IMG/VR virus record: IMGVR_UViG_3300042363_001100
Span: 1 to 35,409 of that record
Strand: one strand, 5' to 3'
DNA from: a virus
Taxonomy: Duplodnaviria; Caudoviricetes
Length of the DNA stretch: 35,409 nt
Position 1 is the stretch's first letter, and each line of letters starts with the position of its first letter. The position numbers and the translations under genes were made by a program. The notes beneath the pieces are model-generated. The model worked only from the letters and a program-made list of their open reading frames with translations, was not told where the DNA came from and did no database searches. Positions 1-35,409 of the stretch are shown in pieces.

Positions 1-29
1 AATCCTGTGTTAATTATTTGCTTAGCCAT
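1..29 (-). CDS. 5' end of a gene truncated by the window edge; probable gp9/gp10-like baseplate wedge or tail fibre connector
   Basis: ATG at 29-27 reads MAKQIINTG, a typical N-terminus of T4-like gp9/gp10 proteins. It follows gp7 and has an AGGA RBS upstream. Only 9 codons are visible. Confidence 0.5.
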
Positions 30-59
30 TTTTGTTCCTATTTATTTTAAACTATTTAT

Positions 60-2381
60 TTAACCGTTATCAGTAGTAAAAGCGGTAGAGTCTACTGTTC
101 TAACAAAATTGTCTGCTGATACAGTTTGGTTTCCAATGTCTTGGTTCGGCCCAACTATATCAGCGCCACCTACAATATAATCATCTTTTCTAATAACTTG
201 AAACTTAGCAGTTATTACTGGACCTGTTTTTGCTTGGTAAGCAAAATTACCAAACATTTTAGTTCCAGCTAAATGCATAGTATCTGTCAAAACTTTTTCA
301 TAACGTTTGATATCTACAGTAGATTTAATTTCATAAGCATACTCTTGATAGTAATCGCTATCTTGTATTCTCATTTTACTGTCGTAGTATTCATCAACAC
401 CATCTGCTTCTAATGTTTTTACATAACCATTAAGATGCGAGTTTTGGCTAGCCCAGAATCCAGCAGTAATACCTTGCGAATTTGCTCTTAAGATAGCTTT
501 AGCATGTCTTGTTCCATCTTCATCAACTAGATATACTTCTTCTTGATCTACATATCCAAAGCCTGAATTTCTAATTTCTGCGGCTGAAATTCTACCTTGT
601 GAAAATAACGTTTCACTTCTAACTATTGCGCTTTCGCCAAATCTTTTAGAAGAATAATCTCTTTCAACTGCAAGAATGTCGTATGCATTTCCTTTGTGAT
701 TAAAGTAATCGTCATCGCCTGTTTTAAAGCCATAGTAACTATAAGGTCTTACATACAAAGCTTGTAAATCGTTATCAATTCTTGTAATTAAACCGGTAGT
801 TCCGGTTAGTGGCTGATTAATAGTGTCTCCAACTGAAAAAGAAGCACTATAATTATCAACAAGAATAACTTGTTCAAATCTTTCAAACGCAAGCATTTGC
901 TCATCTCTTATTAGAGTAAACGTATCGTTTGTATAACCAGATCCTGGGTTTATATTAATGAAAGATTTAATAGTACCAATATCAAACGGCGTTAAGTCAA
1001 ACGCATCTTCTAGTCGAGTGGCGAGTGTAACCGGATTTGCTGAACCTGACATCGGTATTAAAGCCGGAGGTGTTGTGTTAAAATTAGAAGAATTTAACGG
1101 AACGTTTAAAAAGTTGCTAATTAAATCTGTAATTAAAGTAACGTTTTCAACGTTGGTTAATTCTTCAACTCGGGCATCAGTAATAACACCCGTGTTTGCA
1201 TATAACGCGCCAGGTGAAGTACTGTTCTTTACTGATATTGTAAAAATATCGCCAGTTTGAGTATTAGGATTAAAAGCCGTAATAGTAAAATTTCCAGCTC
1301 CTCGATCTACTGTAGAAATAGGTCTACTAATACTAAACGAATCGCCAGGTTCCATCATTACACCAACTGCAACAGAGTTTTGGCCAATTACGGTGCCTTG
1401 ATTTCCAGCAGTATCTTGCAGTACTTCTAATTCTCTAAATCTAAATTCTGAATTATCGAGAATAATTACTTGATTTGATACTAAAATCTTAGTGTTTGGT
1501 ATCGTATAACCAAAACCGCCGTCTTCAATTGTATATCTTACAGTACCAGTAAATTCGTCTTGCAAATCGGTAACAATAGCGGTTCCGCCTTTTCCATATA
1601 CACTTTCAAGACTAAAAATATCGCCTATGTTATTTCCAGTAGTACCACCCCAATTTAAATCTATTGTTAAAGAATCGGCAGAACCATTTAGTCTTCCAAA
1701 AGCTACGTCTTCTCCATTAATACGAGTAAGAATATCATCGTATTTTATGAACTTGCCTTTTGGATCTGTAATATAAATGATAGGTGTAAGTGTACCATTT
1801 AAATAAACAAAATTGATTTTATCTACAATTGCTTTTGCTTTAGAAATAGACCCGTAAATATTTCTACTTAATAAATCTTTGTATTCATAAAGAATCGGTG
1901 TTGTGCCAGAAGAATAAAACTCATTGTTATTCGGAAACATTTGAAGATATGTGCCGGTCTTCCAATTAGAATCAGAAGGCTTAAACATGTATTTTGCTGG
2001 ATAGTTAACCTTAATGTCTTCTTGATAAAACATTCTAAAGAATAAAATCAAACCAGATTCTGTACCTTTACGACGGTACAAATCCATAATGTTTTTAATA
2101 ACAAATCTAACAACGGTATCATCGTCAAGTGCTGGCAAGTCTGCCATAAACTTCTTTTTGAAATAAATTAACATTTCAGCAAGAGTAGTACCAACGTCGC
2201 GATATTCAAACAGCCTACGAGTATTATAAACACCCATGTTAGGTTGAGACTCTACAAATTTGTAGTAATGCTCTACCATACTAACAAGCTCGGCACCTTC
2301 TTGTCTGTAATAGGCAGGAAACTGCTGCGCTATTTTAAACGCAATATCTTTTTCAACGAGGATAACTTGATTATCGGCCAT
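60..2381 (-). CDS. gp7: Baseplate wedge initiator gp7-like
   Basis: N-terminal QFPAYY...YYKFVE and IKNIMDLYRRKGTESG..LFFRMFY, C-terminal RIQDSDYYQEYAYEIKS...HLAGTKMFG; directly downstream of gp6. Confidence 0.85.
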   Translation of the reverse strand: MADNQVILVEKDIAFKIAQQFPAYYRQEGAELVSMVEHYYKFVESQPNMGVYNTRRLFEYRDVGTTLAEMLIYFKKKFMADLPALDDDTVVRFVIKNIMDLYRRKGTESGLILFFRMFYQEDIKVNYPAKYMFKPSDSNWKTGTYLQMFPNNNEFYSSGTTPILYEYKDLLSRNIYGSISKAKAIVDKINFVYLNGTLTPIIYITDPKGKFIKYDDILTRINGEDVAFGRLNGSADSLTIDLNWGGTTGNNIGDIFSLESVYGKGGTAIVTDLQDEFTGTVRYTIEDGGFGYTIPNTKILVSNQVIILDNSEFRFRELEVLQDTAGNQGTVIGQNSVAVGVMMEPGDSFSISRPISTVDRGAGNFTITAFNPNTQTGDIFTISVKNSTSPGALYANTGVITDARVEELTNVENVTLITDLISNFLNVPLNSSNFNTTPPALIPMSGSANPVTLATRLEDAFDLTPFDIGTIKSFININPGSGYTNDTFTLIRDEQMLAFERFEQVILVDNYSASFSVGDTINQPLTGTTGLITRIDNDLQALYVRPYSYYGFKTGDDDYFNHKGNAYDILAVERDYSSKRFGESAIVRSETLFSQGRISAAEIRNSGFGYVDQEEVYLVDEDGTRHAKAILRANSQGITAGFWASQNSHLNGYVKTLEADGVDEYYDSKMRIQDSDYYQEYAYEIKSTVDIKRYEKVLTDTMHLAGTKMFGNFAYQAKTGPVITAKFQVIRKDDYIVGGADIVGPNQDIGNQTVSADNFVRTVDSTAFTTDNG

Positions 2382-4177
2382 TATTTAACCTCAAATAAAT
2401 TAACCGTTACGTCTTCGTCATCAATAAGAAAGATTCTACCTGCAGGAGAAGTAATATCGTCTTTTTCTGTAGTTACCATAATTTTAATACCTGATCCTAC
2501 ATATCCTTCAGTTTTAAAACCAACAAGATTGATTTCACCGGTTTCATAATTTATATTACCGGCTACAGGTTTTACAATCTGAGGGTTAACTAAGTCTGAA
2601 GTTACGATTTGAATGTTGCCTATACCGTCGTCTTGAAAATAAGACTCAACATTGTTGTATTGAAATACGCTACTTCTAACTGCAGGTTTATAATCAGCAA
2701 ATCCGTTTGAATCTTTAAACGGATACGGCTTAGTTAATTTTGCGAAGAATTTAAATGACGGACTGGCAGAAATATTTAGAGCGGGTGAATACACAATATA
2801 AGGACACACGCTGATTTCATTACTTTCAATTGCCATATCGGCAGCATCAATATTAGATGATAACTTAGATAATCTTAATGTAGTATTAAAGTCATCTAAG
2901 TAAGTTGTATTGTAATTGGCAATTGCAGTTCTTACTTCTGTTTCAATTTGTCCCGCAGATTTCTTGGTTATTTTTGGGTTGAAATAAACATCTACGTTTA
3001 CGCAACCGTAAATAAACTCTGAATCAATAAAGATTGGTTCAATACCAAGAGGACTCTTATCTTTTAAATATGCAATATATGCGCTAGATAATGTTGATGA
3101 TAAGCCTTCACGACCTTCGCCAAGGTAAACTGAAATAGCAACTTTACCAAATTGCGGTGGATCTAATTTTTCTCCACCATACGCAGAAATAGAATCGATT
3201 TCTGGAAACTTTTGCTTCAATAGAATTTCGTAGTCTTTAGTAGTAACAGCTCGTTCTTGAATTTGTAAAGATTTAGGAGCAAAATATCTAATGCTTTCTA
3301 ATGATTCTCTGTCTCCGCCACCAGCAGCTGCTTGAATAGTTTCTACAGATATAGTAGCAGATGGCGATTCTGAACCTAATGAAAAAGCGAATGCTCCATT
3401 TGGTTCAGCACCAGAAGTAATTCTATATCTTACACGAATATCTTCAAATGCTTGAGGTTGTAAACCAAATACGTTGTTACCAAAATAAACCGTGTAGCGC
3501 CCATCATAATATGGTTCTACATAGAATACTTTATCGGTTGGACCAACACCAAAAATATCGTTCTTACGAATAAAAACATTATCGTTATCTGTTGCTTCAG
3601 CATCAACGAATACCTCGATTGAATCCGTGTCAGCATTTTCGTTAGTAAGAATAACTCGTAAAACTCCGTCGTCACCAATAAAATAACCTTCTCTTTCGAA
3701 TGAAGCAAGCATTGAACCTTCAAATATTTCAACATTTTCTGCAATAAAAACTCCAGGAGCAGTTTTACGAGCAACATACGCTACCGAGTTTACAAAGTCA
3801 TAAGTAGTACCTTGAAATGAAGTACTAAAGCTTGAATATTCTGGAATAACTACTGTTTGACCAACAGCAGATGTATCTCTAATTGTCACATTTACTACAG
3901 CTCTAGCAGATCTTCTTGAACGAGGTAAGTAATTTAATTCTTTAGCATGAGACATTACTGAGTTTTTTAACACAGCCGAATCAAGAAACATTTCATTGAT
4001 AGCCATGTTTGCGTAAAAGTTATTTTGAAACGTGTTATACGATAACACATCTAAAAACACACTCATGTTTGAGCCTTCAAAGTTATAATCTTTGAATTGT
4101 GTTTGGCTTTTCAGATAGTCTTTAAATTGTGTTTTAATAGACTCAAAGTCTAGTTCTGAAATATTTAATTTAGCCAT
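2381..4177 (-). CDS. gp6: Baseplate wedge subunit gp6
   Basis: ELDFESIK..KDYNFEGSNMSVFLDVLSYNT; QERAVTTKDY; GGEKLDPPQFGKV motifs of gp6. Confidence 0.95.
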   Translation of the reverse strand: MAKLNISELDFESIKTQFKDYLKSQTQFKDYNFEGSNMSVFLDVLSYNTFQNNFYANMAINEMFLDSAVLKNSVMSHAKELNYLPRSRRSARAVVNVTIRDTSAVGQTVVIPEYSSFSTSFQGTTYDFVNSVAYVARKTAPGVFIAENVEIFEGSMLASFEREGYFIGDDGVLRVILTNENADTDSIEVFVDAEATDNDNVFIRKNDIFGVGPTDKVFYVEPYYDGRYTVYFGNNVFGLQPQAFEDIRVRYRITSGAEPNGAFAFSLGSESPSATISVETIQAAAGGGDRESLESIRYFAPKSLQIQERAVTTKDYEILLKQKFPEIDSISAYGGEKLDPPQFGKVAISVYLGEGREGLSSTLSSAYIAYLKDKSPLGIEPIFIDSEFIYGCVNVDVYFNPKITKKSAGQIETEVRTAIANYNTTYLDDFNTTLRLSKLSSNIDAADMAIESNEISVCPYIVYSPALNISASPSFKFFAKLTKPYPFKDSNGFADYKPAVRSSVFQYNNVESYFQDDGIGNIQIVTSDLVNPQIVKPVAGNINYETGEINLVGFKTEGYVGSGIKIMVTTEKDDITSPAGRIFLIDDEDVTVNLFEVK

Positions 4178-4594
4178 TTATCGGGTCCTCTCTAAGAATA
4201 CATCAAGCGTAATAGGCTGTTGTACATTCGTGATATAAAAAGCGATTTCAACTTTTACGACATTGTCATCGATATTTGAACTAGCAATAACATCAATAAG
4301 TTCTGCCCTAGGCTCATATAAATCTATTGTTGTTCTTATGTTGTTTTGTATTAATATAAGTGTAGCAGGCGTAATGTTTTCAAATAACATTCCTGAGATA
4401 TTGCCGCCTAAATCTGGTTGCATTAACCTTTCACCACGGTCCGTAAGAATAAGATTCTTAATAGATTCTTTTACAGAGTCTTCATCTTTAAGAACGGTTA
4501 AATCGGACGACACTGGGCTTTTCTCAAGATTCTTTTTAAAATCTTGATACAGTGTAATCTTCTTACTCTTACCCGTAAATACGGTCGCTACCAT
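4178..4594 (-). CDS. gp25: Baseplate wedge subunit gp25
   Basis: SVKESIKNLILTDRGERLMQPDLG...YEPRAEL, the GPW/gp25 signature; adjacent to gp6. Confidence 0.93.
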   Translation of the reverse strand: MVATVFTGKSKKITLYQDFKKNLEKSPVSSDLTVLKDEDSVKESIKNLILTDRGERLMQPDLGGNISGMLFENITPATLILIQNNIRTTIDLYEPRAELIDVIASSNIDDNVVKVEIAFYITNVQQPITLDVFLERTR

Positions 4595-4596
4595 TC

Positions 4597-6369
4597 TTAA
4601 CTCCTTTTATCCCATTGTTTTACTGGGCCTATATCTAGATGCACAAAACTATTGTACAATCCGATTCCCCTGAATCCTTCTTTTCTTGCAAGAGCAACAA
4701 ACTGATTAGTCTTATCGCTTTTTGCTACAAATCCATCCCACACGATGTCTACTGCAAGCCCGTTTAAGTGTTGAGATGATTTTGCACCACCTACTTTAGC
4801 ATTATATTGTACGCTTCTCCATCCGCTGTTTATATAAATTGGACCGGATATAAGTCCAGCTTTTTGTGCAGCTTTTTGTAATCTTACAAGATAAACTTTT
4901 ACGTTCATATCTAGCTTTGTCCAACCCTCTGATGGTGGATTCATTTCTGAAACCCAGCATCCTGAAAATTTTAATGATGGTGCACTATCTGTTGTAGTAG
5001 GCGAAGGAATATTAGCCACTACTCCAGGTAATGATCCGGGAATAGGCAATACAACATCAGGTATTATACCAACCGAAACACCATTAGGAATATTAGGTAA
5101 TGTTACAGGCGTAGGCAATACAACATCAGGTATTATACCAACCAAAACGCCGGTACTACTACTTGCTTTTTCTATGTCTTTATATGAAGGAACATCACGA
5201 TATTCCTTGATAGTAGGAGTCCTTACATTACCTGCTTTTTCCCACACATCTTTAGCATTATTTATCTGTTGTCTCTTGCTCTCTTCTGACATTCTTATAG
5301 CACCAGATCTAATTGCTTCACCGGTTACACGATTAGAAGCGTTACTAATGGTATTAAAAACTTCGTCATATCTATTGCCAAAATTATTAAGCGGAGCTTT
5401 TAGACCTTTAAACAAACCTTCAAGACCGGTTGCTAGTGCGCAAAGACGCGCAATTAAAAATTGAATTTCTTCGAATGAAGGATTTGAAAACAAACTTACT
5501 GCGTAATCAATTAGTCTTTTAATTTTTGCTACAAGTCTTCTAATATTTTCCACATTACAAAATTCGCCTATTGTAGCTTTTTCTTCTTCAACTTTAACAA
5601 CAATTCTTGATTCGACTGCGCTAGTAATTGGGCCGGTAATTGATTCAACACTAAAGTTAGAGATTGCCATACAAACTTTTATGATTGCTTGCTCAATCAT
5701 ATCAACTATTTTCTTTTTAATTGCTTCAATTAAAGCTTTTACTTTTAGTTTTTCAAAAGCAGCTTTAATCGCGTCTTCAATGTTTTTAATTTTTTCAATA
5801 AACTTCAACGCATCTTCGTATAGCGCATTAAGTGTATCAACCAAATCAAAGAAAGCATTAATTACACCAAATATATTTGTCATCAAAGAACAAAAACCAC
5901 CAAGAATACTAACAGAAAAGTCTCCATTATAAAACGCTTCTAGTTCATTTAGAAATCTTGGACCATTAGCGTTAGACGATACGATTGCGGCAGCTGGCGT
6001 ATAGTTACTTTCTTTAATAAAAGCAGCAAATTCTAAAGGCGTGATTGCGCCCCTCTTTAATCTTTCAGATAATATTGGGTATTCTGGTATTCTTTCAGCA
6101 ATAAAGGCTCTCTTTAAAAAGTCGTTATTGATAGCATTTGTTACGTCATAAAAAGTATTTCCATATTGTTTTACTGCTAAAGACAATGGATTTTGTTCTG
6201 TGTCAGCAACAATAGTAGATATAAATTGCTCTTCAAAAATATCAATTTGATTAAGAGTTAACTCACCATTGCCATTAACTGGAGAACCAGCCTTTACAAA
6301 ATTTCTTTCTTCTATAGGACTTAAGCAACTAAAGCAAAGGCCTTTTCCTGGTTGGCATGTACATTTCAT
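4597..6369 (-). CDS. Tail-associated protein with long helical N-terminal region, Pro-rich linker and C-terminal peptidase M15 (Zn D-Ala-D-Ala peptidase) domain
   Basis: C-terminal INSGWRS..YNAKVGGAKSSQHLNGLAVDI...GIGLYNSFVHLDIG is the M15 pattern. Lies between gp5 and gp25. Confidence 0.8.
   Translation of the reverse strand: MKCTCQPGKGLCFSCLSPIEERNFVKAGSPVNGNGELTLNQIDIFEEQFISTIVADTEQNPLSLAVKQYGNTFYDVTNAINNDFLKRAFIAERIPEYPILSERLKRGAITPLEFAAFIKESNYTPAAAIVSSNANGPRFLNELEAFYNGDFSVSILGGFCSLMTNIFGVINAFFDLVDTLNALYEDALKFIEKIKNIEDAIKAAFEKLKVKALIEAIKKKIVDMIEQAIIKVCMAISNFSVESITGPITSAVESRIVVKVEEEKATIGEFCNVENIRRLVAKIKRLIDYAVSLFSNPSFEEIQFLIARLCALATGLEGLFKGLKAPLNNFGNRYDEVFNTISNASNRVTGEAIRSGAIRMSEESKRQQINNAKDVWEKAGNVRTPTIKEYRDVPSYKDIEKASSSTGVLVGIIPDVVLPTPVTLPNIPNGVSVGIIPDVVLPIPGSLPGVVANIPSPTTTDSAPSLKFSGCWVSEMNPPSEGWTKLDMNVKVYLVRLQKAAQKAGLISGPIYINSGWRSVQYNAKVGGAKSSQHLNGLAVDIVWDGFVAKSDKTNQFVALARKEGFRGIGLYNSFVHLDIGPVKQWDKRS
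5043..5143. repeat. 32-bp exact direct repeat (5043-5074 and 5112-5143) encoding a duplicated GIIPDVVLP linker segment
   Basis: TAGGCAATACAACATCAGGTATTATACCAACC occurs twice, 69 bp apart and in frame. Confidence 0.9.
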
Positions 6370-8507
6370 TATCTTCTACTCCCATTATTTGCCGCATATC
6401 CAGATTTTACTTTATCAAGTACATCTAAGAATGATTGAATTGTAGCAGTTGCTTTATTACCAGCTCTGTCTCCGTTATAATTGCTTTTACCAGCATTTGG
6501 ACCATCTACAAGTGGTAATGCTGCCCATACGCTGGCAAGTTTGTTAGCAAATATTTCTCTAGAAATTTCTCCACTTAAGAATTTATTTAATCCTTCTGAC
6601 TGTATTAAATATGTTGCTAACTTGTCTTGATTTTCTGGACTAAATAAAGAGCCAGAACTTAAACCAGCTTTTGCATAAAGCGAATCTTTTTCTGAACCTT
6701 TAGTTTTGTCGTTATTATATCCGCGCAAAGTATCTTCCATAATTTGATATCTACCAACAGCCTCTGAATCTTGAAATTTGTCAATGCTCTCTTGCCAATC
6801 AAGAATTTCTTTCATAGTCATTTGTGTTAGTTTCTTAGTTGGATATCTAGATCTAGAAACTAATCCATTAATATCGTCGTATCCTTTTGATTCTTTATTT
6901 CCAATAAAGTCAAGTAATGGCGCAAGAGCGCCTTGTGCTGAAGATGTTACTATGTTAGAAGAAGGATTAGGAATACGAACAATTAGCGCTGGATTATTGC
7001 AACCTTCGCCGTCGTGATCATTAGCAGAAAAACCACTACTGCCCATTGAACCGGGTTCAACTGCAGGAACAATAGATGTTGATTTAGCAACTGGCTCAGG
7101 CGCTTGTACTTTATCTGCTCTAAAAGCAAGTTCGGGATATGGAGACTGAGGAATAAAAGGCTTTTGTAAAACAGGTGGAATTAAAAATTTCGGTACCACT
7201 GTTAATCCTGCAGGCACTGGAGGTAAAACTGTTGTAACAGGCGCAAGATTAACAAACTCACCAATATTAACAAATGCAGAACTAATATTTGTTTGTACAG
7301 TACCACCAATTGTAAGATCAATGCCTGCACTAATATCTGTAGTTAATGTAGAAGAAATTTTTGTAGCTAAACTGCTGTGCGCAGACCAATTTGCCGAAAG
7401 TTGATTTATTGTAATAGCAGATAAATTCATTTCAGCTACTGATTGAATATTAACTTGAGTGTTGCCGCGCAAGTGCAATTTATCAGTTGCGTCAATCATA
7501 ATCTTTTCTGCTTTAACAGAAATTGCGCCGTATTTTGGAACAATACCTTCGAAGCCACCAGCGGAAATATTTAATTCTTTTGCAGCGTTAACAGACATTG
7601 TGCCAACGTTTGCTTCAATTCTTATATCAGCTGCTCGTACTTGAACTTGCTCAGACGCGTTAATAGTTGATTGACCACCAACTGAAAGCAAATGATTGCC
7701 GTGTACTTTAGTTTGTAAATCACCTTCAATTTCTTCTATCTTGTTACCTTTAACATACACATAACTATTGCCATTAATTGTAACAGTGCTTGATCCACTA
7801 ACGACAACGTGTTGTTTTCTGTCGATTACTTCAAATTTATCACCAGTTGATTTTTCTGTAACAGTACCACGAGAATCAATTTGTACATAAGATCCTGACT
7901 TATGAAAGATGGTAATTCTTTCTCCACCAGGAGTATCATCTAATTCAATACTGTGATACGCGGTTTCAATAACTTTATTGTGCGGATATTGTGTATTAAA
8001 AGCAGAACCTGGTTCATCCCAAGTGTCGCCCGCCGCAGTTTTAACATTTAATGTTCTGCCGGCTTCGTGTTGTAATACGTGAGTTGCTTGAATATCTTCA
8101 CCGCGTAGTAATCTTGATTGTTGCGGCTGACCAAAGTTTTCAGGATCTGATCCACGAGCAAGTAACTCGCCATCTGTATCTGGAATCCAACCCCAACCAG
8201 TTTTATCGGGATCTACCGGATCTGCAAATTGTGTTGGTATTAGACCTAAGACCATTGGTGTTTGTGCATCTCTGCCGTCTAAAAATACTCCAAACACCCA
8301 AGCGTTTACTCTAGGAATATTATTAGCGTCATAATTGCCTTGTGATACTACAGCCCAAGGTAAAGATTCTCTAGGTATTTCTTTGTTAGTGCCGTGTATA
8401 CCAAATGCTCGTACTTGCACTCGTCCTTCTAAACGAGGATCTACGTTATTTTCTATAACACCTATAAAGAATAACGGATTTTTAATTCCAATTCCAGTTT
8501 CAAACAT
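6369..8507 (-). CDS. gp5: Baseplate hub/central spike gp5 with C-terminal lysozyme-like domain
   Basis: OB-fold FIGVIENNVDPRLEGRVQVRAFGIH..LPWA; QYPHNKV..HSIELDDTPGGERI..HKSGSY; beta-helix repeats; C-terminal LLDFIGNKES..AVGRYQIM..LASVWAALP lysozyme-like domain. Confidence 0.9.
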   Translation of the reverse strand: MFETGIGIKNPLFFIGVIENNVDPRLEGRVQVRAFGIHGTNKEIPRESLPWAVVSQGNYDANNIPRVNAWVFGVFLDGRDAQTPMVLGLIPTQFADPVDPDKTGWGWIPDTDGELLARGSDPENFGQPQQSRLLRGEDIQATHVLQHEAGRTLNVKTAAGDTWDEPGSAFNTQYPHNKVIETAYHSIELDDTPGGERITIFHKSGSYVQIDSRGTVTEKSTGDKFEVIDRKQHVVVSGSSTVTINGNSYVYVKGNKIEEIEGDLQTKVHGNHLLSVGGQSTINASEQVQVRAADIRIEANVGTMSVNAAKELNISAGGFEGIVPKYGAISVKAEKIMIDATDKLHLRGNTQVNIQSVAEMNLSAITINQLSANWSAHSSLATKISSTLTTDISAGIDLTIGGTVQTNISSAFVNIGEFVNLAPVTTVLPPVPAGLTVVPKFLIPPVLQKPFIPQSPYPELAFRADKVQAPEPVAKSTSIVPAVEPGSMGSSGFSANDHDGEGCNNPALIVRIPNPSSNIVTSSAQGALAPLLDFIGNKESKGYDDINGLVSRSRYPTKKLTQMTMKEILDWQESIDKFQDSEAVGRYQIMEDTLRGYNNDKTKGSEKDSLYAKAGLSSGSLFSPENQDKLATYLIQSEGLNKFLSGEISREIFANKLASVWAALPLVDGPNAGKSNYNGDRAGNKATATIQSFLDVLDKVKSGYAANNGSRR

Positions 8508-9919
8508 TATGTACTCCTAGGAGCATCTGCGCTCTCTGCAATCTTTGTTTGTGCTTGTGCACTCCAATCAAATTTAGCCATCTTTAACATGGTATTTAAA
8601 GTTCCTTCATCATCTCTGCTATGCATCGTGCTTTGCACTAAATATCTTCCAGACATAGTTTGGTTAATACCAATACTAGCACTAATACCATCTAAATTTT
8701 TAATTTGTAAATCTACAATCATTCCAGGTCTAATATCTAGTCTACCTTTTAATCCTGCCATTACTGAAGTATTATTTAAGTGATGATAATATGAAACTCT
8801 ATTATGCACAATTTCAGCAAGCTTTTCGTCAGCTCGTAAAGTTGAAGCCATATCACCTTGTCTTGTATAGTTTCTGAAAATCATAAAGCGTCTAGCATTA
8901 TTTTCAGTAAAAGTGTCTTTTCTAAATTGCTCAGTGTGTGGATTATTACTAATAGACTTAGTAGTTCCGGTCATGTCTATGTATCGAGCATCGTCATAAT
9001 TAAACTTACTAATATCTAATCTTCGTCTAATAAAATCTATTTCAACAACTTCGTTTCTGTAAGAACCAGAAAATAAGTCTGTAGATGTATCAATACCTTT
9101 TGATAATACGTGCAATGTTTCTATTCTGTTTAGCTGACCTGCTGCGTTAACTGCGTCATAAGAAACAATTGGTGCATAATACATTGGGACTACATCCTCG
9201 GCTGTGATACCTTTTAAGAAATACTCATCAGTACAAAAATAATAATTTTCTAAAGTTTCAAAAAATCTAAAGGTTTGAGAAGGAGTGTCCGGATTATACG
9301 CACGAGCAGCAACAAAGAACATTGCTTCAGACGGAGTTAATCTTGGGATAATTAAATTTGTTGATGGGTAAGTTGGCTGGACAATAAATTGTCTTGTCGG
9401 CTCATCAATAATAGGATAACGATAACTATTAAAAGGTAACAATTTCTTACCGTCATTATCACGCTTAGAAGTGCCAAAGCCAAGTTTAGCATAATACGAA
9501 TTAAACATTTTATAAGCCATAGTGCTAACAGTATCAACATGTGCTTCGGTAACTCTTTTTGTAGTAGAATTAAAAGTAGTCTTTGAAACAAAATGCAACT
9601 TATATGTTACACCATTAGAACTTTGTGTTGGTGTAATATCTGAAACTTTATGAATTCTTGTAGATAATCTAACTTCAGTTCCAAGGTCCATACCTTTTAA
9701 CCAAAGGTTTAGAGTTTCTTCTCCTCTAATTGGCAGCCCATCAAGAATACCGATAGTATCAACAACAAACAACCACCCACTGTACGCAACCGCGTCCATA
9801 GATTGATTTATTTCAAACCTTCCAATAAAGTTTGAAGTAATATCTCTTTTTGTTGTATTGTTATACGAAATAATTTCCGCTTTTTGTATTTCGCAAACTG
9901 ATGGATTAAAGTCTGACAT
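8507..9919 (-). CDS. Baseplate hub protein, gp27-like
   Basis: LDGLPIRGEE, FRFFETLENYYF, GRLDIRPGMIV..SGRYLVQSTMH resemble gp27/GpD-like hubs; lies between gp53 and gp5. Confidence 0.7.
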   Translation of the reverse strand: MSDFNPSVCEIQKAEIISYNNTTKRDITSNFIGRFEINQSMDAVAYSGWLFVVDTIGILDGLPIRGEETLNLWLKGMDLGTEVRLSTRIHKVSDITPTQSSNGVTYKLHFVSKTTFNSTTKRVTEAHVDTVSTMAYKMFNSYYAKLGFGTSKRDNDGKKLLPFNSYRYPIIDEPTRQFIVQPTYPSTNLIIPRLTPSEAMFFVAARAYNPDTPSQTFRFFETLENYYFCTDEYFLKGITAEDVVPMYYAPIVSYDAVNAAGQLNRIETLHVLSKGIDTSTDLFSGSYRNEVVEIDFIRRRLDISKFNYDDARYIDMTGTTKSISNNPHTEQFRKDTFTENNARRFMIFRNYTRQGDMASTLRADEKLAEIVHNRVSYYHHLNNTSVMAGLKGRLDIRPGMIVDLQIKNLDGISASIGINQTMSGRYLVQSTMHSRDDEGTLNTMLKMAKFDWSAQAQTKIAESADAPRST

Positions 9920-10176
9920 TAGCTAGTTCTTATTTTTCTTGCAAATTCATTAGTAATAATAGGCAAATACGCTTTATCAATAAGAAATATTTCTCTTTTA
10001 TTATCATTCATAGCAACTTCTTGATCGTATACTTTCCACTCGCGCCATTCATCTGGAATGATACGCTTAATAATAATTTTACGACCTTGTTCTGTGCGTA
10101 AAATAACACGATCTTCTTTACGAAGATAAATTGTCCTAAATGATTCTGGTGCTAGTTTAATAATATCAATAGCCAT
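9919..10176 (-). CDS. C-terminal part of baseplate wedge gp53, encoded as a separate ORF
   Basis: VYDQEVAMNDNKREIFLIDKAYL resembles the gp53 C-terminus. Same frame as the upstream ORF, after TGA TAA, with its own GAGG RBS. Confidence 0.7.
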   Translation of the reverse strand: MAIDIIKLAPESFRTIYLRKEDRVILRTEQGRKIIIKRIIPDEWREWKVYDQEVAMNDNKREIFLIDKAYLPIITNEFARKIRTS

Positions 10177-10179
10177 TTA

Positions 10180-10551
10180 TCAAACCTCTCTGTAATAGTA
10201 TATAATATTATCACCGTTGTCTTCGCGAGTCCATTCTACCACTTCTTCTCCAACTCTGCCAGACTCTTCAGAATATTTAGCAACTAAATAATTATTAAAG
10301 TCTTGTTCAGCCATTGGCCATTGATGATAAGGATCGATGATATTATTCGACATATAAACAAGCCAAGTAAAATCTGTTGAACCGTAATAATAGTTTGCTA
10401 TATCTTCTGGTCTTTCGCCTTCTTTGATAGTGAAAGGCAAATACAGCATTGGATTAGCGGAAACAAACTCAGTAAAAGAACTTCTGCGAGTAATGTCTTT
10501 TACCTTTTGTCCTTCATAATCTATAGTTGGAAAGTTTTCAAAGTATCTCAT
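10180..10551 (-). CDS. gp53: Baseplate wedge gp53, N-terminal LysM-like part
   Basis: MRYFENFPTIDY..IKEGERPEDIANYYYGS..WLVYMSNNIIDPYHQWP, the gp53 signature. Confidence 0.88.
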   Translation of the reverse strand: MRYFENFPTIDYEGQKVKDITRRSSFTEFVSANPMLYLPFTIKEGERPEDIANYYYGSTDFTWLVYMSNNIIDPYHQWPMAEQDFNNYLVAKYSEESGRVGEEVVEWTREDNGDNIIYYYREV

Positions 10552-11630
10552 AGTTCACCTGCCTGTGGTGGTACAAACTGCGGCGGAATACCTTTAGCAG
10601 CATCTGGTGAAAGTGCGCCGTAATCATTAGCAGTTTCAATTTGTAATTCTTGTAGTGATATTGCAATATTAACGCCAGCTGGACGGCCACCTTGCATGAT
10701 ACCTAATGTACCACCAGCACCATAATCAACGTTAAAGCTTGTAATCATTGCGGGTTTAAATTTCATATAGTATTCTGTATCTACACCAAGTAAATATATT
10801 TTACAGATGTGAGGGTAACGTAAAAATGCTTCTGCTATTCCTGCTGCGCCAGTACCAAGATCTTGTGTAACAGGAAGTACCGATTTTTTAAACATGTTAA
10901 TAACTTCTTGTATTCTAGCTGAATCTTGCGGATTGTTAGGATACAAATCCCAGTTAAACTGATGTTGTCTTAATTGAACACCTTCAAATGCTAATGTTTC
11001 TCTTGGATTTAAAACTTGACCAGTTGCAAGGTTTACAGATCTTCCAATAGCGTCAGGAAGAATTTTTCTTAGCAAATACATTGAGGCACTAGCAGCATCT
11101 GCTGTAGACGTCCCTCCAATTGCTCGAGCAGCTTCTTGAATTGCTGCACCTGCATTGCCACCGCCACTCATCAAACCGCCAAGCGCTTTAGCTGTTGCTG
11201 CGCCTGCAGCTTGAATCTGTCCCGGAATATCTCCAAGTGTTCCTTGACCACTTTTAGTAAAGTTGTTTATTTGCTGTGTTAAACCTTCGATTAGTGGATC
11301 TCTTTGAAATCCATTGACTATCAAAGCATTAGAATCTTGTAGTTGTTTTGGAAAAGGTAATTCAATTGACTTTACAGATCTTAAACTAACGCCTGATTGT
11401 CTATTAGCAGAAATTCCAAAGGTGCTGTTACCACGACCGTATCCTTCGTTAGTTAACAACGATTTAAAGCTAGCAAAATTCTTATAATCATATTCTTCAA
11501 AAACCAAAAGCATTGTATGTGGAAACGGCTTATCTGGAAACCTCACAAAGGCTCCATTGGACGCATCTGCTCTTTCAAACTTCTGACGGAATGACTCTGG
11601 TCTACTAGTATTGGTGCGAAAGAATGACAT
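10548..11630 (-). CDS. gp48: Baseplate tail-tube cap gp48
   Basis: NPRETLAFEGVQLRQHQFNWDLYP..FLRYP..ITSFNVDYG..ISLQELQI; adjacent to gp53. Confidence 0.85.
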   Translation of the reverse strand: MSFFRTNTSRPESFRQKFERADASNGAFVRFPDKPFPHTMLLVFEEYDYKNFASFKSLLTNEGYGRGNSTFGISANRQSGVSLRSVKSIELPFPKQLQDSNALIVNGFQRDPLIEGLTQQINNFTKSGQGTLGDIPGQIQAAGAATAKALGGLMSGGGNAGAAIQEAARAIGGTSTADAASASMYLLRKILPDAIGRSVNLATGQVLNPRETLAFEGVQLRQHQFNWDLYPNNPQDSARIQEVINMFKKSVLPVTQDLGTGAAGIAEAFLRYPHICKIYLLGVDTEYYMKFKPAMITSFNVDYGAGGTLGIMQGGRPAGVNIAISLQELQIETANDYGALSPDAAKGIPPQFVPPQAGEL

Positions 11631-11651
11631 GAGAGGCGTCTACCTTTTCCT

Positions 11652-11678
11652 TATAAATAATTTATATTTCTATTTATA
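11652..11678. promoter_or_regulatory. Pair of T4-type late promoters (TATAAATA on + at 11652-11659 and on - at 11671-11678) serving the divergent structural operons
   Basis: Exact T4 gp55 late consensus on both strands between gp48 and gp4. Confidence 0.85.
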
Positions 11679-11697
11679 ACAAATTATGGGGTGAAGT

Positions 11698-12153
11698 TTG
11701 GCATACAGCGGAAGGTTTAAACCGAAAAATCCAAACAAATACAAGGGTGATCCAACCAGAGTTATTTATCGCTCCATGTGGGAGTTTAAATTCTTTAGAT
11801 ACTTGGATGTGCACCCTGATGTTATTTGGTGGCAGTCTGAAGAAGTTATTGTACCTTACTTATCACCTATAGATGGTAAAAGACATAGATATTTTCCAGA
11901 CGTAGTAGTACACAGTAAAATGCCGGACGGCAGCGCTAAAACGCTAATGATTGAAATTAAGCCTAAGTATCAAACTAGGCCGCCCGACATAAGTAAAAGC
12001 AGAACAGAAAAAGGTAGAGCTTCAAGAAAGTATATTAACGAAGTTAAAACCTGGGGCATAAATGACGCAAAATGGAAAGCAGCTACATCGTATTGCGCTG
12101 CAAAGGGTTGGGAATTTCAAATTTATACAGAAGATCAACTAGGAATAAAATAA
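11698..12153 (+). CDS. gp4: Head completion nuclease gp4 (TnsA-like)
   Basis: AYSGRFKPKNPNKYKGDPT.VIYRSMWE..HRYFPD..IEIKP; TTG start. Confidence 0.93.
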   Translation: MAYSGRFKPKNPNKYKGDPTRVIYRSMWEFKFFRYLDVHPDVIWWQSEEVIVPYLSPIDGKRHRYFPDVVVHSKMPDGSAKTLMIEIKPKYQTRPPDISKSRTEKGRASRKYINEVKTWGINDAKWKAATSYCAAKGWEFQIYTEDQLGIK

Positions 12154-12777
12154 ATGGCGGCAATATTTGATGAGATTCTTTTAAGAGGTATTCGTGCTGG
12201 ACAAGTTCCTGCACGATCTGCTGCTGCGAGAGAATGGTATCGTGAACAAGCTAAAGGCATTACTAGAACTTCTAGAAATAGATCTCAAGGTGATAGACTT
12301 ATTAAAGAGTTAGCAGGCGACACTAATCGTACTCAAGACGATAGATTTAGAATGGGTAACATGTATTTGTTTTCTTATGACCCAAAACATAAAGACACAT
12401 TACCATACTACGATAGATTTCCATTAATATTTCCAATAAATAAGGCAAAGGGTGGTTTCCTTGGGATCAATATGCATTATTTGCCACCGATTTTAAGAGC
12501 AAAATTAATGGATCAATTGTATACCGTGTTAAACAACAAAAACTTCGATGAGACTACAAGACTAACTGCATCATATAAAATTTTAAACAGTGCTGCTAAA
12601 TTTAAAGAATTTCAACCCTGTATTAAACATTATTTGAATGCACATGTAAGAAGTAAACCAGCGTATATTAATCCTACTGAATGGGATATTGCGTTGTTCT
12701 TACCAACTCAGAAATTTGTTGGAGCTACTGCATCACAAGTATATGCTGATTCTAGAAAAATCGTAAGAGGACAATAA
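12154..12777 (+). CDS. gp2: DNA end protector protein gp2
   Basis: GNMYLFSYDPKHKDTLPYYDRFPLIF..GFLGINMHYLPP..EWDIALFLPT. Confidence 0.95.
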   Translation: MAAIFDEILLRGIRAGQVPARSAAAREWYREQAKGITRTSRNRSQGDRLIKELAGDTNRTQDDRFRMGNMYLFSYDPKHKDTLPYYDRFPLIFPINKAKGGFLGINMHYLPPILRAKLMDQLYTVLNNKNFDETTRLTASYKILNSAAKFKEFQPCIKHYLNAHVRSKPAYINPTEWDIALFLPTQKFVGATASQVYADSRKIVRGQ

Positions 12778-13535
12778 TGGCATTTAGAATAAACGAATTT
12801 AAAGCACAGCTAGACTGGTTTGGTGGACCGGCGCGTGGTTCGTTGTTTGAAGTCCAAATCATAAGACCTAGAAATGTTAGATCACGAACTAACTCTAGAG
12901 ATCTAATTTTCTTTTGCAAAAATGCTTCCATCCCGGGTATTATATTTAACTCGGCATCAAGCGAACACGTGGCGCAGGCTCGTAGAATGCAGCCAATGAC
13001 TGTTAACACAGAGCCGCTTGCTGCTATTTTTATGTTAGACTCTGATCATCAAGTACTATCGTTTTTCCATTCTTGGGCGCAAAACATTGTAAACTATGGT
13101 ACATCAGCTGGTTCTTTTTCAGAAGTAAATGGTAAATTACCACACGAAATTGGTTATAAAGATGATTATTCTTGTCGTATTATCATTCGCCAATACTCTA
13201 CTAACTATGATGTGTCAGGTCAATACTACGAAGTTATTTTAGATAACGCGTATCCTATGTCGATTGGTGACGTAGATTTAGCTTGGGAAAACAACGATTC
13301 TTTTAGCGTACTACCAGTAAGTTTTCAATACGATAGAATTCAATACACCGGAGAAAGAATAGGTTCTCCTACTGCTCGTTTTGGAAGAGGTAATGGCTTG
13401 TTAGGACTAATTAACAGAATTGGTGCTGTAGGACAATTGATTGGACAAGACTTAGTACCACAATCTATTCAAGATGCTGTTAACAAATACACTATAGTGA
13501 ATAACAATGTTCGTAGAATCAAAACACTTTTTTAA
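12777..13535 (+). CDS. Tail tube-like protein (gp54 baseplate tube initiator / gp19 fold)
   Basis: GPARGSLFEVQI..CKNASIPG..NAYPMSIGDVDLAW..LPVSFQY indicate the gp19/gp54 fold; lies between gp2 and gp26. Confidence 0.8.
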   Translation: MAFRINEFKAQLDWFGGPARGSLFEVQIIRPRNVRSRTNSRDLIFFCKNASIPGIIFNSASSEHVAQARRMQPMTVNTEPLAAIFMLDSDHQVLSFFHSWAQNIVNYGTSAGSFSEVNGKLPHEIGYKDDYSCRIIIRQYSTNYDVSGQYYEVILDNAYPMSIGDVDLAWENNDSFSVLPVSFQYDRIQYTGERIGSPTARFGRGNGLLGLINRIGAVGQLIGQDLVPQSIQDAVNKYTIVNNNVRRIKTLF

Positions 13536-13553
13536 ATAATGGAGAAATAAATT

Positions 13554-14255
13554 ATGGCTTTACCTAAGATTGACTTACCGATCTTTGAATTAGAATTACC
13601 TTCAACTGGTGAGAAGGTTAAATATCGTCCTTTTACCGTTAAAGAAGAAAAGATTCTTTTAGTTGCTCAGGAATCAAAAGATGCGCAACAAGAAATTTTA
13701 GCAACCAAGCAAGTTGTTAATAATTGTTTAATAGACAAAGACATTAGTAATCTGGCAATGTTTGACTTAGAATATGTTTTGCTTATTCTAAGATCTAGAT
13801 CAGTAGATAATACTATGACCTTTAATGTTAGGGATCCAGACACAAAAGAGTCAGTAACTTTAGAACTAGACATTGAAAATATTCAACTAGTAAAAGATAA
13901 AGATCATACTAATAAAATTAAAATTAACGAAGAGTACACGTTATTTTTAAGATATCCGTCGATTGATCAATATATCGATATTTCAAATATGGACGCGACA
14001 GATCCATTAGTTAATTACTATATCATGGTTTCATGTTTAGATAATGTTGCATCGGAAGACGAGATTCATTATTTTAAAGATTACAAACCAGAAGAAGTTG
14101 ACGCTTTTATGGAAGGCGTAACTGGCGAGGTAGTAAAGCATATTCAAACATTTTTTGAAACCATGCCACGATTAAGACACGAATTAAAATACAAAAATAA
14201 AGAAGGTAAGGAACAAACATTTGTCATTGAAGGAATGCGAACTTTTTTTATGTAA
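13554..14255 (+). CDS. gp26: Baseplate hub assembly protein gp26
   Basis: MALPKIDLP..LPSTGEKVKYRPFTVKEEKILL..FDLEYVLLILRSRSV..FFETMP..IEGMRTFF. Confidence 0.93.
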   Translation: MALPKIDLPIFELELPSTGEKVKYRPFTVKEEKILLVAQESKDAQQEILATKQVVNNCLIDKDISNLAMFDLEYVLLILRSRSVDNTMTFNVRDPDTKESVTLELDIENIQLVKDKDHTNKIKINEEYTLFLRYPSIDQYIDISNMDATDPLVNYYIMVSCLDNVASEDEIHYFKDYKPEEVDAFMEGVTGEVVKHIQTFFETMPRLRHELKYKNKEGKEQTFVIEGMRTFFM

Positions 14256-14257
14256 CG

Positions 14258-14416
14258 TTGTGCCATATAAACTTGGGCGAATATTATCAGATGGTGTTCG
14301 CTATGGCTCAGCATCATAAGTATTCAATATCTGAAATTGAAAATATGTTACCGTACGAAAGAGATCTTTATTTTGGTATGATTGTTGACTGGATAGAAAA
14401 ACAAAAAGAAAAATAG
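14258..14416 (+). CDS. gp51: Baseplate hub assembly protein gp51 (not in the ORF track; possibly reached by -1 frameshift from gp26)
   Basis: Manual translation LCHINLGEYYQMVFAMAQHHKYSISEIENMLPYERDLYFGMIVDWIEKQKEK*. QHHKYS..EIENM.P.ERD.Y is the T4-like gp51 motif. Start codon is uncertain. Confidence 0.82.
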   Translation: MCHINLGEYYQMVFAMAQHHKYSISEIENMLPYERDLYFGMIVDWIEKQKEK

Positions 14417-14427
14417 GAATTTAACAA

Positions 14428-16314
14428 ATGGCAGAATTATCAGCAGACGCATTAGCAATAGTCGATAGACTTAAAAGAGAAGGTGATCTCAATAGAAATA
14501 GTGGGACTAATTCGATACGTTCTGTGAAAATTGAGTTGAGTAAATTCCAAGATATTTTTAAAACAATTTCTACTAACATAGCTACACAAGCCGAAGTTCT
14601 AAAAGTTCAAACTAACTTAGCTAAAGAAGCGGCTGAGAAAGCTGAAACACAGGAGCAATTTAAAGAAATTGAACCAAAGCAAACTAAATTTGAAAAAGAT
14701 GACGACGAGTCAAAGAGCAAATTAGTAACAGAATCAGAAAACAAAAAAATCAACGCTATGGGTGACGCTATTCGTAGCGCACTATCATTTAAAAATCTTG
14801 CGCTAGCTGGCGCAGGTTTATTTGTAGGTTACAATTTTCTAAAAGGTTTTATTGACGAAAAAACTGGTGGTGGATTTACAGAGTTTGAAAAGAACATTGG
14901 TCCTTTTGCTAAGAGTCTACCCGGAATAGGTTCAGCATTATCCGATTTTCCAGGTACGCTTGCTAGATTACAAACTAGTATTGACGGGATTGGAAAAAGC
15001 ATTACTGATTTTTCTGCTTCTATAAACAATTTTTTAAAAGACTACGGTACGCCTTTAGCTATGCTTGCTGGGCTAGCAGGTTTAATAGGTTTTGGTGGCT
15101 TGGGTGGACTTGCTAATTTAGTTGCAGCGATAATAAATGCAATGAATAAAGGCCCAAAGGTACCGGTACCTCCAACAGCTACACCACCGGCAGGGCAAAA
15201 GCCAGGTGCGCCAGGAGCACCGCCGTCGGGTGCGCCAGGAGCACCAGCTCCAGGTACGCCGGGTGCTCCAGGTAAAACCGCTGAGCAGCCTAAAATTGAT
15301 CCTAAAACGGGCAGAATGCGCGATCCTAAAACAGGTAAATTTTTGCCTACTCCGAAAAGCCCTGTTAGTATTACTCCATCTCCAGGTGCTACATCTACAT
15401 CTGCAGCTAGTTCAGCCGCAGATCCTAAAATGTCAAAGGTGGCTAATAAAATTGTTAAAGGACTTGGCGCATTGGGTATCGGATTTACAGCTTATCAGTT
15501 CACTCAGCTTGTTGGACTAATAGATAATCCTAACTCAACTCAAAAAGACAAGCAAGCAGCAGTCGCCGGTTTCCTAGCATCAATGATGAGTGCTGGTGTT
15601 GGCGGCACGGCCGGCGCAATTATTGGTGCATTCGGCGGGCCGTGGGGTTCGTTAATTTTTGGTGTAATTGGTGCTGGACTAGGAGCTCTAGGCGGAGAGT
15701 TGCTAGGCGAGTATATTGCAAAATGGGCATTTGAAGAAGGCGAACCTTCACAAGAAGACATTGATAAGAGAAATAGACAAATTGGTATAGATCAGTATTT
15801 AGATAAAGTTAATGCTAGACCTGAAAAACCATTGAACCCCGGTACAAAAGGCTTTGGTGCACGAGCAAAAGCTTATGCAGACTGGAATGCTCAATACAGT
15901 GAAACACACAATCCAGATGGTACACCAAAAGCTAGTGTGTCTACTGGAACTGCTATGGGTGGCCGCGGTAGCATAGTAGAAAAACCTGGCGAAAGAGAAG
16001 CTTATATGAAAGCTGAAGCTGCTCGTCAAGCAGCTTTAAATGATGAAATTCTTAAACCTGGTGCTTTTGTATTAACTGATACACCAGAAAGTATGGTAAG
16101 CGGCAGTACTAATCGTAAAAATGGTTTAAATACTGTAGCAGGCAATGGTAGCGGTGGAGGAGCAGTGATTATTAATGCACCGGTTAGTGCGCCATCATCT
16201 ATTAATTTAACAAATGGTGGTTCAAGTGTTAATCAATTAAGTATTAGTGGCGGAGGTGGAGTGGGTATAGGACCATCTATGCTACCGTATGGATTAACTA
16301 ACGCATACAATTAA
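14428..16314 (+). CDS. Probable tape-measure / baseplate hub protein (gp29-like)
   Basis: 628 aa, coiled N-terminus, Gly/Ala-rich hydrophobic segments, Pro-rich insert, C-terminal VIINAP..N motif; follows gp26/gp51. Called on synteny and composition. Confidence 0.65.
   Translation: MAELSADALAIVDRLKREGDLNRNSGTNSIRSVKIELSKFQDIFKTISTNIATQAEVLKVQTNLAKEAAEKAETQEQFKEIEPKQTKFEKDDDESKSKLVTESENKKINAMGDAIRSALSFKNLALAGAGLFVGYNFLKGFIDEKTGGGFTEFEKNIGPFAKSLPGIGSALSDFPGTLARLQTSIDGIGKSITDFSASINNFLKDYGTPLAMLAGLAGLIGFGGLGGLANLVAAIINAMNKGPKVPVPPTATPPAGQKPGAPGAPPSGAPGAPAPGTPGAPGKTAEQPKIDPKTGRMRDPKTGKFLPTPKSPVSITPSPGATSTSAASSAADPKMSKVANKIVKGLGALGIGFTAYQFTQLVGLIDNPNSTQKDKQAAVAGFLASMMSAGVGGTAGAIIGAFGGPWGSLIFGVIGAGLGALGGELLGEYIAKWAFEEGEPSQEDIDKRNRQIGIDQYLDKVNARPEKPLNPGTKGFGARAKAYADWNAQYSETHNPDGTPKASVSTGTAMGGRGSIVEKPGEREAYMKAEAARQAALNDEILKPGAFVLTDTPESMVSGSTNRKNGLNTVAGNGSGGGAVIINAPVSAPSSINLTNGGSSVNQLSISGGGGVGIGPSMLPYGLTNAYN
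15205..15245 (+). repeat. 17-bp direct repeat in the PGAP low-complexity insert
   Basis: GGTGCGCCAGGAGCACC at 15205-15221 and 15229-15245. Confidence 0.8.
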
Positions 16315-16350
16315 TAAAAAAGGGAGCTTTGAGCTCCCTTAGTTTATTTA
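16315..16350. terminator. Intrinsic terminator between convergent units, probably bidirectional
   Basis: AAGGGAGCT-TTG-AGCTCCCTT hairpin (16320-16340), with an A-run on the left (U-tract for - strand) and T-rich sequence on the right. Confidence 0.85.
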
Positions 16351-16400
16351 GAAGGTTGGTTAAACCAAGCTTCCCATTCTTCATCTGATACTGGCCACAT
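16344..16400 (-). CDS. 18-aa small peptide MWPVSDEEWEAWFNQPSK
   Basis: Manual translation. Starts 2 nt after the upstream stop and ends exactly at the terminator. Confidence 0.5.
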   Translation of the reverse strand: MWPVSDEEWEAWFNQPSK

Positions 16401-16402
16401 GA

Positions 16403-16639
16403 TTAGTCTTTCTTAGAAACAAAACCATAAAGCTCTTGAGCTTTCTTAGTTAGTTCTTCAATAGAGTATTGAGCCGGTATAAATTCTTTCCACGTTTCAG
16501 CATTAACCTTTCCAGCATCAAGCGCGGCTTCATATGCACGATGCGCAAACTGCATGTTAAGTTCTTGTTGACGATCCATGTATTCCTTAGCCATTGCAAG
16601 GATTTCTGTGCGAATTTCGAAAGGGTTTTTGTTTGACAT
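16403..16639 (-). CDS. Hypothetical phage protein (MSNKNPFEIR...)
   Basis: AGGAG RBS precedes the ATG at 16639, so the start is trimmed relative to the ORF track; helical protein. Confidence 0.8.
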   Translation of the reverse strand: MSNKNPFEIRTEILAMAKEYMDRQQELNMQFAHRAYEAALDAGKVNAETWKEFIPAQYSIEELTKKAQELYGFVSKKD

Positions 16640-16674
16640 AATAGTCTCCTGTGTTGTGTGTAATGATGCCACAA

Positions 16675-16764
16675 TTACTTGTGACGGGCTTTGCGCATTC
16701 CAGCGCGGGTTTCTTGCATCACTTCTAAGAGGTGAATAAAGAAATTCTTAATGGGATTAAACAT
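16675..16764 (-). CDS. 29-aa amphipathic, basic small protein MFNPIKNFFIHLLEVMQETRAGMRKARHK
   Basis: Manual translation. ATG overlaps the upstream TAA (TAATG), with GAAGGA upstream. Confidence 0.6.
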   Translation of the reverse strand: MFNPIKNFFIHLLEVMQETRAGMRKARHK

Positions 16765-17012
16765 TAAATGGTTCCTTCTGCTTTAGGTTGTGGGAATAGT
16801 TTAGTAGCGTATGAATCAACAGAATATTTAGCAAGATCAGTAAAGTTTTTTGCTAGCATTTTAGCAAAAACTGTTTGCGCATTAATAAAATCGTGAGCGG
16901 CTTTGTTTAACGTAGGATCAGTAATAACTTTATCCGTTAAACCGCGCTTAGTTGTTTGAAACGCTTCGATATGAGCTTCTAGCGTTAGGTATGGTGCGAA
17001 CATTGAAAACAT
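16764..17012 (-). CDS. Small helical protein, possibly phasin-like
   Basis: AAGGA RBS before the ATG at 17012. Amphipathic Ala/Lys/Phe-rich helices (AAHDFINAQTVFAKMLAKNFTDLAK). The phasin call is tentative. Confidence 0.55.
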   Translation of the reverse strand: MFSMFAPYLTLEAHIEAFQTTKRGLTDKVITDPTLNKAAHDFINAQTVFAKMLAKNFTDLAKYSVDSYATKLFPQPKAEGTI

Positions 17013-17042
17013 ATTTTTCCTTTTGTGTTGTGTGTATGAAAT

Positions 17043-17061
17043 GGAGGGCATTTCACCCTCC
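17043..17061 (-). terminator. Hairpin after hsp20 (weak terminator or processing site)
   Basis: GGAGGGT-GAAAT-GCCCTCC on the - strand with only a short U-tract. Confidence 0.5.
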
Positions 17062-17070
17062 TAGTTTTAT

Positions 17071-17526
17071 TTATCCGTTGAGTACGGCATGCGCTAACGT
17101 ACCGCTAGAGCCAATCACAATTTTATGCGGCTTCTTTTCTTCTGGGATTATGTTCTCGAGCTGAATAGTAAGGATACCATCTGCAAGATTTGCTGCTCTT
17201 ACCAAGATTGTATTTACAAGCGTAAAGCTACGCTCAAACGATCTAGTTGAAATACCTTTATGGATATATTCTTGAGTAGTGTCTGTTTTATTACCCCTGA
17301 TAGTTAAGACACCATCTTTAAATTCAATATCAAGATCTTCGATTTTAAAGCCAGCAATTGCAAGTTGCAGCTCATACCAATTTTCTTTTGTTTTGATGAT
17401 ATTGTATGGGGGATAATTTGATTGAATCGTGGGCTTTGATACTTTGTTAAAAAGATTATCAAATCCAATAAAGAATGGATCATTCAATAGATCCGCGTTG
17501 ATTCTACGCGTGGCTGTGCTAGTCAT
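17071..17526 (-). CDS. hsp20: Small heat shock protein Hsp20/IbpA family
   Basis: FIGFDNLF..NYPPYNIIK..LAIAGF..YIHKGISTRSFERSFTL..ANLADGILTIQLE.IIPEEKKP. Confidence 0.96.
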   Translation of the reverse strand: MTSTATRRINADLLNDPFFIGFDNLFNKVSKPTIQSNYPPYNIIKTKENWYELQLAIAGFKIEDLDIEFKDGVLTIRGNKTDTTQEYIHKGISTRSFERSFTLVNTILVRAANLADGILTIQLENIIPEEKKPHKIVIGSSGTLAHAVLNG

Positions 17527-17624
17527 TTTGCTATCTCCTTATTAAGCAAGATTAAGTTGTGCCGTTATTAACCGGCGGTTTAAATAACGTAGGAACCCGA
17601 AGCATTCCTACACTATTATTTATA
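17527..17624 (-). promoter_or_regulatory. Late promoter TATAAATA (17617-17624) followed by a three-hairpin 5' UTR with a ROSE-like RNA thermometer
   Basis: Hairpins at 17589-17611 (C-UUCG-G loop) and 17561-17576. The third, UCUUGCUU-AAU-AAGGAGA at 17534-17551, sequesters the SD with a bulged G. Confidence 0.7.
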
Positions 17625-18135
17625 CACCCGTGCTGCCAAATCCGCCTTCGCGATCAGTTTTTTGCACAGGTTTTTCTTTTGTTTCTGCAATTTTTGTACG
17701 AAGAGTTTTCTCAATTAAGCACTGAGCAATGCGCTCTCCGTTTTCGATTGTTGCCATACTGTCTGACATGTTTTGTAGCATCATAAATGATTCTTCTACG
17801 TAGTCAGAATCAATTATGCCAACACCATTCGCCATCGTCAAACCTTTTTTAAGCGCTTGACTAGAACGAATAAACATCTTCATAACATGACCCTGAGGAA
17901 TATCGAAGATGAGACCTGTTGGTACTAGTACTCGAATACCGGGTGGCAGTTGAAAAGCGTCTCGTGCTCCACCGACACCTTTTACAACAATCACCATTTC
18001 TTTGTTAAAAGCGTTAAACGATCGTAAACGTTGACCATTAATAATACATGCTTTAATATCAAAACAAGCTGATCCGGCTGTTGCGTATTCAGGTAGTTCT
18101 GCTGCTTCATTCACTTTATATACATTCATAATCAC
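17620..18135 (-). CDS. dut: Trimeric dUTPase
   Basis: GSACFDI, IRSS, NGVGIIDSDY, GERIAQ, REGGFGSTG: all five dUTPase motifs. The start may be the ATG at 18129. Confidence 0.96.
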   Translation of the reverse strand: MIMNVYKVNEAAELPEYATAGSACFDIKACIINGQRLRSFNAFNKEMVIVVKGVGGARDAFQLPPGIRVLVPTGLIFDIPQGHVMKMFIRSSQALKKGLTMANGVGIIDSDYVEESFMMLQNMSDSMATIENGERIAQCLIEKTLRTKIAETKEKPVQKTDREGGFGSTGV

Positions 18136-18536
18136 TTTTTCCCAATGTTGTATTTAGCCTCTAAAATCCATTCAGATTTTTCTTTGTGAGATAAAATCTT
18201 AATTTGATTCAACGGAGCGACTGGTTCTTCTGATGCACCTGGATGTGTGACAGTAACCAATCCCCACTCATCGACAAGATTAGTAATAGTATTACGTCTT
18301 GCCATGTCTTCTTCAGTAAACGTGTTCGTCTTTCCGTCTAATATAAACAATTCTTTAAAATGTAGAATTGCGTATCTTCCTTGCTTATGTAGAATATGAC
18401 AAGTTTGATATAACTTCTTTTCTTTTCTCGAAGAAATGCCAATTCTAGTAAGTGTTTCTTTTACTTTCAAGAAACTATCAGGAGAAGGAAGAGAAACCTC
18501 GACACCAACTCCTTTAAAAATGTCCTCATTTTGCAT
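18132..18536 (-). CDS. regA: Translational repressor RegA
   Basis: FLKVKETLTRIGISSRKEKKLYQTCHILHKQGRYAILHFKELF..KYNIGKK. Confidence 0.97.
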   Translation of the reverse strand: MQNEDIFKGVGVEVSLPSPDSFLKVKETLTRIGISSRKEKKLYQTCHILHKQGRYAILHFKELFILDGKTNTFTEEDMARRNTITNLVDEWGLVTVTHPGASEEPVAPLNQIKILSHKEKSEWILEAKYNIGKK

Positions 18537-18607
18537 AACGACAGCACCTTATTTTTTATGTTATTATTGTTCACGATGCCCACCATGACCATCAATACAT
18601 ATTTATT

Positions 18608-19012
18608 TTATTTTGAAACTCCGCCTGTAACAAGCTTTTCATGAATAATAACAAGGTCTTCTTTCGATAATGCTTTAAGATATAGCTTTGCAACAGTGCG
18701 ATTGCAAGAATACACGTGTTGAATCGCGTCTAGATCTACACTCTTTTCTGCTTTAGGCCATTTAGAAAAACGTTTACGCTTGCGTAGCGCTCCTCTGTAA
18801 TAATCAAATTGCGCAGCGTCAAACAAATGGGCGCGCTGATTCATTTCATTTGCATGCAAAATTGTATCTTCGAAGTTTGCAAAACCACGATTAATAATAT
18901 AAGCGTTGTATTGCTTTTCAGCAAGCGCTGGTGCTTCGTGATTGCCAATTAAATCTTCTTTAGTTTCAGAAACGGCACTCATGAAATCAAATGGGCTAAT
19001 ATCTTTAGACAT
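18608..19012 (-). CDS. gp62: Clamp loader small subunit gp62
   Basis: YNAYIINRGF..DTILHANEMN..QFDYY..LRKRKRFSKW; upstream of regA. Confidence 0.92.
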   Translation of the reverse strand: MSKDISPFDFMSAVSETKEDLIGNHEAPALAEKQYNAYIINRGFANFEDTILHANEMNQRAHLFDAAQFDYYRGALRKRKRFSKWPKAEKSVDLDAIQHVYSCNRTVAKLYLKALSKEDLVIIHEKLVTGGVSK

Positions 19013-19239
19013 TATGAATAACCCTTTCCAAATATTTTCATTGCAATAGCTGGCGGTGTAAGGTCTTCACGATCAGCAATAACATCCATTTCAAATTTAG
19101 ATGGATAGTGTCTTAGCAAACGACGAGCTTGATCACGAATACGTTTTGGTACTCGTGGTGTTACTTTTGGATCAAGCAGTTCTACTAAAAAATCGTGTGT
19201 CCATACAACTGCGTTTGTTCTTTCAATTGGCACTGTCAT
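19012..19239 (-). CDS. Hypothetical protein, BPSL0761-like
   Basis: MTVPIERTNAV..FLVELLDP..TPRVPKRIRDQARRLLRHYP pattern. Confidence 0.7.
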   Translation of the reverse strand: MTVPIERTNAVVWTHDFLVELLDPKVTPRVPKRIRDQARRLLRHYPSKFEMDVIADREDLTPPAIAMKIFGKGYS

Positions 19240-19438
19240 TTTTTACTTCCTCAATAGCTTTTAATACATCATTAACATCATTGGCGCAAGTTGGGCATGC
19301 CATAATAGTATGCGGGCCTTCTGCAGTATTTAATTTTACACTAAAAGCAGTTTTCTTGTCAACTGTTTTAAAGCAATAAAAGCATTCAACAGTGCTTTTT
19401 GTAAAAAGGTTTTTAATCTGCTCGATCATTTTTTTCAA
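19223..19438 (-). CDS. Hypothetical protein with CxxC..CxxC zinc-ribbon motif
   Basis: CFYC and CPTC; overlaps both neighbours. The true start may be the internal ATG (MIEQ). Confidence 0.7.
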   Translation of the reverse strand: MKKMIEQIKNLFTKSTVECFYCFKTVDKKTAFSVKLNTAEGPHTIMACPTCANDVNDVLKAIEEVKNDSAN

Positions 19439-19580
19439 TAGGATTGTCGTAGTAATCTGTGAGGCCTTTACGTTGACGATCTTTTTTATATTCAGTCATA
19501 ACAAAAGATTCCCATACAATAAAAGCGACCAAAATTAACAAGTAAAGACCAAACAAAATTGGTAGAAAATCAAGTGACAT
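19413..19580 (-). CDS. 55-aa single-pass membrane protein (not in the ORF track)
   Basis: Manual translation MSLDFLPILFGLYLLILVAFIVWESFVMTEYKKDRQRKGLTDYYDNPIEKNDRAD; AAGGA RBS; fills the gap after gp44. Confidence 0.7.
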   Translation of the reverse strand: MSLDFLPILFGLYLLILVAFIVWESFVMTEYKKDRQRKGLTDYYDNPIEKNDRAD

Positions 19581-19589
19581 ATGCTTCCT

Positions 19590-20543
19590 TTATTTGTATT
19601 CTGATTCCATCATGACTTCAGTCAAGAATGCAACCATATTAACTTCGAGATCGGCAACAAAGTTTGATTTGTACATATAATCTGCAAGTGTGACTACAAA
19701 ACCTGGCATAGATTTTAGTTGAACTTTGTCGGTTGACATATCATAGATACGACGAAACATTTCATTCATGTCCTGATCTGAATTAGTAGCAACCCACTTA
19801 CGCATACCGGTGAAGTTCTTTTCTTTAAGAAGTTTAAACAATTCATCCATAGATTCTTGTTTAAGATTAACAAAGATACCTTCATCAATACGACCAGAAG
19901 ATGCATATGTTTGCAGCTCAGTCAATACACGACGGAAGTCTGGGAAGTGTCGTTCAATAACTTTTGCAATAACTGGTTTGTCATATTCAACACTTTGATT
20001 TTCAAGGATAGCACATACACGTTTGAAAAACTGCATAGCCATCTTTGGGCGCTGAGATGTTTCAATAGTGAAGTCTACTTCAGACAAACGAGAACGAAGT
20101 GGTTCAATGATACGGTTTTTAAAGTTACACGTAAAGATAAAACCGCAGTTAGAAGAGTATTCTTCAATAAAGTTGCGCAAAGCAGGTTGAACTGATGTAG
20201 CGTTTAGATAATCTGCTTCATCAAAGATAACATATTTACGGCCGCCGGACAAAGACATTGAAGACGCGTATGTAGAGATTTCATATCGAAGTGTATCGAT
20301 ATTAACATTAAGAGAACCATTCTTAACAATATAGTCGCAGCCTAACTCTTCAAGCATGGCTTTTGCGATAGTTGTTTTACCTACACCTGCTGTGCCGGTA
20401 AGCAACAAGTTGGGGATACTTTTGTCCTCAACGAATTTTTTAAAAGCGATTTTGGTTTTTTCAGGAAGGATTGTGTCATCAATTTTTTGCGGACGATACT
20501 TCTCGACCCACAATACTTCATTTGCTTTTGCATCAATAGACAT
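19590..20543 (-). CDS. gp44: Clamp loader large subunit gp44 (AAA+)
   Basis: LWVEKYRP, GTAGVGKTT, IFDEAD, QPALRNFIEEYS, PLRSR, FPDFRR. Confidence 0.97.
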   Translation of the reverse strand: MSIDAKANEVLWVEKYRPQKIDDTILPEKTKIAFKKFVEDKSIPNLLLTGTAGVGKTTIAKAMLEELGCDYIVKNGSLNVNIDTLRYEISTYASSMSLSGGRKYVIFDEADYLNATSVQPALRNFIEEYSSNCGFIFTCNFKNRIIEPLRSRLSEVDFTIETSQRPKMAMQFFKRVCAILENQSVEYDKPVIAKVIERHFPDFRRVLTELQTYASSGRIDEGIFVNLKQESMDELFKLLKEKNFTGMRKWVATNSDQDMNEMFRRIYDMSTDKVQLKSMPGFVVTLADYMYKSNFVADLEVNMVAFLTEVMMESEYK

Positions 20544-20628
20544 GTAGTCACCTTCATAATATAATAATAAGTGCAGGTTTGTTTAGCAACGAGAGCCTGC
20601 ATCGTTCGTTCTAGGTGGCTGCCTAGTA

Positions 20629-20889
20629 TCAGTTCTTAACTTTGTCTGCCATTGGTGCGCTTGGTGGAACATTCGCTGGCATTTCGCCTTGCGGTGCTGC
20701 TTCACCTTGCGGTTGATTCTGACGGAGGAACATTTCAAGCTTATTACGAAGCATGCCCAAACCTGCCATCTCATTACCTTCAAATGCACCACGACGTGAA
20801 ACAACGTCGATCATTTGTACAACAGTTGCGATGTCTTGCAAAGTAATTTGTACCGGTGCTTGCTTTTGTTCTTGATCACTCATTTTCAT
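20629..20889 (-). CDS. Hypothetical protein between gp45 and gp44
   Basis: 86 aa, IDVVSRRGAFEGNEM..G..RNK, AAGGA RBS, co-oriented with the operon. Confidence 0.8.
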   Translation of the reverse strand: MKMSDQEQKQAPVQITLQDIATVVQMIDVVSRRGAFEGNEMAGLGMLRNKLEMFLRQNQPQGEAAPQGEMPANVPPSAPMADKVKN

Positions 20890-21552
20890 TTATCCTTTTT
20901 TATAAGTCGACTTAGTATCAATTGCCACGAAATACGTGACGTCTTCACTCTTAAACTCAGAGATACCCTTTGCGCAAAGCGTAACTTTATAGTCCTGAGG
21001 CAAGAGTTTAAGATTATCGGTTTTAACAATAATCTTAAATGTATCAGATGTAGTGCCAATTTCAACACCATAATCATCTGAATTTTCATTGCCGCCATCG
21101 ATAGCCTTCAAGTAAATTTTACCGTCTTCGCCTACGAAAGCAACTTCCTGAAATTGTAGAACACCTGCTGCTTTAATAACAGATTGGAGATCTTCCCACG
21201 AAACATTTACAACAACATCTTCTGAAGGCAACTTAATGTCTTTTTCTGGTGCTGCATGAATCATAGAAATATCGGCATAAACATACTTAGTGCGCTGTTT
21301 ACCCGATGCGATAGTAAAGTACCGATCATGGAATTCAACATCTGGATCTTTGTAAAGACTCAAGATGGACAAAAAGCGAGACAAATCATAAACACATGCC
21401 TGTGAAGGAATAGTGTCTGGAATTCTCGCAGTTGCTACTAGCGTCTTTTCAGGTGTGACAGTTTTAAGAATATTACCTTCTTTCATCAAGATGGATTTAT
21501 TAATACTCGAAAAACTTTTAAGAATTGTGAGGGTACGTTCAGAAAATTTCAT
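20890..21552 (-). CDS. gp45: DNA polymerase sliding clamp gp45
   Basis: MKFSERTLTILKSFSSINKSI..YDLSRFLS..NLKLLPQDYKV..YFVA. Confidence 0.95.
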   Translation of the reverse strand: MKFSERTLTILKSFSSINKSILMKEGNILKTVTPEKTLVATARIPDTIPSQACVYDLSRFLSILSLYKDPDVEFHDRYFTIASGKQRTKYVYADISMIHAAPEKDIKLPSEDVVVNVSWEDLQSVIKAAGVLQFQEVAFVGEDGKIYLKAIDGGNENSDDYGVEIGTTSDTFKIIVKTDNLKLLPQDYKVTLCAKGISEFKSEDVTYFVAIDTKSTYKKG

Positions 21553-21587
21553 AATATAGGGTTCCTTTGTTCACTGTTTATTTATCT

Positions 21588-21616
21588 ATTATAACACGAT
21601 TTACTGCAAATGTCAA
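21588..21616 (-). promoter_or_regulatory. Sigma70 consensus promoter for the gp45-44-62-regA operon
   Basis: TTGACA (21616-21611), 17-bp spacer, TATAAT (21593-21588), with extended -10 TG. Confidence 0.9.
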
Positions 21617-21620
21617 CATA

Positions 21621-22484
21621 TTATTTATCCTTTTTGCCATAATTTTTCTTTCGGCTTGAGTTATCTGCCGTTGCTGTAATTCCAAGGCTACCAATATGAG
21701 CTAAAGATCCTTTAAAAATATAAGAACCGATATGCTGTAGTTGCATCCACGGGCATGTCCAGATTTGCATTCCAGCTTGACGAGCTTTCTTACAGAAGAA
21801 ATAATCTTCTGATAGATAACGTTTAGTTTCTGGGTCGATAATGCAATCAAAATAGGCGTGAATTTCACGACTACCGTCAAATTGTTCAGTACGAACATGA
21901 TCTGGTTTGTAGCTTAGTTCAGGGTAAGCTGCTGCAAATTTCTCAAACGTTGCTCTTGGGATAAGCATAAAGCCAGTTCCACCTTCTCCAATTTCTAATG
22001 GCTCGCTAATGTTAAATGAGCTTACTCTATTAACAGGATTAAAAACATAATCAGCAGTGTATTGTTCTAAATCAAATGGATTTTCGTCACCCTTACCAGC
22101 CGCTGCAGCCTTTTGAACTTTTTCCCAAGCAATAGTTTTCTTAGGATAAAGACCAGTTACAATGTTATACTTTTCTGGATCTGAGATTTGTACTGCAAGC
22201 AAACCAAGAACATCACGAGGATTAAATCCGATGTCTGCATCAATAAACAAAAGATGCGTACAATCTGATCTAAGGAATTCGTCTGCAATATAGTTACGAG
22301 CTCGTTGAATCAAACTCTCATTAAACAGATAATAGAAATGAATACCAATTCCATTTGCTGCACACATCGTAGCTAAATCTACAGATGCCTTTGTATATGA
22401 ACCTGTACACTGGGCTCCATACATTGGCGTACCTACAAAGATTTTATGTTTTCTAATTTCTTCAACTGATGTTTGAATTTTCAT
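21621..22484 (-). CDS. GT-A fold glycosyltransferase-like protein
   Basis: IFVGTPMY, ESLIQRARN, HLLFIDADI (DxD), GTGFMLI, YLSEDYFFC, LQHIG. Confidence 0.8.
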   Translation of the reverse strand: MKIQTSVEEIRKHKIFVGTPMYGAQCTGSYTKASVDLATMCAANGIGIHFYYLFNESLIQRARNYIADEFLRSDCTHLLFIDADIGFNPRDVLGLLAVQISDPEKYNIVTGLYPKKTIAWEKVQKAAAAGKGDENPFDLEQYTADYVFNPVNRVSSFNISEPLEIGEGGTGFMLIPRATFEKFAAAYPELSYKPDHVRTEQFDGSREIHAYFDCIIDPETKRYLSEDYFFCKKARQAGMQIWTCPWMQLQHIGSYIFKGSLAHIGSLGITATADNSSRKKNYGKKDK

Positions 22485-23122
22485 ATTTCAATTTGCTCCA
22501 AATCGTTTTCTGCTCTTACAATAGTTTGTAGTCGCAGAATATCTGCTGCAACATCATGTTTACTATTATGCTTACTGAAGTTTTGTTCCCATTTTTGTAA
22601 ATTGGATACGGGAACAAATCCATTGCCACCGGGTGTATTGAAATCAAATTTTGCATCAATGAAGGTGCGAGTATCTCTTACAGCCCAGTATTTTAAGTGC
22701 TCGCCAAGCAAAGAAGTTTTGTTTGCGTTTTGTGCTATTCGATCTAGAATAACTGGATCAAAAGAATTTGATCGTGACCACCAGTAATCTACTTTACCAG
22801 CAGCTCGCAAATAATCAATTAGCTTTTCCATAAATTGACTTGCTGTTAAATCATCTGCAGACGGCTTAAGATTTTTTCTTAGTTCTGCTGGCTGATCTAA
22901 CCACCATTGTAAGTCACGCTGGTTATATTTGCAGCCATGATTAATCATTTGATCTTTGATATCAAACTTAGCTTGCTGCATATTATGCACTAACTCTTTA
23001 AAGGAGTAAGGATTTTCTGTAAATCGTTCCCATTGAAACGTAATATAAGCACAATCAATAGCAGGAATCTCGCGAGAGCATTGTCCAATTGTTTCAAAAT
23101 CAATAATAAAATGTGTACTCAT
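22481..23122 (-). CDS. dexA: DexA-like 3'-5' exonuclease (DEDDh)
   Basis: HFIIDFETIGQ, WWSRSNSFDPVIL, VRDTRTFID, HNSKHDVAADILRLQ match the T4 DexA pattern. Confidence 0.85.
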   Translation of the reverse strand: MSTHFIIDFETIGQCSREIPAIDCAYITFQWERFTENPYSFKELVHNMQQAKFDIKDQMINHGCKYNQRDLQWWLDQPAELRKNLKPSADDLTASQFMEKLIDYLRAAGKVDYWWSRSNSFDPVILDRIAQNANKTSLLGEHLKYWAVRDTRTFIDAKFDFNTPGGNGFVPVSNLQKWEQNFSKHNSKHDVAADILRLQTIVRAENDLEQIEI

Positions 23123-24327
23123 CCGAAAAATGCCTCCAACGTATCAACCTTTGTTTCATATTCCATCTTCTTAGTACCATTATACTGCACAATGTAGTCT
23201 GTGTCAACCATTATTCTTTCGCCTTTTAACACAGCAAGAACTTCTGATGCCATGTCTGTTGCAGTTTGAACTGGAACGTTTTGGCATATGTGATTAGCTA
23301 CTTTAGGATTAGCATCAACTAATTCAAAGTCTTCTGGCAAACCCATAATTGACATGGCTTCACGATAGTTAATGAATCTGTCTTCGTCAGGATGCGTAAG
23401 CATTATAGGATAATGCCCAACGAATGCACCAATACGATCTTTTGGAATGATAACACCGCGGCGCATAATGCTTCCACCACCAGCAAGCTTCTCATTCTTG
23501 TACAAACATTTTTCTACTTCTCTTTCAAATCCGTTTTCTTGCATCCATTTTGCTACTTGCAAATACGTATGTCCTGCACGTTCAATATAAGAAAAAGCAT
23601 CTATTCCGCGCGCCGATGTAGGATCAATCGCAGCAGCATGTTCTTTGTGACTAATGCCACCATGAATCACTTCAAGAATATATTTGTAATACGGATTATC
23701 GGAAGGTTTTTTATTGCAAATTGGTTCTGTTTGAAAAGTAGTTTTTACATTACGAATCAATTCTTCAATTGGTGTATATTCACGTTCAAAGTAATTAAAG
23801 ATTGGAACTCGTGTTCCTTGCCAGAAGAAATAGAATGATCGTTCACGAACTTGAGGTACACCATGCAACAATGATTTAGTACGATACACACTCATAGTGT
23901 AACCGTTATCTTTACCAATTTGCTTCATTTCATTACGAATTTTTGAACCAATCTTACCGGCAAATCCTGGAGCGTTTTCACCCCAAAATACTTTTGGCTT
24001 GTAGTCACCAAGAATATATCCAGCAGTTTCTGTTAGCCATTTATTGTTTGCATTATCATCGCCATAACCATGAGACATCATAGACAATCCCGCGCACGGG
24101 CATACGGATGCAACCACATCTGCTCGTTCATTAGCAGGCGGAGACATACCTTTATCTAGTACGTAGTAGGGAACTTCGTTTTTGTAATAGTTTACAATAT
24201 GTTTGTCATTAGCAGCAAAAGCTTCATATGACATAAGATGCATTGGCGGTTTTCCAAAAGCTTTATGTGAAGCAATTGTTTCTCCACCTATTAGTGGTAC
24301 AATACTTGCGTGGGTAATATCATTCAT
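23119..24327 (-). CDS. Divergent DNA cytosine-C5 methyltransferase-like protein
   Basis: Catalytic PC (CPCAGLS), ENAPG (motif VI), PQVRERSFY (motif VIII), REAMSIMGLPEDF (IX), QNVPV (X). Motif I is atypical (IVPLIGG). Confidence 0.8.
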   Translation of the reverse strand: MNDITHASIVPLIGGETIASHKAFGKPPMHLMSYEAFAANDKHIVNYYKNEVPYYVLDKGMSPPANERADVVASVCPCAGLSMMSHGYGDDNANNKWLTETAGYILGDYKPKVFWGENAPGFAGKIGSKIRNEMKQIGKDNGYTMSVYRTKSLLHGVPQVRERSFYFFWQGTRVPIFNYFEREYTPIEELIRNVKTTFQTEPICNKKPSDNPYYKYILEVIHGGISHKEHAAAIDPTSARGIDAFSYIERAGHTYLQVAKWMQENGFEREVEKCLYKNEKLAGGGSIMRRGVIIPKDRIGAFVGHYPIMLTHPDEDRFINYREAMSIMGLPEDFELVDANPKVANHICQNVPVQTATDMASEVLAVLKGERIMVDTDYIVQYNGTKKMEYETKVDTLEAFFG

Positions 24328-25334
24328 GCCAAAAATTTCCTTACTGTAGACAATGCCGAATTAATAGCTTGGTGCATATCTAAATATGCATACAAACCAC
24401 AGCGACCGATAAAGGTCATATTCTCCGGCTGTTCATTTTTATATTTTTCATATAGCTCACGGTTTTTACCATCACGATCTTTTACTGGGTAATAACGTTC
24501 AAAGTTATTATCGACATAGTCACAAGGCTGTTCAAACGTGAGCGTCGTGTTATATTTATTGTCTCCGTGATTAGGAATATTCTTCCACTCAGTAACTCGT
24601 GTCTTTGGACCATTATGAGTGAAGTTAACAGTAGCAGTTGGTAATGCTTTGCCAATTGGCAACGTTATTGTTTCAAACTTTATCGAACGATAAGGAAGAG
24701 GACCATGCTTAAAATCGAAATATTGATCGATTGGCATAGAGTTAAAAACGTGGTCAAAGTGAGCAACATTTTTTTCAAAGTTTGGTTCATACTTGGTGTT
24801 TAACTTTACAGTAATGTTTTCGTGATGTAGAATGTTTTCAACTAGTTTAGTATAACCGTCTGTAGGCATGTATTGAAACTCGTCATCAGGAAAATAGAAT
24901 TCGTTATTGTCATCACGAATTGGAACTCTATTAATAATTTCTGGGTTTAGTTCGTCAAGTTCTACGCCCCACATCTTTTTAGTATATGGTCTAAAGAAAA
25001 TATCAAGAACGTTTTCTTCGCCAACCATATTTTTAGTTTCGCGGTTAACTGGAAGAGTGGCAAATCTACCATCTTCTAGTTGAGCTTTTACTTTATGCTT
25101 ATACGGAATCCATTTAGTGAACTTGCTAAGCCACTCGAACACTGCCTTATTATTTGTATGAAACAAATGAGGACCGTATTTGTGTACTCGAATACCATAT
25201 TCATTAATGTAATCATACGCATTACCAGCAACATGATCACGAGATTCTATTACCCATACTTTGTGTCCGGCTTCAGCAAGTTCACGAGCAATAACTGCGC
25301 CGGAAAAGCCAGCACCTACTACTAAGTAATTCAT
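24324..25334 (-). CDS. glf: UDP-galactopyranose mutase
   Basis: VVGAGFSG FAD motif, GNAYD, VHKYGPHLFHT, YTKKMWG, LPYRSI, TRVTEWK, RYYPV, GRCGLYAYLDMHQAI. Confidence 0.95.
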   Translation of the reverse strand: MNYLVVGAGFSGAVIARELAEAGHKVWVIESRDHVAGNAYDYINEYGIRVHKYGPHLFHTNNKAVFEWLSKFTKWIPYKHKVKAQLEDGRFATLPVNRETKNMVGEENVLDIFFRPYTKKMWGVELDELNPEIINRVPIRDDNNEFYFPDDEFQYMPTDGYTKLVENILHHENITVKLNTKYEPNFEKNVAHFDHVFNSMPIDQYFDFKHGPLPYRSIKFETITLPIGKALPTATVNFTHNGPKTRVTEWKNIPNHGDNKYNTTLTFEQPCDYVDNNFERYYPVKDRDGKNRELYEKYKNEQPENMTFIGRCGLYAYLDMHQAINSALSTVRKFLA

Positions 25335-26431
25335 GCTGAAAGAACCTTTGCAATTTCTGCTTGTTGAACCTTTTTGTCAAGAGGATGATTAGCATACAAA
25401 GCGTCACGTTGTGCTTTAGCAGTTGCAACAAGTTGTTCATCACTCATTGCTTCAATATCTGCTACCTTAAGACTAGCAAGAGCTTCATCTTTATAGTACA
25501 CCATCATTTCAGGTTTATCACCAATAAGAATAGAACCAGCGTCTGCAACTTGCAAAGGACGAGCGCGCCACCAACCTGAACCAGCATGGAAATAACCCGG
25601 CATCAAGCAACCCCATTGCGATTCAAACACTTTTACCATTTCTGGTTCAGTCTTACGTTCTGATTTATACTTACCGCGTTTAGCACCAAAGTAAACAATT
25701 GGCCACTGCCAACCTTCTGGTTGTTGAAGCTTCAACCACTTACGGGTCTTTTCTTGTACCAAAGAAGCAAAGTTCCATTTCTTTTCTTTTACTGGAGCAG
25801 AATCAAAGAAGCTACCAAGACCAATAACATCTGTTCCATAACCATTGTCAGCACGACGATTCAAGTGATAAGGATTAGGATTGTATTGATATACATTTTC
25901 TTTTTTCCAACCGAGGTCTAGCAAATCAAGATTGCCACCAGCAAATGCACTTACGAGAAGACGATTGTTTTTGCTTGTGATAATTTTACAAGCTTCAATG
26001 TAGTCATCTTTATAAGACATGACTGTTGCTTTATCTTCTTCACCCTGCCAAAGATCAAAGAGGTAATCACGGAAAATACCTGGGTCGTTTTCTTCCATTT
26101 TTTCTTGGTATGTTTGAATAGCACCAAAGATTTGATTGAATTGCCAATCGTCAAATGCGATGATACAATCTGGTCTTGCTTTAACAGCGTACAAACCAGC
26201 CCAAATGTATTGGCAAAATGCTTGAATGCTGTGGATGTAAACGATAACATCGTCATAACCAGAGAGGTCTTCACCAAGTTTTACTGGTCGTTGTTCAACC
26301 TCGTAACCCATATCTTCAAGACAGCGAATAAGAGAATAGTGCGATGGAACAACTTGCAATTGCTGATTAACATAAAAGTCTCTAGCGCATTGCAACTTAT
26401 TCATGCCAGTAATGAGGATTTTTTTAGACAT
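25331..26431 (-). CDS. GT-B glycosyltransferase, possibly related to T4 DNA beta-glucosyltransferase
   Basis: 366 aa; N-terminal KKILITG strand; C-terminal GSGWWRARPLQVADAGSILIG resembles the GT-B nucleotide-sugar-binding segment; downstream of the gp42-like gene. Homology judged by eye. Confidence 0.6.
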   Translation of the reverse strand: MSKKILITGMNKLQCARDFYVNQQLQVVPSHYSLIRCLEDMGYEVEQRPVKLGEDLSGYDDVIVYIHSIQAFCQYIWAGLYAVKARPDCIIAFDDWQFNQIFGAIQTYQEKMEENDPGIFRDYLFDLWQGEEDKATVMSYKDDYIEACKIITSKNNRLLVSAFAGGNLDLLDLGWKKENVYQYNPNPYHLNRRADNGYGTDVIGLGSFFDSAPVKEKKWNFASLVQEKTRKWLKLQQPEGWQWPIVYFGAKRGKYKSERKTEPEMVKVFESQWGCLMPGYFHAGSGWWRARPLQVADAGSILIGDKPEMMVYYKDEALASLKVADIEAMSDEQLVATAKAQRDALYANHPLDKKVQQAEIAKVLSA

Positions 26432-26470
26432 ATTTCACCTTTTTCATAATAATAGTTGAGAGTATAAAGT

Positions 26471-26478
26471 TATTTATG
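26471..26478 (-). promoter_or_regulatory. Possible late-type promoter CATAAATA for the glycosylation operon
   Basis: One mismatch to TATAAATA, about 40 bp upstream of the GT-B start. Confidence 0.45.
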
Positions 26479-26502
26479 ACTTCTCTACAAGCCGATGTTA
26501 TA

Positions 26503-26955
26503 TTATACACCTAATATTGTAATTTGTACACCGCTCTCTGCAAACATAGGAGCAGATTCTTGTTCCCAAACTGCTTGCCAATTAGCTTTATTAGTCTTTA
26601 TAGTAGGAATTACGACTCGTTTAACGCCTGCTTGTATAACACATTTCGCGCAAGAAGAACAAACAGGCAAACCATAAACATACAACGTAGAGTCTTTAAG
26701 ACTTACACCAGAATACAACGCGTTCATAAGAGCGTTCATTTCAGCATGAATAATACGAGAGTATTTTTCTTCTTTATTATTCAGACGTTCTTCGGTATCT
26801 GCAATACCTTTTGGAAAGCCATTATAACCAGTAGCAAGAATTCTACGCTCGTCATTAACTACAACTGCACCAATTTGACTAGATGGATCTTTACTCCAAG
26901 TAGAAATGACACGAGCCATTTCCATAAAACGATTATCCCATTTTGTGGTATTCAT
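26503..26955 (-). CDS. cd: dCMP deaminase
   Basis: WSKDPS, TGYNGFP, IHAEMNA, PVCSSC zinc motif. Confidence 0.93.
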   Translation of the reverse strand: MNTTKWDNRFMEMARVISTWSKDPSSQIGAVVVNDERRILATGYNGFPKGIADTEERLNNKEEKYSRIIHAEMNALMNALYSGVSLKDSTLYVYGLPVCSSCAKCVIQAGVKRVVIPTIKTNKANWQAVWEQESAPMFAESGVQITILGV

Positions 26956-27383
26956 TTTTGCAATTCATTCCAGTTTTGTTTGATTGCTCTTGCATCTTCT
27001 AACGCGTTGTGTAGAATAGCACTAGTCTTAGAACTTAATTCTCGATTAATTTCCATTGTTAGTTTAGGTGGTGTGTTAATACATACACCTGGCGCAGTGA
27101 TAAGCGACATGCAAAAGTATTTAATATCATCAGGCCAATCAGCAACGAGATGAACTTCTTTATATTGGTTAATAAATTTCCACAATTTAGCTTGAAAAAT
27201 ATCTTTGCTAACTGGGTCTTTATTTAAAAATGGCACTACATTAACCGCTACCCAATTTTCGTATGCCCAATCTTTGCTAAGATTTAAGACCTCATAAAAC
27301 TCTTGGCCATCATCAGCAACTAGAGCCATAGAGATAAGATCACCACCAAAGCCGTTAAATTCGCAATCAATAAAAATATTCAT
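26952..27383 (-). CDS. DEDDh 3'-5' exonuclease, Rv2179c-like
   Basis: IFIDCEFNG..LISMALV..ADWPDD..HNALEDARAI. Confidence 0.8.
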   Translation of the reverse strand: MNIFIDCEFNGFGGDLISMALVADDGQEFYEVLNLSKDWAYENWVAVNVVPFLNKDPVSKDIFQAKLWKFINQYKEVHLVADWPDDIKYFCMSLITAPGVCINTPPKLTMEINRELSSKTSAILHNALEDARAIKQNWNELQK

Positions 27384-27385
27384 AA

Positions 27386-28090
27386 TTATTTTACTAAGTT
27401 AAAGTGTCGTTCGTACACATGCAAATTCATAACTTGCCAGTGCAAATCGCCACATGTCAAAAGAACATCGTTACCAAATGTCTCAGCAACGTGTGTATTT
27501 TCTTCATTATAACGTTGGACCATTTCTTGCATTAGATATCGTGCCCAAGCATAATCATTTTTGTAACCAAATACTGCATCGTTAGAACGCATTTGAGATA
27601 CCATATGCAGCTTGTTATCGCGAATATACACGGTTTGCGCATTAGTACAAATGAAGTCGTTCTTACCATTTTCATTATACTCAACCCAGATTGAAGGGCG
27701 ATTATAAATCATTTGAGCACGCCGAGAGTCTGGGTTGCAAAGCAACTCTGCTAGAGCATTCTCAAATTGATTAGAGTACTTATCTGAATAAACGATAGTA
27801 CCGTAATTAGAATTGATTTCGCCGTATTGATTTGCAGAATATTTCCAAGCAGCAGGTGACATACCATAGATTTCACCTAGCGTATTAATATTAGTTGATT
27901 GACTTTTGTACCATTTTAATTCGGCATCAACATAAGCTTGATTTACTTCACCAAAAATTGCAGGTTCATCTGCAATAAATGAAGCACCTATAATCTCAAT
28001 TGTTTTAGCACCTGAACGATCAACAGTAAAGCGTTCTGCTGCAAGTTCATCAATAAAATATTTGCGGATATTATTCACATTCATTATCAT
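27386..28090 (-). CDS. gp42: dCMP hydroxymethylase-like enzyme (T4 gp42 / thymidylate synthase superfamily)
   Basis: GEINSNYG, DSRRAQMIYNRPS, DFICTN (catalytic Cys), MRSNDAVFGYKNDYAW (Asp at the dCMP-specificity position), LHVYERHF. Start trimmed to the ATG at 28090; 28084 is an alternative. Confidence 0.9.
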   Translation of the reverse strand: MIMNVNNIRKYFIDELAAERFTVDRSGAKTIEIIGASFIADEPAIFGEVNQAYVDAELKWYKSQSTNINTLGEIYGMSPAAWKYSANQYGEINSNYGTIVYSDKYSNQFENALAELLCNPDSRRAQMIYNRPSIWVEYNENGKNDFICTNAQTVYIRDNKLHMVSQMRSNDAVFGYKNDYAWARYLMQEMVQRYNEENTHVAETFGNDVLLTCGDLHWQVMNLHVYERHFNLVK

Positions 28091-28193
28091 ATTCTTCGCC
28101 TTTGTATTCTTCAAGCATATCAATTAGCTTTAGCAAAAAAGCTTGGTCTTTACTGTTATCAGTATCTAGTTCTAACTCTAGTTTAATTTTCAT
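28071..28193 (-). CDS. 40-aa small acidic protein (not in the ORF track)
   Basis: Manual translation MKIKLELELDTDNSKDQAFLLKLIDMLEEYKGEEYDNECE; bridges and overlaps both neighbours. Confidence 0.6.
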   Translation of the reverse strand: MKIKLELELDTDNSKDQAFLLKLIDMLEEYKGEEYDNECE

Positions 28194-28509
28194 CTATTAG
28201 ATCTTTTCTAAAACGGTCATCAACGGGTGCAGTAGCTTCTGCTTGACACACTGTTAGAATCATTAGCTGGGTCATTGCATGGTGCAAGTGTGGCAAACCG
28301 CTTTCAGGATCAATGTCTTCACCGTCATTCCAAGCAAGAAGATGACGCTGAATAGATGCGTAATGTCGTGACACTGGGAACTTGTTAAGATCGCGGCGCC
28401 AGTTGTTTTCGCCATATTTCTTTGCGCCAAAAGCAAAAACTTCAGCACACGCGATGATGGCTGAAGATGGCACAAGATTAATTGGTGGTTTACCTGTATC
28501 AAATTTCAT
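28183..28509 (-). CDS. DUF5664 / dATP-dGTP diphosphohydrolase-family protein
   Basis: KFDTGKP..LVP..VFAFGAKKYGENNWR..RHLLAW..GEDIDPESGLPHLHHA. Confidence 0.88.
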   Translation of the reverse strand: MKFDTGKPPINLVPSSAIIACAEVFAFGAKKYGENNWRRDLNKFPVSRHYASIQRHLLAWNDGEDIDPESGLPHLHHAMTQLMILTVCQAEATAPVDDRFRKDLIDEN

Positions 28510-29056
28510 TAGTGGCTCCTAATAGACTTATATAATTCTTATCTCTAGTATGATTATAATACATTTGTCCTTTATTGTAAACAGATTCTTGCATATAATT
28601 TTTAAAATTCTTACCAACTTTTGTAATAAACATCCAGTGAACTTCATAAAGATTTTCACCTAAGATTTTATAGTCACCTACAATAAAGTAGTCTACCAAA
28701 TCAATATTCTTTAAGAAAGTTTTGACATGGTTAGGATCAGTGTAAGAATACCATTTAGTTCTATCGTCTGATAAGAACTTTTTGCGCTTGATTTCAGCTT
28801 TATGCTCATCCCACAATACGTCCCATGCATATGAATCTGGATCCATTACGTTAAACTTCTTAGGATTTTTTGTTGCGCCTTGATGACACAATGCAAATTC
28901 TAGAATAGAGCCAGCCTTAGAAGCAGCAAAACACCGCTCAAAAGAACGGCCTCTGCTTCTTACTGGGCAATTACTAATTTCTTGCGCTTGTATTTTAAGA
29001 GATTCTATTTCTTCGTCAGTCATAGAATATATGATTGGCCGCGGCAACTTGATCAT
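28499..29056 (-). CDS. Hypothetical protein, possible PD-(D/E)xK-like fold
   Basis: 185-aa ORF in the operon. E...WDV...AEIK is only weakly reminiscent of a nuclease motif. Confidence 0.7.
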   Translation of the reverse strand: MIKLPRPIIYSMTDEEIESLKIQAQEISNCPVRSRGRSFERCFAASKAGSILEFALCHQGATKNPKKFNVMDPDSYAWDVLWDEHKAEIKRKKFLSDDRTKWYSYTDPNHVKTFLKNIDLVDYFIVGDYKILGENLYEVHWMFITKVGKNFKNYMQESVYNKGQMYYNHTRDKNYISLLGATNEI

Positions 29057-29057
29057 T

Positions 29058-29107
29058 AATTATACCTAATTATACTCAATTATATTGAATTATACTCAAT
29101 TATACCC
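29058..29107. repeat. Five tandem 10-bp units AATTATAnnn (TATAAT on the - strand)
   Basis: AATTATACCT AATTATACTC AATTATATTG AATTATACTC AATTATACCC. Confidence 0.9.
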
Positions 29108-29284
29108 ACGCACAATATTCAGTTCGCTTTCTAACTCTTTAATCTTTGCAAGAATTCTATTGTATCCTGCATTGTGTAAAGCCATTTCATAACTACCATC
29201 ATTACAACCTTCCCAATAAGAGTTGTGTTGTCTAATAGCAGCAGCTTTAGCCTTAAGCGATTCTATCGTATCTAGCTCATCCAT
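29096..29284 (-). CDS. Hypothetical protein (MDELDTIESL...)
   Basis: Start trimmed to the ATG just after the upstream stop; 62 aa. Confidence 0.65.
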   Translation of the reverse strand: MDELDTIESLKAKAAAIRQHNSYWEGCNDGSYEMALHNAGYNRILAKIKELESELNIVRGYN

Positions 29285-29285
29285 A

Positions 29286-29543
29286 TCAAAGTTCTCTGAA
29301 GTGTTTTTTCCAAGTAGAACCAATCGTACCAAGACCAGTACCAGACATATACACTTGCCACATAATGCGCGAAACCTCAGCAGGGCTCCAGGCTTTTGAA
29401 ATGTCACATTGCAATCTTGCAAGAACAGCTTTCTTTGTTTTTGTGACATCAATCAGTGATACTGCAAGTTCCTTTGCATCTTCCAAAGGAAGTTTGTCAA
29501 GCGAACGAAGAGCGTCAATATCCATTTCAGCAGTTTTAGCCAT
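29286..29543 (-). CDS. Hypothetical early protein
   Basis: 85 aa with AAGGA RBS. Confidence 0.75.
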   Translation of the reverse strand: MAKTAEMDIDALRSLDKLPLEDAKELAVSLIDVTKTKKAVLARLQCDISKAWSPAEVSRIMWQVYMSGTGLGTIGSTWKKHFREL

Positions 29544-29557
29544 TTTAAGTTTTCCTT

Positions 29558-29842
29558 TTAACGATCGTAAACGTAGACATCAGCATGTTGTGCGTCAGGA
29601 AGACGAACAGACTGGCAATTGCTGTATCCACCGTTTTTCCAAGAACCTCGGCGGTATTTCCAAGCGTTAGGATTGTCTTCGCCCAAACGGCCTTGCAATT
29701 TAACATAAGAATTTGTGCCGCATTTAGCGTTACAAATTTTAACGATATTTTTAATACTCGCAAGAGTTTCTTGATCTTCTGGAGCAACTTGACCGTTAAT
29801 CATTTTAACGGTGGCGATATATGAGGTAGATATTCGTTTCAT
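29558..29842 (-). CDS. Hypothetical early protein
   Basis: 94 aa; first gene after a sigma70 promoter. Confidence 0.75.
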   Translation of the reverse strand: MKRISTSYIATVKMINGQVAPEDQETLASIKNIVKICNAKCGTNSYVKLQGRLGEDNPNAWKYRRGSWKNGGYSNCQSVRLPDAQHADVYVYDR

Positions 29843-29874
29843 TTTAAAGGTCTCTTTGTTTCGTTGTATGATTA

Positions 29875-29903
29875 ATTATACATCATTTCAAAGCAAATGT
29901 CAA
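29875..29903 (-). promoter_or_regulatory. Sigma70 early promoter
   Basis: TTGACA-17 bp-TATAAT. Confidence 0.9.
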
Positions 29904-29913
29904 CACTTTTTAA

Positions 29914-29935
29914 AAAGTGTATCATTTTTGACACA
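29914..29935. repeat. 22-bp operator-like repeat, copy 1
   Basis: AAAGTGTATCATTTTTGACACA, identical to 30680-30701; 10 bp upstream of a -35 box. Confidence 0.85.
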
Positions 29936-30170
29936 AAACAGTCTCATTTATTAGATTTACAAAAACTTTATAGGCCTCTGGTTGGCTTGAATAGCTTCTG
30001 CTTGGTAGACCCATCACTTCAGTCAATCCAGTGACTCCAGAGCCTTCTAGCTTACCCCAGAGCCACTGATTCTTATTGAATCCTTCGTCATCTGGGTAGA
30101 TTTCATTCACAAGCACATATCCTATGTACTCGTACGATTCGTCAAAATAGGTAAGTGCAGTAATAGACAT
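29922..30170 (-). CDS. Hypothetical protein
   Basis: 82-aa ORF co-oriented with the early genes. Confidence 0.65.
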   Translation of the reverse strand: MSITALTYFDESYEYIGYVLVNEIYPDDEGFNKNQWLWGKLEGSGVTGLTEVMGLPSRSYSSQPEAYKVFVNLINETVLCQK

Positions 30171-30181
30171 TTTAATACCAA

Positions 30182-30334
30182 TTAATTAAGTTCTTCTTCG
30201 GCAGATTCCATGACTTCTTTAATCTCTGTGACTAGGTCAACAGGCACGTTTAGAGCAGTAGCAATCGCTAGTATCGGAACTCCTTCCGCTACTAGTTCTT
30301 GTACTTCAATAATCAGTTCAGACATCATAGACAT
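30182..30334 (-). CDS. 50-aa small protein, possible HTH-like (not in the ORF track)
   Basis: Manual translation MSMMSELIIEVQELVAEGVPILAIATALNVPVDLVTEIKEVMESAEEELN; AAGG RBS. Confidence 0.65.
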   Translation of the reverse strand: MSMMSELIIEVQELVAEGVPILAIATALNVPVDLVTEIKEVMESAEEELN

Positions 30335-30346
30335 GTGATAATACCT

Positions 30347-30610
30347 TTACTGTGTGTAGCCAAGTTGCATGAATTCTTCTGCTTCTTTCTTAGAAACATT
30401 AGAAACGCGAAGAACATCTTCCAGAGTTTTAGGGCCGAACACGGTACCAAAACGAGTAAGAGCATCGCCAAAAGTACTCATTCGGTTTGAGCGAGCGATT
30501 TCGTCATCTCGCAAACCTTTCATCGGCATTTTTTCGCTGATGTCCATAAGTTTACGACCAACAGCTGCAATGATCTGTTCATTTTTAGAAGAACCAAACG
30601 AGCTTTTCAT
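30347..30610 (-). CDS. Hypothetical early protein
   Basis: 87 aa, AAGGA RBS, behind a sigma70 promoter. Confidence 0.75.
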   Translation of the reverse strand: MKSSFGSSKNEQIIAAVGRKLMDISEKMPMKGLRDDEIARSNRMSTFGDALTRFGTVFGPKTLEDVLRVSNVSKKEAEEFMQLGYTQ

Positions 30611-30639
30611 AATCTATTCCTTTTGATTGATATATATCT

Positions 30640-30668
30640 ATTATACACTAGTTTTTGATGTTTGTCAA
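30640..30668 (-). promoter_or_regulatory. Sigma70 early promoter
   Basis: TTGACA-17 bp-TATAAT. Confidence 0.9.
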
Positions 30669-30679
30669 AAATTGTTTTG

Positions 30680-30705
30680 AAAGTGTATCATTTTTGACAC
30701 ACTTT
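30680..30705. repeat. 22-bp operator-like repeat, copy 2 (extended imperfect palindrome)
   Basis: AAAGTGT-ATCA-TTTT-TGAC-ACACTTT; 11 bp upstream of a -35 box. Confidence 0.85.
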
Positions 30706-30722
30706 AACTGTATACCTTTGTA

Positions 30723-30887
30723 TTAGGCTTCAACAGGCTCTGGCTTCGCAAGTTTAGAGACCAGAAGATTGTACATTTGCATGACGTATGGATATACCAA
30801 TGCGCGTTGGCTAGCAGGAAGACTTTCCAAAATGTCCTGCATTTCTTCCATAGAAGTGGGAGTGTAAAACAAGCCGATCGGTTTCAT
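30723..30887 (-). CDS. Hypothetical early protein (MKPIGLFYTP...)
   Basis: AAGGA RBS before the ATG at 30887; start trimmed to lie downstream of the promoter. Confidence 0.7.
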   Translation of the reverse strand: MKPIGLFYTPTSMEEMQDILESLPASQRALVYPYVMQMYNLLVSKLAKPEPVEA

Positions 30888-30911
30888 ATTGTTTCCTTTA
30901 TTGAAGTATAG

Positions 30912-30940
30912 ATTGTACACTAGTTCTGAAGCTTTGTCAA
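30912..30940 (-). promoter_or_regulatory. Sigma70 early promoter
   Basis: TTGACA-17 bp-TACAAT. Confidence 0.85.
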
Positions 30941-30944
30941 CAGT

Positions 30945-31058
30945 TTATTTCAAAATAAACCAAAGAAAAGCTGCACAAAATGTTAACTGTAGTATACATG
31001 CTACAATGACAATTGTTACGTCTTGCCACGAACTGAAATATGCTGGTCCTATATACAT
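30945..31058 (-). CDS. 37-aa hydrophobic membrane peptide (not in the ORF track)
   Basis: Manual translation MYIGPAYFSSWQDVTIVIVACILQLTFCAAFLWFILK; starts 1 nt after the upstream stop. Confidence 0.55.
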   Translation of the reverse strand: MYIGPAYFSSWQDVTIVIVACILQLTFCAAFLWFILK

Positions 31059-31059
31059 A

Positions 31060-31422
31060 TCAAAGATTACGTGAGAAAGATACAAAACCAATAGAAGCAA
31101 CAACAGTCATTTGGCCGTCTTCGTCAACGATGATATCACCAACTGATACAGAAGACATTGGCGCAATGCGTTCAATGCTTTCCATAGGACCGATGTTACC
31201 AATCTCAAAAACTTGATTCAGGTTGTTAGCTTCAATGTTAGCTACATGAGTGTAGTAGCCAGCTTCGAAAGCGTCATATGCTAGCTTTTCAATGCGATTG
31301 CCGCTGTAGTCCATAGTCATGTCAAGTCTTGCAACGTTTGCTGGAACGGCATCGTGGCCTTTGGCGTTGATCAAATCTATTTCAGAATCTGACAACTGGA
31401 TCTGGTAAACTGCGTACTTCAT
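31060..31422 (-). CDS. Early protein with YodL-like domain
   Basis: YAVYQI...LNQVFEIGN...MSSVSVGDIIV...VVASIGF resembles the YodL pattern. Confidence 0.6.
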   Translation of the reverse strand: MKYAVYQIQLSDSEIDLINAKGHDAVPANVARLDMTMDYSGNRIEKLAYDAFEAGYYTHVANIEANNLNQVFEIGNIGPMESIERIAPMSSVSVGDIIVDEDGQMTVVASIGFVSFSRNL

Positions 31423-31448
31423 AGAGGTATCCTTTCAAACTATAGTTT

Positions 31449-31477
31449 ATTATACATCAGTTTGCAGCAGTTGTCAA
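31449..31477 (-). promoter_or_regulatory. Sigma70 early promoter with upstream phased A-tracts
   Basis: TTGACA-17 bp-TATAAT. T-runs on + at about 31482, 31492 and 31502 form a UP-element-like region. Confidence 0.9.
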
Positions 31478-31510
31478 CAGTTTTTTGGGCTTTTTGAACT
31501 ATTTTTGGCC

Positions 31511-31518
31511 TATAAATA
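31511..31518 (+). promoter_or_regulatory. T4-type late promoter TATAAATA
   Basis: Exact consensus immediately upstream of the accessory enzyme operon. Confidence 0.75.
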
Positions 31519-31549
31519 TAAAAATAACTACAGAATGAGATATATTAAA

Positions 31550-32119
31550 ATGAAATATTTTATGCCATTAAATTACCCTATATTTCCTAATATAATGAAA
31601 GAATTAACTAGCTTATTAGAATCTGGCCAATTATATTGGACTAATAATCAAATATGTCTTAATACTATTCATAATGAACCAAATAATTTTTCATTAGGTA
31701 CTGGCAGTTTAGAAAAAGATTGGTCAAACTCGAATATTATAGAAAATAAAACAGGCCAAATAATACACGTTAATAAAAAACCGATTATCTTTAAAGAATC
31801 TGAATTTACATATCTTTGTGATATATTTAAAAATACTGAATTTGAAAAAATCTATAATATGTTAGTTAGCAAACATAATGTGGGTAGAATACGTATTATG
31901 AAAATTGATCCTAAAAAATGCATGAGTTGGCATAGTGATCGTAGTAAACGTATTCATTATGTATTATCAACATCTCGAGGTGCTAATTTAGTTGTTGAAG
32001 ATGAAATAAAATTCTTAGAATTAAATTCTTGGTATTTAGTTGATACTACAAAAAATCATACCGCTTTTAATGCGTCAATGAGTTCTCGTATTCATTTAGT
32101 GGCTGTTATAAATGACTGA
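31550..32119 (+). CDS. 2OG-Fe(II) oxygenase, Asp/Asn beta-hydroxylase-like
   Basis: GRIRIM..SWHSD..RIHY..HTAFNAS...RIHLV (HxD..H..R). Start uncertain (ATG at 31535, 31550 or 31562); the track TTG lies upstream of the promoter. Confidence 0.8.
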   Translation: MKYFMPLNYPIFPNIMKELTSLLESGQLYWTNNQICLNTIHNEPNNFSLGTGSLEKDWSNSNIIENKTGQIIHVNKKPIIFKESEFTYLCDIFKNTEFEKIYNMLVSKHNVGRIRIMKIDPKKCMSWHSDRSKRIHYVLSTSRGANLVVEDEIKFLELNSWYLVDTTKNHTAFNASMSSRIHLVAVIND

Positions 32120-32708
32120 TTTAATTACTGTTGATTTGTGCAAAACATCTGATTATAATAGTGTGTGGGAAAATTGTTTAGACTTTATAAATACCCAGTG
32201 TAAGACTGATAAGTTATACGAAAACTATCGTAATTTAAATCCAAATGATTTTATATCATTGCCTGTTGCAATTTTAAATGATGAAATAATAGCATTTAGT
32301 GGAGCAGAAATAAAACCAAAATTATGGGGACCTTTTATTTCTAGAATAAGTTCTAAATTTTGGTTGCATCCTAAAGTTAGAACTAAATCTTTTACTAAAT
32401 TTAATCCTAATAGAAATGTTTGGTACAATAGTAAATATTTAATTCCATATCAATTGGCTGAAATTAAGCGATTAGAAATTCCGCATGTGTTTATTAGTAG
32501 ACAAGGTAAGTATCAAAAAAGTTTTCAGCAATATATATCTCTAGTAAATACTAATAATAATGTAAACTTTGAAATTCTTAAAAACAAATATAATGTCTGT
32601 GGCTCGCAGGTTAATACACCTGAGTGTTATCAAACTATTGCAATGTATTCTTTTGAAACAAACTTATATGAAACGACATTGGCGGAGGAAACTCTCTTAA
32701 CATTATGA
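32112..32708 (+). CDS. Hypothetical protein, possible GNAT-like fold
   Basis: Beta strand IIAFSGA followed by RISSKFWLHPKVR is reminiscent of GNAT motif A; tentative. Confidence 0.5.
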   Translation: MTDLITVDLCKTSDYNSVWENCLDFINTQCKTDKLYENYRNLNPNDFISLPVAILNDEIIAFSGAEIKPKLWGPFISRISSKFWLHPKVRTKSFTKFNPNRNVWYNSKYLIPYQLAEIKRLEIPHVFISRQGKYQKSFQQYISLVNTNNNVNFEILKNKYNVCGSQVNTPECYQTIAMYSFETNLYETTLAEETLLTL

Positions 32709-33625
32709 CTAATTTTACACTTAATAATCACTTAGAATATTCAATAGGCGGCAGACTGTATGGATATAGAGAAAGCCCAATTGAAAAATTTGAAGTAAAA
32801 TTAGGAGCGGTTGATCCTCATCAATATAGAAAAAGCTCTTATGAAGAAGAACTTAGAAGAACTGCTGATACTGTATATCGCGAGTTTGGTAAAGACTTAG
32901 TAGTGTTTTTATCAGGCGGAACTGATAGCGAAATTGTAATTAACAATTTTCTATCGATAGGAGTGAAGCCCAAGTGTGTTACATTAAAATTTGTAGGCGG
33001 ATATAACGAAGACGATGTTAATGAAGCAATTAGAATTTCTAAAGAATTAGATCTTGATTTACACGTTATTGATTTTGATATTAAAGAATTCTTTTATTCA
33101 GGACAATCAACTGAATTTGGAGAACAAATACAGTGCACTCAAATAACATACAACATGTGTTATTACAACATTATGAAATTATCTGTACCAGCTGTTATGG
33201 GTGGTGAAGCATTATTAACAAGAAATGTCTCAGCACAAGGAAGCTATTGGTACTATACATTTAGAGAAAATGAAGATGCTAGTGCAATGAGGTTCACTAA
33301 TAAATTTGGTATACCTTTAGTAAATGAGTGGTTTAGCTACACTCCTGAATTATTGTTATATTATTTACAAACTCCACAAATTCAGCAGCTAGTAAACACT
33401 CGATTTAATTATAAACTATCTTCAGTATCTAGTAAAAACGCAATTTTAAAATTACTTTGCCCATACGTTACTGAAAAGAAAAAAACACATGGATTTGAAA
33501 GTTTGGTAGGATTTAATTATGCAGCCTATAAAGACGTTGAAAAGCATTTAATTAAACGATTAGAACCTAGTTTAGATGGAATTCCTTATTCAACAGCTCT
33601 TACTCAATTGAAATTAAAATTATGA
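32705..33625 (+). CDS. PP-loop adenine-nucleotide alpha-hydrolase-like protein (asparagine synthetase C-terminal-like, no glutaminase domain)
   Basis: LVVFLSGGTDSEIV PP-loop, VMGGE, KNAILK..KKTHGFE. Confidence 0.7.
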   Translation: MTNFTLNNHLEYSIGGRLYGYRESPIEKFEVKLGAVDPHQYRKSSYEEELRRTADTVYREFGKDLVVFLSGGTDSEIVINNFLSIGVKPKCVTLKFVGGYNEDDVNEAIRISKELDLDLHVIDFDIKEFFYSGQSTEFGEQIQCTQITYNMCYYNIMKLSVPAVMGGEALLTRNVSAQGSYWYYTFRENEDASAMRFTNKFGIPLVNEWFSYTPELLLYYLQTPQIQQLVNTRFNYKLSSVSSKNAILKLLCPYVTEKKKTHGFESLVGFNYAAYKDVEKHLIKRLEPSLDGIPYSTALTQLKLKL

Positions 33626-34218
33626 ACATTATAAAATTAGACAAATCTCATACTGATGCTATTAAACCACTGTTTAATACTAAAAACTATATGGGGCAAG
33701 ATATTTCTACGACTAACTTTTTTTATAAAGAAAAAATGGTTGAATTATATCATAAATCATTTTATACAACTTACCTATCTGATTCAACTAACTATCATGC
33801 TTTTGGTATGATAGACGAAAACAATAATATCGTAGCTTTAATATCATGTTATCAAAGTCCTGATGAACCGACGTGGTATGGAACCAACATACGATCTTCA
33901 GCCAAGGACCCAGAAATTGTAAGACAGTTGTTAGATAAAATGATATATTTTAACGAACAGCAGGGTCGATTAAAATTTTACACCTTATGGACTGCAAAGC
34001 ATGCTCGTCTGTTAAGAAGATTTGCTTTCAGTGATGAAACTAATGAAAGATACGACTACTTTGATGAGATGATAATTCCCGCACAAACGCGATGTTTCTA
34101 CAATAACTATTGGCAAATATTATTCAATAGAGTATTACTGCCTCATGATACTATAGTTCGATGTAGTTTTCTAAAACAGAAATATAGAAATAAACTTCAT
34201 GTTGGCGGCAATATATGA
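33622..34218 (+). CDS. Hypothetical protein, possible GNAT-like fold
   Basis: HAFGMIDENNNIVALISCY..WYGTNIRS..VRQLLDKMI..E..GRLKFYTL topology; tentative. Confidence 0.5.
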   Translation: MNIIKLDKSHTDAIKPLFNTKNYMGQDISTTNFFYKEKMVELYHKSFYTTYLSDSTNYHAFGMIDENNNIVALISCYQSPDEPTWYGTNIRSSAKDPEIVRQLLDKMIYFNEQQGRLKFYTLWTAKHARLLRRFAFSDETNERYDYFDEMIIPAQTRCFYNNYWQILFNRVLLPHDTIVRCSFLKQKYRNKLHVGGNI

Positions 34219-34878
34219 TTAGTGCGCCGAGATAAACTTACAATTAATTCCTTTTTTGTCAAAACCGTTTTCGTGGTGATTGCGCATTAGTTTAGAAACA
34301 GCGTCTTTTGTTTCTATGATTGATTTGTTTAGATATTTAGTAATCCAGTAATCAAATCCTACAAAATAAAAATCTCTATCAGAATTATTAGCAAACGCAT
34401 GTTGATCTGTTGCAGGAAAAAACTGAAATAACGTTCCTTGATTAAAATCTACTAACTTGTCATTGATTGATATATTACAATTATTAGAAGAATGCTTGCT
34501 TACAATAAATATGTTTCTAACAATATGTTTATGATACTTGAAATTGTCACGATGACGAAGCAGTTCTTTTTTCGGTGGCAATTTCCACACGCACATCCTG
34601 CCAAAAGGGCCAGTGTCACCTGTTAACAATCTTGCATAATTACAAAAATTTAAAGTTTCTGTTAAATTTTTATTATAATTAGTTTCTTCTAATAGCGCAG
34701 CTATCATAATTTCAAATTTAAAATAATTTAAATTTCCATTAACAAATTTCATGTAAGCTTGTTCAAAAATTTTATGTTCGGAGCTTTGCGGCAACCACCA
34801 CTCGTTTGCAGAATCTGCCAAGATTTCTTGTTCTATTTTGTTTGCCCAATCAATTTCGTTGTTTGTAATTATTTTCAT
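34219..34878 (-). CDS. 2OG-Fe(II) oxygenase / cupin, Asp/Asn beta-hydroxylase-like
   Basis: GRMCVWKLPP..LRHRD..RNIF..HAFANNS..FVGFD (HxD..H). Confidence 0.75.
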   Translation of the reverse strand: MKIITNNEIDWANKIEQEILADSANEWWLPQSSEHKIFEQAYMKFVNGNLNYFKFEIMIAALLEETNYNKNLTETLNFCNYARLLTGDTGPFGRMCVWKLPPKKELLRHRDNFKYHKHIVRNIFIVSKHSSNNCNISINDKLVDFNQGTLFQFFPATDQHAFANNSDRDFYFVGFDYWITKYLNKSIIETKDAVSKLMRNHHENGFDKKGINCKFISAH

Positions 34879-34902
34879 GAATTGCCTTAGTACTATAAGT
34901 AA

Positions 34903-34934
34903 TATTTATCCAGGCTCGTCTTCAATAATAAATA
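34903..34934. promoter_or_regulatory. Possible divergent late-type promoter cores (TAAATA on each strand)
   Basis: GATAAATA on - (34903-34910) and AATAAATA on + (34927-34934) in a 61-bp divergent gap. AT-rich context weakens the call. Confidence 0.4.
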
Positions 34935-34939
34935 GCATT

Positions 34940-35409
34940 ATGGAAAATAACATTTTAAAAAATACATTTAATCAACCAAATCTGTGGGGTGGTATTGTAC
35001 CCATGCATATTTTCGGCTCCTTGGGTTTGTGGATGATAGCTACCGGAAATCAAATAGAGTACTGGTGGATATATTTTATCATAGGATTTGTTGGCATTAC
35101 AATGTTAGGTGTAGGTGCTTGTTATCATCGCTTGCTAAGTCATAAAAGTTTTACAGTTAATAGATTTGTTAAAATTATTTTATTGTGGCTAGCAAATATT
35201 TCTGGACAAGGAAGTCCTATTTTTTGGGTAAGTGTACACCGAGGATATCATCACAGACATACGGATAAAGCTGGAGACATGCATAGTCCTAAAGATGGTT
35301 TTTGGCATTCTTATATTTTATGGATGTTTAAAGTAACAAAAGAAGATGTAAATCCTAAGTATGCAATTGATCTAATGAAAGACCCAGATTGTGTTTTCTT
35401 TCATAGACA
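34940..35409 (+). CDS. Membrane fatty-acid (delta-9 acyl-CoA/lipid-like) desaturase, truncated by the window edge
   Basis: Manual translation MENNILKNTF...GVGACYHRLLSHKSF...GQGSPIFWVSVHRGYHHRHTDKAGDMHSPKDGFWHSYILWMF: first two His boxes plus TM segments. Confidence 0.88.
   Translation, partial: MENNILKNTFNQPNLWGGIVPMHIFGSLGLWMIATGNQIEYWWIYFIIGFVGITMLGVGACYHRLLSHKSFTVNRFVKIILLWLANISGQGSPIFWVSVHRGYHHRHTDKAGDMHSPKDGFWHSYILWMFKVTKEDVNPKYAIDLMKDPDCVFFHR

Follow-up and report, generated by a model that had tools for sequence, protein, structure and literature searches.

The beta-glucosyltransferase (BGT) of phage T4 is an inverting enzyme, and the sugar coat on T4 DNA shields it against host nucleases. 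For the DNA of Rhizobium phage RL38JI, in which the base-proximal sugar is galactose, phage-made UDP-galactofuranose (UDP-Galf) has been proposed; the furanose form is itself a proposal (PMC13326640). The same source marks dCMP hydroxymethylases by a catalytic Cys, Asp at ThyA 177 and an acidic residue at ThyA 143, and gives D169N as the signature of 5-hydroxy-dCMP synthases of the RB69 gp48 type. JGT-like phage GT-A enzymes carry the active-site motifs R...DDD...EDY/F (bioRxiv 10.1101/2023.12.21.572611). Aeromonas phage 25 is listed with gene 42 but no known glucosyltransferase (PMC2993671).

The window is the whole stretch of 35,409 nucleotides analysed here (IMG/VR record IMGVR_UViG_3300042363_001100, Caudoviricetes), and it comes from a T4-like phage that is uncultured. 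Gene identities, folds, active-site residues and co-occurrence were established computationally. From these we infer the reactions, the donor and the protective role as follows. A gp42-type enzyme would make 5-hydroxymethyl-dCMP, which would then be built into DNA, a phage UDP-galactopyranose mutase (Glf) would convert UDP-galactopyranose (UDP-Galp) to UDP-Galf, and a BGT-fold transferase (GT-B) would move galactofuranose (Galf) onto the hydroxymethyl group. The predicted product on phage DNA is beta-D-galactofuranosyl-hydroxymethylcytosine (Galf-hmC), with the beta linkage expected because BGT is inverting; it would likely block host nucleases. We place the probability of this reading at about 0.65. 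The initial annotation had proposed a furanose on hydroxymethylcytosine (hmC) from a pathway that includes these three enzymes; the three are conserved and co-travelling, and this product is the one favoured here.

The features of the locus are listed in Table 1. The five chained ORFs (GT-B, glf, C5-MTase-like, dexA and GT-A) were located as first described, all on the minus strand, and ATGA was read at all four junctions (25331-34, 24324-27, 23119-22 and 22481-84). Further such overlaps occur at 10548-51, 18132-35, 26952-55, 32705-08 and 33622-25; since they are common across the window, the junctions were read as tight packing and not as a sign of a shared pathway. Profile matches backed the labels glf, C5-MTase, exonuclease, dCMP deaminase, gp42-like and DUF5664, and gp45, gp44 and gp62 were verified downstream of the cassette. 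Of the two glycosyltransferase labels, GT-B was borne out by its fold, and GT-A is backed only by its motifs and a lead from the ESM Atlas; neither protein had a match in Pfam or NCBIfam. The 143-aa exonuclease-like ORF between gp42 and the deaminase had been missed; among related loci it was present only in one identical locus and is not conserved.

Table 1. Features of the locus, with positions in the window.
Feature	Position	Strand	Evidence or remark
DenB (endonuclease IV)-like ORF; possible dC-DNA nuclease	28499..29056	-	weak match, phrog_1360 E 1.5e-5
dATP/dGTP diphosphohydrolase-family protein (DUF5664 of the initial annotation); candidate dCTP remover	28183..28509	-	PF18909 E 7.8e-30
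gp42-type dCMP hydroxymethylase (predicted)	27386..28090	-	phmmer 1b49 E 2.3e-61; PF00303 thymidylate-synthase family
143-aa 3'-5' exonuclease-like ORF	26952..27383	-	PF16473 E 0.0012, phrog_2259 E 2.3e-34
dCMP deaminase	26503..26955	-	PF00383 E 4.4e-22
GT-B, T4 beta-glucosyltransferase fold; predicted UDP-Galf:hmC-DNA transferase, 366 aa	25331..26431	-	fold
UDP-galactopyranose mutase (Glf)	24324..25334	-	PF03275 E 9.5e-55; PDB 3hdq E 1.3e-76
C5-cytosine-methyltransferase-fold protein	23119..24327	-	PF00145 E 1.3e-18; cofactor motifs rewritten
TTGACA-17-TATAAT, perfect consensus match only, inside MTase 3' end	23179..23207	-	upstream of dexA, GT-A
DexA-like exonuclease	22481..23122	-	PF16473 E 4.9e-14, phrog_255
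GT-A-type protein, R..DxD..EDY motifs	21621..22484	-	motifs; adjoins gp45

The gp42-like protein is 46% identical to T4 gp42, shares its motifs DFICTN and RSNDAVFGYKND, and keeps the equivalents of C148, D179 and D145; its start is likely ATG 28090 or 28084, not TTG 28123. It thereby combines full-length homology with the residues of T4 dCMP hydroxymethylase, and it is likely an enzyme of that type, for which hm-dCMP production is predicted. ThyA position 169 is Asp in 52/52 aligned gp42 homologues and the window reads RSND; the RL38J1 gp216 and PSTRCR_121 synthases read RSQN. Identity as a 5-hydroxy-dCMP synthase of the RB69 gp48 type was rejected, the D169N signature being absent. The modified base is thus likely hmC, and 5-hydroxycytosine, offered at first as an alternative, is unlikely with D169 kept (compare PMC13326640). 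The DUF5664 gene, listed upstream of the five chained genes in the initial annotation, is no constant neighbour: it was found near GT-B in 3/45 loci with 5 kb upstream. A homologue of the T4 gp56 dCTPase was not found in three relatives (91%, 55% and 47% complete), in which two controls matched, so cytosine replacement may be partial.

Related loci were compared over the interval from gp42 to the C5-MTase-like gene (145 loci). This slot holds a gene matching glycosyltransferases in 141/145 and an unassigned family in 4. The transferases comprise GT-B, AGT-like, TAGT and two weakly matched GT-B families, with varying donor enzymes; known DNA-transferase families are among them (AGT, PF11440, E 2e-79; TAGT, PF20691). 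GT-B with glf is one of several exchangeable transferase-plus-donor kits at this position. Galf is mainly a surface sugar, and GT-B and Glf might instead add sugars to virion proteins or to glycans of the host surface, their place in the locus being due to chance. Many GT-B folds score near BGT, and some phages have transferases that act on capsids or in serotype conversion (PMC12619734). This is highly improbable given that known DNA-transferase families occupy the slot in other loci, that distant GT-Bs are fused to a C5-MTase domain (14/26 long matches scanned), and that the GT-B and glf pair follows gp42 or TET.

The structural comparison with T4 BGT that had been suggested for GT-B returned BGT as top PDB match in two programs. 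For the GT-B model (pLDDT 94), Foldseek ranked 1qkj first (E 7.5e-8, TM 0.59) and a VIA search ranked 1c3j first (Z 17.1, rmsd 3.6, 293 aligned), by a small margin over glycogen synthase (Z 16.5). Identity to T4 BGT was 13-14%, hhalign against BGT gave a probability of 3.6%, and there was no Pfam match at E 0.01 and no PDB phmmer match; kinship to BGT would thus be by fold only. The family has 673 homologues. D94, D95 and W96 are invariant, and D94/D95 match BGT D100 by register only. The GT-Bs of glf-less loci lie on one side of a branch in the tree (1 change, support 80). Fixed differences set them apart at positions 23-29 and 290-293; by register these stretches correspond to the donor-side loops of BGT.

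Glf has the FAD-binding fold and the GLF domain (PF03275, 185.9 bits vs 26.3) and keeps the active-site motifs GxGxxG, GPHxFH, YTxKxWG, RxPxR, TRxxE, YYP and GR..YxYxDM. Co-occurrence was scored in the best 80 of 350 IMG/VR GT-B loci: gp42 was found in 49/50 with enough upstream DNA, and glf in 48/78 (46 directly adjacent), with no glf nearby in the remaining 30. Two glf-less records (74% and 61% complete) had no glf elsewhere in the record, so the GT-B family is not bound to Galf. The co-occurrence check proposed for glf, this transferase and gp42 thus gave a conserved, co-travelling set across related loci. In the slot loci glf never occurred without GT-B (0/50), and GT-B occurred without glf in 35/85.

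Such loci are compatible with GT-B placing Glc or Galp on hmC as a pyranose while Glf serves a second enzyme, for example GT-A adding an outer Galf; GT-A is present in 52/54 GT-B loci and has DNA-transferase motifs (bioRxiv 10.1101/2023.12.21.572611). This arrangement is improbable, since glf tracks GT-B and not GT-A (glf in 6/40 GT-A loci with 5 kb upstream, all with GT-B), Aeromonas, Erwinia and DSL-LC01 phages pair glf directly with GT-B, and the fixed GT-B residues change where glf is lost.

A galE-like gene occurred in 19/50 loci with GT-B and glf against 0/35 glf-less GT-B loci (with gp42 clustered at 90%, 8/23 against 0/18). Both this pattern and the residue differences trace to a single split between clades and do not count as independent events. 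Occurrence of glf only with GT-B, and of galE only with the glf-bearing form, points to UDP-Galf. Within the window galE is not present, and UDP-Galp would be provided either by the host or by genes in a portion of the phage genome beyond the window. Glf-family enzymes also accept UDP-L-Arap, and paralogues exist for other sugars. A substrate other than UDP-Galp, whether UDP-L-Arap, UDP-GalNAc or a deoxy sugar, with Araf-hmC (+132) or a comparable base as product, would agree with this breadth, with the score of the phage Glf below the TIGR00031 equivalog cut-off (289.7 vs 303.75 bits; ~30-aa deletion relative to bacterial enzymes) and with a distant GT-B in a D-Araf cluster. It is nevertheless quite improbable: the UGM active-site motifs are kept, the epimerase that accompanies glf most resembles GalE (TIGR01179 E 1e-68, under cut-off), and UDP-glucose dehydrogenase (UGDH) was confined to slots with the TAGT kit and absent from those with glf. 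Genes for UDP-arabinopyranose supply (UGDH, decarboxylase) were not found with glf in slot loci. Of the two sugars first suggested, L-Araf is therefore less likely than Galf.

In GT-A, R63, D82 and D84 are conserved in 48/48 sequences and E226-D-Y in 47/48. The protein matches R..DxD..EDY, its own DAD differing from DDD at the middle residue. No match was found in Pfam (TAGT included) or PDB sequences; the ESM Atlas lead was an Anp1-bearing cluster (32% of members). GT-A adjoins gp45 in phiM12, Cr30 and DLP_6, and dexA is present in 25/54 GT-B loci. Both remain beside gp45 in loci without gp42, GT-B and glf, and the C5-MTase-like gene tracks gp42; the view of all five chained genes as one pathway was therefore abandoned. 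The further proposal that GT-A lengthens Galf-hmC to a disaccharide, which overlaps the main reading and does not exclude it, is unlikely. It would suit the motifs resembling a DNA transferase and the TET/JBP gene 1.2 kb from GT-A in DLP_6 and 5 kb in Cr30. GT-A is, however, found at 65-83% identity beside at least 5 unrelated sugar kits, and also without gp42 (L111, L121, L133, L134), a poor fit to a Galf-specific acceptor, and it has its own promoter-like site (a consensus match only). Probably GT-A is a DNA glycosyltransferase in its own right, and dexA a general nuclease whose proximity is not specific to the sugar kit.

In distant cultured phages the GT-B and glf pair keeps a source of hydroxymethyl-pyrimidine. 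Aeromonas phage 25 and Erwinia FBB1 carry gp42 alongside it; DSL-LC01 has a D177 thymidylate-synthase homologue, and C48C1, which had no gp42 match, has a TET/JBP dioxygenase immediately upstream of the pair. As an independent case, three consecutive genes of Lactobacillus phage ATCCB encode a dCMP-type TS, a true homologue of BGT (31%) and Glf. In Providencia phage PSTRCR_121, a distant GT-B (25%) belongs to a D-arabinofuranose cluster that also has a D169N synthase.

Canonical C5-MTases carry FxGxG, a motif II Glu and a motif X Asn. The C5-MTase-like protein aligns with solved C5-MTases at Z 22-24, and its catalytic C78, E117 and R161/R163 (PC, EN and RxR motifs) are invariant in 57/57. In the same 57/57, other, equally invariant residues stand in place of FxGxG, the motif II Glu and the N304 position (IVPLIGG, SY, CQNV); the canonical SAM-binding motifs were taken in part from PMC12783734. 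The C-terminal LEAFFG resembles the T4 gp43 tail. The gene follows gp42 (upstream in 31/31 loci) whichever sugar kit is present, and does not follow glf. As GT-B, glf and gp42 occur with no PF00145 match in Aeromonas phage 25 and Erwinia FBB1, the gene would not be needed for Galf transfer. Most likely the protein acts on new hmC DNA while on the gp45 clamp, by a chemistry other than ordinary SAM methylation.

An ordinary SAM-dependent methylase marking unreplaced cytosine in a partly hmC genome is a tenable, if less favoured, role for this gene. It accords with the invariant catalytic residues and the gp56 result in the three relatives. The genome of S-TIM5, reportedly with methylated purine-C sites, has the homologue as its sole PF00145 match. 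Against this role stand the replaced cofactor motifs, XG4, in which the gene occurs with both gp42 and gp56 and little cytosine should remain, and the D177 thymidylate-synthase homologue in all five distant carriers checked. Rather speculatively, Galf-hmC may be an undescribed base from swappable kits, with a clamp-bound C5-MTase-like partner editing hmC through its catalytic Cys without SAM. Removal or exchange of the hydroxymethyl group could then give patterned modification along the genome, and fusion to distant GT-B proteins would tie both into one DNA-editing unit.

If Galf-hmC is correct, it would be a new sugar-base combination in phage DNA chemistry, from a widespread family, and would account for gene 42 in Aeromonas phage 25 despite its lack of a known glucosyltransferase. 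Because its mass equals that of glucosyl-hmC, it would have been overlooked by routine LC-MS. Phages with this base would be predicted to evade defences adapted to glucosyl-hmC, and GT-B would be a new hmC-labelling enzyme. At this one locus sugar kits are exchanged, and the C5-MTase-like partner that stays constant poses a question for enzymology.

With T4 (1b49, 1qkj, 1c3j; glucosyl-hmC) the locus shares an orthologous hydroxymethylase, dCMP deaminase, a DenB-like gene and a BGT-fold transferase adjoining gene 42. It differs in a transferase not detectable by sequence, in its own donor enzyme (relatives often have galE too), in the extra C5-MTase-like and GT-A genes, and in the gp56 result above. 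With RL38JI and the Pootjesviridae (galactosyl-5-hydroxycytosine) it shares a phage mutase, 34% identical to Glf here; RL38JI, however, has a D169N synthase, and its glf lies ~60 kb from the transferase, whereas here glf overlaps GT-B. A gp215-type first transferase, the proposed RL38JI galactosyltransferase, was rejected as an identity for GT-B (hhalign probability 0.4%). The idea of Glf feeding Galf to DNA is thus already proposed for 5-hydroxycytosine; for hmC, no report of Galf was found in the literature. RB69 and DLP3 likewise have a phage-made furanose donor and GT-B enzymes acting on DNA cytosine, but use D-Araf via isomerase, phosphatase and nucleotidyltransferase-kinase, with no mutase, on 5-hydroxycytosine (PMC13326640). 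In the 5mYOX clusters of Pyle et al. (bioRxiv 10.1101/2023.12.21.572611), GT-A and GT-B enzymes similarly rely on neighbouring donor enzymes to place diverse sugars on hmC, and the GT-A motifs match those of the window; there, hmC arises after replication via C5-MT and TET, and "mutase" and "furanos-" are absent from the main text. CmoX (PDB 8yf3; PMC12783734), the best PDB sequence match of the C5-MTase-like profile (E 1.5e-7), is likewise a phage protein in which the C5-MTase fold goes with an altered cofactor. Carboxymethyltransferase identity was rejected (SPPC to VCPC and R350 to Q349 in 57/57), and the cofactor-binding Phe and Glu of CmoX are replaced in the C5-MTase-like protein.

All five open reading frames of the minus-strand chain were present together with their four ATGA overlaps at the positions originally assigned to them. 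Overlaps of the same kind were found at five other sites in the window, so the overlaps alone do not make a pathway, and the chaining was set aside as the mark of a single furanose pathway to which all five genes had been assigned. The set comprising GT-B (a 366-aa transferase resembling T4 beta-glucosyltransferase, BGT), Glf (UDP-galactopyranose mutase) and gp42 (T4-type dCMP hydroxymethylase) is, as judged from sequence, a real and conserved cytosine-glycosylation module. The predicted product of GT-B plus Glf is beta-galactofuranosyl-5-hydroxymethylcytosine (beta-Galf-hmC), to which we assign a probability of roughly 0.65.

Coordinates of features in the window and in compared loci
Feature	Sequence	Coordinates (strand)	Content
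GT-A	window	21621..22484 (-)	
dexA	window	22481..23122 (-)	
MTase-like gene	window	23119..24327 (-)	C5-cytosine-methyltransferase-fold protein
glf	window	24324..25334 (-)	
GT-B	window	25331..26431 (-)	
gp42	window	27386..28090 (-)	
40-codon ORF	window	28071-28193 (-)	overlaps diphosphohydrolase gene end and gp42 start
Lower-GC block	window	31505-34878	29-33% GC; two genes resembling 2OG-Fe(II) oxygenases, and a weak match to QueC
T4-like baseplate genes, regA, gp62/44/45, dUTPase, Hsp20	window		present
Annotated thymidylate synthase	cyanophage S-TIM5 (L086)	5781-6617	Asp at ThyA 177; ThyX also in genome
Slot with inositol gene	L100	4052-8095	inositol-1-phosphate synthase, HAD-like gene, HMUDK_hel protein, family without assignment
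FabF-like ketoacyl synthase	L137	2690-3928	between gp42 and dCMP deaminase; six loci
UDG/DUF1643-like ORF	L141	3286-3651	121 aa, directly upstream of GT-B; in L136, L141, L144
C48C1 genes	L001	8580-12027	TET/JBP dioxygenase, GT-B and glf overlapping in a row
Lactobacillus phage ATCCB genes	L249	5167-8222	dCMP-type TS homologue, T4 BGT homologue and glf, consecutive
Providencia PSTRCR_121 cluster	L177	5369-11788	distant GT-B within RB69-type D-Araf cluster; D169N synthase

The gp42 protein matched T4 dCMP hydroxymethylase with an E value of 2.3e-61 and the phage HY126-type entries 9iqu/9iqc at 7e-6 only. Signature residues (ThyA numbering) were taken from PMC13326640, where N177D denotes dCMP use, L143D/E a non-methyl product and D169N a 5-hydroxy-dCMP synthase. 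Aspartate occupies positions 177, 143 and 169 in the window protein, and position 169 was aspartate in 52/52 aligned gp42 homologues; given these three residues, the base carrying the sugar is most likely hmC. 5-Hydroxy-C was rejected as the base on the signature (D169, not D169N). Proteins of the gp42 type were sought with a gp42 protein query, the PF00303 profile having missed divergent enzymes. T4 gp56 matched two control genomes and none of three relatives, and the exchange of C for the modified base may be incomplete. PF12851 (TET) matched 2 of 14 records, both controls, with no match in the relatives' records G001 (91% complete) and G014 (100% complete). No clear indication that bases are modified emerged from counts of dinucleotides and palindromes. 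GpC was over-represented across the window (rho 1.35, the highest among 21 sequences compared).

Homologues of GT-B numbered 673; searches with the protein itself against Pfam, NCBIfam and the PDB sequences matched nothing. A structure model was built from 90 sequences (pLDDT 94). Foldseek placed T4 BGT at ranks 1-3 (E 7.5e-8, TM 0.59), and VIA placed it at rank 1 (Z 17.1, rmsd 3.6, 293 aligned), followed by glycogen synthase (16.5) and T4 AGT (15.7); the proposed kinship with the T4 enzymes was thereby upheld at the level of structure, BGT being the top match in both searches. Alignment of GT-B with BGT in hhalign returned a probability of 3.6%. GT-B is thus predicted from the model to be BGT-like by fold, and is not a sequence-level BGT member. 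D94, D95, W96 and a GWWRxR segment were invariant. Similarity between GT-B and RL38J1 gp215 was not found.

Three IMG/VR scans were anchored on GT-B, GT-A and the MTase-like gene, using the best 80 loci from 350, at least 592 and at least 593 confirmed matches, respectively; the loci are redundant, and each n counts those with enough flank. Around GT-B (best 80 of 350), gp42 was present in 49/50 and glf in 48/78, which reproduces the co-occurrence of glf, transferase and gp42 anticipated by the initial annotation; the MTase-like gene was found in 59/62, GT-A in 52/54, dexA in 25/54 and DUF5664 in 3/45. The content of the slot between gp42 and the MTase-like gene varied across 145 pooled loci spanning both. 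It comprised GT-B with or without glf; an AGT-like gene with or without HAD/kinase plus cytidylyltransferase; a nucleotidyltransferase-kinase together with HAD and a further GT; TAGT alongside an epimerase and UDP-glucose dehydrogenase (UGDH); or inositol-1-phosphate synthase with a family without assignment. A longer AGT-like gene was present in eight loci first scored as lacking a GT. The inositol gene set of L100 possibly specifies an inositol-based cytosine modification. FabF-like genes were also recorded (see table).

Glf retains the UGM motifs. Among the 145 loci, glf occurred in 50, every time with GT-B and never with UGDH. A galE-like gene was found in 19/50 loci with GT-B and glf, in 0/35 glf-less GT-B loci and in one AGT locus, and the two genes travelling together would allow UDP-Glc to be turned into UDP-Galp and this into UDP-Galf. 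The glf-less GT-Bs fell on a single side of one branch (quick tree; three distant rows with long branches), so the galE contrast and their fixed changes (Q23K, VVP27-29ILN, A290S, P292V and L293Q) reflect one event; these would be compatible with a donor switch and do not prove it.

The MTase-like gene had been proposed as a member of the same pathway. Among its loci with 7 kb of flank (best 80 of at least 593), gp42 lay upstream in 31/31 and GT-B plus glf were present in 8/31; the gene follows gp42 and is not bound to glf. Its product has a C5-MTase fold in which the catalytic residues are invariant and the cofactor motifs are rewritten, and is read as an enzyme that would act on fresh hmC DNA. 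The odds that it uses non-SAM chemistry are about even; ordinary methylation of the C left over is a somewhat less probable alternative. The tail of this presumed hmC-DNA enzyme matched L-x-x-F-hydrophobic in 53/57 and resembles the T4 gp43 tail SLDFLFG, which binds the clamp. A GT-B loop matched this motif in 32/90, against 1/1800 background windows.

A TS homologue with D177 was found in each of the five distant genomes checked that carry the MTase-like gene (S-TIM5, phage G, XG4, GMA2 and DSL-LC01), and ThyX also in 4/5 genomes searched. On the basis of Asp177 and ThyX, the annotated thymidylate synthase of S-TIM5 may modify dCMP, which would bear on the purine-C methylation reportedly described in the S-TIM5 study by Sabehi in 2012. 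GT-B was fused behind an MTase-like domain in 14/26 long matches scanned (25 taken from a profile search, one from the search for GT-B homologues), three with a UDG domain, echoed by the UDG/DUF1643-like ORF beside GT-B in three loci; no such fusion locus was found in IMG/VR. CmoX identity was rejected for the window protein, which has Q349 where CmoX (PMC12783734) has R350. Arginine occupied this position in all 11 aligned fusions (P0292, P0294, P0300, P0305, P0310, P0319, P0325, P0331, P0357, P0363 and P0369; lysine in DSL-LC01 and GMA2), so the fusions may use carboxy-SAM.

Nothing linked GT-A to Galf, and its suggested role in extending the sugar to a disaccharide was not sustained: among 24 GT-A loci with 9 kb upstream (best 80 of at least 592), gp42 and the MTase-like gene were present in 22, GT-B and glf in one, and neither gp42 nor MTase in two. 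GT-A has the motifs of JGT-like DNA transferases as given by Pyle et al. (bioRxiv), and a TET/JBP gene lies near GT-A in DLP_6 and Cr30; together these suggest that GT-A may well act on DNA. A PDB sequence search with GT-A gave no informative match.

GT-B homologues were found in 38 phage records. Glf adjoins GT-B in the Aeromonas phage 25 group, IME13, Erwinia FBB1, C48C1 and DSL-LC01, with a D169 gp42 elsewhere in the genomes of phage 25 and FBB1. The C48C1 record had no match to the gp42 protein query or to PF00145, so its acceptor may be hmU, giving a galactofuranose analogue of base J. ATCCB, another cultured phage, appears from its gene content to pair BGT with glf a second time and independently. 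Aeromonas was absent from the ten most frequent organism names in the BGT collection search, in which 66/126 records were unlisted. Gordonia GMA2 and PSTRCR_121 carry GT-B without glf nearby; the wider GT-B family is therefore not tied to Galf, though it may favour furanoses.

The window, 35.4 kb long, has a GC content of 36%. Its minus strand has five perfect matches to the sigma-70 consensus in the interval 19-31.5 kb. One of them falls within the final part of the MTase-like gene and precedes dexA and GT-A, and another precedes gp45; consensus matches totalled 56, against 43 in shuffles. A similar GT-A occurs in the Sinorhizobium phage phiM12, Cr30 and DLP_6, where the gene order GT-A, gp45, gp44, gp62, regA, dut is also alike. 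Within open PMC and bioRxiv text, which leaves subscription papers largely uncovered, no report of Galf on hmC was found, and PMC13326640 was the only link between a phage Glf and DNA modification. In that paper, the Glf of RL38JI is proposed to serve a sugar on 5-hydroxy-C, whereas the Glf of the window accompanies what is likely hmC.
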